Positions 1 through 64,000 of a stretch of DNA of 64,000 bases are shown in pieces. Origin of the DNA: Gemmatimonadales bacterium. GTDB taxonomy: Bacteria; Gemmatimonadota; Gemmatimonadetes; Gemmatimonadales; GWC2-71-9. The stretch spans positions 9,870 through 73,869 of the forward strand of contig DASUXW010000161.1 in NCBI GenBank assembly GCA_036377715.1, written 5' to 3'. Numbering within the stretch: the stretch's first letter is position 1; each line of letters starts with the position of its first letter. Below the pieces are notes generated by a model. That model worked only from the letters and a program-made list of their open reading frames with translations. It was not told where the DNA came from and made no database searches. Position numbers and translations under genes: made by a program.

Positions 1-524
1 GAGCACGCCGTCATGGGCCAGGAGCAGATGAAGCACCTGGCCGAGACCGATCCGCTCACCAACTGCTTCAACCGGCGCGCGCTGGTCGAGAAGCTCGAGC
101 AGGAGATGGACCGCGCCGCGCGCTACGCCACCATGCTCACCGGCATGATGCTGGACATCGACAACTTCAAGCAGATCAACGACACCCACGGCCACCTCGT
201 GGGCGACCGGGTGCTCAAACAGATCGCCAATCTGCTCAAGCGGGAGCAGCGTTCGGTGGACATCGTGGCGCGCTACGGCGGCGAGGAGTTCGTCGTCCTC
301 CTGCCCGAGACCACCTCGGCCGAGTCGCGCAACTTCGCCGAGCGCATCCTGCGCCGGGTGGCTACCCATGACTTCGGCGAGGCGGGCAACCCGGTACGGG
401 TCACCATCAGCATCGGCATCGCCTCGTACCCCGACGAACGGGTCAGCGACGGCGAGTCGCTGCTCCGGCTGGCCGACACCCACCTCTATCGCGCCAAGAG
501 CGACGGCCGGAACCGGTTCCGCGA

Positions 525-528
<4 letters not shown>
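1..528 (+). CDS. GGDEF-domain diguanylate cyclase, C-terminal part (5' end lies outside the window)
   Basis: The frame of ORF 13..528 is open to the window edge. GGDEF hallmarks are present: 'DIDNFKQINDTHGH', 'RYGGEEFVVLLPET', 'YRAKSDGRNR'. Confidence 0.85.
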
Positions 529-1607
<1,079 letters not shown>

Positions 1608-1931
1608 CCTGAGACATCGGCCGGTGTACCTCGGGAGGTTGATTGGGCGGTCGGCGCCCCCCGGCAGCGGATGGAGGACGCGCAGCAGTAGGCCATTCGT
1701 GCAGGCTCCCCGCGGTCGTCTGCCGGTTCGTTCCTTCCGTCCGCCGTTCTGACCGAAACCCGCGACCTTTCCCGGGCATGCGCGCTGCAATCGAGCGGGC
1801 TGCACCCGGTGCCCGAGATGGCGAGCCGCAGTGACCAGGCTCACGGGCATGGTGTGGCGTTCCCATCAGCTTGCACGGGCGCGAGTCCGTCAGCGCACAT
1901 GAACAGCCAGTAGACGCAGGAGGAAAAAAGC

Positions 1932-2501
1932 ATGGTTGCAATCACCCAATACCGCGAGCCGACGCTGGTCGGCTTGCAGCGGCTCAACCGGATGCTGGAC
2001 GAGGCGTTCGCGGGGTGGACCGGCAGCGAGCCGGGTACGGCCATCACGTCGTCGCTCTTCGCGCCGACCGACGTGACCGAGACACCCGAGAGCCTGCAGA
2101 TCACCATGGAGATCCCGGGCGTCAAGTCCGAGGACGTGAAGATCTCCCTCGAGAACAACCTGCTCACCATCCACGGCGAGAAGCGCCAGGAGGCCGAGGA
2201 CAAGGGCGAGCGGGTCCACCGCTACGAGCGGAGCTACGGAACCTTCGAGCGGACCTTCGTGCTGCCGAACACCGTGGACCCCGAGAAGATCGAGGCGCAC
2301 TGCGGCGACGGGATCCTCACCATCAGCATCCCCAAGGCCGAGAAGGCCAAGCCGCGCGAGATCCCCGTCAGCTCGCCGGCCGGGGGGTCGACCCGGCAGA
2401 TCAATACGAAGGCGCAGAGCGGTCCCTCGGTGCAGACCGGCAATCGCAGCCGCCAGTCTCGCGATCCCGAAGAGGAAGGGAGCGCCGGCAGGACGGCCTG
2501 A
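1932..2501 (+). CDS. Hsp20/alpha-crystallin small heat-shock protein with a ~50 aa low-complexity C-terminal extension
   Basis: ACD motifs 'PTDVTETPESLQITMEIPGV', 'GEKRQE...RYERSYGTFERTFVLP', 'GILTISIPKAE'. Strong RBS AGGAGGAAAAAAGC precedes the ATG. Confidence 0.9.
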   Translation: MVAITQYREPTLVGLQRLNRMLDEAFAGWTGSEPGTAITSSLFAPTDVTETPESLQITMEIPGVKSEDVKISLENNLLTIHGEKRQEAEDKGERVHRYERSYGTFERTFVLPNTVDPEKIEAHCGDGILTISIPKAEKAKPREIPVSSPAGGSTRQINTKAQSGPSVQTGNRSRQSRDPEEEGSAGRTA

Positions 2502-2505
2502 CGCG

Positions 2506-2539
2506 GGAGGCCCCTCCGTACGAATACGGAGGGGCCTCC
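2506..2539 (+). terminator. Perfect 15-bp GC-rich hairpin after hsp20
   Basis: GGAGGCCCCTCCGTA-cgaa-TACGGAGGGGCCTCC, followed by GTTGCG (weak U tract). Confidence 0.55.
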
Positions 2540-2580
2540 GTTGCGATGCGGATTGTCACGGATCCCGGAGACTTGTAGCG

Positions 2581-3780
2581 TTGGTCGTGCTCCGGGATCT
2601 GTCGTTCCACGTCGTTGGCGTAAGCCATCATACGGCCGCGGTCGGCGTTCGGGAGCAGTTCGTCGTGGCGCCTGGCGAGCTGCCCGGTCTGCTCGGACGG
2701 GAGCAGGTCGCCGGCCGCTCGGCCCTCCTTCTATTTACCTGTAATCGCTGCGAGCTCTACTGGAGCGGCTCCGACGATCGGGAGCCCTGGTTCCGGCAGC
2801 TCGCCTCCGCCCGCGGTCTCGAGCTCGACGGCGAGCTGGTCCGGTGGGACGGGGCCGAAGCCGTGCGCCATCTCTTCACCGTGTCCGCCGGACTCGATTC
2901 GCAAATTCTGGGTGAGACGGAGATCCTGGGACAGGTGCGCCGGGCCTACGACGCGGCGCGCGCGGCGGGGACCACGACGCGGGAGATGGATGCCATCTTC
3001 TCCGCCGCGCTCGCCGCGGGCCGGCGGGTGCGCCGCGAGACGCTGCTCGGCCGGCACCCGGCCTCGGTGAGCTCGGCGGCGGTGGACCTGGCGGCGACCG
3101 AGTGGGGCGACGGGTTCGGCGACCGGCCGGTCGTGGTGCTCGGTGCCGGGGAAGCCGCGGAAGGCGTGCTCCGCGCCCTCCACCTGCACGGCGCCACCCG
3201 CGTGGCCCTGGTGAACCGCAGCGTCGAGCGCGCGAGGGTGCTGGCCGCCGCATGGGGCGCCGGGCCACATTCCTGGACCGAGCTTCCCGAGCTCATGGCG
3301 GGGGCCGACCTGCTGGTGGTCGCCACCTCGGCTTCGCGGCCGGTCGTGCGGACTGCGCAGCTCGAGGCGGCGCTCGCCGCCCGGCCGGAGCGGCGCCTCG
3401 TCGTGATGGACCTGGGCGTGCCGCGGAACGTCGAGCCCGCCGCGCGCGAGCTCGCCGGGATCCGCCTGTTCGATCTGGACGACCTGCAGCGCCTCTGCTG
3501 TCCCGCCGCGGCGGCACCCGGCCTCGCCCTCCGCGACGCCCAGCGCGTGCTGGAGGACGAGATCACCCGGCTGCAGCAGTCGCTGCGCGGCCGCGCGGTC
3601 GCGCCCCACCTGGCCGAGCTGCATCGGATCGGGGCGCAGATGGCCGAGCAGGAATCGGCCTGGGCGCTCGCGCAGCTCGCCGACCTGAGCGAGCGGGAGC
3701 AGGGGATCGTGCGGGAGATGGCGGAGCGGCTGGTGCGCCGGGTGCTCTACCCGGTGAGCCGCTCTATCCGGGCTGAGTAG
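2581..3780 (+). CDS. hemA: Glutamyl-tRNA reductase
   Basis: 'VVGVSHHTAAVGVREQF', active-site 'FTCNRCELYW', 'VLGAGEAAE' NADPH fold. The start (TTG 2581) is uncertain. Confidence 0.85.
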   Translation: MVVLRDLSFHVVGVSHHTAAVGVREQFVVAPGELPGLLGREQVAGRSALLLFTCNRCELYWSGSDDREPWFRQLASARGLELDGELVRWDGAEAVRHLFTVSAGLDSQILGETEILGQVRRAYDAARAAGTTTREMDAIFSAALAAGRRVRRETLLGRHPASVSSAAVDLAATEWGDGFGDRPVVVLGAGEAAEGVLRALHLHGATRVALVNRSVERARVLAAAWGAGPHSWTELPELMAGADLLVVATSASRPVVRTAQLEAALAARPERRLVVMDLGVPRNVEPAARELAGIRLFDLDDLQRLCCPAAAAPGLALRDAQRVLEDEITRLQQSLRGRAVAPHLAELHRIGAQMAEQESAWALAQLADLSEREQGIVREMAERLVRRVLYPVSRSIRAE

Positions 3781-4879
3781 CGCGCACGTCCAACTGCCGG
3801 CACGAGGGGTTCTCGCACCCCGGGCAGCGCGTGCGATAGAGCGGTCCGTGCGGCCGCCCCGACGCCAGGTGCTCGCGGACGATATCGGCCAGGGCGTCGA
3901 TGAAGTCCGGCCGGTCGTTGAGCGCCGGCGTCCGCCGGTACTCCGTAATTCCTACCTGGTGTGCCACCTCGCCGTATTCCCGGTCCAGCTCCGAAAGCGT
4001 TTCGATGTGGTCGCTGGTGAACGCGATCGGCACCACGAGGAGCCGCTTCTCCCCCCGCGCGCCGAGCCGGCGGATGACCCGCTCCGTGCTGGGTCCCAGC
4101 CAGCGCACCGGTCCCACCTCGGACTGATAGGCCAGGAGATACGGGTTGGGCCGGCCGAGACGGTCCACCACCGCCTGCACGCTGGCGCCCACCTCCTGCG
4201 GATACGGGTCGCCGCGGTCGATTACCGAGAGCGGCAACGAATGGGCGCTGAACAGGATCGGGACCCGGTCGCGGTGCGCCGGGTCGAACTGTCCGAGGCC
4301 CTCCCGCACCGTCTCGGTCATCGCCCCGATGAAACCCGGATGCACCGGCCAGCGGTCGATGATGCTCCAGTCGAAGGCGCCGCTCAGTCCTGTCCGCTCG
4401 GCGGCGCGCCAAAGCTCGTTCAGGCTGGAGCCGGTGGTGCTGCAGGAGAACTGCGGGTACTGGGTGAAGGCCACCGCGCGCTCCACCCCGTCGGCCGCCA
4501 TGGCGCGGAGCGCGTCCTCGCTCTTGGGCTGCACGTAGCGGAACGCCACGTAGAACGCGTGCGGCGCCGTCTCCGGCGAGAGCCGGTCGAGGCGCTCGAC
4601 CATCCCGTGGCCCTGCGCGCGGGTGTACCGCAGAATCGGCGATCCGCCCCCGATCTTCTCATATAACCCGCGCACCTTCGGGGCGCGTCGCCGCGCGATG
4701 AACGGGCCGAGCCAGCTTTGGAACGGGAGCTGAATGATCTCGCGGTCGGCAAACAGCTCGAGGAGAAATGGCTCTACTTCGTCGAGGTTGGCCGGGCCAC
4801 CGAGGTTGAGCATGACGATGGCGGTGGGGGAGCGAGGCATTCGGGGAATATAGACGACTGAGGACTCATGGCTCGTCAC
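3764..4879 (-). CDS. hemH: Ferrochelatase, with C-terminal Cys cluster
   Basis: 'VMLNLGGPANLDEVEPFLLELFADREII', 'ILFSAHSLPLSVI', 'AFTSDHIETL'. The C-terminus 'CPGCENPSC' suggests a [2Fe-2S]-type tail. GTG start with a GGAGGGG RBS overlaps the upstream TGA. Confidence 0.9.
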   Translation of the reverse strand: MTSHESSVVYIPRMPRSPTAIVMLNLGGPANLDEVEPFLLELFADREIIQLPFQSWLGPFIARRRAPKVRGLYEKIGGGSPILRYTRAQGHGMVERLDRLSPETAPHAFYVAFRYVQPKSEDALRAMAADGVERAVAFTQYPQFSCSTTGSSLNELWRAAERTGLSGAFDWSIIDRWPVHPGFIGAMTETVREGLGQFDPAHRDRVPILFSAHSLPLSVIDRGDPYPQEVGASVQAVVDRLGRPNPYLLAYQSEVGPVRWLGPSTERVIRRLGARGEKRLLVVPIAFTSDHIETLSELDREYGEVAHQVGITEYRRTPALNDRPDFIDALADIVREHLASGRPHGPLYRTRCPGCENPSCRQLDVRATQPG

Positions 4880-5526
4880 CTGACCAACCCCTCCGCGATC
4901 GCCACCCGGGTGAGGCCCGCCACCGTATAGACCTCGAGCTTCCGCATCAGGCTCTCGCGGTGGCTCTCGACGGTGCGGTGGCTGATGCCGAGCTGCTGGG
5001 CGATCTCCTTGTTGGTCTGCCCGCGCGCGACGCCGGCCAGCACCTGCCGCTCGCGCCCCGTGAGGAGCGCCAGCGCGCTGTCCGGCGCGAGCGCCTCGTC
5101 ACGCAGGGCGGCGCCGAGCTGCCGGGCGACCGGCGGGCTGAAGAAGGTTTCGCCCCGGCAGACGCTGCGGATCGCCTCGCCTAGCTCGGCGGCGGCGCTG
5201 TCCTTGAGCAGGTAGCCGTCCACGCCCGCGCGGAGCGCCTCGCGCACATACTCGGTGTTGTCGTACATGCTCAGAATGAGCACGCGGGTTCCCGGCGATT
5301 GCCGGCGCAGCGCCGCCGCCGTTTCGAGCCCGGAGATCCCGGGCATCGAGATGTCGAGCACCGCGACATCCGGCCGGACTTCGGCGGCGAGCGCCAGCGC
5401 CTCGGCCCCGTTCGACGCTTCGCCCACCACGGTGAACCCCGGCGCGTTCTCGAGCACGTGCCGAATTCCGGTGCGGACGATGGCGTGGTCGTCGGCCACC
5501 AGCACCCGGATCGGCTCCGGGCTCAT
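4876..5526 (-). CDS. NarL/LuxR-family response regulator
   Basis: REC domain 'VLVADDHAIVR...DVAVLDISMPG'. LuxR HTH 'LTGRERQVLAGVARGQTNKEIAQQLGISHRTVESHR'. Confidence 0.9.
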   Translation of the reverse strand: MSPEPIRVLVADDHAIVRTGIRHVLENAPGFTVVGEASNGAEALALAAEVRPDVAVLDISMPGISGLETAAALRRQSPGTRVLILSMYDNTEYVREALRAGVDGYLLKDSAAAELGEAIRSVCRGETFFSPPVARQLGAALRDEALAPDSALALLTGRERQVLAGVARGQTNKEIAQQLGISHRTVESHRESLMRKLEVYTVAGLTRVAIAEGLVR

Positions 5527-7307
5527 CGCACCTCCGCCGACTCGAGCGGCACCGTCACCTCGAGCGCAGCGCCGGCGCCGTCGGTTGGGCCGAAGCGGAC
5601 TGTCCCTCCCAGCGCGCTGATCCGCTCGCGCATCCCGGCCAGGCCCATGTGGCCGTCGAGCTCCAGCTGCTCGGGCGTGGCCTCGGGCGGACCTCGGCCG
5701 TCGTCGCGTACCGCCAGCCGCACACGATCGGCCGCGGCCTCGAGCTCCACCCGTACGCGGGCGGCTCCCGCGTGACGCCGAACGTTCGAGAGCGCCTCCT
5801 GCAGCGCGCGGAACAGCGCCAGCTCCGCGTCCTTGGAGAGCGCCGGGAATGTGGCCGGTGCGTCGAGCGTCACCTCGAGACCGCTTCGCGAGGCGAAGTC
5901 GGCCACCAGCGAGCGGAGGGCGGGGAGCAGGCCGAGGTCGTCCAGCAGGGACGGACGGAGGTCGTCGGTCACGTTCCTGATGCTCCGGATCCCGGCGTCG
6001 ATCAGCTCGAGCGCCTGGTCGAGCCGCCGCACCTGCGCGGGTACGACGCCGTCGCGCAGTACGCCGAGCTCCATTTTCACCGCGGAGAAGACCTGGGCCG
6101 TTTCGTCGTGCAGCTCGCGGGAGAGCCGGCGGCGCTCCTCCTCGTGCTGCTGCACCATGCGCGTCGAGAGCCGTGCCAGCTCGACCGTGCGGGCCTGCAG
6201 TCGGGTGTACAGATTCGCGTTCTCCAGCGCGGCGCCCACCTGGTGCCCCAGCGCCACCAGAAACTGCTCGTCGAGCGCGGTGAACGGGTCGCGCGCGTCG
6301 CCCACGAGCACCAGCGCGCCGATCACCTCGTCGCGCCGGAGGAGCGGGAGCACGGCTGCATAGGGATAGGCCTCGGCGCCGGGCTCACGCCAGGCGCTCG
6401 TCACCTGTGGCCGGCCGGTCTCCAGGGTACGCGCCAGCACGCGGGCGGCGTCGTGGTCGAGCTCGGCCGTGTCGGACCGCTCGCACACGCCCGCCCCGCG
6501 CACCAGCCGCGGCTGCCCCTGAACGAGCAGGTACAGGGCGCTCCCGCGCACCGCGGGCAATGTCAGCGGACGGGCGAGCAGCGCGTTCAGGACGTCCGGC
6601 TCACGGCCGGCGGGCTGGAGATCGGCGGAGAGGGCGGAAAGTGCGCCGAGGCCGCGGCGCAGGTCGTCGAGCACGAGCAGGAGAATCCCGGCGCCGACGG
6701 CCAGCGCGAGCAGAATATCCAGATAGTAGCCCCACGGCGCCCACGCGCCCCGCGCGCGCAGGAAGGGGTAGTCGAGGTGGTGCAGACCCCAGAGACCGAA
6801 CGCCGTCGCCAGCAGCGTGGCACCGCTCGAGGCCACCCGTCGCCGGTAACGGAGGAACACCCAGCCGGTCCAGAGCGTGGCGAGGCTCAGGAACAGGATC
6901 GCCGGCGCCACTGCCCAGAGAAAGTGGTTCAGGCGGTAGATCGCGATGTAGGACCAGACCGGCGGGAACAGGACCACCGCGAGATACCATGACCGCCACC
7001 GGAAGCGCTGGTCGAACACCAGCGCCGCGATCAGCAGCGCGAGCGCCGTCCATCCAGTGACGACCTGATGCCAGTAGAGCCAGATCCGGTGCGAGGTGAG
7101 CAGAAAGCTGGTAATGGCCCCGACCCGGAGCAGGTACAGCCCCCACGCGGCCGCCCACCACGCGAAGTACGGCTTCCGGTAGCGCTGGTAGAGAAAGGCG
7201 CAGAGCAGCGCCAGCGCCGCGGTGATGGCGGCCTGCAGGAGCGCGGCATCGAGCTCGAGCTCGCTGGTAGGCGGGAGGACGTCCTGCAACCGTCCATCGA
7301 TGTACAT
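5523..7307 (-). CDS. Membrane sensor histidine kinase (multi-TM N-terminus, GAF-like domain, HisKA_3, HATPase)
   Basis: Hydrophobic N-terminal ~220 aa. H-box 'LSRELHDETAQ'. ATPase 'RDDGRGP...GLAGMRERISALGG'. 4-nt overlap with the response regulator gene. Confidence 0.85.
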   Translation of the reverse strand: MYIDGRLQDVLPPTSELELDAALLQAAITAALALLCAFLYQRYRKPYFAWWAAAWGLYLLRVGAITSFLLTSHRIWLYWHQVVTGWTALALLIAALVFDQRFRWRSWYLAVVLFPPVWSYIAIYRLNHFLWAVAPAILFLSLATLWTGWVFLRYRRRVASSGATLLATAFGLWGLHHLDYPFLRARGAWAPWGYYLDILLALAVGAGILLLVLDDLRRGLGALSALSADLQPAGREPDVLNALLARPLTLPAVRGSALYLLVQGQPRLVRGAGVCERSDTAELDHDAARVLARTLETGRPQVTSAWREPGAEAYPYAAVLPLLRRDEVIGALVLVGDARDPFTALDEQFLVALGHQVGAALENANLYTRLQARTVELARLSTRMVQQHEEERRRLSRELHDETAQVFSAVKMELGVLRDGVVPAQVRRLDQALELIDAGIRSIRNVTDDLRPSLLDDLGLLPALRSLVADFASRSGLEVTLDAPATFPALSKDAELALFRALQEALSNVRRHAGAARVRVELEAAADRVRLAVRDDGRGPPEATPEQLELDGHMGLAGMRERISALGGTVRFGPTDGAGAALEVTVPLESAEVR

Positions 7308-7457
7308 GCGAAGAATTTACCACCGCCGGCGGGGGGAGTTGCGCGCTCCTGCGCCGCTGTGCACCTTGGCGGGGCCCCCAGCCGTGCCCGAGGCCTGTGC
7401 TTGGACTCCAAGTCCGCCTTCGTCAAGCGGTTCGGTGATCTGATCGCGCTCCTCCGG

Positions 7458-8873
7458 ATGGATCCGGGGAACGACGCCGCACAGGATCTCGCCCTCACCG
7501 CGGCCGTGGCGGCGGTGGAGAGCGATCCGGTCGAGGTCGAGGCCGGGGTCCAGTGGAGCGTCGTGCCCGACGAGCTCACGCTCAAGGCACGGCTCCTGGC
7601 GCGCCAGGTCGAGGTGGTGCGGGTCGCCGCGGGGGCCGAGCCGCACGAGCTGCTGGCATTGGCACGGGCGCTGTCGCACGACGTCACGCCGATCCCTTCC
7701 TCGCCCAACATCCACGTGGACATGGTGCTGCGGATCGACCCGCCCGACCCGGAAACCGGGGGTGCTGCTCCTGCGGCGCCGTCGCCGGCCTCGACCCGCT
7801 TCGGTGCCCCGGAGCGTCGGGGACGCCGCGAGCGGCGCCGGCCCGATCAGGCGAGCTACCACGGGATCGAGCGCCGACGGGGCGGCAGCCGGCGTGCCCA
7901 TGGCGAGCGCAGAGTGCAGCTCCTGCGCGAGCATCAGGCGGAGATCGCGCGCCTGCGGACCGAGCTCGCCCAAGGGCTGCGAGCCGCCGCATGGGAGGCG
8001 GTCCTCGAAGCCGCCGTTGCCCTTGTGCGTCTGGCTCCGAAGCTGCCGGGACGCGACCGGCGGATGTACGGGATCCAGCTCCGGCGCGCGGTGCCCGGGA
8101 CCGCCATCGTCGCGCTGCTCGACACCGCCGAGCAACGGACCGACCTTCGCGCAGACACGGCGGAGCTGCTCCGCTGGATCGGTCTGGACGCCGCCGAGGT
8201 AGTGCTGCAGCGCCTGCTCGATCGCGCCGCCAGCGGTACCCCACGACTCTACTACGACGTGCTCCGTGGGATGCCCGACGCCTACCGACTGATCGTTCCC
8301 CTGCTCTCGAGCCCGGATCCGCGGGAGCTTCGCCACGGTGCGGCCCTGCTGGGCCGGCTGGGCCAGCCGCAGGGCGTGGCTAGGCTGGCGCCGCTGGTGT
8401 CCCACCCCGACCCGCGGGTGCGGGTCGCTGCCGTCCGCGGGATCGGGCGCATCCACCGCGGCCCCGCGGCCGAGCCGCTTCGAGAGGCGCTGCACCACCC
8501 CGACCAGCGCACACGGATCGCGGCGGCCGAGGCCATTGCCGAATGGCGTGCCGGCGCGCTCGCGCTCCTGCTCGTCGCGCGGCTGCCGATCGAGCGCGAT
8601 CGCGACGTGTGGCAGGGAATGATCACCGCACTGGGAACGATTGGGTCGCCGGAAAGCTGCGCGGCGCTGGCCGGCGTGGCGGTTGCGAGGCGGACCATCC
8701 TCCGGCGCGACGGATACGACACCGGACAGCGGGTCGCGGCCGTACGTGCGCTCGGCCTCGCGGGCTCGGATCCCGCATGCGCCGCACTCGAACGGCTCGA
8801 GCGTGCGGGCGACGCTCCCGTGCGGGAGGCCGCCGCTCGCATGCTCGACCGGGCGCGTCGCCGCGCCGGCTGA
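7458..8873 (+). CDS. HEAT-repeat protein (start uncertain, 7422-7458)
   Basis: Repeated 'HPDPRVRVAAVRGIG', 'HHPDQRTRIAAAEAI', 'DAPVREAAARML'. The 5' part of ORF 7068..8873 overlaps the kinase gene and was trimmed. Confidence 0.6.
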   Translation: MDPGNDAAQDLALTAAVAAVESDPVEVEAGVQWSVVPDELTLKARLLARQVEVVRVAAGAEPHELLALARALSHDVTPIPSSPNIHVDMVLRIDPPDPETGGAAPAAPSPASTRFGAPERRGRRERRRPDQASYHGIERRRGGSRRAHGERRVQLLREHQAEIARLRTELAQGLRAAAWEAVLEAAVALVRLAPKLPGRDRRMYGIQLRRAVPGTAIVALLDTAEQRTDLRADTAELLRWIGLDAAEVVLQRLLDRAASGTPRLYYDVLRGMPDAYRLIVPLLSSPDPRELRHGAALLGRLGQPQGVARLAPLVSHPDPRVRVAAVRGIGRIHRGPAAEPLREALHHPDQRTRIAAAEAIAEWRAGALALLLVARLPIERDRDVWQGMITALGTIGSPESCAALAGVAVARRTILRRDGYDTGQRVAAVRALGLAGSDPACAALERLERAGDAPVREAAARMLDRARRRAG

Positions 8874-8949
8874 GCGGCGCGACTTGCCAACCCGCTCGGG
8901 GCCTGGGTAACCTACGGCCCTCTCGAAGACCGGAACCGGAGCGACCTCA

Positions 8950-9126
8950 ATGGATCTGGGCTACTGGATCGGAGTACTGCTCGCCGCGATCGGGGCTACG
9001 CTCATCCTGGGCGCGCTCGCGCTCGTGTCGGCCCTCGTAGGCGTCCTCATCAACGCCATGATCGTGATCGTGGCGGGGCCGATGATCGACCGACTCCTGG
9101 CGCTTCGGGGGCGAGGGCTCCGCTAG
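8950..9126 (+). CDS. Small two-TM membrane protein (58 aa), absent from the ORF track
   Basis: ATG preceded by GGAG at -12. Translation: MDLGYWIGVLLAAIGATLILGALALVSALVGVLINAMIVIVAGPMIDRLLALRGRGLR*. Confidence 0.4.
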   Translation: MDLGYWIGVLLAAIGATLILGALALVSALVGVLINAMIVIVAGPMIDRLLALRGRGLR

Positions 9127-9127
9127 C

Positions 9128-9472
9128 TCAGCCCCCGCTCTCCGGCGTGGTCGCGGCGCGCAATGCCGCTTCGTAGTTGATCTTGAGGCTTCCCTGCAAC
9201 TCTCGCAGTCCCCGCACCTTCATCTGCAGCCCACCACCCCGCCGCGTCATGGTGCTCATGATGCCGGCGGTCTCGGCCAGACCGGTCAGGCTCAGCCCGC
9301 CGGCCTCCGCCTTGATCTGGTCGAGCAGGCGCGCCAGCCCGCGCACCACCACGTCATCGGCTCGAAGCGATGCCATCTCCTCCACAACCGCGCGGATGCG
9401 GTCGAAACGCGGAGGCAGCGTCTGCAGGTAGGCCAGCTGGGCCTGCTGTCGGGACGAAAGTTTGGCGGACAT
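9128..9472 (-). CDS. Hypothetical protein (114 aa)
   Basis: Non-biased, helix-rich composition. It fills the gap between flanking genes. No recognisable family. Confidence 0.5.
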   Translation of the reverse strand: MSAKLSSRQQAQLAYLQTLPPRFDRIRAVVEEMASLRADDVVVRGLARLLDQIKAEAGGLSLTGLAETAGIMSTMTRRGGGLQMKVRGLRELQGSLKINYEAALRAATTPESGG

Positions 9473-9644
9473 ACCTGAATCTCTCGCTGTGCCGTTCCGT
9501 AGGGCAACAGGCCGACGCAGCGGCAGTCACAAGCCATCAGTTGTACTCGTCACTACTACCCGAGGCGATGTCGAATCGGCGGCTGATCCGACGACGACAG
9601 GGTAGCCGCTGCCGTTGCACCATCGCGAGGGAGCCACCTAGCCC

Positions 9645-12600
9645 ATGAAGCTGTCCGACATCTCGATTCGACGACCGGTGCTGGCGAGCATGGTGAGCCT
9701 TGCGCTCGTCCTGTTCGGGGCCATTGGCTACACTCGCCTGGCCGTGCGCGAGTTTCCGGACGTCGATCCGCCCATCGTTTCCGTCAGCACCGAGCTCCCC
9801 GGGGCCAATCCCCAGGTGGTCGAGTCGGCGGTCACCGATATCCTGGAAGAGGAGCTGAGTACGGTCGAGGGCCTCCGCACCCTGACCAGCTCGAGCGCCG
9901 AGGGCTTCAGCAACATCACCCTCGAGTTCAACCTCGAGCGGCCGGTCGAGGCGGCCGCCCAGGACGTGCGTGACAAAGTGGCCCGCGTTCGCGGCCGGCT
10001 GCCGGAGGACGTGCGCGAGCCGGTGGTGGCCAAGCAGGAGGCCGACGCCCAGCCGTTCTTCTGGCTCGCGCTCTCGGGCGCCAACTACGACCTGCTCCAG
10101 CTCTCCGACATCGGCGACCGGCTGGTGAAGAGCCGGCTGCAGACGCTCCCGGGCGTGGGCCAGGCTCGCATCTTCGGCGAGCGCCGCTTCTCGATGCGGG
10201 TGTGGCTGTCGGCGTCGGAGCTTGCCGCGCGCGGACTCACCGTGCAGGACGTGCAGCAGGCGATCCGGAGCCGGAATGTCGAAGTACCCGCGGGCCGGAT
10301 CGAGTCGGAGCGGCGCGAGTTCACCGTGCGCTCCCTGGGCGAGCTCAAGACGCCCCAGGAGTTCTCCGACCTCGTCGTGTCCAGCGACAGCGGCGTGCTG
10401 GTCAAGCTCAGCGATCTGGGCCACGTGGAGCTCGGCCCCGAGGACGAGCGCAGCGCGCTCAGGTTCAACGGCACGCCGTCGGTGGCCATCGGCGTGATCC
10501 GCCAGTCGAAGTCGAACATCATCCAGGTGGCGGAGGCCATCCGCGGCGAGCTGCCGAGGATTCAGGAGTCGCTGCCGCCGGGCGTCAAGCTGAGCGTGGC
10601 GTTCGACGAGTCGATCTTCGTCCAGCGGTCCATCAGCGAGGCCCAGGAGACGCTGATCATCGCCGCCGGGCTGGTGGTCATCATCATTTTCCTGTTCCTC
10701 AGGAACTTCCGGGCCACGATCATTCCCGGGCTCGCGATCCCCACGTCCATCGTGGCGACGTTCGCGGTGATGTACTTCCTTGGGTTCTCGATCAACAACT
10801 TCACCCTGCTCGCGCTCACCCTGGCCATCGGCATCGTGGTGGACGACGCGATCATCGTGCTGGAGAACGCGTATCGCCACCAGGAGGAGCTGGGCGAGAG
10901 CCCGGAGGCCGCGGCCGTCAACGGCACCCGGGAGATCGGGTTCGCGGTCATCGCCACCACGATCGCGCTGGTCGCGGTGTTCACGCCGCTCGCCTTCCTC
11001 AAGGGCTCGACCGGCCGGCTATTCAACGAGTTCGGCATCGCGGTGGCGGGCTCGGTGGTGATCTCCGGCTTCGTGGCGCTCACCCTGACGCCGATGCTCT
11101 GCGCCCGGATCCTGCGCGTGCCGCCGCGGCACGGGGCGGTGTACCGCGTGCTCGAGCACGGGTTCAACGCGCTGGCCGCGGGCTACGCGCTCACGCTCCG
11201 AGGCGCGCTCCGATATCGCTATGCGGTGGTAGCGGGGATGGTCCTGCTCACTATCGGTGCCGTGGTGGTGTTCCGTTCGCTCAAGCGCGAGTTCGTCCCG
11301 GCGGAGGACAAGGGCTGGTTCTTCTCGATCATCATCGCGCCGGAAGGATCGTCGCTGGGGTATACCGACGGCTACCAGCGGCAGGCCGAGGCGGTGCTCG
11401 ACAAGACCAAGGATGTGGAGAGCTATTTCAGCGTCGTCAACATCGGCGACGGCGTGAGCCGGGGGATGATCTTCACCAACCTGGTGGACTTCGAGCACCG
11501 CACGCGCTCGATCCAGGACATCATCGGCGGGGTGCAGGCGGGGTATTTCGCGATTCCCGGGGTGTTCGCCTTTGCCAACAACCCGCCGGCGTTCGGGTTC
11601 GGCAACCCGGTGCAGTTCGTGATCCAGAATCCGGACTTCACCCTGCTGGTGAAGGGGAACGACACCCTGCTCGCCCGCGCGCGCGGCCTCAAGGGTCTGG
11701 TCAACGTCGACAGCGACCTGCGCGTGAACAAGCCCGAGCTGACGGTCAACTTCGACCGCGACCGGGCCGAGGATCTGGGCGTCCCGGTCGGCGACGTCGC
11801 GACGACGCTCCAGGTACTGCTGGGGGGCAACCGGACCAGCACGTTCACCCGGAACAACAAGCAGTACGACGTGATCGTCCAGCTCGACCCGCATGCGCGC
11901 GCTACGCCCAGTGATATGACCGGCCTGTACGTGCGCGGGCGGGCCGGCGAGCTGGTCAAGCTGGAGGCGCTGGCGAGCGTGAAGGAGGGTGTCGGGCCGC
12001 GCGAGCTCAACCACTTCAATCGGGTTCGCTCGGCCACGATCACGGCGGGGCTGGCGCCGGGGTTCACGCTCGGCGAAGCGCTCGACTCGCTCAACCACAT
12101 CGCGAGCGAGGTCCTGCCCAAGGGGAGCAGCACGGCGCTGGCCGGCGAGTCGCGCGAGCTCGAGGAGAGCGGCTCCTCGCTCTACTTCGCCTTCCTGCTG
12201 GCGCTGTTGGTGGTCTTCATGGTGCTGGCAAGCCAGTTCGAATCGCTGGTGCACCCGTTCACCGTGCTCCTCGCGGTGCCACTCGCCGTCACCGGGGCGC
12301 TGTTCACCCTCAAGATCGCGGGGTCCACGCTCAATCTGTACAGCCAGATCGGGATGATCCTGCTCATCGGTCTCGTGACCAAGAACTCGATTCTTCTGGT
12401 GGAATACGTCAATCAGCTCCGCGAGCGCGGCCTCTCGACCGTCGAGGCGGCGCTGGAGGCGGGACGCATCCGGCTCCGGCCGATCCTCATGACCTCGGTC
12501 GCCACGATCATGGGCGCGGTGCCGATCGCGTTCGGGCTGGGCGCCGGGTCGATCAGCCGCCGGCCGCTGGGCTACGCCATCGTGGGCGGCGTGCTGTTCT

Positions 12601-12722
12601 CGACGCTGCTCACGCTGTACGTCGTCCCCGCAGTGTACGTGATCTTCGACGGGCTGCGCGAGCGCGCGGCGGGCCGGGCCCACGCGGGCCGCACCACGGT
12701 GCCGGCACTGGAGGCGGAGTGA
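9645..12722 (+). CDS. RND (HAE1/AcrB-type) efflux transporter
   Basis: 'ISIRRPVLASMVSLALVLFG', 'FPDVDPPIVSVST'. Twelve-TM pattern, 1025 aa. AGGGAG RBS. Confidence 0.95.
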   Translation: MKLSDISIRRPVLASMVSLALVLFGAIGYTRLAVREFPDVDPPIVSVSTELPGANPQVVESAVTDILEEELSTVEGLRTLTSSSAEGFSNITLEFNLERPVEAAAQDVRDKVARVRGRLPEDVREPVVAKQEADAQPFFWLALSGANYDLLQLSDIGDRLVKSRLQTLPGVGQARIFGERRFSMRVWLSASELAARGLTVQDVQQAIRSRNVEVPAGRIESERREFTVRSLGELKTPQEFSDLVVSSDSGVLVKLSDLGHVELGPEDERSALRFNGTPSVAIGVIRQSKSNIIQVAEAIRGELPRIQESLPPGVKLSVAFDESIFVQRSISEAQETLIIAAGLVVIIIFLFLRNFRATIIPGLAIPTSIVATFAVMYFLGFSINNFTLLALTLAIGIVVDDAIIVLENAYRHQEELGESPEAAAVNGTREIGFAVIATTIALVAVFTPLAFLKGSTGRLFNEFGIAVAGSVVISGFVALTLTPMLCARILRVPPRHGAVYRVLEHGFNALAAGYALTLRGALRYRYAVVAGMVLLTIGAVVVFRSLKREFVPAEDKGWFFSIIIAPEGSSLGYTDGYQRQAEAVLDKTKDVESYFSVVNIGDGVSRGMIFTNLVDFEHRTRSIQDIIGGVQAGYFAIPGVFAFANNPPAFGFGNPVQFVIQNPDFTLLVKGNDTLLARARGLKGLVNVDSDLRVNKPELTVNFDRDRAEDLGVPVGDVATTLQVLLGGNRTSTFTRNNKQYDVIVQLDPHARATPSDMTGLYVRGRAGELVKLEALASVKEGVGPRELNHFNRVRSATITAGLAPGFTLGEALDSLNHIASEVLPKGSSTALAGESRELEESGSSLYFAFLLALLVVFMVLASQFESLVHPFTVLLAVPLAVTGALFTLKIAGSTLNLYSQIGMILLIGLVTKNSILLVEYVNQLRERGLSTVEAALEAGRIRLRPILMTSVATIMGAVPIAFGLGAGSISRRPLGYAIVGGVLFSTLLTLYVVPAVYVIFDGLRERAAGRAHAGRTTVPALEAE

Positions 12723-14008
12723 TCGCCAAACTCCTCCTCGTGGTGCAGGCCGCCGCCGCCGGCGTGCCTCCGGCGACGATGCCGCGCGTGACGCTCGACC
12801 AGGCGATCGCGCGGGCCACCCGCCTCGACCCCGAGTACGTGCGCGCGCTCGGGCGCGTGGACGACGCGGAGTGGGGCCGGCGCGCCGCGCTGGCCACGTT
12901 CGTGCTGCCGTCGCTCGGCATGTCCGTCGACGCGACCCGCTACTCGACCGAGTTCTTCAACATCGGCACCGGGCGCAACCAGAGCGACGCGGTCAACGCC
13001 ACGATCCAGGCGCGCTACGATCTGTTCGACGCCCGCAAGTTCGCGGACCTGGGCCGCACCAAGGCGGAGCTCGAGAGCGCCGAAGCGAGTCAGGTCGACC
13101 AGCGGTTCCGCACGGCGCTGCTGGTGGAATCGGACTACTACGACGTGCTGCAGAACCAGGAGCTCTCGAGAGTCGCCGATGACCGGGTTCACCGGGCCGA
13201 GGAGGGCCTGGCGATCGCCCGCGCGCGTGTCGTGTCGGGAGCCGCGGTGCAGAGCGATTCCCTGCAGCTGGTGCTCGAGCTCACCCAGGCACGGACCGAC
13301 CAGCTCCGGCGAGATGCGGCGCTCCGGGTCTCCAGGCTTCAGCTCGGCCGCCGCGTCGGGGAGCCCGGCCCGGTCGATGCCGCGCCCGTGGATACGATGC
13401 CGGCGCCCGACCTGCCCATCGGGCTGGAGGAGGCGGTCCGGGCGGCGGTCTCCCAGGGCCCGCAGTACGAGGCCGCCCGCGCGGCGGAGTCGGCGGCGTC
13501 GGCGCGCCTGAAGGCCGAGCGGGGGCAGTACCTGCCGCAGGTCTCGCTGCTCGGGACCCATCTTCGGTTCGACGACAGCTTCTTCCCGAGTGCCCGGAAC
13601 GTGTCGTCGGTCGCGCTCAGCATCACGTTCCCGCTCTGGGACAACGGGCAGCGCGAGCTGGCGGTGTCCCAGGCGCGGGTCAACCGCGACGTTGCGCACG
13701 CCATCCGCCAGGACCTGGAGCGCGCCGCCCGGCGCGACGTGACCCAGGCGTGGGAGGCCTACCGGACCGCACAGGCCACCACGGCGCTGTCGCAGACCGG
13801 CGTGGTCGTGGCGCGGGAGAACTATCGCGTCCAGGAATCGCGCTATCGGGCGGGCGCCACCACCATTCTCGACGTGCTCGATGCCCAGCTCCGGCTCACG
13901 CAGTCCGAAGCCGATCTGGTCCAGGCCCGCTACGCCGCCCGGCTGGCCCTTGCCGGTCTGGAGGCGATTCTGGGCCGCCGACTCTTCACCGACAGGAACG
14001 TCCCGTGA
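12719..14008 (+). CDS. TolC-like outer-membrane efflux factor
   Basis: Two OEP repeats ('LDQAIARATRLDPEY', 'YRAGATTILDVLDAQLRLTQSEADLVQARY'). GTGA overlap with the RND gene. Confidence 0.85.
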   Translation: MIAKLLLVVQAAAAGVPPATMPRVTLDQAIARATRLDPEYVRALGRVDDAEWGRRAALATFVLPSLGMSVDATRYSTEFFNIGTGRNQSDAVNATIQARYDLFDARKFADLGRTKAELESAEASQVDQRFRTALLVESDYYDVLQNQELSRVADDRVHRAEEGLAIARARVVSGAAVQSDSLQLVLELTQARTDQLRRDAALRVSRLQLGRRVGEPGPVDAAPVDTMPAPDLPIGLEEAVRAAVSQGPQYEAARAAESAASARLKAERGQYLPQVSLLGTHLRFDDSFFPSARNVSSVALSITFPLWDNGQRELAVSQARVNRDVAHAIRQDLERAARRDVTQAWEAYRTAQATTALSQTGVVVARENYRVQESRYRAGATTILDVLDAQLRLTQSEADLVQARYAARLALAGLEAILGRRLFTDRNVP

Positions 14009-15090
14009 ACGCGATGGCGCTCTCCCCGCTTCTCCGCGCCGGTCTGGTGCTGGCGCTCGCCGCGTGCAGCAAGGCCGAATCGTCGCCCCGGCCCGCGGGG
14101 CCGCAGGGTGACGCGCCCCCGCCGATGCCGGTCGAGGTTGCGGTCGCGCGCAGCGATACCGTGGTGGACGCGATTCTTGCCACCGGCGAGATCGAGGCGA
14201 TGCAATCGATCGAGCTCCGGCCCGAGATCGAGGGCCGGGTCGCCGCCATCCTGGTGCGGGAGGGTGCGCTCGTGGGGCGCGGCACGCCGCTCTTCAAGGT
14301 CGACGATGCCGAGCTCAGGGCGCAGGTGGCTCGCGCCGAGGCCGATCGTGACCTCGCCCGGCAGTCACTCGCGCGCACCCGCGATCTGCTGGCGCAGAAA
14401 GCGTCCTCCCAGGCCGAGCTCGAGCGGGCCGAGGCCACGGCCCGGAGCGACGAGGCGGAGCTCCAGCTCCTCAAGGTGCGGCTCGAGCGCACCGTCGTGC
14501 GGGCGCCGTTCGCCGGCGCGGTGGGCGAGCGGTTCGTGAGCCTGGGCGACTACGTCACCACCAGCACCCAGCTGGTGTCGCTGCAGACCGTGTCGCCGCA
14601 GCGCGCCTCGTTCCAGGTGCCCGAGCGCTACGCCGACGAGCTCCGCACCGGCCAGCAGGTGACCTTCCGGGTGGCGGCGCTCCCGGGACGCGAGTTCGCG
14701 GGGAAGGTGGACTTCGTCGACCCGGTGGTGCAGCTTCCCGGACGCACGATCACCGTCAAGGCTGTGGTTCCCAACCGCGACCGGTCGCTGCAGGCCGGGA
14801 TGTTCATCGAGGCGCGCCTGGCCACGGCGGTGCGGCCCAACGCCGTCGTCATTCCCGAGGACGCGGTGACCGCGTTGCAGGGCTCCACCTTCGTGTGGAT
14901 CGTGGCCCAGGGCAAGGCTACTCGGCGGCAGGTGGACCTCGGCGTGCGGACTCCCGGATTCGTCGAGGCCCGGAGCGGCGTCGAGGCGAAAGAGCAGGTG
15001 GTGGTCGGTGGACAGGAGCGGCTGGGCGAAGGCGCGCCGGTGGCCCCCAAGGTGGTGGAGCGCGCGCCCGTCCGGCCCAAGGAGAGCTAG
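14005..15090 (+). CDS. RND membrane-fusion (periplasmic adaptor) lipoprotein
   Basis: Lipobox 'LALAACS', coiled-coil region, 'VRAPFAGAVGERFVSLGDYV'. GTG 14005 overlaps the TolC stop; an alternative ATG lies at 14014. Confidence 0.85.
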   Translation: MNAMALSPLLRAGLVLALAACSKAESSPRPAGPQGDAPPPMPVEVAVARSDTVVDAILATGEIEAMQSIELRPEIEGRVAAILVREGALVGRGTPLFKVDDAELRAQVARAEADRDLARQSLARTRDLLAQKASSQAELERAEATARSDEAELQLLKVRLERTVVRAPFAGAVGERFVSLGDYVTTSTQLVSLQTVSPQRASFQVPERYADELRTGQQVTFRVAALPGREFAGKVDFVDPVVQLPGRTITVKAVVPNRDRSLQAGMFIEARLATAVRPNAVVIPEDAVTALQGSTFVWIVAQGKATRRQVDLGVRTPGFVEARSGVEAKEQVVVGGQERLGEGAPVAPKVVERAPVRPKES

Positions 15091-15557
15091 TGCTCGAGCC
15101 AGGCGACCGCGCGCCGGCCTTCACACTTCCCGATGCCGATGGCCGCCCCGTTTCGCTCGACGATTTCGCGGGGCGGCACGTCATTCTCTACTTCTACCCC
15201 AAGGACGACACCCCCGGGTGCACCAAGGAGGCCTGCGGCTTCCGGGACGCCTGGGACGATCTCCGCGACCTCGGCGCAGTCGTGCTCGGCGTGTCGGCCG
15301 ACGACGCCGAGTCGCACCAGCGGTTCGCGGCCCGGTACCAGCTCCCCTTCGCGCTCCTGACCGATGCCGACCGCTCCGTGATGAAGGCCTACGGCGCCTA
15401 CGGCGAGAAGATGATGTACGGGAAGAAGGTCACCGGGGTGATCCGCTCGACCCTGTGGATCGGCCCCGATGGCTGGGTGCGCCGTCACTGGGGGCGCGTG
15501 GGCAACGCGGCAGAGCATCCGAAGCAGGTGCTCGCCGCGGTCGGCGGTTATACTTGA
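15090..15557 (+). CDS. bcp: Thiol peroxidase / peroxiredoxin Bcp
   Basis: 'APAFTLPDADG', 'YFYPKDDTPGCTKEAC'. The GTG start shares 1 nt with the MFP TAG stop. Confidence 0.9.
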   Translation: MLEPGDRAPAFTLPDADGRPVSLDDFAGRHVILYFYPKDDTPGCTKEACGFRDAWDDLRDLGAVVLGVSADDAESHQRFAARYQLPFALLTDADRSVMKAYGAYGEKMMYGKKVTGVIRSTLWIGPDGWVRRHWGRVGNAAEHPKQVLAAVGGYT

Positions 15558-15580
15558 TAGTCCCTCTCTCTGGACCCTGA

Positions 15581-16369
15581 ATGACCGCCCGCAGCACCAA
15601 CACTTCCTCCGGTCCCTCATCGATGACGCCGAAGGCCAGCCCGCCCGGTCAGGGCGGCTCCGCCGACCGGTCCCGGTCTGCGCTGATCTGGCTGTGGGAG
15701 TGGACCAAGTCCATCGTGGTGGCGCTGGTGGTCTGGTTCCTCCTGCGCACCTTTCTGGTGGAGGCGTTCCGGATCCCGTCCGGAAGCATGGAAAACACGC
15801 TGCTGGTAGGCGACTTCCTGTTCGTGAACAAGGCGTTGTATGGCGCCGAGGTCCCTGTCGTCCACGCCCACCTGCCGGCGGTGCGCGAGCCCGAGCGCAA
15901 CGACATCCTGGTGTTCGATTCGGTGGAGGAGGAAGGACTGAAGGTGGTAAAGCGGCTGATCGGGATGCCCGGCGACACGCTGGCGATGGAAGAGGGGCAA
16001 CTCTACCGCAACGGCCACCGGGTGGACGAGCCATACGCCGTCCACGGCGATCCGCACCGGTCCGAGGATCCGATTCAGCGGGCCAAGATGCGCGAGTGGC
16101 AACTGCCCCACGTGGTCCAGCGCGATACCGCGGCCTATCAGCCCGATCTGCAGGACTGGGGGCCGATCGTCGTCCCCGCCGACTCGTTCTTCATGATGGG
16201 TGACAACCGAGACAGCTCCTACGACGGCCGCTATTGGGGGTTCCTGCCCCGTCAGAACGTGCGGGGGCGGCCCCTGATCGTCTATTTCAGCTACGACCCG
16301 AACAGTTGGAAGACGTTGCCGTTCCTCACCGCCGTGCGATGGGGACGAATCTTCACGCAGCCGAGGTGA
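15581..16369 (+). CDS. lepB: Signal peptidase I
   Basis: 'IPSGSMENTLLVGD', 'VVKRLIGMPGD', 'GDNRDSSYDGRYWGF'. Confidence 0.9.
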   Translation: MTARSTNTSSGPSSMTPKASPPGQGGSADRSRSALIWLWEWTKSIVVALVVWFLLRTFLVEAFRIPSGSMENTLLVGDFLFVNKALYGAEVPVVHAHLPAVREPERNDILVFDSVEEEGLKVVKRLIGMPGDTLAMEEGQLYRNGHRVDEPYAVHGDPHRSEDPIQRAKMREWQLPHVVQRDTAAYQPDLQDWGPIVVPADSFFMMGDNRDSSYDGRYWGFLPRQNVRGRPLIVYFSYDPNSWKTLPFLTAVRWGRIFTQPR

Positions 16370-16376
16370 CCGCCGG

Positions 16377-16685
16377 CTAGAGGTGGTGCCGGGGTGCCTC
16401 GGGCATCGAGGATCGGTTCAGGGTTCGCGGAATGTAAGCTGCGGTGCGACCGCAGGCGGCGCAGTGGAGAGTGACCCGGCCGCCTTGAGCATCCTCCGAA
16501 GAGGAGCGGATGGGGGTGCGCTCAACCTCGGCGGAGCTGCAAGAAGGGCAGACGAGCGGCTTGTGGTCCCGGTCCGCCCCGATCAGGATCAACGCTTCAG
16601 GCGCGCGGTACTCTTTGATGCCCCGACGTCCCACAGTCGGCCCTTCCGGCGGGGTTCCGGTGCCGTAAGTAGCTTCCCGCCACAC
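16377..16685 (-). CDS. Hypothetical zinc-ribbon protein (CPSC...CAAC)
   Basis: Two CxxC pairs ('CPSCSS', 'CAACGR'). Third-position GC looks coding-like by hand count. Confidence 0.45.
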   Translation of the reverse strand: MWREATYGTGTPPEGPTVGRRGIKEYRAPEALILIGADRDHKPLVCPSCSSAEVERTPIRSSSEDAQGGRVTLHCAACGRTAAYIPRTLNRSSMPEAPRHHL

Positions 16686-16733
16686 CTTTCAATTTACGGA
16701 GAGCCGCTCCGGCACGCAAAGGTTTAACTCTCC

Positions 16734-17150
16734 ATGCGCATGCACAGTGTCCTTCGCATCCTCGCTCCCGCCACGGCCCTGGTCGTCTGGGTCGGTGCGT
16801 CCGCGTCCGCGCAGCAGTCGCACGTGGTCCGCCTCACCGGCGATGAGGAGGACAACTACCGGTTCGAGCCCGCGGAGGTGACCGCCCGCCCGGGGGATGT
16901 CCTGGTGTTCCGGGTCGCAAGCGGCTCTCCACACAGCGTGGTATTCGAGGCCGGCGGGCTCAGTCCCGACGTCCGGGCCGCGCTGGATGGTGCCATGCCG
17001 AACCGCTCGGCGGAGTTGAGCAGTCCTCTGCTCACGGCTGCCGGCGCCCAGTATCGGATCGTGCTGCCCCCGATCCCGGCCGGATCCTACGAGTTCTATT
17101 GCCTGCCACACAGAGCTTACGACATGCGTGGGCGGCTGACTGTCAAATAG
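16734..17150 (+). CDS. Secreted cupredoxin (plastocyanin/azurin-like blue copper protein)
   Basis: Signal peptide. Type-1 Cu ligands 'PHSVVF' and 'YCLPHRAYDM' (C-x2-H-x4-M). Confidence 0.8.
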   Translation: MRMHSVLRILAPATALVVWVGASASAQQSHVVRLTGDEEDNYRFEPAEVTARPGDVLVFRVASGSPHSVVFEAGGLSPDVRAALDGAMPNRSAELSSPLLTAAGAQYRIVLPPIPAGSYEFYCLPHRAYDMRGRLTVK

Positions 17151-17164
17151 TGCAACAACTTAGT

Positions 17165-17185
17165 TAGTAGTTATTTTAACTACTA
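17165..17185. promoter_or_regulatory. AT-rich perfect 9-bp palindrome (TAGTAGTTA-TTT-TAACTACTA) in a ~40-bp AT island
   Basis: Read directly. It lies between the cupredoxin stop (17150) and the next start (17241). It could be a weak terminator, an operator or a promoter element. Confidence 0.4.
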
Positions 17186-17240
17186 CTAGCGCTGCGGCCT
17201 CCTCGGTGCGAAAATTCAGGCATTCGCTGAAGGAGGAGCC

Positions 17241-17612
17241 GTGGTGTCGGAACTCGGCGGGTCCCAGATCTCGACGCTGCTCGAGGCCCTGCCTGGCATC
17301 GCCAACGTGCTGCGCAGCCCCGTGGCCGACGCCTTGGGCAACGTCATCCGGGCCGCGGCCCGGCTGACTGAGTTCAACGTCCAGGACGCGGACGAGCTGG
17401 TCCGCTATGCGACGCGGCGGGGGCTACTGGGCCAGGAAGAGGGCGACCGGCTACTGGCCGAGGTGTACGCCGCCGAACAGCGGCGCGCGGACAAGGCCGC
17501 CGACCGCGAGCGCGCGCAGAAGGCTCGGGCGCGGGCGAAGGGCCGGACGGTCAAGGCAGTGAAATCCGTCAAGAAGGTGAAGAAGGCGGCCAAGGGAGCC
17601 AAGCGCCGCTAG
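17241..17612 (+). CDS. Hypothetical protein with Lys/Ala-rich histone-H1-like C-terminal tail
   Basis: Strong RBS GAAGGAGGAGCC before the GTG. Tail is '[30 protein letters not shown]'. Confidence 0.55.
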
Positions 17613-19306
17613 ATCTTGAACTCCTGCATCACCGTGGTGAGCCGGGTGGCGCCCTGCAGCAGGTCGCCGGCCGCCGCGGCCATCTGTTCCGTGCTGGCGG
17701 TCTGCTCCTCGGCGGCCGCCGTCACCTCCTCGCTCGCCGAGGCGTGCTCGGCGGCGCTCTGCCCCACCTCGCGGGTTCGCAGGCCGAGCTGCTCCACGAT
17801 CGCCTGATTGGCGGCGACCTCACGCGCCACCGCGTCGGCGGCATCGTGGACCTCCTGCACCGCACGCGAGATCTCCTCCAGCGCACGTGCGGTGGCCACC
17901 GTCACCCCCTCGATCCCCTGCACCCGCACGGAGCCCACCTCCATCGTCCCGGCCACCTGCTTCACCTGAGTGCGAATGAAGCCTACGGTCTTGGCGACAT
18001 CTTCGGCTGCGGTCGCGCTCGAGTCCGCCAGCCGCCGCACCTCCTCGGCCACGACCGCGAATCCGCGCCCGTGCTCGCCGGCACGCGCCGCCTCGATGGC
18101 GGCGTTGAGCGCGAGCAGGTTGGTCTGCGATGAGATCTGCTTGATCAGATCGATGAACGCGGTGATCGGCTCGGAGAACCGCGCCAGCTCCTGGACCTGG
18201 CCGGCGGAGGTGCGCACGACCTCGCGCACGTCGAGCAAGGAGCGGCCGGCGGCATCGACCTGCGCGCGGTGATGCGCCGCGAGCTCCTGGATCCGGTCGC
18301 CCAGCTCCGCTACGCGCGCGGCCGCCTGGGCGTTGGCATCGGCGATCTCCCTCAGGCTCCCGAGCAGCGCGTCCGCCTTCTCCATGCCCGTCACCTGCTG
18401 CTCCGCGCTGGCGGCGATCCGGACCATCGCGGTCGAGATCTCGCCGCTGCTCGCAGCGAGCTCCTCGCTCATGGCGGAGAAATCGCTCGCGCTGTTGCCG
18501 ATCTGCCCGGCCTCGCCGACGACGGACTGCACGACGCCCCGGAGCCGCGAGCCCATGTCGTCCATGGCCCGAGCCAGCCGCTCGATCTCCGCGGGCATCG
18601 CCCCGCCAAGCTGCACCGGACGCAGATCGCCCCCGCCAAAGCGCTCGGCCGCGCCGATGAGCTGACCCAGCGGCCGGTCCACCGAGCGCACGGTCCAGTA
18701 CGACGTGAGCGCGCCAAGCAGCAGCGACGCGAGGAAGAGCACCCAGAGCGCGTTTCGGCGGCTCGCCGCCTCGCGCCGGAGGTCCGTCGCACGCGCCATG
18801 GAGCGCGTGGTCTGCGCCAGACCGAGGGCGCGGACGTCGCCGAGCAGCGTATCGGACGGCGCGCGGGCCCGGTCGGCCATGCGGCGCGCCTCCTCGAGGC
18901 GGCCGAGGTCAGCCAGGGCGTGCGCCATGCCGTACGCCACTTCGATCTGCGCCTGATTGGCCGCGATCTTGTTGACGATGTAGCGGTCGGCGGTGGTGAG
19001 CGACATGAGTCCGCGGTACCGCCGCTGGAACGCGTAGGCCGAGTCACCTTCCTCGACCGTGGCCGCGCGCAGCTGCGGATCGGAGCGCACCAGGTACTGC
19101 TCCGCCGCGCGGATCTCGGCCGCGACGGAGGTCACCAGCCCGTTCCCGAGGTCGGTACTCTCGAGCAGCAGCGAGAGATCCTGGGTGACGGACCGGTCGA
19201 GCGAGCGAATCGAGTTCACGCCGAGCACCGCGATCGTGAAGACCAGCGCGAGCAGGAGCACCATCCCCGCGATGACACGATGGCGCAGGCTGCGCAACGG
19301 GTTCAC
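17609..19306 (-). CDS. Methyl-accepting chemotaxis protein (periplasmic helical sensor, HAMP, signalling domain)
   Basis: Two TM segments. Conserved hairpin tip '[33 protein letters not shown]'. Confidence 0.9.
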
Positions 19307-20541
19307 CGCGTCCCTCGGGAGTCGTCCGTTCCGTTGACGACCTCGACGCTGCCGCCGCGCACCAGCCCCATGTAGACGTTCTGGTTGGGTACGTCCCCGT
19401 TGGCGTCGAACGCGACGGTGCCCGTGACCCCCTCGAACGGCGGCGTGACGGAGCCAACGCCTGCCAGCTCGCGCCGCACCGCCCCGCGGCTGGAGCCTAC
19501 CCGCGCGATCACGTCGCGCAGCAGGAAGATCGCGTCGTAGGTCGCGGCCGCCGGCTGGTTCGGCAGTCCGGCGCTCGGGTACTTTCGCCGGAACGCCTGG
19601 ACGAAGCGCCGGTTGGCGGCGCTCGGGATGTCGGGGAAGTAGGGTGAGCTGAGGTACACGCCCTCGGCGAGCTCCCCCGCCTCCTGAATGCCTTCGAGGC
19701 CGTCGCCGCCGAGCACCGGCATCCTGAGGCCGCGCTTCCGCGCCTGCCGCAGCACCTCTTCGGCCTCGCCCCGGTTGCCCGCCACGACGATGAACTCGGG
19801 CGGCTTCCCGCGCGCGAGCCGGTCGAGGTACGGCCCGACGTCGGGCCGATCGCCGAGGTAGGGGTCCACCGCTTCGAGCGCGCCACCGAGGCGGGTGTAC
19901 TCGGCGACGAACGTCTGCCTGATCCCGCGGCCGTACTCGTCATTGAGGTAGAGCACCGCGCCGTGCGTCAGGCCGAGGTGATCGCGCACCCAATGGGCCA
20001 GCACGGTGCCGTGTGCCTGATCGCTGGGGCACACGCGGAAGGTGTAGTCGCCCGCGGCAGTGACGTCGGGAGAGGACGACGATGGGCTGATGGCGACCAC
20101 CGGGTCCTCGCCGCCGTTGTACACGGGCGCGGCCGCGAGCGTCATGCCCGAGAACAGATGGCCCACCACCGCGGACACGCCGGAGGTGTAGAGATCGCTC
20201 GCGACAAAGACGGCGGAATCGGGGTCGGCGTAATCGTCGCGCATGACCAGCTCGAGCGGACGGCCACCGATGCCGCCGCCGGCGTTGATCTCCTCAGCGG
20301 CCAGCTCGGCGGCGAGCTTCATCGGCAGGCCGATCGGATCACTGAAGGACCCGGCGACGCCGATGCGAATCGGACCGCTGTCGGCCGCCCCGCAGCCGGA
20401 GATGAACCCCGCGAGCGCGAGCAGCGCGGCAGGGCGCGGCGCAATAAGCCTCAGTCGTTCGAACAATGCCAAGCCCGGCTCCCGCTCTCGGGGGTCGTCC
20501 CGTAAGAGTTGCTGGCGGAATGATTTGGGACCGGCTATCAA
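19303..20541 (-). CDS. LivK-like (type I periplasmic binding protein) lipoprotein; the true start is probably downstream of 20541
   Basis: Lipobox 'LAGFISGCG'. '[14 protein letters not shown]', '[10 protein letters not shown]'. Its TGA overlaps the MCP GTG (GTGA). Confidence 0.8.
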
Positions 20542-20585
20542 GGGGGGACGGGTGTCCCGAGGCGGGAAAAGTGCAAATTACGTAC

Positions 20586-21125
20586 TCAGGAGCGGGTGCG
20601 CCCCCAGTCGTCGAGGACGCGCCCGTCCACCAGGCTCACCGAGGCCATCCGGCCGCCGCGCTCCGTACGCCAGGTGAGGCGCAGCATGCGGCCGCGTCGC
20701 ACCCACTGCATCATCCACTGCGTACCCTGCACCGAGGCGTCCACTCGGCCATAGCGCCGCTCCACCGCGTCACGCCAGCGGTCCAGCCGATCGGCCTCTA
20801 CCGCCGCGGAGATGGTGATGACGCTGGCGACGCCGTTCACGCACGAGACCCAGAGATCCACCCGACCGCCGAGCGCAGGGTCGTCGAGCGTGCCGCGGCA
20901 CTCGCTCACGCGGGCATCGGCTTGAGCCTGCTTGCAGCGGAGCGCGCCACGGGGGCGCTCCCGCACCAGCCTCTGCAGCTCGGCGACCGACGCACCCGCC
21001 CGGAAACCGTGGAACTCGAGCGCCGCCGTATCGGCCTCCACGCCGGGCGCGCTCTCCGCACGAACCGCGGCGGGGACGAGGCCGAGGGCAACGACGACGG
21101 CGAGCGCGTGGGTGCGAGGTGTCAT
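20586..21125 (-). CDS. Hypothetical secreted protein
   Basis: Signal peptide 'MTPRTHALAVVVALGLVPAAVRAES'. No recognisable family. Confidence 0.5.
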   Translation of the reverse strand: MTPRTHALAVVVALGLVPAAVRAESAPGVEADTAALEFHGFRAGASVAELQRLVRERPRGALRCKQAQADARVSECRGTLDDPALGGRVDLWVSCVNGVASVITISAAVEADRLDRWRDAVERRYGRVDASVQGTQWMMQWVRRGRMLRLTWRTERGGRMASVSLVDGRVLDDWGRTRS

Positions 21126-21231
21126 GAGGCGGAGCCCTCGGGGTGACGTAACCCGAGCCCCCCGCCGGTGGGGCGAGGGGCTCGGGTGGGACTGGACGTC
21201 TGGAACGGGAAAGACGCCGTGCGCCGGGTCG

Positions 21232-21432
21232 TCAGACCTTGCGGACGTTGGAGGCCTGTAGACCCTTGGGGCCTTCGACTACCTCGAATTCCACGTTGTC
21301 TCCCTCGGAGAGGGAGCGGAACCCCTCGGCGACGATAGCGGTGTGGTGAACGAAGACGTCCTTGCCGCCGTCCTGCGCGATGAAACCGAACCCCTTTGCG
21401 TCATTGAACCACTTGACCGTGCCCTTCGCCAT
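21232..21432 (-). CDS. cspA: Cold-shock protein (CSD)
   Basis: '[18 protein letters not shown]', 'VFVHHTAI'. Confidence 0.95.
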
Positions 21433-21626
21433 TGTTGCAACCTCTTGATAGGGAGCCCGCAGGCCCCGGGGAAACCCCGGCCTTCGTGGCCGGGTGACAC
21501 TGCCCCAAAGAAAAAGCCGCCCGGATTCAACTCCCGGCCGGCCGGCGACGACTCAATCGTGCAAGGGGTTCACTTCGCGGAGCATGGTCTAAGGTCATGC
21601 GGGGAATGGGATTTGTCAATATGGCG

Positions 21627-21666
21627 GGCGGACAGGCGGACAGGCGGACAGGCGGACAGGCGGACA
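21627..21666. repeat. Tandem octamer repeat (GGCGGACA) x5
   Basis: Five perfect consecutive copies, read directly. Confidence 0.95.
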
Positions 21667-21679
21667 GAGCGGTTCATCG

Positions 21680-22035
21680 GTGCGGCGCGTGGGCGGAGCT
21701 TCCGGAACAAACCGTAGACAAGACGGACGGCGAGATCGCGCTGCGAGTCGAGCGATTGCCAATCGTCGTCGGACAGCAGTCCTCGATCGTGGCTGAATCG
21801 GAGGAGCTAGGCGAGCTCGGAGCGCGACCCAAGGGACATATGGAGAAAGCGTTCGAATTCCCGTTCGCCCGGCTTCGCCGCACCTTCGGCGAGGTTGGTC
21901 GGCATCGAGAGCACCGCCTTGCGCACCTGCGAAGTCACCCCATACAACTCGCTTCGAGGCCATCGATCCGTTCGCGAGGAAACCGCCAGCACCGACTGGT
22001 GCGCGGCCCGCGTCGAAGCGCTCGAACGCCATCAT
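21680..22035 (-). pseudogene. Four-helix-bundle protein of the 23S rRNA intervening-sequence family (PF05635/TIGR02436-like), disrupted
   Basis: 'MMAFERFDA' in one frame, then 'AHQSVLAVSSRTDRWPRSELYGVTSQVRKAVLSMPTNLAEGAAKPGEREFERFLHMSLGSRSELA' in another frame. An in-frame TAG follows (21807-21809), then 'LLRFSHDRGLLSDDDWQSLD...VYGLFRKL'. Confidence 0.7.
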
Positions 22036-22105
22036 ACTTCAACGGTGGTGAATACCGCCGGTTCTTGACAGCCCAATCCACGCCTGCATCATCCCGCCCG
22101 CCCGT

Positions 22106-22627
22106 CTATCTCAACACGACTCCTGCCGTCCGCAATTCATGATCGAGCAGCCAGCGTTTGCGTGCCAGGCCGCCGCCGTAGCCGACCAGCGAGCCGTCCT
22201 TTCCGACCACGCGGTGACACGGAATGAGGATGGCGAGGTGATTGGCGGCCACCAGCCAGCCGATCTGCCGCGGGTGCAGACGGGTGGCGCGGGCGATGTC
22301 ATCGTACGAACGGGTCTCGCCCAGCGGGATCTTCCGCAGGGTCTTGAACACCGCCACCTGCGCCGGCGAGAGCTCGAACCAGTGACGCAGGTGCTCGGGA
22401 AATGGGAAAGCCCGGGGAGACCCGGCGAAGTACTCGTCCAGCCACGCGGCGGTGATGCGGCATGGCCCCTGGCCGATGTGAAGCTCCGGAATCGCCGAGC
22501 GGAGCCGCACGGCCCACTTCACGTCGGGGGTCCGGTGCGGAAACTCCACTACCAGCGGCCCTGTCTCACATTCCACTACTGTGAGTGCGCCGATGGGCGA
22601 ACTGTAGGTCGTCCATTCGACCTGCAT
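22106..22627 (-). CDS. ogt: Methylated-DNA--protein-cysteine methyltransferase
   Basis: Active site 'IPCHRVVGKDGSLVGYGGGLARKRWLLDHE'. Confidence 0.9.
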   Translation of the reverse strand: MQVEWTTYSSPIGALTVVECETGPLVVEFPHRTPDVKWAVRLRSAIPELHIGQGPCRITAAWLDEYFAGSPRAFPFPEHLRHWFELSPAQVAVFKTLRKIPLGETRSYDDIARATRLHPRQIGWLVAANHLAILIPCHRVVGKDGSLVGYGGGLARKRWLLDHELRTAGVVLR

Positions 22628-22730
22628 GCTGGTCTCCGGGGAGCTTCACAGGAAAGGTAGCCGCCGCCGCCCACTGGAGCCAACGGGCGCCCGCTGACGC
22701 CGCGGCCACCTTCACCTTACATTTAGCGCC

Positions 22731-23342
22731 ATGACGTCACCTCAGTCGCTCGTGGTACGCACGTTTACCGATCGCGCCGAGGGGCTGTCCCACTTCGTGC
22801 TCCGGGCCGGTGAAGCGCCGCGGCTCCTTGCGTTCGACGACGCGCTTGGCTGTCCGCTCGAGACCGCGCTCGCGGCGCTCGAGTGGACCGGCGCGGTGGG
22901 GATCCTGCTCGACGACGATCAGCTGCACGCCGCCCGGCTCACCAGCGAGACGGCGGCCGCGGTGGTCGAGCGTAAGGGGCCCGACGGCCGGAGGTTCGTG
23001 TATCTCGGACCCCGGCTCGACGCGCCGCCCATGGATGTGTTCGAGGGTGCGGTGCTGTTTGACGAGCCCGGGGTCAAGGCGGTCGAGTTCACCCACCGCG
23101 CGCACGCCCTGGCTCACTTCCTCCGGGCGACCTCGGGCGCCGGCGCGCTGCTCGCCCTGCTCGGCCGGCGCGCTCCGGAGCTCCGCCACCTTCGGCGCTG
23201 GCTGGGGCCGATCATCCAGCGGCTCGACGTGCCCTGTCCGCTGGTGGCGGGGTGGTTTGCGGCCAGCTCGGCAGGGTGTCTGTTCGCCTCGCTCGAGGCG
23301 GAACCGGTGTACCGCTACGTTGAGGTCGGGCTGGAGCCCTGA
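22731..23342 (+). CDS. Hypothetical protein (203 aa)
   Basis: Long ORF with ordinary composition. No recognisable family. Confidence 0.5.
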   Translation: MTSPQSLVVRTFTDRAEGLSHFVLRAGEAPRLLAFDDALGCPLETALAALEWTGAVGILLDDDQLHAARLTSETAAAVVERKGPDGRRFVYLGPRLDAPPMDVFEGAVLFDEPGVKAVEFTHRAHALAHFLRATSGAGALLALLGRRAPELRHLRRWLGPIIQRLDVPCPLVAGWFAASSAGCLFASLEAEPVYRYVEVGLEP

Positions 23343-23479
23343 CGGAGCGTCAGGACCACGTGTGGGAGTGTGGATTCACATCTCCACATTGTGTGGACGG
23401 ACGGGGTAGGCTGCGGGCCGAGCACGGGTTAGCTATCCACACCGCTGGTCGATAGAAGTGGCGTAACCCGAATAAAGTC

Positions 23480-23515
23480 AGGCACTTGCGAGATTATCGC
23501 GGGTGCCTATTTTCA
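23480..23515 (+). terminator. Intrinsic terminator candidate (12-bp stem including two G.U pairs, GAUUA loop, ATTTTCATT tail)
   Basis: AGGCACTTGCGA-gatta-TCGCGGGTGCCT followed by a T-rich run. Confidence 0.6.
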
Positions 23516-23906
23516 TTCTACGCGCTCCGTTGGATGCGTGCTGGGGCCCCGAGCTTCAGTAACGGCCGGCAGGGCGGGCTCGAGCGGGATATCAGGGGAG
23601 AGGGCCGACGCAACCAAGGGCTCAGGCTCTCGTCGATCCTGGTGATCACCCCGGCTCGGGCAGGTGAAGCCAGTCGCGTGCTTCATCCACTCCGATCTGG
23701 CGCCTCGGAGTGCAGTGCGAACGGTCGGTCCGCGACCCGATCCGACTCGCAGCGCTCGAATGGACGAACCAGGCAGGATGGCCATCCAGCTTGGGGATCA
23801 AAACCGAGGCCTCACCACGCCCTCCCGAGCGGCGAACCAGCCAACCGGTGGCAGGTGGGAGAAGAACGGCGGCAGCAATGCCCCGACCCCGGCATAGTCC
23901 ACACGT

Positions 23907-23947
23907 GGGACGGCCGCCTAGCCACGACTGGGCGGCCGTTCCGTTTT
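23907..23947 (+). terminator. Intrinsic terminator candidate (12-bp GC stem, then GTTTTCT)
   Basis: GGGACGGCCGCC-12 nt loop-GGCGGCCGTTCC, then GTTTTCT. The U tract exists only on the + strand. Confidence 0.6.
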
Positions 23948-24949
23948 CTATCCTATCTCATTGCCGTCGTTCGGCGGCAGACCCCAGTCGCTCACACCCC
24001 GGTAGGCCCGGCGCCGGTCGAGCTGCCAGAGCTTGGCGCTCACCAGGGCATCGCCCGTGAAGTTGGCCGGGTCGCCGAGCGCGTCGGCCATGCCGGCGGT
24101 CTTGGCGCTCGCGTTGTCGGCGTAGTGGAGCACTTCGGCCTCGAGCGTCATCGGGGGAATGGCGGCGCCGAACTCCGGCTTGCCGTGATGGGAGGCGATG
24201 AGGTGGTGCAGCACCGTGAGCTCGCGGTCGGTGCATGGCGCCGGGTCTTCGCGCGCCACGCGCCGGTCGAGCATGAGAAGACCGAGCGTCACGTGCCCAA
24301 GCAGCGCGCCGCACTCGGTGTTCTCGAAAACGCCTTCCCACCGATATGCCTCGAGCTTGCCGATATCGTGCAGCAGCGCGCCGGCCAGCACCAGCTCCGA
24401 GTCGGCGTGGCAGGCCTTGGCAATGGCCCGCCCGATAGCCGCGACTTCGCAGGTGTGCCGGAGCAGCCCGCCGAGCTCGGCGTGGTGCCCGACGGTGCTC
24501 GCGGGACACTCCTGGTAGCGCCGGCGGAACTCGTCGTCGGCATAGAACAGCTCCAGCGTGCGGCGGAGCCGCGGACGCCGGAGCTCGCCGCGCCAGCGGT
24601 CGAGCAGGTCCCAGTAGGGTGCGACCTCACGGACGGAGCGGACGAGCTGACGCCAGTCAATGGCGCCCCGCGGGAGGATGCGGATCGAGCTGATCTTGAG
24701 CTGGCGCTTGCCGTTGTACTGGCCCACTTCGCCGATGACCTGGGCCACGTCTCCCCGGGCTATGCCGGCGATACGCACTTGATCTTCGGGCCAGAAGGGA
24801 GCGCTCGGGATCTGCCCGTAGCAATTGCCGAGCACGAGGGTGGTGAAGGCGCCGCGGCCGGAATCGCGCTGCTCGACCTCGAGCACGAGCAGCGGGTCCT
24901 GCACGCGGCTTCCCACGGCGAGCTGCTTGAGATCGGGCGGCCCCGACAT
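23948..24949 (-). CDS. OB-fold + HD-domain protein (YhaM-like 3'-5' exoribonuclease family)
   Basis: N-terminal OB 'VLGNCYGQIPSAPFW...VIGEVGQYNGKRQLKI'. HD region 'HHAELGGLLRHTCEVA...ALLHDIGK'. Start taken at the MSGPPD Met. Confidence 0.8.
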   Translation of the reverse strand: MSGPPDLKQLAVGSRVQDPLLVLEVEQRDSGRGAFTTLVLGNCYGQIPSAPFWPEDQVRIAGIARGDVAQVIGEVGQYNGKRQLKISSIRILPRGAIDWRQLVRSVREVAPYWDLLDRWRGELRRPRLRRTLELFYADDEFRRRYQECPASTVGHHAELGGLLRHTCEVAAIGRAIAKACHADSELVLAGALLHDIGKLEAYRWEGVFENTECGALLGHVTLGLLMLDRRVAREDPAPCTDRELTVLHHLIASHHGKPEFGAAIPPMTLEAEVLHYADNASAKTAGMADALGDPANFTGDALVSAKLWQLDRRRAYRGVSDWGLPPNDGNEIG

Positions 24950-25025
24950 GGCTGACTCGGCGGCTGGATTGGGCACAAGATAGGTCCGTCTGTCTCCGGC
25001 GGGAACTCGGCAGTAGGTTGGAGCC

Positions 25026-25403
25026 ATGGATCCGATGCACCTGCTCGTGCTCGAGCGCGACCCGGACCGGCGGGACGCGCTGTTGGCGACGCTGCGCGGC
25101 GCGGGGCATCACGCCGTCGCGGCTCCCGATGCGGGGGCGGCGGCGACTGCGTTGGCCGCGCCCGGCTTCGACGCGCTGGTGCTCGACCTTGGCCTGCCCG
25201 ACCTGGACACGGCGCGGCTGCGCGAGGCACTGGTGCCGACGGAGACGGCGGCGCCCGACTCCCTGGAGGCGGCCGAGCGACGCCACATCGCCCTGACGCT
25301 GCAGCATACCGGCGGCAACAAGCGACGCGCGGCGCTGCTGCTTGGCATCTCCCGATCCACCTTGCTGCACAAGGTGCGGAAGTACGGGCTCGGCGCCATT
25401 TGA
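25026..25403 (+). CDS. Truncated receiver + Fis-type HTH protein ('mini-NtrC', no AAA+ domain)
   Basis: REC-like 'LLVLERDPDRRD...DALVLDLGLPD', followed directly by HTH_8 'RRHIALTLQHTGGNKRRAALLLGISRSTLLHKVRKYGL'. Confidence 0.7.
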   Translation: MDPMHLLVLERDPDRRDALLATLRGAGHHAVAAPDAGAAATALAAPGFDALVLDLGLPDLDTARLREALVPTETAAPDSLEAAERRHIALTLQHTGGNKRRAALLLGISRSTLLHKVRKYGLGAI

Positions 25404-25489
25404 GCGTTCCGTCGGTGCGTGAGCACGCGACCCCTCATCGGAGGTGCCGTCAGCCTCCGAACCAGCCGAGGGGCCGCGCGCCGGGGCGC

Positions 25490-25915
25490 TCACGGCACGA
25501 TGCGCACGCGGCCGAGTCGGGAGACCACCACCGTGCGAACCGAGGCGCCCCGACTCAGACGGAACGAGGCGTTGCTCAATCCCATGCTCATCCCCACCGG
25601 CGAGAAGGTGATGCGTCTCTGCGGCCCGGCGAGTGCCACGCGGCTGGCGGCGGGACCCGGTGCACGCCAGAGATCGACGGCGCTGCCGCGAGCACGAATG
25701 GCGAGATCGGCGGAATCGACCGTGAGCTCGATGACCTGACTCCGGAGCACGGCCACCATGCGCGCGCGGCGATGCGCGGCGATGATCTCGTGGGCGGCAC
25801 GGTCGACCGCGATGCTGTCGGTCAGGCCGCGGAGTTGCGGGAGTGCAATGCCAAGCAGCAGCCCGATGATGGCGAGCGAGAGGGTGAGCTCGAGCAGGGT
25901 GGTGCCGCGTTGCAT
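25490..25915 (-). CDS. GspH/FimT-like minor (pseudo)pilin
   Basis: Prepilin N-terminus 'MQRGTTLLELTLSLAIIGLLLGIALP' with Glu at +5. GspH-like body. Confidence 0.75.
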   Translation of the reverse strand: MQRGTTLLELTLSLAIIGLLLGIALPQLRGLTDSIAVDRAAHEIIAAHRRARMVAVLRSQVIELTVDSADLAIRARGSAVDLWRAPGPAASRVALAGPQRRITFSPVGMSMGLSNASFRLSRGASVRTVVVSRLGRVRIVP

Positions 25916-26038
25916 GGGGCAAGAGTACGGCGCGCCGGGGCGGCGGCAGGCACCCCTTTTGCGCCGTCGGATGCTCCAAATTGCGTGCCCTTGCCTCCCG
26001 GCATTCCGCGCGCGATACTAGGCTGAACCATCCGACTC

Positions 26039-27346
26039 TTGACGGAAGGACGCGCCCTGTTCACGCCGCAGCACCTCTTCGGTGAGGCCCAGCCGTCCGA
26101 CGACTTCCTGAGCCAGGCGCCCTTCCTGGAGCGGGCCAGGACGGAGCACCTGCGCCAGCGCGAGCTCTCCGCCCGGCTGGCGCTCGGCGCCTACCTGGTC
26201 TCCAGGCTCGTGGAGCGGACGCTCACCCACTCAGGCGATTTGCGGGCGGAGGAAGGGTTGCTCTGGCAGCATGAGGCAGTGCGCCGCCACCTGCGTGACC
26301 TGCCCACGGACTCCCCCGAAAGCGCTCATCTGCACGGTATTGCCGAGGCCATCACCGTCACGGCGCAGCCCCGCGCCGGGCTGCGCTTGAGCCTCACCGC
26401 CTACGCGTATTTCCTCGAGCACGAAGGCCGCCTGGAAGAGGCCCTCGAGATCCTGGCGCTGGCGGTGCGCACGCACGGGCCCGAGGTGCCCGACGGCGAT
26501 TTCGCTACCTCGGCGCTGTTCGCCGGCCGGCTCAATCGTCTGCTGGCCAGGTGGATGGTCGCGACCAACTGCTACCTCGCGGCGGAGGCGGCGGCGGAGC
26601 GGACCGGCGACCGGGTGCTCAGCCTGCGGGCGAGGCTGGGTCGCGGAGCGGTGCACAGGGGCCAGGGCAACCTGCCGCTGGCCCGCAAGACGGCCGAGGA
26701 GGTCGCCACCGCGGCGCGGCGGGACGGGCTGCGCGAAGTCGAGGCGATGGCGTGCTCCGATCTCGGCTCGGTCCTGGCCAACGAGGGCAGGAGCGTGGAG
26801 GCCGTGCAGGCGATCTACCGCGCTTTTCTGCTGACCGACGACGTGCTCCAGCAGACCCGGGTACTCGGTGACCTCGGGATCGCCTTGCTCGACACGGGGG
26901 CCCGGGAGGCGGCGCGGACCGCGTTCGAGATCGTGCTGCGATCCAAGACGAGCTTCCTGGTCCGTACCAACGCGCTGCTCGAGCTCATGGACATGGAATC
27001 GGCCGCGGGTAATCGGATGGCGTTCGAGCGGCGGCGCACCGAGGCCGACGCTGCCCGCACCCGCATGCCGCCCAGCATGCTGGCCGATCTCTACTTCAAG
27101 GCCGGAGTCGGCCTGGCCCGCTTCGGTCAGACCGGACGCGGGCGCACCCTGCTGGAGACGGGGTTGAAGCACGCGGAAGAGCACGAGCTCAACGCCTGGT
27201 ACTTCCGTTTCGAGCGGACCCTGGACAACCTGGCTGCGCTGGAACTCCGCGAGCCCGAGCTCGCCACGCCCACACCCGAGCAGGTGTCTCCGGCGCTGGA
27301 CGAGGTGGCGGTCGGGCTCCGCGAGTTTGCGCTTCAGGCGATCTAG
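26039..27346 (+). CDS. TPR-like helical-repeat protein
   Basis: Repeated Ala/Leu-rich helical hairpins ('GRLEEALEILALAV', 'GRSVEAVQAIYRAFLL', 'ADLYFKAGVGLARFGQ'). TTG start is uncertain. Confidence 0.55.
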   Translation: MTEGRALFTPQHLFGEAQPSDDFLSQAPFLERARTEHLRQRELSARLALGAYLVSRLVERTLTHSGDLRAEEGLLWQHEAVRRHLRDLPTDSPESAHLHGIAEAITVTAQPRAGLRLSLTAYAYFLEHEGRLEEALEILALAVRTHGPEVPDGDFATSALFAGRLNRLLARWMVATNCYLAAEAAAERTGDRVLSLRARLGRGAVHRGQGNLPLARKTAEEVATAARRDGLREVEAMACSDLGSVLANEGRSVEAVQAIYRAFLLTDDVLQQTRVLGDLGIALLDTGAREAARTAFEIVLRSKTSFLVRTNALLELMDMESAAGNRMAFERRRTEADAARTRMPPSMLADLYFKAGVGLARFGQTGRGRTLLETGLKHAEEHELNAWYFRFERTLDNLAALELREPELATPTPEQVSPALDEVAVGLREFALQAI

Positions 27347-27483
27347 TTATTGGCCCCTTGGGTCTCGAACGCGGGCACGGTCTGGTCTGACGGGCCCGTG
27401 GCATCCATGCGCGTGCAGGCGCTGGAGGTGATCCCGGCGATGGTCAGCGAGGCGATCAGGATCCACTTGGTCGAGCGAGACAT
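27343..27483 (-). CDS. Small lipoprotein (46 aa)
   Basis: AGGGAG RBS. 'MSRSTKWILIASLTIAGITSSAC' signal plus lipobox. Its stop shares the CTAG palindrome with the convergent TPR gene stop. Confidence 0.5.
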   Translation of the reverse strand: MSRSTKWILIASLTIAGITSSACTRMDATGPSDQTVPAFETQGANN

Positions 27484-27584
27484 GGCCACTCCCTTGGATT
27501 TGGCGTCTGGGGATGAGGGTAGAGCCAATCTGGGGCACGATTCCGCTCCCGTTTAGGCCCTTTTTGCGACAAATAGGGGCGATT

Positions 27585-28388
27585 TTGCGACATCTCGTCC
27601 TGGCTGCGGTGCCCACTGAGCGGCTTTTCCGCCTGCGCTCCCTCGATCCCGACCGGTTCGTCTGGGAGGTCGTGGGCACGTGGCCGGAGGCGGTGGAGGC
27701 GATCCGGGCCAAGCCGGTGCAGATGGCCGTGGTCGATCCCCTCCTGGGCACCCCGGTCCCCCGGACGCACGGGATCGGTCGCCTGCGGCAGTTCTTCCCC
27801 TCGCTGCCGCTGCTGGTCTACACCGAGCTGGCGCCGTCCACCGCGGGCGTGCTGCTCGAGCTCGGCCGGGCCGGGATCCGCCGGGTGGTCGTGCACCGGT
27901 TCGAGGACGCGCCGGTCGCGCTCCGCACCGCCCTGTTGGCCGAGCTCGAGCAGAGCGCCTCGCAGCAGGTCATTCAGGCGCTCGCCCCGGTGCTCCAGGA
28001 CCTGCCCGAGTCGGTCCTCCATGCGCTCGAGCAGATGCTCCACGCGCCCGGCGAAGGCCCGACGGTCACGGCGCTCGCGCGGCGGGCGCGGCTCACGCGG
28101 CGCACCTGCGAGCGGCTGTTCACCAAGGCCGGCCTGCCTTCGCCGCGCGTGGTGATGGTGCTGAGCCGGCTGCTCTACGCCCACCGGCTGCTGCTCGATC
28201 CCGGATTCACGGTGGAGGATGTGGCAAACAAGCTTGGCTACAGCCGGTCCAAGACGCTGCAGATCCACCTGCGCACGGTCTTCGGGATGACCGCGGGCGA
28301 GCTCCGCGTCTCGCTCTCGACCGACGAGGCGCTGGCGGCGGTCACCGGCCGGTACCTCCAGCCGATGAGCCGGGCCGCCGCATCATGA
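27585..28388 (+). CDS. AraC-family regulator with receiver-like N-terminal domain (start uncertain)
   Basis: C-terminal HTH_18 'VTALARRARLTRRTCERLFTKAGL...VEDVANKLGYSRSKTLQIHLRTVFGMT'. N-terminal 'MAVVDPLLG' REC-like fold lacks the acidic pair. Confidence 0.75.
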   Translation: MRHLVLAAVPTERLFRLRSLDPDRFVWEVVGTWPEAVEAIRAKPVQMAVVDPLLGTPVPRTHGIGRLRQFFPSLPLLVYTELAPSTAGVLLELGRAGIRRVVVHRFEDAPVALRTALLAELEQSASQQVIQALAPVLQDLPESVLHALEQMLHAPGEGPTVTALARRARLTRRTCERLFTKAGLPSPRVVMVLSRLLYAHRLLLDPGFTVEDVANKLGYSRSKTLQIHLRTVFGMTAGELRVSLSTDEALAAVTGRYLQPMSRAAAS

Positions 28389-28786
28389 GCCCCCGGGTGC
28401 TGATCATCGACGACGAGCCGGCGGTCCGGCGCGCGCTCGAGCGGGTGCTCCGGAGCGTGGGCTGCGACGTGGTCACCGCCGGCGATCCTCACCTGGCCTA
28501 CGGGGTGCTCGACGAGACCGACGTAGACCTGGTATTGCTCGATCTGCACCTCCCGCAGATGTCCGGCGATACGCTGTTCCTCGCCCTCACCCGGCGCTGG
28601 CCGCGCCTGGCCGACCGCGTCATCCTCATGACCGGCGACTGCTCGCCCGAGACGGCGCACTGGCCGCCCGAGCTGTGCCGCTGCACACTCCTGCTCAAGC
28701 CGTTCACGATCGACGTACTGCGGCGAACCGTGCTCCAGGCCCTCCAGGGGTCGGAACCGCGGCGGGCGGGCGGCAGTTCGGCATGA
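28385..28786 (+). CDS. Single-domain CheY-like response regulator
   Basis: 'RVLIIDDEPAVRR', 'DLVLLDLHLPQMSG', 'LLKPF'. ATGA overlap upstream. Confidence 0.85.
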   Translation: MSPRVLIIDDEPAVRRALERVLRSVGCDVVTAGDPHLAYGVLDETDVDLVLLDLHLPQMSGDTLFLALTRRWPRLADRVILMTGDCSPETAHWPPELCRCTLLLKPFTIDVLRRTVLQALQGSEPRRAGGSSA

Positions 28787-29421
28787 CGGCGGGGCTCACC
28801 GCCGCGGCGCCGCCGGACCCGCTCACCACCCTTCGCGAGTATCGGGCACTCGCCCCTTGGGGGCTGCGCGACCTCGCCGCGCTCGCCGGGGGGATCCTCG
28901 ACGCCTCCGGCGTGGTGCCGGTGAATGCCGCGGCGCGCGCCAGGCCCACCGAGCGCACCATCAGGTTCTACGTGGCGCGCGGGCTCGTGAGCCCACCCGA
29001 CGGGCGGGGCACGGCCGCGGTCTACTCCTACCGGCACCTCCTCCAGGTGCTGGCCATCAAGCTGCGCCAAATGGAAGGCGCCACGCTCGAGTCGATGACC
29101 CGGGAGTTCGCCGGGCTCACCGGGGACCTCATCGAGCGCCGGGTGGCCGGCGTGCTCGGTCCCGCGCTGCCGCCGCCCGAGCGGCTCGCCCTGCTTCAGA
29201 CCGCCGGCACCGCTCGTGGCCGGGTCGGGCGCGCCGTGCTGGGCTGGCTTGCGCCGGTCGAGGGCGCGGCGGGCGCCGTCGCGTCCTGCCGGCGCGTGCC
29301 CGTCGCTCCGGGCGTGGAGCTGCTGATCGACGAGCAGCACCCCGTGCTCCGGCTCAACGGCGACATCGGCGCAATCACCGAAGCGTTCCGCCAGGCGCTC
29401 GCGGGCCTGGTGCCCTCCTGA
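28783..29421 (+). CDS. MerR-like HTH protein with uncharacterised C-terminal domain
   Basis: 'TERTIRFYVARGLVSPPDGRGTAAVYSYRHLLQVLAIKLRQ'. ATGA overlap with the CheY gene. Confidence 0.65.
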   Translation: MTAGLTAAAPPDPLTTLREYRALAPWGLRDLAALAGGILDASGVVPVNAAARARPTERTIRFYVARGLVSPPDGRGTAAVYSYRHLLQVLAIKLRQMEGATLESMTREFAGLTGDLIERRVAGVLGPALPPPERLALLQTAGTARGRVGRAVLGWLAPVEGAAGAVASCRRVPVAPGVELLIDEQHPVLRLNGDIGAITEAFRQALAGLVPS

Positions 29422-29443
29422 CCTTCAGCCGCACGAGGCGTCC

Positions 29444-30016
29444 ATGGGCTTCCTGATCCTCCTGGCGGTGCTCGCCGCGGTCGTGCTCTGGATCATCGCC
29501 GCCTACAATGGTCTCGTCGGTCTCAGGAACCAGGTCGCCAACGCCTGGAAGCAGATCGACGTCCAGCTCAAACGGCGCCACGACCTGATCCCCAACCTGG
29601 TCAACACGGTGAAAGGCGCCATGGACTTCGAGCGCTCGACGCTCGAGGCGGTGATCAGCGCGCGCAACAAGGCGGTAAGCGCGACGGGCGTGCGGCAGAC
29701 GGCGCAGGCCGAAGGCGAGCTGAGCCAGGCGCTGGGACGGCTCTTCGCCCTGACGGAGGCCTATCCGGACCTCAAGGCGACGGGCAACGTCGCGCAACTG
29801 CAGGAGGAGCTGACCAGCACCGAGAACAAGATCGGCTTCGCGCGGCAGCTCTATAACGACGTCGCCACCGAGTACAACACCCGCCAGCAAACGTTCCCCA
29901 CGATGCTCGTGGCCGGCCTCGCCAAGGCGTCCCCCGCCGAGCTGTGGCAGATCACGGACGAGGCGGAGCGGGCCGTGCCCACGGTGGATCTCTCGGCCGA
30001 CCGCCGGGCGCCGTGA
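29444..30016 (+). CDS. lemA: LemA family protein
   Basis: 'YNGLVGLRNQVANAWKQIDVQLKRRHDLIPNLV', 'YPDLKA', 'YNDVATEYN'. Confidence 0.9.
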   Translation: MGFLILLAVLAAVVLWIIAAYNGLVGLRNQVANAWKQIDVQLKRRHDLIPNLVNTVKGAMDFERSTLEAVISARNKAVSATGVRQTAQAEGELSQALGRLFALTEAYPDLKATGNVAQLQEELTSTENKIGFARQLYNDVATEYNTRQQTFPTMLVAGLAKASPAELWQITDEAERAVPTVDLSADRRAP

Positions 30017-31065
30017 CCGGGGACGCCGACCTCTTCGCACAGCAGGAAGCCAACCGCCGACGATCCACCTGGCTGGTCATCGGGTTCATCATCTTCTTCG
30101 CGTGGGTCGGCTTCGGCGGCGACATCGCGTTCGGTCTGCTCACGGCCGATGCGCCGCCGGGCGCGTACCACCACGTGGTTCCGCTCATCGGCATCGCCAC
30201 GACCCTGATCGCCGCCGGGATCTGCTGGTATTCGTGGCGCTACGGGCCCGAGCGGGTGCTGTGGTCCACCGGCGCCTGGGAGATCATCAACCCGGCCACC
30301 CCCGAGCAGCGGCAACTGGTCAACGTGGTCGAGGAGATGGCGATCGCCGCTGGGCTGCCGAAGCCGCGGGTGTGGATCGTTCCCGACGAGGACCCCAACG
30401 CGTTCGCGACGGGCCGCGATGCCGCCACGGCGAGCATCGCGGTGACCGAGGGACTGCTGCGCTCGCTCTCGCGCGACGAGCTGCAGGGGGTCGTCGCCCA
30501 CGAGATGTCGCACGTGCGCAACCTGGACGTGCGGCTCATGACGCTGCTCGCGGCCATGGTCGGGGCCATCGCGCTCATGTCGGACGGGATGGGCCGGATG
30601 CTGCGCGGCACCCGGCATGTGAGCGTGGGCGGCCGGAGCGGCGGCGGTCGCGGGGGCAAAGGCGGCAACCCGATCGCGCTGGTGATCCTGGTGCTCTGGC
30701 TGCTCACGCTGGTCGTGGCGCCGGTGGTCTCGCGCGTGCTCGCGATGGCCGTGAGCCGGAAGCGGGAGTACCTGGCCGACGCGACGGCGGCCCAGCTCAC
30801 CCGCAATCCGATGGCGCTCGCGTCGGCGCTCGAGAAGCTGGCGGCGGCGGTCTCGCCCACACGCGCGATTACCAGCGGAGCCGCGCACCTCTGCATCGTG
30901 GACCCCGCGCCGGGCGCGCTGGCGTCGCGCGAGGGGTTTTTCGCCGACGCCTTCGCCTCGCATCCGCCGATCCGCCAGCGGGTGATCCGGCTCGAGGGGA
31001 TGGCCTACCGCGAAGCGAAACGCGCCGCCGCTCCCGCAGCGCTCAGCTCACCAGCTCAGCCATAG
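30013..31065 (+). CDS. M48-family zinc metalloprotease (HtpX-like)
   Basis: 'NAFATG', 'HEMSHVRNLD', 'EYLADATAAQLT'. TM segments present. GTGA overlap with lemA. Confidence 0.85.
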   Translation: MTGDADLFAQQEANRRRSTWLVIGFIIFFAWVGFGGDIAFGLLTADAPPGAYHHVVPLIGIATTLIAAGICWYSWRYGPERVLWSTGAWEIINPATPEQRQLVNVVEEMAIAAGLPKPRVWIVPDEDPNAFATGRDAATASIAVTEGLLRSLSRDELQGVVAHEMSHVRNLDVRLMTLLAAMVGAIALMSDGMGRMLRGTRHVSVGGRSGGGRGGKGGNPIALVILVLWLLTLVVAPVVSRVLAMAVSRKREYLADATAAQLTRNPMALASALEKLAAAVSPTRAITSGAAHLCIVDPAPGALASREGFFADAFASHPPIRQRVIRLEGMAYREAKRAAAPAALSSPAQP

Positions 31066-32098
31066 CCGCCGTAAACAGCCCGGGATCGAAGGGCAGCTCG
31101 ATGACGCGGTCCGCGCCCGCCGACCGCGCCGCGGCGCCGTCGCCCTGCACCAGGGCGACCACGCGGTAGTCGCGACGCGGCGGCGGCCCGAAGCCGCCCA
31201 GCGGGTGCGCGCCCGCCGCGCCGGTCCCGCCGAGCACCAGCACGAGCGACACGCCGGGCCGCTCCGCCGTGCGTGCCAGGGCCTCGGGCCCGGTGCAGCG
31301 CTCGACCGCGAAGCCGGCGTGCCGGAGCAGTAGCTCGACGATCCGGGCCAGGTCCTCGTCGGGGACCATGACCAGCGCGACGCCGTGGTGCGGCTCGACC
31401 GCCGCGGCGCCGGAGGCATCCAGATCGATCATCAGCACGCCCGGCGTGTAGGCCGTGGTGCGGGCGGCGCGGAGATCGCCGATCCGCCGCACGATGTCGC
31501 GGATGCGGTGGAGCGATTCGAGGACGTCGTGGAGCGCGGCCCGACCCTCGGCCTCGCCCATTCCGGGCGGGGCGAGCAGGAGCTCCACGCCGGCGGTGGC
31601 GGCCATGAGGGGGTTGTTGATCTCGTGATGCAACGTCACGGTCATCTCGCCGATCGCCGCGAGGCGCTCCGCGCGCATGAGGTCGCGCTCGGCGGCGACG
31701 AGCGCCTTCCGCAACTCGCGGCTGCGCCGCACACGCTCGAGTGTCTTGGGGAGGGCCGCGACGAACGAGTGGTCCTTGGCCAGATAGTCGTCGGCGCCCA
31801 GGCGGAGCGCCGATGCCGCGAGCGCCTCGCTTCCATGCGCCGTGATGAGGACGACCGCCGGCGGATCCGGACGCGCCCGCAGCGCTTCCAGAAGCTCGAG
31901 CCCGCTGGCATCGGGCAGATGATGGTCGAGCAGCACGATCTCGATCCCGTCCAGGGCAGCCAGCGCCTGACGTGCGGTCGTCACCTGGAGTCCCTCACCG
32001 AGCCCGCGTGAGCGCGCCAGCCGGAGCACCAGCCGCCCGATCGCCGGATCATCGTCCACGACCAGCAGCCGAGGCCGGCCGTTACTCTCAGCCATCAT
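31043..32098 (-). CDS. REC - HisKA(DHp) - receiver-like protein without an ATPase domain
   Basis: 'RLLVVDDDPAIG...IVLLDHHLPDASG', then H-box 'ERLAAIGEMTVTLHHEINNPL'. No N/G1/G2 boxes. The C-terminal ~130 aa has a REC-like pattern. Confidence 0.8.
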   Translation of the reverse strand: MMAESNGRPRLLVVDDDPAIGRLVLRLARSRGLGEGLQVTTARQALAALDGIEIVLLDHHLPDASGLELLEALRARPDPPAVVLITAHGSEALAASALRLGADDYLAKDHSFVAALPKTLERVRRSRELRKALVAAERDLMRAERLAAIGEMTVTLHHEINNPLMAATAGVELLLAPPGMGEAEGRAALHDVLESLHRIRDIVRRIGDLRAARTTAYTPGVLMIDLDASGAAAVEPHHGVALVMVPDEDLARIVELLLRHAGFAVERCTGPEALARTAERPGVSLVLVLGGTGAAGAHPLGGFGPPPRRDYRVVALVQGDGAAARSAGADRVIELPFDPGLFTAAMAELVS

Positions 32099-32690
32099 TG
32101 CGGCGCTGCGAGACGACCGCGGCGAGCGCGGCGTGCACCGCGGGGTCGATCGCGGTGCCCACCAGGTCGCGCATGCGCTCCAGCGCTTCGGCCGGCGCCA
32201 TGCGTTCCTGATACGTGCGGGGGGTGGTGAGCGCGTCGTAGGTCTCGACCGCGCCGAGGATCCTGGCACCGAGCGGGATCGCTTCGCCGGCGAGCCGGTC
32301 GGGGTAGCCGAAGCCGTCCCAGCGCTCGTGGTGGCTGCGCACGTAGCCCGCGGCCTCGCGCAGGTGAGCGAGCGGTGCCAGGATGCGGCTGCCGACCACC
32401 ACGTGGCGCTTCACGTGCTCGTACTCCTCGTCGGTCAGCGGTCCCGCCTTGTGGAGCACATCGTCCCGGACGGCGATCTTGCCGATGTCGTGCAGGCGGC
32501 CGGCGGCGCGGACCGCTTCGATCTGCGCGCCGGCGCATCCCAGGTGCGCCGCCACCGAGGCCGAAAGCTCGGCCACGCGCTCGGAGTGCCCGCGGAGATG
32601 CGGGTCGCGGGCCTCGATCGTGTTGACCAGGGCTTCGAGGGTCGCGGCGAGGAGCAGCGCCCCGTCCCGAGGCTGCGGCTCGGCGCTCAG
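32088..32690 (-). CDS. HD-GYP domain protein (start codon unresolved)
   Basis: 'DPHLRGHSERVA', 'RLHDIGKIAV', 'HHERWDGFGYPD'. No in-frame ATG/GTG/TTG that would keep the HD-GYP domain intact lies downstream of the upstream gene's stop; only a CTG overlapping that stop is available (CTGA). Confidence 0.75.
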   Translation of the reverse strand: MSAEPQPRDGALLLAATLEALVNTIEARDPHLRGHSERVAELSASVAAHLGCAGAQIEAVRAAGRLHDIGKIAVRDDVLHKAGPLTDEEYEHVKRHVVVGSRILAPLAHLREAAGYVRSHHERWDGFGYPDRLAGEAIPLGARILGAVETYDALTTPRTYQERMAPAEALERMRDLVGTAIDPAVHAALAAVVSQRRNDG

Positions 32691-33532
32691 GAGTCGGCGA
32701 ACTCCACGGTGATCTTCTCGGGCAGCAGGCCCGCCGCGTGCCCGCGGTCCAGCAGCGCCTGCACCGCCTGGCGGCCGCGCGGACCGTAGTCCACCGTCCA
32801 CTGGTTCACGTACATGCCGACGAAGGTGTCGGTCCGCTCGTCGCCGATGCCGCGATTGAACCGGCTCGCGTGGGCGAGGGCGGGCGCGCGGTGCTCGAGG
32901 GCGTAGACGATGCTGGCGCGCAGGTCGCGGGCGATCTGCTCGATGATCGCCGGTCCGAGGTCGCGGCGGACGACGTTTCCCCCCAAGGGGAGCGGGAGCC
33001 CGGTCGCTTCCAGCCACCAGGCGCCGAGATCGGCCCAGAGGTGCAGCCCGGTGTCGGCGTAGGTGAGCTGGCCCTCGTGGATCAGCAGGCCCACGTCCAC
33101 GTCTCCGCGGTCGACCGCCTCCTCGATTTGATCGAACGGAACCACCACCTCGATGAGGTCCGGTTGAAAGAGCTTGAGGGCGAGATACGCGGTGGTGAGG
33201 GTGCCGGGGACCGCCACCCGCAGGCCGCGCAGCGCGGCTGCCGGATCGTCCGGCCTGGGCCGGCGGGACACCAGCCGGGGCCCGTACCCGTCGCCCATCG
33301 AGGAGCCGGAGCCGAGCAGGACGTACCGCTTCCAGAGATAGGCATAGGCATGAATCGAGACCGCCGTCACCTCCAGCTCGCCGCGGAGGGCGCGCCGGTT
33401 CAGCGTCTCGATGTCAGAGAGCTCGTGCACGTACCGGAGGTCGCCCGTGTCGATCCTGCCCTCGGCGAGGGCGTAGAACATGAACGCGTCATCGGAGTCG
33501 GGGCTGTGGGCGACGTGGATGGTTCGGGGCAT
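32687..33532 (-). CDS. MqnA/MqnD-family (futalosine-pathway, PF02621-like) protein
   Basis: 'IHVAHSPDSDDAFMFYAL', 'ELSDIETLN', 'AVSIHAYAY'. SBP-like fold pattern. Confidence 0.75.
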   Translation of the reverse strand: MPRTIHVAHSPDSDDAFMFYALAEGRIDTGDLRYVHELSDIETLNRRALRGELEVTAVSIHAYAYLWKRYVLLGSGSSMGDGYGPRLVSRRPRPDDPAAALRGLRVAVPGTLTTAYLALKLFQPDLIEVVVPFDQIEEAVDRGDVDVGLLIHEGQLTYADTGLHLWADLGAWWLEATGLPLPLGGNVVRRDLGPAIIEQIARDLRASIVYALEHRAPALAHASRFNRGIGDERTDTFVGMYVNQWTVDYGPRGRQAVQALLDRGHAAGLLPEKITVEFADS

Positions 33533-33546
33533 GGGGCCTCATGTGG

Positions 33547-33638
33547 GACGGAGAGACGGAGAGACGGAGATGGACGCCACACCACCTGGCGTGGTTTACC
33601 TGTCCGTCCCTCCGTCCCTCCGTCCCTCCGTCTTCCGT
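33547..33638. repeat. Imperfect long hairpin built from (GACGGAGA)x3 and (TCCGTCCC)x3-4
   Basis: Units read directly. The arms are complementary except one A/C position per unit. A central 5-bp CGCCA/TGGCG stem is present. Confidence 0.85.
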
Positions 33639-34420
33639 TTGAAGTCTTCGATCACCGCCGCATGCTCACGGTACTCGCTCCGGCCCGCCCGCATCTCGGC
33701 GGCGTAGTGCGCCAGGAAGTCGCGGCCGGCGCTCGACCGGGCGGCGGTGTCACCCTGGAGCTCAGCGGCCTGGCCGCGGACCAGATAGCCGAACAGGTGG
33801 CCCGGCGAGCGGACGAGAATGGTGTCGGCGAGCGCGAGCGCCCCCGGGAGGTCGCCCACCTGAAGACGGAGCACGGCGGCGTGATAGCGGGCGTCCGCGT
33901 CGATGCTGTCGAGCTGGGTGTAGGCGCCGAGGGCCATCGGCGTGAAGCGGACCACCTGGGCGCTGTCGCCGGCTTCCGCCGCCTGCATGATGCGGTTGAA
34001 CAGCCGGTCGAATCGCTCCCGCGGGGTCATGCTGCTGATGTCCGGTGCCGGACCCATGGCCGGGCCCTGGCTGCCGAGCGCCTGCGCGCTCGCCGAGCCC
34101 GCATTGGCCATGTCGGGCGCCACCGGCGCGGGTGGTCGCCAGACCCGGAGGAGGATCGCCGCCAGGAAGGCCGCGCACAGCACGCCCGCGATGATCCAGG
34201 CCGTGCGCTCGCGCGACGGCAGCGGCGCAGTGGTGGGAGGACCGGCGCCACCCGCCCCGACCGGACGCCCGCACCGGTGGCAGAAGCGCGCCCGCGCCGA
34301 GAGGTCGGCGTGGCAGGCCTCGCAGGTGCGCGCCGTGAGGCTCGCGCCGCAGGCGCTGCAGAAGTTGCCGGTGGCGGGCGTGCCACAGGCTGGGCAGGGC
34401 GTCGGCGATGATGCGGTCAT
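33596..34420 (-). CDS. Zinc-ribbon / single-TM / periplasmic helical-repeat protein
   Basis: N-terminus 'CPACGTPATGNFCSACG...CEAC...FCHRCG', TM 'AWIIAGVLCAAFLAAILL'. The last ~12 codons are encoded by the repeat element. Confidence 0.6.
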   Translation of the reverse strand: MTASSPTPCPACGTPATGNFCSACGASLTARTCEACHADLSARARFCHRCGRPVGAGGAGPPTTAPLPSRERTAWIIAGVLCAAFLAAILLRVWRPPAPVAPDMANAGSASAQALGSQGPAMGPAPDISSMTPRERFDRLFNRIMQAAEAGDSAQVVRFTPMALGAYTQLDSIDADARYHAAVLRLQVGDLPGALALADTILVRSPGHLFGYLVRGQAAELQGDTAARSSAGRDFLAHYAAEMRAGRSEYREHAAVIEDFKRKTEGRRDGGTDR

Positions 34421-34541
34421 GGCGGGAGAAGCGTAACCCGGTATCGAGGTCGGGGAAAGGATGCGCGGGGCCTTACCCCCGTGCCGTTCCCGGGATTTCT
34501 TTCAGTCTGCACCCTTCATCCACGCGGGAGACGCAATCGCA

Positions 34542-35942
34542 ATGGCTCACGCCAGACAGCGGGCGGGCGGCACCGCCGAGCGGCCCAGCCTCGAGGAGTT
34601 TCCGGAGGACCTGAGCGGCGCGCAGCGCGACGATCTGCTGGAGCTGGGCGACCGGTTCGGCGTCGAATTCCTCCGGCTGCAGTTCACCGACATTCTCGGC
34701 ATCAACAAGAACGTCGAAGTGCCGCGCAGCCAGTTCGCCAAGGCCCTCGACGGCGAGATGATGTTCGACGGCTCGTCCATCGAGGGATTCGTGCGGATCG
34801 AGGAGTCGGACATGCTCCTCAAGCCCGACCTCGGCACCTTCCGTCTCCTCCCCTACGAGGACGAGGGCGGGCGGGTGGCGCGGCTGCTGTGCGACATCTA
34901 CACGCCCGAGGAAGAGCCGTTCGCCGGCTGCCCCCGGACCACCCTCAAGCGCCAGCTCGCGAGAGCGAAGAAGCTGGGCTTCGGCATGATGGCGGGGTGC
35001 GAGGCGGAGTTCTTCCTGTTCGAGCGGGCGCCGGACGGCTCGCCCACGCTCGCGACGCACGACTCGGCCTCGTACTTCGACCTGGGCCCGCTCGACAAGG
35101 GCGAGGAGATCCGGCGCGTCATCGTGGAGCAGCTGGTCCGGATGGGGTTCGAGGTCGAGGCGGCCCATCACGAGGTGGCGACGGGGCAGCACGAGATCGA
35201 TTTCCGGTATGCCGACGCCCTGGTGACGGCCGACAACCTGACCACCTTCAAGTTCATCGTCAAGAACGTCGCCAGCCGGTACGGGTACTTCGCCTCGTTC
35301 ATGCCCAAGCCGATCCAGGGGATTCACGGCAGCGGGATGCACACGCACCAGTCGCTGTTCCGGGGGAAGGAGAACGCGTTCTACGATCCCAAGGGCGAGT
35401 ACCAGCTCTCCAAGGTCGCCCTGAGCTACGTGGAGGGGCTGCTGCAGCACGCGCGCGGATTCTGCGCGATCACCAATCCGCTGATCAACAGCTACAAGCG
35501 GCTGGTGCCGGGCTTCGAGGCTCCGAGCAACGTGGCGTGGTCCACGCGGAACCGCTCGCCGCTCGTGCGCATTCCCGACCGGCGGGGGCTCGGCACCCGA
35601 TGCGAGCTCCGGATGCCCGACCCGTCGTGCAACCCCTACCTGGCCCTCACGGTCCAGCTCGCGGCGGGGCTGGACGGGATCGAACGGAAGCTCGCCGCGC
35701 GGCCGCCGGTCCACCGCAACATCTTCACGATGAGCTACCGCGACCGCCGCAAGTACCGCATCGACGAGTTGCCCCGGGATCTGCACGAGGCCCTCGAGAT
35801 GTTCGAAAAGGACAAGGTGATCCAGGCGGCGCTCGGAGAGCATCTGACGGAGCGGTTCCTCGAGGCCAAGCGCGACGAGGTGCTGCAGTACAACCTGCAG
35901 GTGAGCAGGTGGGAGATCGACACGTATCTGGGGAGATATTAG
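34542..35942 (+). CDS. glnA: Glutamine synthetase (type I-like)
   Basis: 'FDGSSIEGF', 'HHEVATGQHEIDF', 'KPIQGIHGSGMHTHQSL', 'SNVAWSTRNRSPLVRIP'. Confidence 0.9.
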   Translation: MAHARQRAGGTAERPSLEEFPEDLSGAQRDDLLELGDRFGVEFLRLQFTDILGINKNVEVPRSQFAKALDGEMMFDGSSIEGFVRIEESDMLLKPDLGTFRLLPYEDEGGRVARLLCDIYTPEEEPFAGCPRTTLKRQLARAKKLGFGMMAGCEAEFFLFERAPDGSPTLATHDSASYFDLGPLDKGEEIRRVIVEQLVRMGFEVEAAHHEVATGQHEIDFRYADALVTADNLTTFKFIVKNVASRYGYFASFMPKPIQGIHGSGMHTHQSLFRGKENAFYDPKGEYQLSKVALSYVEGLLQHARGFCAITNPLINSYKRLVPGFEAPSNVAWSTRNRSPLVRIPDRRGLGTRCELRMPDPSCNPYLALTVQLAAGLDGIERKLAARPPVHRNIFTMSYRDRRKYRIDELPRDLHEALEMFEKDKVIQAALGEHLTERFLEAKRDEVLQYNLQVSRWEIDTYLGRY

Positions 35943-35986
35943 GAAGATCGGAAGGGGCCGTTCCTTCGGTCCTTCAGCCCTTCAGT
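35943..35986 (+). terminator. Imperfect hairpin containing (CCTTCRGY)x3 after glnA
   Basis: GAAGG-ggccgtt-CCTTC core stem. Three tandem octamers at 35963-35986. Confidence 0.45.
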
Positions 35987-36672
35987 CATTCCGCCCGTGT
36001 CAGCTCCAGCGTGATCTGCCCGAAGGGCAGGGGAAGCTCCATCTCTACGGGGAGCCGGCGGGCGTCGTCGGTCAGCGCCACACTCATCCGGAGTGAGCGG
36101 GAGGCGACGTCCAGCAGGAGGACGGGGACCGATGATCCCGAGGGGAGCGTACGCGTCTCCCTTCCCACTACCTGCACACGGATCGGGTTATAGCCGGTCT
36201 TGAAGTAGCGGGGAATCTCGTAGGTGGCGCCGGGCCGGAGCGGCGCGGTGCGGAGATAATAGAGGAACGCGAGCTCGTCGAGCGGATTGGACGGGGCCAT
36301 CCAGTCCTGCGGATTGCCTACCTCGCGATAGCGGCTCGAGTCGGGGATGATCTGGTACTGCGCATCCTCCACCCGGCCGCCCTGGAAGAAGCGGCGGTGG
36401 AAGCGCAGGGAGTTGAACCCGCGGGTGCCGACGTACGACGTGAGCTCCGCTCCCACCCGGATGCCCATGGGCCGGCCCTCGCCCGAGGCCTCGAACACGA
36501 ACGCCTCCCGCCCGCGCTCCTGCGTCATCGAGTTGACCGACATGGTGGCGGTGCCGACCGGGAACACGCCGAGACTCGCCTGGTACTGCAGGGTCTCGCC
36601 GACGGCAAAGGGGTATGGGGCGGCCAGGCGCGCGAGGAGCGCCGCATGGACGAGCAGCGGGGTGACCGGCAT
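35986..36672 (-). CDS. DUF3108-like protein
   Basis: 'GETLQYQASLGVFPVGTATMSV', 'YFKTGYNPIRVQVVGRE', 'LPVEMELPLPFGQITLEL'. Start taken at the MPVTPLL Met. Confidence 0.6.
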   Translation of the reverse strand: MPVTPLLVHAALLARLAAPYPFAVGETLQYQASLGVFPVGTATMSVNSMTQERGREAFVFEASGEGRPMGIRVGAELTSYVGTRGFNSLRFHRRFFQGGRVEDAQYQIIPDSSRYREVGNPQDWMAPSNPLDELAFLYYLRTAPLRPGATYEIPRYFKTGYNPIRVQVVGRETRTLPSGSSVPVLLLDVASRSLRMSVALTDDARRLPVEMELPLPFGQITLELTRAE

Positions 36673-36731
36673 GGATGGCCCTTCGATGAAAGCTGTTGGA
36701 CGATAACCGGTACGCGCGGGACGCGACAACC

Positions 36732-37514
36732 ATGCCAGCACCCTCGCCGGCCGGCTTTCTGTTCGATCTCGACGGCACGCTGTACGTGGGCTCCGCCGCG
36801 GTGCCGGGCGCGCCCGAGACGGTCGCCCGGCTGCGGAACGGCGGGGTGCCGTTCCGCCTGGTCACCAATACCACCAGCCAGTCGCGCCGTATGCTGATGG
36901 AGCGGCTCGGCGCGTACGGGTTCGAGGTGATGCCCGAGGAAATCATGACGGCGACGCTCGCCGGTGTGGAGCTCCTCCGGACGAACGGTTACACTCGCGT
37001 GGCCGCCTTCGTCCCGGCCGGCGCCCTGGAGGACATGGCGGGGCTCACGCTCGTGGGCGGCACCTCGGGACGGCCCCGCGGTCAGGCGGACGCGGTGGTG
37101 CTCGGCGATCTCGGCACCGAGTGGACCTACACACTCCTGCAGGAAGCGTTCGAACAGCTCATGGCCGGCGCCGCCCTGGTGGCGCTGTCCCGCGACCGCT
37201 ACTTCCGACAGGACGGCCGGCTCGCGCTCGATGCGGGACCGTTCGTGGCCGCGCTGGAATATGCGGCGAGCGTCACGGCCGCCGTGGCAGGGAAGCCCAG
37301 CCCCGCGTTCTACCAGGCCGCGGTGCACGGCCTCGGGGTGGCGCCGGCTCGGGTCGCGATGGTCGGCGACGATCTCTGGTCGGATGTCGAGGGCGCGCAG
37401 CGCGCGGGATTGCAGGGGTGGCTGGTCCGCACGGGCAAGTTCCGCGAAGATGCGTTGCGCAGCAGCGGGATCCGCCCCGATAGGATCCTCGCCAGCGTCG
37501 CCGACGCGGGCTGA
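36732..37514 (+). CDS. HAD-IIA family phosphatase (NagD-like)
   Basis: 'FLFDLDGTLY', 'LVTNTTS', 'GKPSPAFY', 'MVGDDLWSDVEGA'. Confidence 0.8.
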   Translation: MPAPSPAGFLFDLDGTLYVGSAAVPGAPETVARLRNGGVPFRLVTNTTSQSRRMLMERLGAYGFEVMPEEIMTATLAGVELLRTNGYTRVAAFVPAGALEDMAGLTLVGGTSGRPRGQADAVVLGDLGTEWTYTLLQEAFEQLMAGAALVALSRDRYFRQDGRLALDAGPFVAALEYAASVTAAVAGKPSPAFYQAAVHGLGVAPARVAMVGDDLWSDVEGAQRAGLQGWLVRTGKFREDALRSSGIRPDRILASVADAG

Positions 37515-37554
37515 GCGGCGTACTATCTTTCCCGCCCTCGTGACTGGAGTCCCT

Positions 37555-39159
37555 GTGTGGTACCGGCGCGTGCTGCCGCTGATCGCTCTCGCGCTGCCCT
37601 TCCGGCTGTCTGCCCAGGCGCCCGCGCCCACAACAGCGGCGCCCACCGGGGACGATACCCTTCGGGCCGTCGTGCTCGATCGGCGCGACATCTTCGATCC
37701 GGATGAGCAGGGATGGATCGCCCGGGTGGCGAACGCACTGCACGTGCAGACCCGGGCGTCCACGGTCCGGCGCGAGCTCCTGTTCCGGGCGGGCCAGCCG
37801 TACGACTCCGCGCGCATCGCCGAGTCCGAGCGGAATCTCCGGGCATTGGGGGTATTCCGGCGGGTGCGGATCGACACTGTCCGGACCGATTCGGGGCTGG
37901 TGGCGCGGGTGCTCACCAAAGACGGGTGGAGCACCAAGGCCGACTGGCGCTTCCGCAGCGCCGGGGGCGAGGTCGCGTTCACCATCGGCCTGGTCGAAGA
38001 CAATCTGCTGGGCACCGCGTCGTCGGCCGCGGTGCGGTATCGCAAGAACCCCGATCGCACGAGCGTGACCCTGGCCCTCAGACGGCCCCGGCTGTTCGCC
38101 GGGACGGTCGGGCTGGGGCTCACGTACGAGGACCGCTCCGACGGCCGCGTCAGCGGACTCGCGCTGGAGCGGCCCTTCTACTCGCTCACCTCCACCTCGG
38201 GCTTCCGGTTCGACGCCGAAGACCGCGACGAGCGGGTGCTCAGGTTCTTCGACGGGGCGAACATCGCCCGGGACACGCTGACTCATCGCTACACCCTGGT
38301 ACGCGCTTCAGGCGCGCGAGCGCTGCGCGCCTCGTCGGGGGGCTACCTGCGGTTGGGCCTGCAGGGCCAGGTGCGCCGGGAGGACTTCCTGCCCGAGGGC
38401 TCGACGGCCCCCTTCGAGAAGACGATCACCGCCGCGGTCGGACCGTACCTGGCCTGGAGTCGCGCCCACTTCCTGGTGACCCACGGGGTGTCGGGCTTCG
38501 CGCGGGAAGAGGATGTGGACCTCGGGCTGACCGTGCGCGCCGGGCTGCTCGCCGCGCCCAAGCTGTTCGGCTACGAGCGGGACGGCATCGGTCCGGAGGT
38601 CGCAGCTCGTGCGGGCACAAGCCTGCCTGGCGGATTCGGGTACCTGGAGGCTGCCGCGGGAGGGGTGTTCGACGGCGGGGGGCTCGACAGCGGCTCGGTC
38701 CAGCTCGCGGCGACGTCCGTCCTCAAGCCGCGGGTACACCACGTCGCGATCATGCACGTGGAGGCGGGCTGGATCAAGGATCCGCTGCCGGGCTCCGAGT
38801 TCGATCTCGGCTTGGGCACCGGTCCTCGCGCGTTCCGGAGCCACGCGTTCACCGGCGATCGGGCCTACTTCGCGACGGCCGAGTACCGGGTCACGCTGCT
38901 GGAGGATTTTCTGGGGATGATCGGGCTGGGCATCGCGGGGTTCGTAGACCACGGCGGCGCATGGTACGCGGGCTCCCCCCGCCGAACCGGCTGGGATGCC
39001 GGGCTTGGGCTGCGTCTGGGTGCCAGCCGATCCACCGATACCGAGGCGCTCCGGTTCGACCTGGCCCGTCGGTTCGGCAACGATGCGCAGGGCCCGGGCT
39101 GGGTGGTGACGGTGGGCAAAGGATTCGTCTTCTCGCCGCTCACTAGGGTGCCGTTGTGA
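37555..39159 (+). CDS. BamA/Omp85-family outer-membrane protein (POTRA + surface-antigen barrel)
   Basis: Signal peptide 'VLPLIALALPFRLSAQA'. POTRA-like 'RRELLFRAGQPYDSARIAESERNLRALGVFRRV'. C-terminal beta-strand pattern ends 'VTVGKGFVF'. Confidence 0.75.
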   Translation: MWYRRVLPLIALALPFRLSAQAPAPTTAAPTGDDTLRAVVLDRRDIFDPDEQGWIARVANALHVQTRASTVRRELLFRAGQPYDSARIAESERNLRALGVFRRVRIDTVRTDSGLVARVLTKDGWSTKADWRFRSAGGEVAFTIGLVEDNLLGTASSAAVRYRKNPDRTSVTLALRRPRLFAGTVGLGLTYEDRSDGRVSGLALERPFYSLTSTSGFRFDAEDRDERVLRFFDGANIARDTLTHRYTLVRASGARALRASSGGYLRLGLQGQVRREDFLPEGSTAPFEKTITAAVGPYLAWSRAHFLVTHGVSGFAREEDVDLGLTVRAGLLAAPKLFGYERDGIGPEVAARAGTSLPGGFGYLEAAAGGVFDGGGLDSGSVQLAATSVLKPRVHHVAIMHVEAGWIKDPLPGSEFDLGLGTGPRAFRSHAFTGDRAYFATAEYRVTLLEDFLGMIGLGIAGFVDHGGAWYAGSPRRTGWDAGLGLRLGASRSTDTEALRFDLARRFGNDAQGPGWVVTVGKGFVFSPLTRVPL

Positions 39160-39268
39160 GCACGCGACTCAGCACCACGACGACGATGATCACCAGCACG
39201 ATGATCAGGACGAGCGCCAGCACGGTGATGCCGCGCCTGCTCCGGTCGGGTCCGATGAGGGCACGCAT
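39143..39268 (-). CDS. Possible small membrane protein (41 aa)
   Basis: GGAG RBS. 'MRALIGPDRSRRGITVLALVLIIVLVIIVVVVLSRVLTTAP'. It lies in the C-terminal part of an otherwise implausible ORF. Confidence 0.3.
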   Translation of the reverse strand: MRALIGPDRSRRGITVLALVLIIVLVIIVVVVLSRVLTTAP

Positions 39269-39337
39269 GAGAGGCTCCGGTCGGGGACCCGCGCATACTA
39301 CCCCTCCCGGCATCGCTCCACCAGCGGGAGCAGGGCC

Positions 39338-40231
39338 GTGAACGACCGGGATGGTCTGGCGCTCGTCCTCAATCCGGGCTCGGGTGGCGCGAGCGGCGAA
39401 GCGACGCCGGAGCGGGTGGTTCGGCTGTTCGAGGAGCACGGGCGCGAGGCCCGGGTGGTGCCGATCGGCGCCGGCGCCGACATCGGGGCCGCCGCGCGGC
39501 AGGCGGTGGAAGACGGCTGCAGCGTGCTGGTGGCGGGCGGCGGCGACGGCACCGTGAGTGCAGCCGCGGGCGCGCTCGTGGGAACGACGGTGCCGCTCGG
39601 CGTGCTGCCGCTCGGTACCCTCAACCACTTCGCCAAGGACCTGGGGATTCCTCTGGAGCTGGCCGAGGCCGTCGGGGTCGTGGCGCGCGGGCGGGTTCGC
39701 GAAGTCGACGTCGGCGAGGTGAACGGCCGGATCTTCCTCAACAACTCGAGCCTCGGCGTCTACCCGCGGATCGTCGAGCTCCGCTCGCGACACGGGGGCC
39801 GCGGGCCCGGGAAGTGGATCGCCGCCTTGTGGGCCACGCTCGCCGTGCTGCGTCGCCACCCGTTTCTGACGGTGCGAATCCGGACGGAGGATGAGGAGGT
39901 GGTGCGGCGGACGCCGTTCGTCTTCGTGGGAAACAACGAATACCGCATGACCGGCCTCCATCCGGCGGCCCGCGAGTCGCTGGACCGGGGCGTGCTCGCG
40001 GTCTATGTCATGGACGCCACGCGGCGCCGGAGCCTGCTCCGGCTGGGGTGGGACGTCCTCCGGCTCGGACCGGACGGCGTAGGCGAACTGGACCTGCTTC
40101 GGGTGACGGAGGCGGTGGTCGAGACCGGCCGCTCGAACCTGAAGGTGGCACTCGACGGCGAGGTGGCGGGGCTGGCGGCGCCGCTCAGGTATCGGAGCCG
40201 GGCCGGCGCGCTCCGCGTGATCGCTGTATGA
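39338..40231 (+). CDS. Diacylglycerol/lipid kinase (YegS/DAGK family)
   Basis: 'VLVAGGGDGTVSAAAG', 'LGVLPLGTLNHFAKDLG'. Confidence 0.85.
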   Translation: MNDRDGLALVLNPGSGGASGEATPERVVRLFEEHGREARVVPIGAGADIGAAARQAVEDGCSVLVAGGGDGTVSAAAGALVGTTVPLGVLPLGTLNHFAKDLGIPLELAEAVGVVARGRVREVDVGEVNGRIFLNNSSLGVYPRIVELRSRHGGRGPGKWIAALWATLAVLRRHPFLTVRIRTEDEEVVRRTPFVFVGNNEYRMTGLHPAARESLDRGVLAVYVMDATRRRSLLRLGWDVLRLGPDGVGELDLLRVTEAVVETGRSNLKVALDGEVAGLAAPLRYRSRAGALRVIAV

Positions 40232-40244
40232 CGCGGTAGACGAC

Positions 40245-40487
40245 TCATTCGTCCGCGAGACGGGTCCTCATGTTGATCCAGGAGCCGGTGCGTTTGCGCC
40301 CGCCGCGGAAATCGAAATGCTCCTCTGCCATGAGCCGCTCGCCCTGCGGTGTCGCGGGTGCGGTGAGATGCCAGAGCAGCAACTGCTGCCCGATGGCCGA
40401 GGCCGGCATCCAGACCCCGGGCTGCACCCCGGGGTAGAGCGCGGCGTACTCCGGCTTGAGCCGGGCTTCGCGGATATTGCTCTGCAC
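40245..40487 (-). CDS. Hypothetical small protein (80 aa); boundaries uncertain
   Basis: GTG preceded by GGAGGA-N5. High third-position GC by hand count. Part of the longer ORF 40245..41114. Confidence 0.4.
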   Translation of the reverse strand: MQSNIREARLKPEYAALYPGVQPGVWMPASAIGQQLLLWHLTAPATPQGERLMAEEHFDFRGGRKRTGSWINMRTRLADE

Positions 40488-40541
40488 GCTGGTCCTCCGT
40501 CGGGGTTGACGCGATTTCCAAGGCCCGCTCTCTTGCTGCCC

Positions 40542-40886
40542 ATGGACGATGCGGCGGCCGAAACGCTGTGCAAACGGGCCATGGTCGAGCTGGTATTTCT
40601 GCTCGCACACCAGCGGCAGCCGAAAACGCGCGACCGGCGTGACTGGTCGCTGCTCCGGAGTCTGTTGCGCGAGGGGCTGGCGGCGGCTCCGCCAGCCGAC
40701 CAGCTCCAGCACGGACCCTGGCAGGTCGGTCAGCGGCCGCTCCGCAAACCGGGACGCCACGGCCTGCGGTTCATCCCCCTCGCGGTTCGCGGCACCACGG
40801 AAATCATGATGCCTACCCCGGCCGAAGCCGAGGACCTGGTGGCGTTTCTCAACTGGTGTGGAATGCCGGAGCTCGGCGAGCGCTAG
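40542..40886 (+). CDS. Possible hypothetical protein (114 aa); coding strand ambiguous here
   Basis: Third-position GC is higher on + than on - in this interval by hand count. No RBS and no family match. Confidence 0.3.
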   Translation: MDDAAAETLCKRAMVELVFLLAHQRQPKTRDRRDWSLLRSLLREGLAAAPPADQLQHGPWQVGQRPLRKPGRHGLRFIPLAVRGTTEIMMPTPAEAEDLVAFLNWCGMPELGER

Positions 40887-40951
40887 GCGACGCCGCCCAG
40901 TCGACGCCGCCGAAGATGCTGCCGGACCGGCCTCGATGGAAGGGCTGGGGC

Positions 40952-41617
40952 TCAGGCCGCCGGCGGAACGGGGATCGTGAAGCAGCACTGCGGGCGCGCT
41001 CCCTGCTCGCAGCACTGGCGCACGTCCGCGCCGGTCACGTCGGAGAGGAGTGCCTGCACCATCCGGCAGGTCTCCGGGCGACGGCTGACCGCAGCCGACA
41101 CGGGACAGCCGCAACCGCGGATCCGGTATCCCGTGCCGTCGGGCTCGAGGCTGGCATCGCCGCCGAGCTCATTGAGCAGGGCGACGGCCTGCCGGGCGCG
41201 TCCCTCGGGCGTATCCTCCCGGCGGTGTACGGCGGCGGCGAGCCGGTGGCCGACGGCGCGCAGCAGGTCTTCGGTCTGCTCCCGCGGGAAGCGGTTGGCC
41301 AACTCGTCGAGCAGTGCCCCCAGGACGGGCGCGTACGCACGCGACAGCCGGACCTCGACCTCGGGAGTAAGCTCGTAGATCGCCGCCGGTTTCCCGGCGC
41401 CCGCCCCGCGCCGCAGTCCGGCCTGCGTGACCAGCCCGTCCCGTTCGAGCGTCGCGAGGTGGGCCCGGATGGCGTTGTCAGTGAGATCCAGCTCGCGCGC
41501 AAGCTCCTCGACCGTACGCGGGCCGCGGCGGAGCAGGCTGAGCACCTGGCCCCGGGTCGTCTCCATGAAGCGTTTGGAAAGGTCGGTGGGCACCGCATCT
41601 CCGCAGTTGGCAGTCAC
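40952..41617 (-). CDS. ArsR-family HTH regulator with Cys-rich C-terminal domain
   Basis: 'RTVEELARELDLTDNAIRAHLATLERDGLV'. C-terminal 'GCGCPVS...CR...CCEQGARPQCC'. Confidence 0.8.
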   Translation of the reverse strand: MTANCGDAVPTDLSKRFMETTRGQVLSLLRRGPRTVEELARELDLTDNAIRAHLATLERDGLVTQAGLRRGAGAGKPAAIYELTPEVEVRLSRAYAPVLGALLDELANRFPREQTEDLLRAVGHRLAAAVHRREDTPEGRARQAVALLNELGGDASLEPDGTGYRIRGCGCPVSAAVSRRPETCRMVQALLSDVTGADVRQCCEQGARPQCCFTIPVPPAA

Positions 41618-41641
41618 TTGAATGTACGTGGGCCAGGCCCC

Positions 41642-41672
41642 TTGTCAACTAACTCAAGAAACATCTTGACAA
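41642..41672. promoter_or_regulatory. Inverted repeat TTGTCAA-N17-TTGACAA in the divergent ArsR/DUF4142 promoter region
   Basis: Read directly in a low-GC intergenic stretch. The right half-site coincides with a TTGACA -35-like hexamer. Confidence 0.4.
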
Positions 41673-41740
41673 ATTAGAGACATTTCGCAATCCTGAGTAC
41701 GCCGGGTACGCAGGCTCACCGCTCCACTCAGGAGGATGGA

Positions 41741-42322
41741 ATGCGCAGGTTGCACCTTATCGCTGCCGCAGGCATCGCTCTCCCGCTGCTCACCGCCGCG
41801 GCTGTCCACACCACCGATCCCGCCGCACCCCCGCTCGACGACCCCACGATCGTGGCCATCTTCGATGCCGCCAATACGGCAGATATCGAGACCGGTACCC
41901 TGGCCGCAGACCGCGGCGCGTCGCAGGAGGTCCGGCAATTCGGCGCCATGCTCGCTCGCGACCACAAGCAGGTTCGGCAGCAGGGCCGGGATCTCGCGGC
42001 CAAGCTGCACGTCACTCCCACGCCGCCGGCCGATGACCAGTCAGCCAAGGCGCACGCGGAGACGATGGCGAAGCTGCGCTCGCTCAAGGGCGCCGAGTTC
42101 GACCGCGCTTTCCTGGAGCACGAGTACACCTTCCACCGCGACGTGATCGACGCCATTCAGAAGACGCTGCTCCCCGCCATTCAGAACCCGGAGCTCAAGG
42201 CGCTGGTGGTGAAGGTCGCGCCGGCGTTCCAGGCCCACATGCAGATGGCGCAGCAGCTCGAAAAGCAGTTGGCGGAGAAGGGCTCGGACGCGCCCGCGAC
42301 GAACGCGGGGTACTCGCACTAG
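41741..42322 (+). CDS. DUF4142-domain secreted protein
   Basis: Signal peptide. 'AANTADIETGTLAADRG', 'FGAMLARDHKQ', 'FDRAFLEHEYTFHRDVID'. Confidence 0.8.
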   Translation: MRRLHLIAAAGIALPLLTAAAVHTTDPAAPPLDDPTIVAIFDAANTADIETGTLAADRGASQEVRQFGAMLARDHKQVRQQGRDLAAKLHVTPTPPADDQSAKAHAETMAKLRSLKGAEFDRAFLEHEYTFHRDVIDAIQKTLLPAIQNPELKALVVKVAPAFQAHMQMAQQLEKQLAEKGSDAPATNAGYSH

Positions 42323-42424
42323 CCGTTCCGGTCGGCGGGCGGGCGAATGCATTCGACGCCCGCCGCCGGCTGCCCCGCAAGCTTCCTTCACGCCCGCTTC
42401 CGTCCAGCTTCACCGGGCGGACCT

Positions 42425-43630
42425 ATGTTGGGACGGTCAAGCTTCCGGACCGGTCCGATGCGGGTTTCCATGTCGCTGCTCGCGCTCGTCCTCGCGCTCC
42501 CGTCCACGGCCGAGGCCATTCCCGCCTTTGCCCGCCGCTACAAGGTGAGCTGCCAGCTGTGCCACAACCCCGTCCCCAAGCTCACGGCGTTCGGCGAGCA
42601 GTTCGCCGCGAACGGCTTCCGCTTCGGGCCCAACGAGGTGCCGGCCGACACGTTGGCCACCGGCGACCCGCTGCTCACGCTGCTCCAGGAGGTCCCGATC
42701 GCGTTCAGGCTCGACGCCTACGTCCAGGAGTTCACCGGAGGGAAGGCGGTTACCGACTTTCAAACGCCCTATGCGCTCAAGCTGCTATCTGGGGCGCCGA
42801 TCTCCCGGAAGCTCTCCTACTACCTGTACGCGTTCCTCTTCGAGCGCGGCGAGGTGGGCGGGGTCGAGGACGCGTTCATCACGCTGAACGACATCGGGGG
42901 GAAGCCGGTGGACCTCACGGTCGGCCAGTTTCAGGTCTCCGACCCGATGTTCAAGCGCGAGCTCCGGCTCGAGTTCGAGGACTACGCGATCTACCGGGCA
43001 CGGATGGGCGACTCGCCCGTAGACCTGACTTACGACCGCGGGGTGGTCCTCAACGCCGACGTTCTGGGCTTCGGGCTTACCGGGCAGGCGGTGAACGGGA
43101 ACGGGCGTGGTCCGGCGCAGCCCAACCGGCGGTTCGACAACGATTTCGGCAAGAACCTCGCGCTGCACGCCACCCGCGACGTGATCCGGGGTCTCCGGGT
43201 GGGCGCGTTCGGCTATTTCGGGCGCACCACCGCCGACGAAATCGAGAACGAGACCACGATGCTGGGTTTCGACGCCACGGTGGAGCACGGTCCTTTCGAG
43301 TTCAACCTGCAGTATCTCCACCGGAACGACGACCGGCCCACCTTCACCTTCCCCTCGCCGCGAACGGACGTGGACGGCGGCCTCGCGGAACTGGTGGTGC
43401 GGCCGCCCCGCTCCCGCTGGCACGGCTTCGCGCTCTACAATCTGGTGAAGGCGGACACGCCGATTCTGAGCGTGCGCCTGGGTGAGCCGGGGCCGCTGCG
43501 TCGCTACGAGACGGTGACCGGCGGGGCGGGCTACCTGGTGCGGCGCAACTTCCGGATGACCGGCGAGGTGACCCAGGATCTGGTGCAGGGCCAGACCCGG
43601 TGGACCCTCGGATTCGTCTCGGCGTTCTGA
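42425..43630 (+). CDS. Predicted outer-membrane beta-barrel-like protein with an N-terminal CXXCH heme-binding motif
   Basis: Signal peptide. 'FARRYKVSCQLCHNPVPKLTAFGEQF'. Alternating beta-strand pattern; C-terminal 'WTLGFVSAF'. Confidence 0.65.
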   Translation: MLGRSSFRTGPMRVSMSLLALVLALPSTAEAIPAFARRYKVSCQLCHNPVPKLTAFGEQFAANGFRFGPNEVPADTLATGDPLLTLLQEVPIAFRLDAYVQEFTGGKAVTDFQTPYALKLLSGAPISRKLSYYLYAFLFERGEVGGVEDAFITLNDIGGKPVDLTVGQFQVSDPMFKRELRLEFEDYAIYRARMGDSPVDLTYDRGVVLNADVLGFGLTGQAVNGNGRGPAQPNRRFDNDFGKNLALHATRDVIRGLRVGAFGYFGRTTADEIENETTMLGFDATVEHGPFEFNLQYLHRNDDRPTFTFPSPRTDVDGGLAELVVRPPRSRWHGFALYNLVKADTPILSVRLGEPGPLRRYETVTGGAGYLVRRNFRMTGEVTQDLVQGQTRWTLGFVSAF

Positions 43631-43709
43631 GGCTCTCCCCGATTGAGACAACCGTCACACCGGGCGCCGGCGCATTGGGCCATCCTTCGACTTCAGGGAA
43701 GGAGACCGC

Positions 43710-44807
43710 ATGCCCACTACGACCCCCGACGTGCAGCTCACCCGTGAGCGTGTCCAGGAGGCGCTGGCCCGGGTTCACTACCCGGGGCTCACGCGTGACC
43801 TGGTCTCGTTCGGGATGGTGGAGCATGTCAGCGTCTGCGACGGGCGGGTGAAGGTGCGCCTCGCGCTTCGCACGCGAGACGAATCGGTTCCCGCGCGACT
43901 CCGCGCGAGCATTTCGGAAGCCCTGGTGCCGCTCGGTGCGACGGAGGTGTCGGTCGAGATCGTCGCGCCGGCACCAGCGCCGCAGGCGGTGCCGGCCCGT
44001 GCCGCTCCCGATCCCTGGGCGGAGCAGGCCCGGCTCGCGGCGGTGCGACACGTGATCGCCGTGGGGGCCGGCAAGGGCGGAGTGGGCAAGAGCACCGTCG
44101 CCGCGAACCTGGCGCTGCTGCTCGCCCGGGAAGGGCTCCGGGCCGGGCTGCTCGATGCCGACATCTACGGTCCGAGCCTGCCGCTCCTGCTCGGCATCGA
44201 GGACGGCGCGCAGCGGGTGCGCATGACGGCCGACAAATCCATCCAGCCGCTCGACGCGCACGGGCTCCCGCTCATCAGCTTCGGTTTCTTCCTGGGCGAA
44301 GGCTCGCCCGCCGTGTGGCGCGGGCCGATGGTGTCCAAGGCCGTAAAGCAGTTCGCGCGCGGCGTGGCCTGGCCGGAACTGGACGTCCTGGTGGTGGACC
44401 TCCCGCCCGGCACGGGCGACATCCCGTTGAGCCTGGCGCAGGCGATCGTGCTCTCCGGGGCCGTCGTCGTCACCCAGCCCGCGCGGGTGGCCGCCGCCGA
44501 GGCCCGCAAGGCCGCGGCGATGTTCCGAAGCCTCGAGGTGCCGGTGCTCGGGATCGTGGAGAACATGGCGGGCGCCTTCGGCCGCGGGGCGGGCAGCGCG
44601 ATCGCGGCAGAGCTGTCGGTGCCGTTTCTCGGCTCCGTTCCCTTCGATCCTTCGATGGTGGCCGAAGGCGACGCCGGGGCGCCGACCGTGCTGGCCCGGC
44701 CCGAGAGCGAGGCGACGCGGGCGCTCGCCGCAGTCGCGCACGGCGTCGCCGCGGGGCTGGGCTGGCGGCATGTCGCCGACGCGCCCGCGGCGGGAGGCGG
44801 GCGATGA
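43710..44807 (+). CDS. apbC: Mrp/ApbC/NBP35-type Fe-S cluster carrier ATPase with N-terminal DUF59
   Basis: 'VHYPGLTRDLVSFGMV', Walker A 'GKGGVGKSTVA', 'DLPPGTGD'. Confidence 0.9.
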   Translation: MPTTTPDVQLTRERVQEALARVHYPGLTRDLVSFGMVEHVSVCDGRVKVRLALRTRDESVPARLRASISEALVPLGATEVSVEIVAPAPAPQAVPARAAPDPWAEQARLAAVRHVIAVGAGKGGVGKSTVAANLALLLAREGLRAGLLDADIYGPSLPLLLGIEDGAQRVRMTADKSIQPLDAHGLPLISFGFFLGEGSPAVWRGPMVSKAVKQFARGVAWPELDVLVVDLPPGTGDIPLSLAQAIVLSGAVVVTQPARVAAAEARKAAAMFRSLEVPVLGIVENMAGAFGRGAGSAIAAELSVPFLGSVPFDPSMVAEGDAGAPTVLARPESEATRALAAVAHGVAAGLGWRHVADAPAAGGGR

Positions 44808-46117
44808 CGCCGGCGACCGCCACAGCACCGCCGCGCGCGCCCGTGGCCCCGATGGGCGGGGGCATCGCCCCCGCGGCCGGCTCGATTCGACTGGCCGCCG
44901 AGCACTTCGTCGCGGCGACGCTCTACCTGCTTGCGGGTGCCGTGGGGCTGGTGTGGATCGCGCCGGAGCTCGCGGCCGGTGCCTATCTCTCGCCGCACGT
45001 GGCCGGCATCACCCACCTTTTCACGCTGGGCTGGCTCACCACGACCGTGTTCGGCGCGCTGTGCCAGCTGCTGCCCGTGGCACTGGGGACGCCGGTGCGC
45101 TCCACGCGCGTCGCCCACGCGGCGTTCTGGGCATTCGCACCCGGTGTCGGGATCTTCGCCGCCGGCGTGGCGACCAACCGGACGATGCTCCACCACGGTG
45201 GCGTGCTGCTGGTGGCGGTCGGCATTCTGCTGGTGGCGGCGAACGTCGGGGCCGCGCTGCCGCGCGCCCGGACCCGTGACGTGACCTGGGCCGCCATCGC
45301 GCTGGCGCTCACCTATCTGGTCTCCACGCTCGTGCTCGGGATCGTGCTGCTGCACAACCTCCATACCGGCTTTCTTGGTGGGTCGCGCGTGAGCGTGCTC
45401 GCGAGCCATCTCCACGTCGCGATCGTCGGGTGGCTCCTGATCATGATCGTGGGCGTCTCGCACCGGCTGCTCCCGATGTTCCTGCTCGCGCACGGGGCCG
45501 ACACGTCATGGACCCGCCGCGCCCTCGGTCTGCTGGGGGCCGGTGTGCCGGTGCTGGCGCTGGGCCTCGGGCTGGCGCAGCCCGTGGCGGCATGGGCGGG
45601 CGCGGTGCTCCTCCTCGCCGGACTGGGCTGCTTCTACCGGCAGGTGTTTGCCTTCTTTCGTGCGCGGGTGCGCAAGCAGCTCGATGTCGGAATGCGCTTT
45701 GCCGCCACCGCGCTGGCGTTCCTCGCGGCGAGCGCGATCCTGGGACCGGTGACGCTCGCCTGGGGCGGCTCGAACCCGCGGCTCGGGACGGTGTACGTGC
45801 TCGCCGGGCTGCTGGGCGGGATCGTGCTCTTCGTGATCGGATTCTTCTACAAGATCGTGCCGATGCTCGCCTGGACGGCGCACTTCCGGGGACGGATGGG
45901 GAAGGGACCCGTGCCCACGGTCGCCCAGCTCTACTCGGCGAGACTCGCCCACGTACAGCTCGGGCTGATGGGCGCTGGCGTGCTCGGCCTGGTCGCGAGC
46001 ACCGCGGCGGGGTGGGCACACGGCGCCCGCTGCGGGGCGGTGCTCTTCCTGGCCGGCGTGGTGGTCTTTCTGATTCAGCTCGCCCGCGTGGCGCGCGGGC
46101 AGAAGGTGGCGGCATGA
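44804..46117 (+). CDS. Polytopic membrane protein with heme-copper-oxidase-subunit-I-like His pattern
   Basis: About 12 hydrophobic segments. Conserved-looking 'ITHLFTLGW', 'LHHGG', 'SHLHVAIVGW', 'VSHRLLPMF'. ATGA overlap with the Mrp gene. Confidence 0.6.
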   Translation: MTPATATAPPRAPVAPMGGGIAPAAGSIRLAAEHFVAATLYLLAGAVGLVWIAPELAAGAYLSPHVAGITHLFTLGWLTTTVFGALCQLLPVALGTPVRSTRVAHAAFWAFAPGVGIFAAGVATNRTMLHHGGVLLVAVGILLVAANVGAALPRARTRDVTWAAIALALTYLVSTLVLGIVLLHNLHTGFLGGSRVSVLASHLHVAIVGWLLIMIVGVSHRLLPMFLLAHGADTSWTRRALGLLGAGVPVLALGLGLAQPVAAWAGAVLLLAGLGCFYRQVFAFFRARVRKQLDVGMRFAATALAFLAASAILGPVTLAWGGSNPRLGTVYVLAGLLGGIVLFVIGFFYKIVPMLAWTAHFRGRMGKGPVPTVAQLYSARLAHVQLGLMGAGVLGLVASTAAGWAHGARCGAVLFLAGVVVFLIQLARVARGQKVAA

Positions 46118-46971
46118 GCAAGACCGGGACGGCTCCGATTCAGGCGAGCGACAGGGTGAGCGACGTGCTGGCGCGCGACGAGGCGCTGGTGGAGGTGTTC
46201 GTGCGGCAGTCGCCCCACTTCATCAAGCTCCGGAACCGGGCGCTCCGACGGGTGATGGCGCGGCTGGTCACGGTGGAGGACGCGGCGAAGATCGCCGGGA
46301 TCGCGCCGGCCGGACTCGTAGGCGAGCTGAACGCTGCGCTTGGGATCGAGCCCGCGAGGGGCGCCGCGAGCCCGGCTGGTGCAGCCGGTCAGACCGCCTT
46401 GGAGTCGGTGCGCACGCAGGCCGGAGCGGGGCGCCCCGCCGGTGCGCCGGTGGTCGAGGTGGACGTCCGGGAGGACCTCCGGGCGGGGCGGGAGCCGTTC
46501 TCGAAGATCATGGCCGCGGTGAGCGGGCTCGCCTCCGGTGAGGTACTGCAGCTCCGTGCGACGTTCGAGCCTGCGCCGCTCTACGCGGTGCTCGGCAAGC
46601 GAGGTTTCGTGCACGAGACGCACAACGACGGACCGGATGACTGGTCCGTCTACTTCTGGCGAGCAGAGTCGGGGGGAGCATCCGCTGGCGGTTCCACGGC
46701 CGTGTCCCCTCCCGCGCCGGCCGCGAGCGAAGCCGGACTGAATACCGGGCCCGGCACGTTGCAGCTCGACGTGCGCGGGCTCGAGCCGCCCGAGCCGATG
46801 CAGCGAACGCTCGAGGCCCTCGAGGGACTGCCGCCCGGGCACACGCTAGTTCAGATCAACGTGCGTGTCCCGCAGTTCCTGCTCCCGATCCTCGCTGAGC
46901 GAGGGTACGAGTGGGAGATCGATGAGTCGGCGGCGGATCGCGTTCTCGTGCGAATCCGCCGGCGGGGGTGA
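46114..46971 (+). CDS. DUF1858 + two DUF2249 domains
   Basis: 'VSDVLARDEALVEVFVRQSPHF...VTVEDAAKIAGI'. 'VEVDVREDLRAGREPFSKIM', 'LQLDVRGLEPPEPMQRTLEALEGLPPG'. Confidence 0.7.
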   Translation: MSKTGTAPIQASDRVSDVLARDEALVEVFVRQSPHFIKLRNRALRRVMARLVTVEDAAKIAGIAPAGLVGELNAALGIEPARGAASPAGAAGQTALESVRTQAGAGRPAGAPVVEVDVREDLRAGREPFSKIMAAVSGLASGEVLQLRATFEPAPLYAVLGKRGFVHETHNDGPDDWSVYFWRAESGGASAGGSTAVSPPAPAASEAGLNTGPGTLQLDVRGLEPPEPMQRTLEALEGLPPGHTLVQINVRVPQFLLPILAERGYEWEIDESAADRVLVRIRRRG

Positions 46972-47023
46972 ACCGCGTCACCCGGCTCGCTTCACGTCTT
47001 CAGGCAGGGAGAACTCCGAACGC

Positions 47024-47257
47024 ATGTCCACGCCGCCGCTCGAGCTCGACGTTCGCGCCATTCCGCCGCGCGAGAAGCACCCGGCCATCTTCTGCACCTT
47101 CGGTGGCCTCGCGATCGGCCAGGCGATGGTGATCATCAACGACCACGATCCGCGTCCGCTGCGCTACCAGTTCATGGCCGAGCACCCCGAGGGGTTCGAC
47201 TGGCAGTACGAAGAACAGGGGCCGACGGTCTGGCGGGTGCGTATCAGCCGCCGATGA
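47024..47257 (+). CDS. DUF2249-domain protein
   Basis: 'LELDVRAIPPREKHPAIFCTFGGLAIGQAMVIINDHDPRPL'. Confidence 0.75.
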   Translation: MSTPPLELDVRAIPPREKHPAIFCTFGGLAIGQAMVIINDHDPRPLRYQFMAEHPEGFDWQYEEQGPTVWRVRISRR

Positions 47258-47799
47258 ACGCGCGCACATGGATCGCGACCGCCGCGCTGGCCGCCACGAT
47301 CGGGATGCCGGCGCCGGGCGTGGCCCAGGCGGAGCATGCCCATGGAACCGGACTCGAAGTGCCCGCCTCGATCGAGGCCGAGCATCGGGAGATCCAAGCC
47401 GCGCTCGAGGCCGCCACGCGTGAGCCGGGCCGAGTCGGCGCCGCGGCGCGGGCCCTCGCGAAGGTGCTCGACCCCCACTTCGTCCGCGAGGAGCAGATCG
47501 CGCTGCCGCCGCTCGGTCTGCTCGGGCCGCTGGCCGCGGGCGAGCGCCCGGCGGGGATGGCCACGGCGCTCGCGATGAGCGATTCGCTCCGGCACGAGCT
47601 GCCCCGGATGCTCGAAGAGCACGGCCAGATCCGCCGCGCGGTCGCGGCCCTGCGCGCGGCGGCGCGCGAGGCGCACGCCGTCGAGGCGGAGCGCCTGGCG
47701 GAGGAGCTGGCGCTGCACGCGCAGACCGAGGAGCAGGTGCTGTACCCGGCGGCCGTGCTGGCGGGCGACGTGATCCGGGCACGGCAGGCGGGCCGGTGA
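47254..47799 (+). CDS. Hemerythrin-like (HHE cation-binding) protein with signal peptide
   Basis: 'IEAEHREIQAALE', 'LEEHGQIRR', 'HAQTEEQVLYP'. N-terminus 'MNARTWIATAALAATIGMPAPGVAQA'. Confidence 0.7.
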   Translation: MNARTWIATAALAATIGMPAPGVAQAEHAHGTGLEVPASIEAEHREIQAALEAATREPGRVGAAARALAKVLDPHFVREEQIALPPLGLLGPLAAGERPAGMATALAMSDSLRHELPRMLEEHGQIRRAVAALRAAAREAHAVEAERLAEELALHAQTEEQVLYPAAVLAGDVIRARQAGR

Positions 47800-47815
47800 G
47801 CACCCGGGCCGGCGC

Positions 47816-48547
47816 CTAGGCTTCGCCTTCGTCGTAGCGCGGGCGCTCCCCCGGCCGGGCGAGCGTCCTGAGGCGCGCGACGTCGGGGAGCAGCAGCCTG
47901 CGCCGGCCCAGCTCCAGGACGAGGCCCTTCTCCCGGAGCTGCCTGAAGGCACGAGACACCGACTCGCGCGCGGTGCCGAGCTCGACCGAGAGCGCCTGCC
48001 GCGTTCGGTCGAGGGTGACCACCACCCCGTCGGCGCGCGGGACGCCGCTCTGCTCGGCCAGGCCGGCGAGATACAAGGCCAGCCGCGCCGCGACGTCGCG
48101 GAAGGCGAGCGTCTGGGTGAGCTGGACGAAGTGGCGGAGGCGGCGGCCGAGATCGCGGATGATCGCTTCGGCGACGTCCGGATTGGCGCGGTAGAGCGCC
48201 TCGAACTCGGCCCGGGGCACGAAGAGCAGCTCGCTCTCTTCCTCGGTGATGGCGGAGGCGGGATAGGGTCCGCCATCGAAGAGCGGCAACTCGGCCACGG
48301 CCTGGCCTGGGCCTTCGGTGTGGAGCACCTGCTCGCGGCCCGACGGGCTCGCGCGGTAGATGCGCACCCGGCCCGAGGCGACGACGTACAGCCCGCGGTA
48401 CGGCTCGCCGGCCGTGAAGAGCGGGCTTCCGACGGGATGGCATCGGAGCACGCTCCGGCGGGCCAGCCGCTGCAGCGCCGCCTCGTCGAATTCGGCGAAC
48501 AGCGGGAGCCGTCGGAGCAGCGCGACGGGATCGGCGGCAGGGGTCAT
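47816..48547 (-). CDS. Crp/Fnr-family transcriptional regulator
   Basis: cNMP-binding 'FTAGEPYRGLYVVASGRVRIY'. HTH 'TRQALSVELGTARESVSRAFRQLREKGLV'. Confidence 0.9.
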   Translation of the reverse strand: MTPAADPVALLRRLPLFAEFDEAALQRLARRSVLRCHPVGSPLFTAGEPYRGLYVVASGRVRIYRASPSGREQVLHTEGPGQAVAELPLFDGGPYPASAITEEESELLFVPRAEFEALYRANPDVAEAIIRDLGRRLRHFVQLTQTLAFRDVAARLALYLAGLAEQSGVPRADGVVVTLDRTRQALSVELGTARESVSRAFRQLREKGLVLELGRRRLLLPDVARLRTLARPGERPRYDEGEA

Positions 48548-48574
48548 GGACCCAATCTAGACGGAGCCGGAACC

Positions 48575-48868
48575 ATGAGTGAGACGGAAAGCGAAGATCC
48601 GCGCACGGACGCGTTGCGCCAGGCGCTCACGACGGTGATCGACCCGGAGATCGGGCTCGACATCATCACCCTCGGACTGGTGTACGAGCTGGAGGTGCGG
48701 GACGATGTCGCGCGGGTGGTGCACACCCTGACGACGCCCGGCTGTCCGATGGAGCGGATCATCACGGACGGGATTCGGAGCGCCGCGGGGATGGTCGAGG
48801 GAGTGCGGCGGGTAGAGACCGAGCTGGTGTGGGAGCCGGCGTGGCATCCGGGGATGATCGCCCGTTGA
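48575..48868 (+). CDS. DUF59/MIP18-family Fe-S assembly protein (SufT/PaaD-like)
   Basis: 'VIDPEIGLDIITLGLVY', 'LTTPGCPM'. Confidence 0.85.
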   Translation: MSETESEDPRTDALRQALTTVIDPEIGLDIITLGLVYELEVRDDVARVVHTLTTPGCPMERIITDGIRSAAGMVEGVRRVETELVWEPAWHPGMIAR

Positions 48869-48883
48869 GTCCCGGCCGCCGGC

Positions 48884-49069
48884 ATGGCCGGGAGTGGAGG
48901 GCCCGCGGTCCAGCTCGGGGCCGACGTCGATCTCTCCTCGTCCGCGCTGCTCAACGCAAATCTCAAGTGGAACAGCATGACCGTCGACCTCGAGAGCGGC
49001 GGGACACCGCTCACGAGCCTCAAAGTGGATCCGCCGTCGCTCGGGGTGGGAGTGGGCTTCCGGTTCTGA
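48884..49069 (+). pseudogene. C-terminal remnant of an OmpW-family outer-membrane protein
   Basis: '[26 protein letters not shown]...[16 protein letters not shown]' matches only the last ~55 aa of OmpW (which ends ...DPW..G.GYRF). There is no room for the N-terminal ~150 aa. Confidence 0.6.
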
Positions 49070-49128
49070 CTTGCAGCGCTCCGCTCGGCTTGCGCAACCC
49101 CTTGTGCAGTCTTACGTTTGCTGTCCCC

Positions 49129-49199
<71 letters not shown>

Positions 49200-49208
49200 C
49201 TCCGTCCG

Positions 49209-51326
49209 ATGCACGACCACGACAGCCATTCCGACCATCATCACCATCGTCCGGCCCCGCCATCGGGGCCGGCGCCGGCCGAGCCGGGCTATCCGGAGCA
49301 CCCGGAGACGCACGCGGCGGAGCACGGCGGCGGCCATGCGGGCCACGACAAGCACGCTGGCCACTCCGTCGCGATGTTCCGCGACAAGTTCTGGCTCTCC
49401 CTGCTCCTGACCATCCCGACGCTCGTCTGGGGGCACATGCTCCCGCGAGCGCTGGGCTACACGCGGCCGCCGTTTCCCGGCTCCCATCTGATCGCGCCGC
49501 TCTTCGGCACGGCGGTGTTCCTGTACGGCGGACGGCCGTTCATCCAGGGCGCCGCGAGGGAGTTGCGCGACCGGCTGCCCGGGATGATGACGCTGATCGC
49601 GCTCGCGATCACCGTCGCCTTCGTCTTCAGCGCCGCCGTCACGCTGGGCTGGCCCGGCATGCCGCTCTGGGAGGAGCTGGCCACACTGGTGACGATCATG
49701 CTCCTGGGCCACTGGATCGAGATGCGGAGCATCACCCAGGCGCAGGGGGCGCTGGCCGAGCTGGCGAAGCTGCTGCCCAATACGGCGGTTCGGATCGCCC
49801 GTGAGGGAAGTACCGAGCGCATGGAGGACGTACCGCTCACCGCGCTGGCCCACGGCGATCTGGTGCTGGTTCGGCCGGGCGCCAGCGTGCCGGCCGACGG
49901 CCAGGTCCGCGAGGGGCACAGCAGCGTCAACGAGTCGATGCTCACCGGCGAATCCCGGCCGGTCGAGAAGCATCCCGGCGACCGGGTCATCGCCGGCACC
50001 GTGAACCAAGCGGGCTCGCTCCGCGTCGAGGTCACGGGAACCGGCGAGCGGACCACGCTGGCCGGGATCATGCGCCTGGTGGACCAGGCGCAGAGCTCGC
50101 GCTCCCGGGCGCAGGCGCTCGCGGATCGCGCGGCCTTCTGGCTCACCATCATCGCGCTCGTGGCCGGCGCGGTCACGTTGATCGCCTGGCTCGCCGCCGG
50201 GGCGAGCGGGGCGTATGCGGTCGAACGCCTCGTCACCGTGCTGGTCATCGCCTGCCCCCACGCGCTCGGCCTCGCGGTGCCGCTGGTGATCGCGATCTCG
50301 ACCACGCTCGGGGCGCGCAGCGGCCTCCTCGTGCGCGACCGCCGCGGATTGGAAGAGGCGAGGCACCTGGACGCGGTGGTGTTCGACAAGACCGGCACCC
50401 TGACGCTGGGAGAGCATCGGGTGGTCGGCCTCAGGGCGGCCGGCGGTCTCACGGAGGACGATGCGCTCCGGCTGGCCGCCGCGGTCGAGCAGGATGCCGA
50501 GCATCCGGTCGGGCGCGCGATCGTGAGCAGCGCCGCGGCGCGCGGGCTCCAGGTTCCGCGCGCGACGGACTTCGAGGCGATCGCCGGACACGGCGTCCGG
50601 GCCACCGTCGCTGGTCGGCGGCTCGAGGTGGGCGGACCCAATCTGATCCGTCGCGACAACGTCGCGATGCCTGCCGAGCTGGAAGCGTTCGCGGACGAGG
50701 CAGCCGGACGCGGACAGAGCGTCGTCTATCTGGTCGGTGACGGCGATGCGCTCGCCGCCTTCACGGTGGCGGATGCGATCCGACCCGAATCGGCGGAAGC
50801 GGTTCGCCGGCTGCATGCGCAGGGTCTGCAGGTGGTCATGCTCACCGGGGACGCTCGTGCCGTCGCCGAGGCGGTCGGCCGCGAGCTGGGGATCGACACC
50901 ATCTATGCGCAGGTGCTCCCGGAGCAGAAGGTGGAGCGGATTCGGGAGCTCCAGCGGGCGGGCAAGCGGGTCGCCATGGTCGGCGACGGCGTGAACGATG
51001 CGCCGGCGCTGGTGACGGCCGACGTGGGTATCGCGATCGGCGCCGGCACCGACGTGGCGGTGGAGGCGGGCGACGTGGTCCTGGTCCGGAGCGATCCGCG
51101 CGACGTCCCGCGCATCGTCCAGCTCTCCCGCGCGAGCTACCGCAAGATGGTCCAGAACCTCTGGTGGGCCGCCGGGTACAACATCGTGGCGATGCCGCTC
51201 GCGGCCGGGGTGCTGGCGTCGGAAGGCATCGTCCTGTCGCCGGCGGTCGGCGCCATCCTGATGTCGCTCAGTACCGTCATCGTCGCGGTGAACGCGCAGC
51301 TCCTTCGGCGGGTGCGGCTCGGGTGA
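49209..51326 (+). CDS. copB: P1B-type heavy-metal ATPase, CopB-like (His-rich N-terminus, CPH motif)
   Basis: '[13 protein letters not shown]', 'TGESRPV', 'ACPHALGLA', 'DKTGTLT', '[10 protein letters not shown]'. Confidence 0.9.
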
Positions 51327-51338
51327 GCCCGGGCTGAC

Positions 51339-51499
51339 TCACCACGGAAGCACGGAAGGCACGGAAGTGACACGGAAGGGGCGTCGGAGCAGTTCAGGGA
51401 GCGGAGCCCACGACGACATGCTTGTTGTTGTCACACGGAACCGTCCCGCCCCGGGGAACCTTCGGTGTCACCGCCGTGCCTTCCGCGCTTCCGTGGTGA
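51339..51499. repeat. Long inverted repeat of CACGGAAG-type tandem units (~41-nt arms, ~76-nt loop)
   Basis: Left arm TCACCACGGAAGCACGGAAGGCACGGAAGTGACACGGAAGG. Reverse complement of the right arm is TCACCACGGAAGCGCGGAAGGCACGGCGGTGACACCGAAGG (4 mismatches). Confidence 0.85.
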
Positions 51500-52815
51500 C
51501 TGGACAGGAGCGCGGGGCGGAGACGGGCGAAGACCGCGACTCCCACCGGCGTGCGGCTACCGTACGCCGGCTCAAGCGCGTCCGGGACCAGGTTGACCGC
51601 CGCCCGAGTCCCGACGCCGAGCGTGGCCCCCTGGAAGGCGGCGAACTCGCGAACGTAGCCGAGCGACAGGGTGCCGGTATCGAACTCCTCATCTGCTGCG
51701 CCGGGAATCACCAGGTCCTCGGCACTCTTCCGCACGTACTCGATTCGACCGAACACGGTGTTGGCCCGGTCGAGCTGCAGGTTCGATTCGGCCATCAGGC
51801 TATGCTCCCAGCCGCCGCCCTCGCCGCCGCGCGGCACGTGCTCGTTGCCCCCGTAGATCAGGGCGGACGCCCACTCGCCCGCGTTGCCGAACCGCAGGGT
51901 GTGCAGAACGGACGCGCCGAGGCGGCGCTGATCTTCGTCCGGATGGAGTGCCTCGGGCCGGACGAGATAGCCGTAGCTCGCGCTCAGCGCCCAACGCGAG
52001 GTCGGGTTCGCCGACACCCGGAAGCCGTACGAGTCGAGCGGGTGAAAGTCGAAGTCGTACCGGTCCTCATCGGGCTCCCGGCCGTTGAAGAGGGTGGCTT
52101 CGAGCTTCACGCTTCGGGTGAACACCCCCGCCGTCAGCACGCCGTAGGTAATGTGGGTGGCGTCGGTCCAGTGGTGCGGCAGCGGCGCGAACGGGTCGTT
52201 GAGCGCCGATGGGCGGTGCATGTATGCAACCGGTCCGATCCCGGGCTCGCCCACGGGGGCGGCGTAGACGACGACGCCGAGGCGGCGTGAGACCGGCCGC
52301 TCGTACATCGCCGACAGCTCCATGAAGAGGTCGTGCGGATGCTGCCGATCGTGGAGCGGTGCGCCCCGGTAGGATTCGCCGCTCTGCAGGAGCAGCGGAT
52401 AACCTCCCGCCCCGATCGTGAGCGGCTCGGCGCTCATCATCCCGTGGAGGTGCAGCGTGCCGGCGCCCAGCGGTCGCATGGCCATGAGCATCGCCCAGTT
52501 GATGCTGCCGAGCTGGTCGTCGCCGCGCGCCCCGCCCTGATGGTCGTACTGCAGAAAGGCATCGCCGTGCACCATCAACATCCAGCGCCCGGCGGTGAAG
52601 TGCCATGCGCGCATTCCCGAGGCGTCGGGAAGCCAGGCGGTGCCGGAACCCATGCGGGTCATCGGGATCCCGAGCGGACGCACGGGCATGTCCGGCATCG
52701 CGGGCATGGCGCTGGAATCGTGGTGCTCGTGGCCGACCTGCGCTGACAGGCTGCACGCCGGAAGCACGGGGCCGGCGGTCGCGAGGACGATCGGAAGGAC
52801 CAGACAACGGGCCAT
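51394..52815 (-). CDS. Secreted/outer-membrane protein with His/Met-rich N-terminus (putative copper-related)
   Basis: Signal peptide 'MARCLVLPIVLATAGPVLPAC'. 'GHEHHDSSAMPAMPDMP'. Beta-rich body. The last ~34 codons run into the repeat element. Confidence 0.6.
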   Translation of the reverse strand: MARCLVLPIVLATAGPVLPACSLSAQVGHEHHDSSAMPAMPDMPVRPLGIPMTRMGSGTAWLPDASGMRAWHFTAGRWMLMVHGDAFLQYDHQGGARGDDQLGSINWAMLMAMRPLGAGTLHLHGMMSAEPLTIGAGGYPLLLQSGESYRGAPLHDRQHPHDLFMELSAMYERPVSRRLGVVVYAAPVGEPGIGPVAYMHRPSALNDPFAPLPHHWTDATHITYGVLTAGVFTRSVKLEATLFNGREPDEDRYDFDFHPLDSYGFRVSANPTSRWALSASYGYLVRPEALHPDEDQRRLGASVLHTLRFGNAGEWASALIYGGNEHVPRGGEGGGWEHSLMAESNLQLDRANTVFGRIEYVRKSAEDLVIPGAADEEFDTGTLSLGYVREFAAFQGATLGVGTRAAVNLVPDALEPAYGSRTPVGVAVFARLRPALLSSHHGSAEGTAVTPKVPRGGTVPCDNNKHVVVGSAP

Positions 52816-52951
52816 CCCCCGTGCGATTGCCGGCGCCGGCCGCCGGCCCGCGGCTCCATCGAGGGGGAGTTTTCCACCCGTGTGACCGAACTCACCGTGG
52901 CCACCGCGCTGCGTCCGCATACTGGATTCTCGCCGGCACCCAGCGTGAGGT

Positions 52952-53398
52952 ATGCCCGTGTTCGTCTCCCCGAGATCGACCCGCCGCATCCTCACGCTCC
53001 TCCCCTTCCTCTTCTCACTGACCGCCTGCGGCCCGAAGCCGCCCCGGAAGCAGCTCGACAAGCATGGCAAGTCGGTGGCGTCATGGGCGGCGACTGCGGA
53101 GATGGTCGCCACCGCCTGGCTCCGCGGCGACGTGCCGACCGACTACGCCCGGCAGACGCTCCAGAGCGGCGCGAAACAGGTCGAGCGCGCGCGCAGCTCG
53201 CTCGCCCAGGTCGCCGCGGGCGATTCGCTGGCCGAGGCGGCGGTCGAGGCGTACGGCCGGCTGGCCGATCGGCTGACCCGGATGACCGCCGCACTCCAGC
53301 AGAATGATCGCTCGGCCGTGGAGCAGTCGACCGATCGGCTCCCCAGCGAAGCACAACGCATCCGGGCCCTGCGAGGGCACGTTCGGCCCGGTGCATGA
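52952..53398 (+). CDS. Hypothetical lipoprotein
   Basis: Lipobox 'LFSLTACG'. Helical body. Confidence 0.55.
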   Translation: MPVFVSPRSTRRILTLLPFLFSLTACGPKPPRKQLDKHGKSVASWAATAEMVATAWLRGDVPTDYARQTLQSGAKQVERARSSLAQVAAGDSLAEAAVEAYGRLADRLTRMTAALQQNDRSAVEQSTDRLPSEAQRIRALRGHVRPGA

Positions 53399-53540
53399 AG
53401 CCGAAGAAGAAGTCGGCGCGATCGCCACCGCCGCGGAGGCCGAGCTGCAGCGCGCGGGCTGAGAGCGCATCGCGACACCCGCCCCATGGGCCCTTCGCTG
53501 CGCTCAGGACTCCCGGGAGGGCCGGAACCGGAACGCTCTT

Positions 53541-54962
53541 TCAGGCGCTGAGCGCTTCTACAGCGGCCGTCGCCGCGTGATAGCCGCCCATGCCGTGCAC
53601 GCCCGCCCCCGGCGGCGTCGAGGCCGAGCACAGGTACACGCCGGGCGCAGGCGTGCGGTACGGGTCGACCCGGAGCACCGGGCGCGCGATCACCTGTCGC
53701 AGGTCCATGATCCCGCCGCTGATGTCGCCGCCCACCAGATTGGGGTTGCGCCGCTCGAGCTCGGTTGGTGAAAGCACGCTGCGCGCAAGGATCCGGTCGC
53801 GGAAGCCGGGAGCGAACCGCTCCACCTGCCGCTCGATCCGTTCGGTCAGATCCAGGGTGCAGCCGTTGGGGGCGTGGCAGTACGCCCACGCCGTATGTCG
53901 GCCCGCCGGCGCGCGCGAGGGGTCGAAGAGGGTGGGCTGCACGAAGAGCACGAATGGGCGGTCGCTCACCTCTCCCCGCGCGGGCGCTGCTTCCGATGCC
54001 GCGATCTCCTCGAGCGTCCCGCCCAGGTGCACGGTGGCCGACCGTGCGCACGCCTCGGCCGCCCACGGCACCGGACCGTCCAGTGCCCAGTCGAGCTTGA
54101 ACGCCGCCGCGCCGTAGCGATAGCGCGCGAGCTTCCGGCGGTACGCCGCGGGAAGGCGGTCACGGCCGATGCGCGCCACCTGATGCGGTCCAAGGTCCAG
54201 CATCACGACGCGCGGCGAGGCCAGCTCGTCGAGGCTGGCCACCGGCGCATCCGTCTGGATCTCGCCCCCGAGCGACCTGAAGTAGCCCGCGAGCGCATCG
54301 GCCAGGCGCTGCGACCCGCCCCGCACGATCGGCCAGCCCACCGCGTGGCCCGAGATCGAGAGCAGGAGGCCGAATGCCGCGGTCCCCGCCTGTTCGAGCG
54401 GGAGGAACGAATGCGCCGCGCTGCCGGCGAAGAGCGCCCGCGCCGGCATACCGGTCAGTCCCCGTGCCAGCAGGGTCGCCGGGAGGAGCGCCTCGAGGCC
54501 GAAGCGCGCCAGCAGAAGCGGGTGGTGGGGGACGTGGATCGGGGGCGCCAGAACGTCGTTCGCGAGCCCCTCCCAGGACTCGACGAACGGCCCGATCAGG
54601 CGGCGCCAGCCTGCGCCGCCCCGGCCGAGCGCTCTGGCGGTCTCGTCGAGCGACCGCTCGAGCAGCACGCCACTCCCGCCATCCAGCGGATGCGCGAGCG
54701 CGGCCGGCGACTCGACCCAGTCGAGGCCGAACTCCTGGAGCGGGAGACTGCGAAAGAACGGCGAAGCGCGAGCGAGCGGGTGGACGGCCGCGCAAACGTC
54801 GTGGACGAACCCCGGGAGGGTCAGGGGCTCGGACCGGAGGCCGCCGCCCACCTGCGGGGCTGCCTCGCGGAGGACGGTGTGAAGGCCCGCCCGCGCGAGC
54901 ACGATGGCTGCGGCCAGACCGTTCGGACCAGATCCCACGACGACGGCATCGGGGTTCGTCAC
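53541..54962 (-). CDS. FAD-dependent oxidoreductase (phytoene desaturase/CrtI-like family)
   Basis: 'DAVVVGSGPNGLAAAIVLARAG'. C-terminal 'GVHGMGGY'. Confidence 0.85.
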   Translation of the reverse strand: MTNPDAVVVGSGPNGLAAAIVLARAGLHTVLREAAPQVGGGLRSEPLTLPGFVHDVCAAVHPLARASPFFRSLPLQEFGLDWVESPAALAHPLDGGSGVLLERSLDETARALGRGGAGWRRLIGPFVESWEGLANDVLAPPIHVPHHPLLLARFGLEALLPATLLARGLTGMPARALFAGSAAHSFLPLEQAGTAAFGLLLSISGHAVGWPIVRGGSQRLADALAGYFRSLGGEIQTDAPVASLDELASPRVVMLDLGPHQVARIGRDRLPAAYRRKLARYRYGAAAFKLDWALDGPVPWAAEACARSATVHLGGTLEEIAASEAAPARGEVSDRPFVLFVQPTLFDPSRAPAGRHTAWAYCHAPNGCTLDLTERIERQVERFAPGFRDRILARSVLSPTELERRNPNLVGGDISGGIMDLRQVIARPVLRVDPYRTPAPGVYLCSASTPPGAGVHGMGGYHAATAAVEALSA

Positions 54963-55042
54963 GCGCCGAAGTATAGCGCGCCCGGAGGGCCGGTCGGGGC
55001 AGGAGCTCTGTGAGCCAGGTCATTTCCGGCGCGCGACCTGAA

Positions 55043-55068
55043 GTGCTGTATAGAGGTGCTGTATGGAG
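55043..55068. promoter_or_regulatory. Tandem 13-bp direct repeat GTGCTGTATAGAG / GTGCTGTATGGAG
   Basis: 12/13 identity. Located in the divergent intergenic region upstream of the PIG-L operon. Confidence 0.4.
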
Positions 55069-55113
55069 AAGAATCGCGCGGCACGCCGAACTTGGGAGAT
55101 ATACGGGTAGTTC

Positions 55114-55938
55114 GTGGCGGTGGTGGAGTCTGCAGTGGTCGCGGCGCTGTGCCGGTCCCGGCGCCCGATGGTGATCGTGGCCCATCCGGATGATGAAGTG
55201 ATCGGTGCCGGGGCGCTTCTCGGGCGGCTCGCCGGGCCGGTGGTGGTACACGTGACCGACGGAGCGCCCCGCGATCTGGTGGACGCCCGCTCGGCAGGGT
55301 TCGACTCCGCGGCAGGCTACGCCGCGGCCCGCAGGCGCGAAGCGGCACGCGCGCTCGCACTCCTTCCTTCCAAACCTGGTCCCACGGTCGAGCTCGGGGT
55401 TCCGGACCAGGAGGCCTCCCGCTCGCTGGCGGGGCTCGCCGGTCGGATTGCCGACCTGCTCGGCCGCGAGCGCCCGGACGTGGTCCTGACGCACGCCTAC
55501 GAGGCGGGGCATCCGGACCACGATGCGGTCGCCTTCGCGGTGCACGCCGCGGTGCGCCTGCTCGCGGGCTCAGTCACGACGCCGCCCGCACTGCACGAGG
55601 TGACCGGGTATCATGCCGGCGACGGCGCGCTCGTCGTCGGTCGGTTCCTGGCGGAATCAGCGGCGCGTGCGGCCGTCGTCCGGCTCACAGGCGCCGAGCG
55701 CGAGCGCAAGCGCCGCATGCTGGGGTGCTTCGTCACCCAGGTCCGGACGCTCGAGCCGTTCGTGCATCGGCTCCGGTTCGAGCGGGTGCGGTCCGCGCCA
55801 GCCTACCGGTATTCCGCGGCGCCGCATCACGGGCGGCTCTGGTACGAGCACTTCGGCTGGGGCGGCCTCACCGGCGAGGAGTGGCGCGCGCTGGCCGCGG
55901 CCGGTCTCCGGGAGCTCGGGCTCGAGGAGCCGCTCTGA
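55114..55938 (+). CDS. PIG-L/LmbE-family N-acetylglucosaminyl deacetylase
   Basis: 'MVIVAHPDDEVIGAG', 'HPDHDAV'. Confidence 0.85.
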   Translation: MAVVESAVVAALCRSRRPMVIVAHPDDEVIGAGALLGRLAGPVVVHVTDGAPRDLVDARSAGFDSAAGYAAARRREAARALALLPSKPGPTVELGVPDQEASRSLAGLAGRIADLLGRERPDVVLTHAYEAGHPDHDAVAFAVHAAVRLLAGSVTTPPALHEVTGYHAGDGALVVGRFLAESAARAAVVRLTGAERERKRRMLGCFVTQVRTLEPFVHRLRFERVRSAPAYRYSAAPHHGRLWYEHFGWGGLTGEEWRALAAAGLRELGLEEPL

Positions 55939-56978
55939 TGCTCCGAGTGCTGAGCGTCGCGTATCCGTTCGCCCCGGTCGGGCCGGACGCCGCGGGTGGC
56001 GCGGAGCAGGTGCTGGCCGCGATCGACGCCGCGCTGGTGCGCGCGGGGCATCAGTCCCTCGTCGTGGCCCGCGAGGACTCAAGGGTGGCCGGGACGCTGC
56101 TGCCGATCGCGCGGACCGAGGGTCCCGTGGACACCGCCGCGCATCACTTCGCGCACGAGTCGGTGCGGCGCACGATCAGGGACACGCTCGAGCGCCGGCC
56201 GGTGGACCTGGTCCACCTGCACGGGGTGGACTTCTTTCGCTACCTCCCGCCTCCCGGGGTGCCCGCGCTTGCCACGCTGCACCTGCCGCCGGGGTGGTAC
56301 CCGCCGCAGGTGTTCCGCCCCGAGCGACCGCAGACGTTTCTGGTGTGCGTCTCTCACAGCCAGCGGGAGCGCTGTGGGGCATCGCCGGCGATCGTGGCGG
56401 TCATCCGCAACGGGGTCCCGCTCGCCCGGCTCGAGCACCGGCTCCACCGCCGCGACTATGCCGCGGCACTCGGCCGGATCTGCCCCGAGAAGGGCTTCCA
56501 CCACGCGCTCGATGCCTGCCGCCGCACGGACACGCCGCTCCTGCTGGGCGGTCGCGTCTTCATGCATCCGGAGCACCAGGCGTATTTCACCCGCGAGATC
56601 GTCCCGCGGCTCGACCGCCGCCGACGCTTCCTCGGTCCGCTCGGCTTCCGGCAGAAGCGGCGGCTGCTCGCGACCGCCCGGTGTCTGCTGGTGCCGAGCC
56701 TGGTCCCGGAAACCAGCTCGCTGGTCACCATGGAGGCGCTCGCGTGCGGCACGCCGGTTGTCGCGTTCCCGGCGGGCGCGCTCCCCGACCTCGTCGAGCA
56801 CGGCCGTACCGGCCTGCTCGTGGCGGACGAGCGTGAGATGGGCGAGGCGCTCCAGGCGGTGCGGGCGATCGACCCTGAAGCGTGCCGGTCGGTCGCCCGG
56901 GAGCGGTTCTCGGTCGCGGCCATGGCTGAGCGGTACCTCGACCTGTTCACCCGCCTCGCGCAGAAGCGTGCGGCATGA
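55938..56978 (+). CDS. Glycosyltransferase family 4 (GT-B)
   Basis: 'GGAEQVL', 'PSLVPETSSLVTMEALACGTPVVA'. 1-nt overlap upstream: the ATG (55938-40) shares its A with the PIG-L gene's TGA stop (55936-38), sequence TGATG. Confidence 0.85.
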   Translation: MLRVLSVAYPFAPVGPDAAGGAEQVLAAIDAALVRAGHQSLVVAREDSRVAGTLLPIARTEGPVDTAAHHFAHESVRRTIRDTLERRPVDLVHLHGVDFFRYLPPPGVPALATLHLPPGWYPPQVFRPERPQTFLVCVSHSQRERCGASPAIVAVIRNGVPLARLEHRLHRRDYAAALGRICPEKGFHHALDACRRTDTPLLLGGRVFMHPEHQAYFTREIVPRLDRRRRFLGPLGFRQKRRLLATARCLLVPSLVPETSSLVTMEALACGTPVVAFPAGALPDLVEHGRTGLLVADEREMGEALQAVRAIDPEACRSVARERFSVAAMAERYLDLFTRLAQKRAA

Positions 56979-57967
56979 ACGGCGTTCGCATCGAGGTGGT
57001 GGAGCGCAGCGCCCGGCTCGAGGCCCTGGCGCCGGCATGGGCGGCGCTGTGGCAGCGGGTGCCGGCGACGACCCCGTTCCAGTCACCTGCGTGGCTCGTG
57101 CCCTGGTGGCGCCACTTCGGCCCTGGGCGGCTGTCCGTGGTCGGCCTGTGGCAGGGGGGGCGGCTGACGGGAGTGCTCCCGCTGTACCACGCCGACGAGC
57201 CGCCGGGCGGGACCCTCCGGCTCCTCGGGGGCGGAAACACCGACTATCTCGACGCCATTGTCGAGCCGGGCTGTGCTCGCGAGCTCGGCCCGATCATCGG
57301 CGAAGCGCTCGCGCAGATCAGGGAGCCGGACGAGGCGGTGCGGCTGGAGCGGCTTCCCCCCTGGTCGCCGCTCGCGGGCGTCGAGGGCGACTTCGACCGC
57401 GGCCGCGAGGACGAGCCATGCCCGGTGCTCGACCTGCCCCACGGATCGCGGTCCTGCTGGAAGGACGCGAGATACCTCCTCCGGCGGCTCGGCCGCATGG
57501 ATGGCTTCGCGATCCGGACGGTGGGACGGGACGATCTTGGGGCCGCCCTCGATTGCCTCGCGGCGCTGCACGCGTCGCGCTGGGCCGAGCGGGGGATGCC
57601 CGGCATCTTCGCGGATCCGACCAACGCCGCCTTCCTCCGGGATGCGGCGGCCGCGCTGCTCGACGCCGGTGTCCTGCGCTGTCATCTGCTCCATCTCGAG
57701 GGCCGGGTCGTGGCGGCACACCTTGGAATGGTTGCGAAGGGCCGCGCCTACTATTACATCGCCGGCTTCCACCCTGCCGTCGCGCGGCTCAGCCCGGGCT
57801 CGGCGCTCCTCGCGCACGCCATCGAGGACGCGGAGCGGGAAGGCGCGCGCGCGTTCGACTTCCTGCGGGGCGCCGAAGGTTACAAGTATCACTGGGGAGG
57901 GAAGGATCAATGGACTCAGCGACTGGTATCGACACCCACGTTCTCGACCGTATCAAGCTCCGGCTGA
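56975..57967 (+). CDS. CelD/BcsL-type (FemAB-fold, Acetyltransf_6-like) acyl/aminoacyl transferase
   Basis: 'TTPFQSPAWLVPWWRHFG', 'AYYYIAGFHPAVARLSPGSALLAHAIEDA', 'FDFLRGAEGYKYHWG'. Confidence 0.7.
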   Translation: MNGVRIEVVERSARLEALAPAWAALWQRVPATTPFQSPAWLVPWWRHFGPGRLSVVGLWQGGRLTGVLPLYHADEPPGGTLRLLGGGNTDYLDAIVEPGCARELGPIIGEALAQIREPDEAVRLERLPPWSPLAGVEGDFDRGREDEPCPVLDLPHGSRSCWKDARYLLRRLGRMDGFAIRTVGRDDLGAALDCLAALHASRWAERGMPGIFADPTNAAFLRDAAAALLDAGVLRCHLLHLEGRVVAAHLGMVAKGRAYYYIAGFHPAVARLSPGSALLAHAIEDAEREGARAFDFLRGAEGYKYHWGGKDQWTQRLVSTPTFSTVSSSG

Positions 57968-58461
57968 CGGCCTGCGTTCGCCGGGCCCACGAGGGCGATC
58001 TCGGTCCGCTCGAATGGTGCGGCATGTTCACACCCCATCGTGAGATCATCCGGGAGACATGGGAGGCCACGTGCCGCGGTGAGGCCGAGATGCTCGTCGC
58101 CGTGGCCAACCGGTTTCCGGTCGGCCAGACCTGGATCGATTTCAGCCGCTACGCGGCCGAGCGCGTCGGCCTGGTCTGGGCCGTGCGCGTGCTGCCCGGC
58201 CTGCATCGGCTCGGGATCGGCACGCGGCTCCTCGAGGCGGCGGAGCGCACGGTGCGCGAGCGCGAATGGGATGAGGTCGAGATCCAGGTGGAGCCGGGGA
58301 ACACCCGCGCGCAGCGCCTCTACGAGCGCCGGGGCTATCGGGTGCACGACGACATCCACGAGAAGCTGGTCTACACCAGGCCCGACGGTACGACGGCCCG
58401 CTCGCGCCGGCACCTGCTGCGCCTGCGCAAGACCCTGCCGCCGCCCGAGCTCGCCGCATGA
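57910..58461 (+). CDS. GNAT-family N-acetyltransferase (start uncertain)
   Basis: 'VRVLPGLHRLGIGTRLLEAAE', 'NTRAQRLYERRGYR'. Confidence 0.7.
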   Translation: MDSATGIDTHVLDRIKLRLTACVRRAHEGDLGPLEWCGMFTPHREIIRETWEATCRGEAEMLVAVANRFPVGQTWIDFSRYAAERVGLVWAVRVLPGLHRLGIGTRLLEAAERTVREREWDEVEIQVEPGNTRAQRLYERRGYRVHDDIHEKLVYTRPDGTTARSRRHLLRLRKTLPPPELAA

Positions 58462-59258
58462 CGCGGCTCGCCGTACGCTGGACCGTGGGCGACGTGAGCG
58501 ACGAAGGCTTCGCCGCGCTGCAGCTCTCGATCTGGGGCGCGTGGAAGGCGTTCGGGCCGGGTGCCGAGTACACGGTGTGCGTCAACTCGCGACCGTTGGC
58601 TCGAGCCAGGGAGGCAACCGGGGCGCTCCCGACCCAGGTTGCGTGGCTCGCGGTGGATCGCTCGGCGGTCCCCGAGTGGCTCGCGCAGCGGCTGGACGGC
58701 GGCATGGCCGAAGGGGTCGGGTGGAAGTTCGCCCCGCTCCGATTGTTCGACTGCCGCTGGGCGCTGGCTCTCGACAACGACTGCATCCTCTGGGATCGAC
58801 CGTGGGCCATCCGGCGCTGGCTCGAAGCGGACCGGGCGTCCGTGCTCGCCGAGGACGTGCGCGCCTGCTTCGGCCAGTTCGCCGACCTGTGCAGCGGCGT
58901 GCCGCGGAACGGCGGGATCCGCGGGCTCCCCCCATCACTCGATTTCGAGGGCGCCCTGCGCCAGGTCCTGGAAGAGCACCCCGTCACCCTCACCTCCGAG
59001 CTGGACGAGCAGGGTCTGCAGGTGGCGGCGCTCGAGCGGGCGGGGCCTACGCTGGTCGTCGGGCTCGACGAAGTCACGATCTGCTCGCCCTTCCCGCCCA
59101 ACCTGCCCGGTCTGGGGAGCTGCGGGGCGCACTTCATCGGATTGAATGCGAACGCGCTCCCCTGGAGCTACGAGGGACGGCCCGCGTCGGCACTGGTGCG
59201 GGAGCACTTCCACGGGCTCGAGCCCGTGCTCCGCGAGCGCGTGGGGCTCGCCGCCTGA
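58458..59258 (+). CDS. Hypothetical protein, possible nucleotide-sugar transferase-like (DxD 'LDNDCILWD')
   Basis: ATGA-coupled to the GNAT gene. Ordinary composition. No family recognised. Confidence 0.5.
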   Translation: MTRLAVRWTVGDVSDEGFAALQLSIWGAWKAFGPGAEYTVCVNSRPLARAREATGALPTQVAWLAVDRSAVPEWLAQRLDGGMAEGVGWKFAPLRLFDCRWALALDNDCILWDRPWAIRRWLEADRASVLAEDVRACFGQFADLCSGVPRNGGIRGLPPSLDFEGALRQVLEEHPVTLTSELDEQGLQVAALERAGPTLVVGLDEVTICSPFPPNLPGLGSCGAHFIGLNANALPWSYEGRPASALVREHFHGLEPVLRERVGLAA

Positions 59259-60056
59259 TCAGGAGTAGTAGCGCTTGAGGTAGGCGGCGACGCCGTCGAG
59301 GTCGGGGAACAGGCGGCGCTCGTCCACGCTCACCATGTCGAGCTGGTCGCGCACGCGGCCGGCGTGCTCGGCGGGAATGACCATGCGGGTCAGTGCACCG
59401 CCGAGCCCATGACGCTCCAGGAATTCGTCGAATGTATGGCGCTTGTCGGAGCAGAGCGTAAAGGCCGCCGACTGCGCCACGATGCGCGAATCGAGCGAGG
59501 GCGGCTCGATCATGCAGGCGAACGGCCGGCTGTCGTCCTTCATCGCGAACAGCGCGGCCGGGGTGAACGGGCGGTCGCCACCCAGCATCTCTTCCAGATC
59601 CTGGATCAGGAGCGCCAGCTCGGGGAGCCCGAACCGGCGGTGCACCTCCTTCCAGTCGAGCCGCCACACGGCGCGATCGGCCTCGGCCGGTCCGCCCACC
59701 GTGGCGAAGTGGGCAGCTACGAGCGGCGAATAGGTCCAGTCCAGCAGCCGCGTGGGCAGCCCGTGGTGCTGCGCGGCCACCAGGACTTCCCAGTCGTTCT
59801 CCGGCGGGTTCAGGAAGTACGGCCGGGAGTACCGGATGAAGTTGCGGAGGATGTACTCCTCGAGGTCGGCCTTGGCGTGGGGCGACGAGGCGCCGCCGAG
59901 CTTGTCGAGGCTGGTGAGCAGCGGCCAGCCTGCATCGGCCGCACCGCGATAGACGCCGCTGCTGCGGCGGCGCCCGGTCGCCGGATCGGGCTCGGCCGGC
60001 GTCGTGGCGGCGATCAGATCGCCCAGCGAGGTGATCACGACGTCGCGGATCGTCAT
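59259..60056 (-). CDS. FRG-domain protein
   Basis: 'VYRGAADAGWPLLTSL', 'EVLVAAQHHGLPTRLLDWTYSPLVAAHFA'. Confidence 0.75.
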   Translation of the reverse strand: MTIRDVVITSLGDLIAATTPAEPDPATGRRRSSGVYRGAADAGWPLLTSLDKLGGASSPHAKADLEEYILRNFIRYSRPYFLNPPENDWEVLVAAQHHGLPTRLLDWTYSPLVAAHFATVGGPAEADRAVWRLDWKEVHRRFGLPELALLIQDLEEMLGGDRPFTPAALFAMKDDSRPFACMIEPPSLDSRIVAQSAAFTLCSDKRHTFDEFLERHGLGGALTRMVIPAEHAGRVRDQLDMVSVDERRLFPDLDGVAAYLKRYYS

Positions 60057-60120
60057 GGCTGGATATGAAGTCGGCTCCGCGGGGTCGCGCAAGGGCGGCG
60101 ATGGCGGCCAAGTTTCGCCC

Positions 60121-61020
60121 ATGCCTCCGATCGACCTCAGCGCGCTCGCGGCCAGGCTTCCCGCCCGGCCGCTCACCCGTTTCGCACCGAGCCCGACGGG
60201 ATACCTGCACCTGGGCCACGTCGCCAACGGGGTGTGGGTGTGGGGTGTGGCACGCGCACTCGGCGGCCGGGTGCTGCTCCGGCTCGAAGACCACGATCGG
60301 GGGCGCTGCCGGTCCGAGTACGAGGCGGCGCTGCTCGACGATCTTGCCTGGCTGGGCCTTGCGCCCGAGCTGGGCACGCCCCTGCGCCAGAGCGATGCCG
60401 GCGAGCACTACACGGCGGCGCTGGAACGGCTGGGTACGGACGTGTTCGCCTGCGAGTGCTCCCGAAAAGACCTGGCGCAGGTCGTGGGCGACGTGCTCAA
60501 CCAGGAGACGCGCTATGCCGGCCGATGCCGCGACCTGGGGCTCGAGCGCAGGCCCGGTCGCGGGCTCCGGCTGCGGCTCGCGCCCGGGGGCGAGTGCTTC
60601 GTCGACGCGCGGCTGGGGCCCCAGGAGCAACACCCGGAGCTGCAGTGCGGCGACCTGCTCCTCCGGGACCGGATGGGTTGGTGGACCTATCAGTTCGCCG
60701 TGGTCGTGGACGACCTGCGCCAGGGAGTGGATCTGGTGATCCGCGGCGAGGACCTGCTGGATTCAACGGGACGGCAAATCCTGCTGGGCCGCCTGCTCGG
60801 GCGCGGGGTGCCGCCGGTCTTTCTGCACCACCCGCTCATCCTCAAGCCGGGCGGCGAGAAGCTGAGCAAGTCGAGCGGCGACACGGGGATCCGGGAGCTT
60901 CGGGCGGCGGGCGCGACACCGGCGCAGGTGCTCGGGCGGGCCGCGTGGCTCACCGGCCTCCAGCCCGGTCCGGCGCCGCTCCGGCCCGACGATCTGGCCG
61001 GGCTCTTTGCCGAAGGTTAG
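60121..61020 (+). CDS. gluQ: Glutamyl-Q tRNA(Asp) synthetase (truncated GluRS paralogue)
   Basis: 'RFAPSPTGYLHLGH', 'LRLEDHD', 'YQFAVVVDD', 'KLSKS'. About 300 aa with no anticodon-binding domain. Confidence 0.85.
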   Translation: MPPIDLSALAARLPARPLTRFAPSPTGYLHLGHVANGVWVWGVARALGGRVLLRLEDHDRGRCRSEYEAALLDDLAWLGLAPELGTPLRQSDAGEHYTAALERLGTDVFACECSRKDLAQVVGDVLNQETRYAGRCRDLGLERRPGRGLRLRLAPGGECFVDARLGPQEQHPELQCGDLLLRDRMGWWTYQFAVVVDDLRQGVDLVIRGEDLLDSTGRQILLGRLLGRGVPPVFLHHPLILKPGGEKLSKSSGDTGIRELRAAGATPAQVLGRAAWLTGLQPGPAPLRPDDLAGLFAEG

Positions 61021-61053
61021 CATCTTCCGGGATACCTGCCGGACGGAGGAGCG

Positions 61054-61656
61054 ATGACGAACGCATTCAGAGTGCTCGCGGCCGGAGCGGTTGTCGCGTT
61101 GGCGACTGGTTTGATGCCCCTCGAGCGAGCCGAGTCCCAGCAATTGCCGCGCGTCGTCATCGAGACCGAGCTCGGCGACATCGAAGTAGAGATCGACAGC
61201 ATCCACGCTCCGGTCACATCCGCCAACTTCCTCCGGTACGTCGATCTCGGCTTCTACCGGTTCGGCCGCTTCCACCGCACCGTGCGGGCCGACAACCAGC
61301 CCAACGACAAGGTGAAGATCACGGTGGTGCAGGCCGGGCTCGACCCCTACCGGGTCAAGGATTTTCCCCCCATCCCGCTCGAGCGCACCAAGGACACCGG
61401 CCTCCGGCACAAGGACGGCACCATCTCAATGGCCCGCGACGGCCCCAACACGGCCACCTCCGACTTCTTCATCTGCATCGGCGACCAGCCCGCGCTCGAT
61501 TACGGCGGAAAACGGAACCCTGACGGCCAGGGCTTCGCGGCGTTCGGACGGGTGGTCCTGGGAATGGACGTGGTTCGGAAGATCAATCAGTCGCCGGCCG
61601 AGGGGCAGAGGCTGGAGCCGGCGATCGGGATTCGGGAGATTGGGAGGAAGCGGTGA
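61054..61656 (+). CDS. Cyclophilin-type peptidyl-prolyl isomerase, secreted
   Basis: Signal peptide. 'FHRTVRAD', 'GTISMARDGPNTATSDFFICIGDQPALD'. Confidence 0.9.
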   Translation: MTNAFRVLAAGAVVALATGLMPLERAESQQLPRVVIETELGDIEVEIDSIHAPVTSANFLRYVDLGFYRFGRFHRTVRADNQPNDKVKITVVQAGLDPYRVKDFPPIPLERTKDTGLRHKDGTISMARDGPNTATSDFFICIGDQPALDYGGKRNPDGQGFAAFGRVVLGMDVVRKINQSPAEGQRLEPAIGIREIGRKR

Positions 61657-61663
61657 GCGAAAT

Positions 61664-61747
61664 GCGGTAAGCGGTAAGCGGTGAGCGGGAACTGCACACC
61701 GGAGTGGTCTGGTGTGCGGTTCCCGCTCACCGCTTACCGCTTACCGC
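61664..61747. repeat. 37-bp-stem hairpin built from GCGGTRA heptamer repeats (10-nt loop)
   Basis: The left arm (61664-61700) is the reverse complement of the right arm (61711-61747) with a single T/G difference. Confidence 0.95.
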
Positions 61748-63570
61748 TCACTGCCTCCGTGCAAGATCCCGCTCCGAACCCTCACCGCCTTCCCCGACGC
61801 CGCCGGATCGATGCTCAGCCGCCGCTCGATGCGGGTGGCCAGGCGCACCGTGCCGTTCAGCGTGATCGTCTGGCCGGCGCGGCGGACGACGATAGAGAGA
61901 TGTTGTCCTTCCGCGTGGCTGAAGCGGGTGCGGTACTGCTCGCCGAAGCTCGAGTCGGTGACGGCCAGCTCGCCCAGTTTGAGCAGGACGTCGCCGCTCT
62001 GCACCCCGGCATCCGCAGCGGCGCTTCCCGGGACGACCTCGGTCACCATGATGGCCCCGCTCGAATCCACGTTCGTGCCGATGCCGAGCCGGGGCTCGCG
62101 CACGGTGTCGGCCTCGAGCCGGAGCCCGGCCAGCGGGAGCACCTCGGTCCACGGGAACGGCAGGCGGCCGTCCACGTACTTCGCCGCGAAACCATTGAAG
62201 TTTTTCCCGCCGCCATTCCGGGACACCGCGCGCCACCAGTCCGCGCCCGTGAACCCTCGACCGGCCTTGTAGGTGCTCCGGTAGAGGTCGCGCATGACAT
62301 CATCGAGGGAGTGGTGGTTATCGCTCGCATCGCGGATCAGGATGTCCAGCAGCAGCCCCGCCAGAGAGCCCTTGGGATAGTAGAGGTAGCCGCTGCCGTC
62401 GGTGGGGTGGATCCAGGTCGAGAGCGAGGCATCCTCCAAGGCCGTGGGCGGCGCCTCCGCGACCGTGCCGATCTTCTGGGTGGTGGTGGTGAGGAACTGC
62501 GCGCTGTCGATGACTCCGCCCCGCAGGACCGCCAGGTCGGCGTAATAGTCGGTGATGCCCTCGCTGACCCAGAGCCAGGGCGTGGGCTCGCTCCGGTCGT
62601 AGCGATAGGGCACCATGTCGGCCGGGCGGAGCCGCTTGACGTTCCAGGCGTGGAAGATCTCGTGCGCGGTGATCGACGGCAGAATCGGAGTGCCGATGAA
62701 GCCGGGGTTATAGATCCCTACGTGCGAGTTGGTGTGCTCCAGCGCGCTCCCGCCGCCGTAGGTCGAGTCGAAGATCATCATGACCGTGTAATTCGGCCAC
62801 GGTGTCTCACCGAACACGGCAGCCTCGGCGGGGATCACCTTCCCGATCTCGTCCCAGACCTGCGCCCGCGCCGGGCCGGTGAGCTGTCCTGCCGGATAGG
62901 TGGCGAGACGGGTCCAGGTTCCGGCCACCCTGGTGCTGTCGTAGTCCATCCGGCCCACGAAGAACGGCTTGTCCACCAGGTCGTGGTAGTTGCCTTCGCG
63001 CCAGGTACGCCGGCGGCCGGGCACCGCCCGCATGCCGGTCGCGACCAGCCACTCGGGCTCCGTGTTCACGGTGACGGTCGCGGGGAAGTCGGTGCCGCGA
63101 CCTTCCGGATACGGGAACACGTTGGTGCCGTTGAACAGCGCGAAGTCGGGCCGGGCCCAGGCCATCGCGTTGTCGAGCGTGTCGGCCAGGTAGTCGAAGT
63201 GCAGGGTGATGGCCCGCGCGCCGCCGGGCTGGATCCGCCAGGTGTCATAATCCAGCTTGTCCCACGGGAGGGCCTTCCCGCCGCCGGTCGGGTTGAAATT
63301 GGAGACCCAGCGCGCGAACCAGCTCAGCTCGTAGGCGCCGGGTGTCCATGCCGGCAGCGACAAAAGCACCAGCCCCGGCCCCTTCACGTCGAAGCTCATC
63401 GCCACCTTGAGCGTGCGGGCGCGCGCGGTGGCGGAGTCGAAGGTGATCTCGTAGCGCACGTTCGCGATGGGCGCCGAGCGGACTGGACGTGGCTGCTGGG
63501 CCGCGACGGAGCGCACGGGGACAGCCAGCGCCAGGGCAGTGACACAGGAATACAGGGTGCGACGTTTCAT
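61741..63570 (-). CDS. M61 glycyl aminopeptidase with C-terminal PDZ domain
   Basis: 'HEIFHAWNVKRLRP', 'SEGITDYYA', PDZ 'GVQSGDVLLKLG'. Signal peptide present. Confidence 0.85.
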   Translation of the reverse strand: MKRRTLYSCVTALALAVPVRSVAAQQPRPVRSAPIANVRYEITFDSATARARTLKVAMSFDVKGPGLVLLSLPAWTPGAYELSWFARWVSNFNPTGGGKALPWDKLDYDTWRIQPGGARAITLHFDYLADTLDNAMAWARPDFALFNGTNVFPYPEGRGTDFPATVTVNTEPEWLVATGMRAVPGRRRTWREGNYHDLVDKPFFVGRMDYDSTRVAGTWTRLATYPAGQLTGPARAQVWDEIGKVIPAEAAVFGETPWPNYTVMMIFDSTYGGGSALEHTNSHVGIYNPGFIGTPILPSITAHEIFHAWNVKRLRPADMVPYRYDRSEPTPWLWVSEGITDYYADLAVLRGGVIDSAQFLTTTTQKIGTVAEAPPTALEDASLSTWIHPTDGSGYLYYPKGSLAGLLLDILIRDASDNHHSLDDVMRDLYRSTYKAGRGFTGADWWRAVSRNGGGKNFNGFAAKYVDGRLPFPWTEVLPLAGLRLEADTVREPRLGIGTNVDSSGAIMVTEVVPGSAAADAGVQSGDVLLKLGELAVTDSSFGEQYRTRFSHAEGQHLSIVVRRAGQTITLNGTVRLATRIERRLSIDPAASGKAVRVRSGILHGGSER

Positions 63571-63658
63571 CCGGTGAACGGTGGATGCTCACCCGGGTAG
63601 AAACAAGGGGGGCGGGGCGCCTAGATTCTTCCATCCTCCATTCCGGGGCCACACCTCC

Positions 63659-64000
63659 GTGACCGAACCCGTCCGACGGCGCCGCCTCGCGCTGCACACC
63701 AAGATCATGCTCGGCCTGCTGCTCGGCGCAACGGCCGGGGTGGTGAGCAACATCTATGCGCGCGAGTCCCGCTGGCTCAGCGTGGTGGTAGACGACGTGG
63801 CCCAGCCGATCGGCCAGATCTTCCTCCGCATGCTGTTCATGGTGGTGGTGCCGCTGGTGTTTGCTTCGGTCACCATGGGCGTGGCCTCGCTGGGCGATCT
63901 CCGGCGGATCGGGCGAGTCGGGATCAAGACCCTGGTCATCTTCGTCCTTACCACCGCCCTCGCGGTATGCGTCGGGCTCACCCTGGTGAACCTGATCCGC
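63659..64000 (+). CDS. Dicarboxylate/amino acid:cation symporter (DAACS), N-terminal part (runs off the window)
   Basis: 'KIMLGLLLGATAG', 'IGQIFLRMLFMVVVPLVFASVTMGVASLGD'. No stop before the window end, so it is absent from the ORF track. Confidence 0.75.
   Translation, partial: MTEPVRRRRLALHTKIMLGLLLGATAGVVSNIYARESRWLSVVVDDVAQPIGQIFLRMLFMVVVPLVFASVTMGVASLGDLRRIGRVGIKTLVIFVLTTALAVCVGLTLVNLIR

Follow-up and report, generated by a model that had tools for sequence, protein, structure and literature searches.

A Gemmatimonadales gene cluster encoding an oxidase-like membrane protein resembles a conserved accessory module of N-oxide respiration

Organisation of the cluster

The cluster lies in a 64-kb stretch of DNA from a Gemmatimonadales bacterium, referred to here as the window, and the ORF list together with Pfam and NCBIfam searches placed the same seven genes at the same positions as an earlier reading made without database searches (the sequence-only reading). 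On the plus strand are genes for a Mrp/NBP35-type P-loop ATPase with an N-terminal DUF59-like domain (43710–44807), a 437-aa membrane protein (44804–46117), a DrpB-type protein with a DUF1858 and two degenerate, TusA-like DUF2249 domains (46114–46971), a DrpA-type single-domain DUF2249 protein (47024–47257) and a hemerythrin-like di-iron protein (47254–47799). They are followed by a gene for a CRP/FNR-family regulator on the minus strand (47816–48547) and, divergent from it and on the plus strand, one for a stand-alone DUF59 protein (48575–48868). Direct reading of the sequence agrees with the ATGA overlaps proposed at 44804, 46114 and 47254, and the ATPase and DrpB-type genes are each translationally coupled to the membrane-protein gene, as is the hemerythrin gene to the DrpA-type gene. 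The gap of about 50 nt proposed ahead of the DrpA-type gene measures 52 nt (46972–47023), and the start codons of the divergent pair are, as claimed, 27 nt apart (48548–48574). The overlaps and the linkage in related loci described below bear out the view that these genes belong together as a conserved, coupled unit.

Nowhere in the 64-kb window was a nir, nor, nos or nar gene found. Hence, the client enzymes of the cluster, if there are any, are encoded elsewhere or absent. An ArsR-family regulator, a DUF4142 protein and a His-rich P-type ATPase are also encoded in the window.

The membrane protein

As a single sequence, the membrane protein matched nothing in Pfam, NCBIfam or a PDB sequence search. 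A profile of its family matched cbb3 CcoN alone (E 2.7e-08), in an alignment that places H71 opposite the second His of the CcoN HvH motif, and in an hhalign comparison with R. etli NorB the same residue pairs with a conserved His in the NorB TM2 region. The AF2 model (pLDDT 94.3) has 12 TM helices, and the top 23 Foldseek matches to it in the PDB were all to subunit I of haem-copper oxidases (HCO) or NO reductases (NOR), with query-normalised TM-scores of 0.59–0.74 for all except two qNOR entries; the significant fold matches were exclusively to these subunits. The description of this protein as heme-copper-oxidase-like is thus borne out by profile and by fold, both of which identify it as a member of the HCO superfamily.

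In a 62-sequence alignment of diverse homologues, the only invariant histidines are H71 (TM2) and H202 (TM6), each in the first third of a helix expected to run from the periplasmic side inward, and the ligands of the binuclear centre and one of the usual haem-ligand helices have been lost. As just two invariant histidines are kept, the protein is therefore taken not to be an oxidase or NO reductase. It most likely binds one bis-His haem b, for which this histidine pair would supply the ligands. Pei, Li, Kinch and Grishin, writing in Protein Sci in 2014, are said to have distinguished HCO-homology (HCOH) proteins with three evolutionary units, which reportedly have 12 TM helices and two conserved histidines, are recognised as relatives of oxidase subunit I only when sensitive profile or fold comparisons are used, and lie in a denitrification/NO and DUF2249 genomic context. 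The window protein shares the helix number, the His pair, the mode of detection and the context, and appears to be of this type.

The Mrp-like ATPase and the stand-alone DUF59 protein

The Mrp-like protein matches ParA/NUBPL (1.7e-79) and FeS_assembly_P (5.7e-09) in Pfam, aligns over its whole length with ApbC 8zkc (224.9 bits) and scores 262.7 with the NCBIfam ApbC equivalog, below the cut-off of 348. It shares with the Mrp/ApbC/NBP35/HCF101 carriers an N-terminal DUF59 domain and a deviant-Walker-A ATPase, in which the Walker A motif GKGGVGKS is intact. Unlike these carriers, it lacks the cluster-bridging CxxC loop, at which there is an 11-residue deletion relative to ApbC 8zkc, 2ph1 and 3kb1, and it contains one, non-canonical, Cys. 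The loop is missing from all 62 cluster-linked orthologues. Because the cluster-binding loop has been lost here and in the orthologues, the protein is, as judged from its sequence, not a canonical Fe-S carrier, and this weakens the proposal that two Fe-S carriers bracket the set. In lacking the loop it resembles ATPases of this class that insert metals and have no such cysteines, HypB 3vx3 being one. The stand-alone DUF59 protein (FeS_assembly_P, 2.7e-17) has canonical DPE and TTPGCP motifs and is 40 % identical to a DUF59 protein of Thermus, the gene for which shows translational coupling to the oxidase-like gene of that organism.

The DUF2249 proteins and the hemerythrin

The DrpB-type protein, which contains no cysteines, matches DUF1858 (4.8e-09), DUF2249 in two stretches (7.8e-38) and TusA (34.1 bits) in Pfam, and is 39 % identical to Thermus DrpB over its full length (E 3e-48). 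The DrpA-type protein (DUF2249, 2e-30) is 63 % identical to Thermus DrpA (E 1e-35) and carries the conserved motifs P-x-E-[RK]-H and DH[DE]P, which in the Gemmatimonadota loci described below are found in 50 of 63 single-domain DUF2249 copies and are missing from 58 of 65 multi-domain copies. Though it had been stated that no DUF2249 component has a defined function, this is outdated, as genetic phenotypes have been reported for Thermus DrpA and DrpB (PMC6282519). In drpAB mutants, the nar and dnr operons are no longer controlled by nitrate, and the nitrate reductase protein is made and has little activity; DrpB is membrane-associated and lacks a DNA-binding motif, and the authors consider DrpA/DrpB to be a nitrate sensor, not a maturation system (PMC6282519). 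In Haloferax, DUF2249 genes are up by a log2FC of 3.2–8.7 in denitrifying conditions, and the nar operon encodes a Mrp-DUF2249 fusion (PMC11218638), the sequence of which retains the CxxC. The link between DUF2249 and oxidase-like proteins was in print earlier, in Pei et al. 2014 to judge from its citation in PMC11218638, and likewise in Rodionov et al. 2005 (PMC1274295), whose predicted NnrR and NsrR regulons include COG4309 (DUF2249) alongside nor.

The hemerythrin (Pfam Hemerythrin, 8.8e-11) has visible HxxxE and H ligand motifs and scores 21.5 bits with the NCBIfam RIC model, as against 204.7 bits. Its N-terminus resembles a signal peptide (MNARTWIATAALAATIGMPAPGVAQA, followed by E). Among the 81 Gemmatimonadota loci described below, hemerythrin was found only in the window and in L048 and L050, with ScdA_N and cupin proteins present elsewhere instead, so that within the module it is an accessory that varies. 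The N-termini of the L048 and L050 copies are likewise hydrophobic and signal-peptide-like. It is on this feature that the earlier label of secreted rests, and the protein is apparently exported.

The regulator and its predicted operator

The regulator matches cNMP_binding (1.4e-23) and HTH_Crp_2 (2.6e-13) in Pfam and reaches no NCBIfam equivalog cut-off. It had been considered to be of the Dnr/NnrR or Fnr type, which is not upheld by the features compared, as its closest PDB relatives are the actinobacterial CRP (M. tuberculosis) and GlxR (E 3e-28), ahead of DNR (4e-15), its recognition helix, RESVSR, is CRP-like, and the associated box is of the CRP type, a search for an Fnr-type box (TTGAT-N4-ATCAA) finding none. 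It has a single Cys, and in the alignment with its PDB relatives the Arg-Ser/Thr that binds the cAMP phosphate is replaced by Tyr-Pro (GPYPASA vs GPRTSSA), so that it does not look able to bind cAMP.

The predicted operator of this regulator is GTGAC-N4-GTCAC. In the 81 Gemmatimonadota loci, GTGA-N6-TCAC sites occur upstream of the crp and DUF59 genes at 3.2–3.6 sites per kb, compared with a background of 0.077 per kb. In the window, a site one mismatch from this consensus (GAGACAACCGTCAC, 43645–43658, no strand assigned) is centred 58.5 bp upstream of the start codon of the Mrp-like gene, the first of the cluster, and the identical site is found upstream of this gene in L002–L004, with a one-base variant in L005. 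When both strands of the window were scanned with a PWM trained on 55 sites from other loci, this position gave the best score (16.0 bits, the next being 8.9), which is nevertheless lower than that of every training site (minimum 17.1 bits).

Linkage in other genomes

The survey took in 81 loci from Gemmatimonadota and 80 distant loci from metagenomes, together with plasmids of Thermus, Rhizobium and Azospirillum. Percentages refer to loci with at least 2.5 kb on either side of the membrane-protein gene, and neighbours were counted within 4 kb. In the 53 Gemmatimonadota loci with this flank, DUF2249 was found in 92 %, the Mrp-like gene in 83 %, stand-alone DUF59 in 68 % and Crp in 66 %, and in the 30 such distant loci DUF59 was found in 100 %, in every case immediately adjoining the oxidase-like gene, and DUF2249 in 73 %. 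A regulator gene is adjacent in 27–66 % of loci. The module linkage is also seen in L084, where a full RIC adjoins it, and L085. A linkage confined to this genome would, according to the sequence-only reading, have counted against its proposal; the linkage is in fact strongly conserved. The co-occurrence with NO and denitrification genes proposed there was also recovered, with nar in Thermus, nor/nirK in R. etli and norCB in Azospirillum. In 28 of the 81 Gemmatimonadota loci, too, nirK, norB, nosZ or narH is present no further than about 8 kb away. The gene set is, then, widely conserved, little understood and usually found beside genes for nitrate, nitrite or nitric-oxide respiration.

Related systems

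Among the closest known systems is the drpA-drpB region of Thermus thermophilus, which lies downstream of narCGHJIK on the nitrate-respiration element (Chahlafi et al. 2018, PMC6282519), with the order nar-drpA-drpB-(single-unit HCO-like)-protoglobin-(oxidase-like)-DUF59. Besides DrpA and DrpB, the latter with the same DUF1858 and 2xDUF2249 architecture, it encodes an oxidase-like protein of 383 aa that is homologous to the window protein (hhalign E 5e-46) and the gene for which overlaps the DUF59 gene by 4 nt. It differs in that drpA precedes drpB directly after nar, which the window lacks, and in encoding a single-unit HCO-like protein as well as a protoglobin. Genes for a Mrp-like ATPase, a hemerythrin and an adjacent CRP-like regulator are all missing there, regulation being by DnrS/DnrT.

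The R. etli p42f operon lies between norCBQD and nirK, the order of this region being norCBQD, hemN, DUF2249-(oxidase-like)-2xDUF2249-DUF59, nnrS, nirK and, further on, crp/fnr. It shares the oxidase-like (26 % identity, E 6e-21, H71 and H202 conserved), DUF2249, 2xDUF2249 and DUF59 families but has no DUF1858 domain, Mrp-like ATPase or hemerythrin. It is surrounded by nor/nir genes and presumably controlled by NnrR (TTGcg-N4-cgCAA box), in the regulons of which COG4309 was noted (Rodionov et al. 2005, PMC1274295). The Azospirillum order is norCB-DUF2249-(oxidase-like)-hemerythrin. NnrS, a haem- and copper-containing membrane protein of NnrR/NsrR/NorR regulons, is likewise a 12-TM distant oxidase relative encoded near nir/nor under NO-responsive regulators, and in R. 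etli its gene and that for the oxidase-like protein are both within 2 kb. However, the window protein gives no NnrS Pfam match, and NnrS is not known to come with partners of the DUF59 and DUF2249 families.

Proposed function and alternatives

There is good support for regarding the cluster as the form that a conserved accessory module of N-oxide respiration takes in Gemmatimonadales. The coupling of the oxidase-like gene to a CxxC-less Mrp-type ATPase in Gemmatimonadales and the CRP-type operator have, as far as we could find, no earlier description. Most likely, a regulator-controlled membrane haem protein and its soluble partners support N-oxide respiration or defence against nitrosative stress. 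The membrane protein is most likely a membrane-sited receiver that either reacts with NO or O2 or is redox-active. The DUF59 domains would dock onto it, and DrpA/DrpB and the ATPase would then relay its state so that iron-containing centres of N-oxide reductases are matured or protected, these enzymes are regulated, or both. The CRP-like regulator would probably activate the operon from the GTGAC-N4-GTCAC box, which, given a leader of about 17 nt, would be at a class-II position, near -41.5. Taken as a whole, module and working mode together, this is the best explanation available, and we hold it with middling confidence.

A pure signalling module is rather unlikely, though it is the strongest competitor. 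Here, the membrane protein and DrpA/DrpB would sense nitrate, nitrite or NO with no role in cofactor maturation, and the adjacent regulator would be controlled by protein-protein contact, as proposed for the action of DrpA/DrpB on DnrS/DnrT in Thermus. The nitrate-independent expression of nar and dnr in Thermus on loss of drpAB and the properties of DrpB (PMC6282519) point this way, as do a regulator without a cAMP-type pocket encoded beside the module and the conserved box. However, the most tightly linked partner, adjoining in 30/30 distant loci, is DUF59, a family tied to metal-cluster assembly, an ATPase of the metallocentre-assembly class is translationally coupled in Gemmatimonadales, the Thermus mutants also yield inactive nitrate reductase, and many loci have no regulator. 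Somewhat less likely again is the Fe-S carrier or repair system favoured by the sequence-only reading, with Mrp and DUF59 delivering clusters after NO or O2 damage, aided by a RIC-like di-iron protein. Both halves of RIC/YtfE (ScdA_N/DUF1858 and hemerythrin) do occur in the neighbourhood, with a full RIC in L084, and the conserved Cys motif of DUF59 and the CxxC of the Haloferax fusion are kept. Set against this are the loss of CxxC in the ATPase and all 62 orthologues, a DrpB-type protein without cysteine, and a hemerythrin that falls far below the RIC model and looks exported, away from cytoplasmic Fe-S proteins; this reading also leaves no role for the universally conserved membrane protein.

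It is improbable that the module serves iron or copper trafficking or homeostasis, with the membrane protein moving or reducing metal destined for proteins of the periplasm or membrane. On this view, the association with denitrification would reflect only how much metal those enzymes need. The window neighbours listed above, an FTR1 iron permease in L084, L096, L063 and L067, CopD/DUF4149 in L085, and the Ni-inserting HypB 3vx3 among CxxC-less Mrp/MinD-class ATPases would fit, but all these neighbours vary and lie mostly outside the conserved core, and the membrane protein has no transporter-like signature, its fold matching oxidases and NO reductases alone. Finally, that fold, together with weak PF00115 matches in some homologues, might suggest a divergent terminal oxidase or nitric-oxide reductase, which we consider very improbable: only two of the six canonical His ligands have conserved counterparts, the TM7 HH pair and TM10 H-x-H are missing, neither subunit II/III, NorC nor a quinol-binding extension is encoded, and in Azospirillum and R. 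etli a genuine norCB adjoins the homologue.

Gene layout

The window has a G+C content of approximately 70 %, and the nearest relatives of its genes are found in metagenome-assembled genomes of Gemmatimonadales and Gemmatimonadaceae. ORF listing together with Pfam and NCBIfam searches recovered all seven genes of the cluster at the positions assigned to them by the sequence-only reading. A gene for an Mrp-like protein (FeS_assembly_P and ParA/NUBPL domains, 43710–44807 (+), identified in Pfam and NCBIfam) is followed by one for a 437-aa membrane protein (44804–46117 (+)) with no family match in Pfam or NCBIfam, and then by genes that Pfam identifies as DUF1858 plus two DUF2249 domains (46114–46971 (+)), a single DUF2249 domain (47024–47257 (+)), a hemerythrin (47254–47799 (+)), a Crp/Fnr family regulator (47816–48547 (−)) and DUF59 (48575–48868 (+)). 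The ATGA overlaps claimed at 44804, 46114 and 47254 can be read directly in the sequence, the gap of about 50 nt reported before the single-domain DUF2249 gene measures 52 nt, and 27 nt separate the start codons of the divergent Crp/Fnr and DUF59 genes, as had been stated. No gene for a nitrate (nar included), nitrite, NO or N2O reductase is present within the 64 kb window. A scan of the window for sigma-70 promoters found none, as expected at 70 % G+C, and none of the five terminator-like matches is at a gene end.

The oxidase-like membrane protein

Searches with the single sequence of the membrane protein found no match in Pfam, NCBIfam or the PDB sequences, and its relationships are visible only via a family profile and a predicted structure. 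The family is large (1,920 representatives at E ≤ 0.001 in a search of 1.84 billion cluster representatives), and in an alignment of 62 diverse homologues only H71, G76, H202 and G209 are invariant. The sole match of the profile of this alignment in the PDB was the cbb3-type subunit CcoN (E 2.7e-08), with tH-LftLGW aligned to HvHagaLGW of CcoN such that H71 falls on the second His of the HvH motif, in cbb3 oxidases the ligand of the low-spin haem b. When compared to R. etli NorB using hhalign, H71 was aligned with the conserved His of the TM2 region, which in NOR is the haem b ligand. An AlphaFold model (AF2) built on the alignment (pLDDT 94.3, pTM 0.92) has 12 TM helices, in keeping with the three-fold pseudosymmetric fold of subunit I of the heme-copper oxidases (HCO) and NO reductases (NOR). 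The top 23 Foldseek matches in the PDB were all subunit I of oxidases or NO reductases (E 4.7e-08 to 4e-03), with query-normalised TM-scores of 0.59–0.74 except for two qNOR entries, and the match that followed them had a probability of 0.21. Hence, given the confident model and top fold matches confined to oxidases and NORs, the earlier label of heme-copper-oxidase-like is right at the level of fold and superfamily. The NnrS family model of Pfam was not matched at E ≤ 0.01.

The catalytic subunits of HCO and NOR include six conserved His ligands, one in TM2, one in TM6, two in TM7 and two in TM10. Only two of these six have invariant counterparts in the 62 homologues, namely H71 (TM2) and H202 (TM6). 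TM7 of the membrane protein contains no His, and the single His in TM10 (H360) is not conserved. Loops predicted to be cytoplasmic carry conserved residues, namely R286/R288 between TM8 and TM9 and W357...VP between TM10 and TM11. A catalytic oxidase or NO reductase is ruled out by the missing metal ligands. H71 and H202 each lie 7–10 residues into even-numbered helices that, by analogy with the oxidases, would begin at the periplasmic face, and the simplest reading of the pair is that they would hold one bis-His haem near that face. Papers that cite Pei et al. (2014) confirm that the HCO homology (HCOH) families were its topic; these reportedly consist of three units with 12 TM, are remotely HCO-like and have two conserved His and a denitrification-linked context, and the oxidase-like family likewise has 12 TM, remote HCO similarity, two conserved His and denitrification-linked surroundings.

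A Mrp-type ATPase without the CxxC loop

The Mrp-like protein belongs to the deviant-Walker-A Mrp/NBP35 class, with a ParA/NUBPL match (Pfam, 1.7e-79) and an intact Walker A motif, GKGGVGKS. In the Mrp/ApbC carriers, a CxxC that follows the ENM strand ligates the bridging cluster. Alignment with ApbC (8zkc) revealed an 11-residue gap exactly at ...ENMSvhiCsnCGhhepiFG..., and a gap is found at the equivalent place relative to the archaeal 2ph1 and 3kb1; the window protein reads ENMAGAFGRGAG at the position of the CxxC loop. The CxxC is absent from all 62 cluster-linked orthologues (62/62), each of which reads VENMxGxFGxGxG, and the window protein includes only one Cys, which is non-canonical. 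The score with the NCBIfam ApbC equivalog model was 262.7 bits, short of the cut-off of 348, and canonical ApbC identity is ruled out by the missing CxxC loop. The proposal that two Fe-S carriers bracket the set is thereby weakened, and the loss of the Fe-S cysteines argues against simple Fe-S transfer by this ATPase.

Among the loci examined, the coupled cysteine-less ATPase was found only in Gemmatimonadota. In contrast to it, a Mrp–DUF2249 fusion in the Haloferax nar operon retains CPSC, and the sole Mrp found near any distant oxidase-like gene (locus L147) retains CPEC. The former is the "P-loop NTPase" of the nar operon on Haloferax mediterranei pHME322 (locus L088, 8070–9383), a fusion of DUF59, Mrp and DUF2249, which speaks for Mrp-type ATPases and DUF2249 being functionally linked. 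A 408-aa hypothetical protein beside the fusion is only a marginal relative of the oxidase-like family and is without the two His.

DUF59 and hemerythrin

The stand-alone DUF59 protein matches FeS_assembly_P (Pfam, 2.7e-17) and retains the VIDPEIG (DPE) and TTPGCP motifs. It did not reach the NCBIfam SUF_assoc or SufT cut-offs and hence is not the SUF-system equivalog. The window hemerythrin scored 21.5 bits against the 204.7-bit cut-off for RIC/YtfE/ScdA and cannot be assigned to that group. RIC consists of ScdA_N fused to a cytoplasmic di-iron hemerythrin, while in the window DUF1858 is on the DrpB-type protein and the hemerythrin, unlike the cytoplasmic RIC domain, has a signal-like N-terminus. 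In the sample of 81 Gemmatimonadota loci, the hemerythrin is confined to the window, L048 and L050, and all three copies have an N-terminus that is hydrophobic and signal-like.

DrpA, DrpB and the Thermus locus

The single-domain DUF2249 protein and the DUF1858 plus two DUF2249 protein encoded beside it reproduce the DrpA/DrpB arrangement, judged by Pfam domains and sequence identity. In Thermus thermophilus pTHTHE1601, from a plasmid collection, narGHJI-K is followed by genes for DUF2249 proteins of 72 and 273 aa, a 144-aa protein, a protoglobin, a 383-aa hypothetical protein and a "metal-sulfur cluster assembly factor". The 72-aa protein shares 63 % identity with the single-domain window protein and the 273-aa protein 39 % identity, over its full length, with the three-domain one. 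Comparison by hhalign places the 383-aa protein in the oxidase-like family (E 5e-46), and its gene has a 4-nt overlap with the DUF59 gene, the product of which shares 40 % identity with the window DUF59. The genes for the 72-aa and 273-aa proteins match drpA and drpB, which were placed directly after nar by Chahlafi et al. (2018). Expression of drpAB in Thermus is DnrT-dependent, the nar and dnr operons no longer depend on nitrate once drpAB is lost, and DrpB is membrane-associated (PMC6282519). In the double mutant, nitrate reductase protein is made and shows little activity (PMC6282519). Phenotypes of this kind are known from Thermus only. Between drpB and the oxidase-like gene of the Thermus locus (L082, 7524–8800) are genes for the 144-aa membrane protein, which includes HVHAGLVGF, and the protoglobin-domain protein. 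From its HVH motif, the 144-aa protein is a probable single-unit oxidase-like protein, and a small COX1-like gene in L085 resembles the gene that encodes it.

The motifs P-x-E-[RK]-H and DH[DE]P are kept in 50 of 63 DrpA-type proteins, and both are missing from the domains of DrpB-type proteins in 58 of 65 cases. The catalytic Cys of the TusA sulfurtransferases lies in a CPxP motif. Though the window DrpB matches the TusA model of Pfam above its cut-off (34.1 versus 28.6 bits), it contains no cysteine and reads PPEP at the motif position; TusA-type sulfur-transfer chemistry is therefore excluded, because the catalytic Cys is missing. A sequence search found no solved structures for DUF2249 proteins, and it is the Pfam TusA match that places their predicted fold.

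Conservation of the gene linkage

Loci were retrieved using a 17-sequence alignment of the oxidase-like protein, the 62-sequence alignment being too diverse, and the Gemmatimonadota sample consists of 81 loci, of which L006 and L022 carry the label G. aurantiaca. A distant set of 80 loci was returned by a metagenome scan with a different oxidase-like subfamily. Neighbour frequencies refer to genes no more than 4 kb from the oxidase-like gene and were counted where this gene had at least 2.5 kb of sequence to each side (n=53 for Gemmatimonadota and n=30 for the distant set). Nearly all of the 81 loci share the order Mrp-like, oxidase-like, DrpB, DrpA. Crp and DUF59 form a divergent pair that is usually found upstream, where crp points the same way as the operon, whereas the window, L003 and L004 have it downstream. 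The iron-protein accessory is variable, with ScdA_N and cupin common, and nirK, norB/C, nosZ or narH is found within approximately 8 kb in 28 of the 81. DUF2249 was a neighbour in 92 % of Gemmatimonadota and 73 % of distant loci, Mrp-like in 83 and 0 %, stand-alone DUF59 in 68 and 100 %, Crp in 66 and 27 %, and any N-oxide reductase gene in 19 and 33 %, respectively. The oxidase-like gene directly adjoins DUF59 in 30/30 distant loci, which points to a physical complex of the predicted products.

Related arrangements were found near denitrification genes. R. etli p42f carries norCBQD, hemN, then DUF2249, oxidase-like, two DUF2249 and DUF59 genes, followed by nnrS, nirK and, further along, crp/fnr and nnrU; its oxidase-like protein (26 % identity, E 6e-21) has both His conserved. 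On Azospirillum brasilense p4 the order is norC, norB, DUF2249, oxidase-like, hemerythrin. COG4309 (DUF2249) was noted as a predicted member of the NnrR and NsrR regulons alongside nor (Rodionov et al. 2005, PMC1274295), and the Haloferax DUF2249 genes are induced under denitrifying conditions (PMC11218638). The cluster is well supported as a Gemmatimonadales variant of a module of oxidase-like, DUF59, DrpA and DrpB proteins that elsewhere accompanies N-oxide respiration genes.

In L084 and L085 (~45 % identity), oxidase-like, DUF59, DrpB and DrpA genes are followed by one for a protein of about 250 aa and another DUF2249 gene, with RIC, FTR1, a small oxidase-like protein, CopD, Crp and cupin variously nearby. 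The ~250-aa protein (11881–12642 in L084, 11909–12649 in L085) is conserved between the two DUF2249 genes and has no Pfam match. An FTR1 iron permease gene and a full ScdA_N–hemerythrin (RIC) gene lie beside the module in L084.

The regulator and its predicted operator

The regulator (47816–48547 (−)) has one Cys and lacks an Fnr-type N-terminal cysteine cluster for [4Fe-4S]. Among proteins of solved structure it is closest to M. tuberculosis CRP and GlxR (E ~3e-28), with DNR at 3.9e-15. Its recognition helix, RESVSR, and a GTGA-N6-TCAC box fit the CRP type, for which an RE...R helix and a TGTGA-N6-TCACA target are characteristic; the earlier Dnr/NnrR-type label is not borne out by these features. 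The phosphate-binding cassette reads GPYPASA where M. tuberculosis CRP has GPRTSSA, Arg-Thr being replaced by Tyr-Pro, and because of this cassette, given what is generally known of cNMP domains, cAMP binding is unlikely. The Fnr/Dnr-type boxes that the sequence-only reading had proposed to look for (TTGAT-N4-ATCAA) did not occur with one mismatch or fewer anywhere in the 64 kb window. The sole two-mismatch match in the vicinity of the cluster falls within the coding sequence of DrpA and was rejected.

In the 240 bp that surround the starts of crp and DUF59 genes, GTGA-N6-TCAC occurs at 3.2–3.6 sites/kb compared to 0.077/kb overall in the same loci, and is present for 38/49 crp genes and 40/47 DUF59 genes. 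The consensus is cGTGAC-nGTT-GTCACa, and in the usual arrangement the box centre is mostly 50–70 bp upstream of the crp start. The box in the window, GAGACAACCGTCAC (43645–43658), is 58.5 bp upstream of the Mrp-like start, is identical in L002–L004 and has a one-base variant in L005. With a PWM made from 55 sites, all from other loci, it was the best match on both strands of the whole window (16.0 bits, the next being 8.9); no box was present in the 27-bp crp/DUF59 junction. We infer that the regulator would activate the operon from this predicted box, for which class-II geometry would require a leader of approximately 17 nt. A perfect palindrome, GGTGAACCGCGTCACC (46967–46982), one mismatch from the regulator box, lies in the 52-nt DrpB/DrpA gap and extends over the DrpB stop codon. 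As a candidate for an internal operator it was rejected, since a search for it in L003 and L004, the closest relatives, found no counterpart.

Possible functions of the module

The mechanism we favour, which we judge evenly balanced between right and wrong when taken as a whole, is that the oxidase-like protein would be a single-haem receiver or redox element at the membrane on which the DUF59 domains dock, and that DrpA, DrpB and the ATPase would couple its state to maturation or protection of the iron-containing centres of N-oxide reductases, and/or to regulation of the reductases. The alternatives, in order of decreasing confidence, begin with a module that would act purely as a sensor, which we consider unlikely. 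An NO- or O2-responsive module for Fe-S repair, as in the sequence-only reading, is improbable. A role in metal trafficking appears more doubtful still, and catalysis by the oxidase-like protein, as an oxidase or NO reductase, is effectively excluded by the missing ligands.

There is also a low probability that a dead "pseudo-oxidase" serves as membrane platform for an ATP-driven chaperone set that inserts or repairs iron or haem centres of N-oxide reductases. The set would comprise the DUF59-headed, CxxC-less Mrp-type ATPase, DUF59, DrpA and DrpB. If true, the module would amount to a metallocentre-assembly system that had gone unrecognised and that runs parallel to NorQD or CcoGHIS, and would account for the inactive nitrate reductase of the Thermus drpAB mutants.

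Few protein families of undefined function are conserved around the denitrification genes of bacteria and archaea as consistently as DUF2249, DUF59 and the oxidase-like proteins. The signal of the dedicated CRP-like regulator, which has a well-defined predicted operator, could reveal the stimulus of the module. If the module is needed for active N-oxide reductases, this bears on understanding and predicting N2O and NO fluxes, for the Gemmatimonadota among other groups, a phylum common in soils. Earlier literature already contains the Thermus genetics and associates DUF2249 both with oxidase-like proteins and with nor genes. As far as we could find, the quantified near-obligate pairing of oxidase-like and DUF59 genes, the coupling of a cysteine-less Mrp-type ATPase to the oxidase-like protein in Gemmatimonadales, the CRP-type regulator with a defined predicted operator and the putatively exported hemerythrin variant appear to be new.

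Flanking genes

A tRNA-Cys (GCA) gene (49129–49200 (+)), tRNA being the only RNA family matched in an Rfam scan of the window, lies between the DUF59 gene and a gene for a P-type ATPase. It falls inside the mechanically listed TTG-start ORF (49071–51326), and hence ATG 49209 is the probable start of the P-type ATPase, the N-terminus of which would then be His-rich. Beyond it, a 572-aa protein (51394–53112 (−)) has no Pfam match, and in L003 and L004 its homologue is encoded between the genes for DUF59 and the P-type ATPase.

On the other side, a 427-aa protein (42347–43630 (+)) matches no family of Pfam or NCBIfam. Its signal-like N-terminus, single haem c motif CxxCH (CQLCH) and C-terminal ...GFVSAF give it the look of a haem-bearing beta-barrel of the outer membrane. 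Its gene is syntenic in L002–L005 and adjoins the hemerythrin gene in L048 and L050, and the protein may serve the module as an accessory in the periplasm or outer membrane. Upstream (40952–42322) are genes for an ArsR-family regulator (−) and a DUF4142/DUF305-like protein (+), also syntenic in L002–L005, and DUF4142 recurs in the neighbourhood of the oxidase-like gene in L044, in L056 and in L085, a distant locus.
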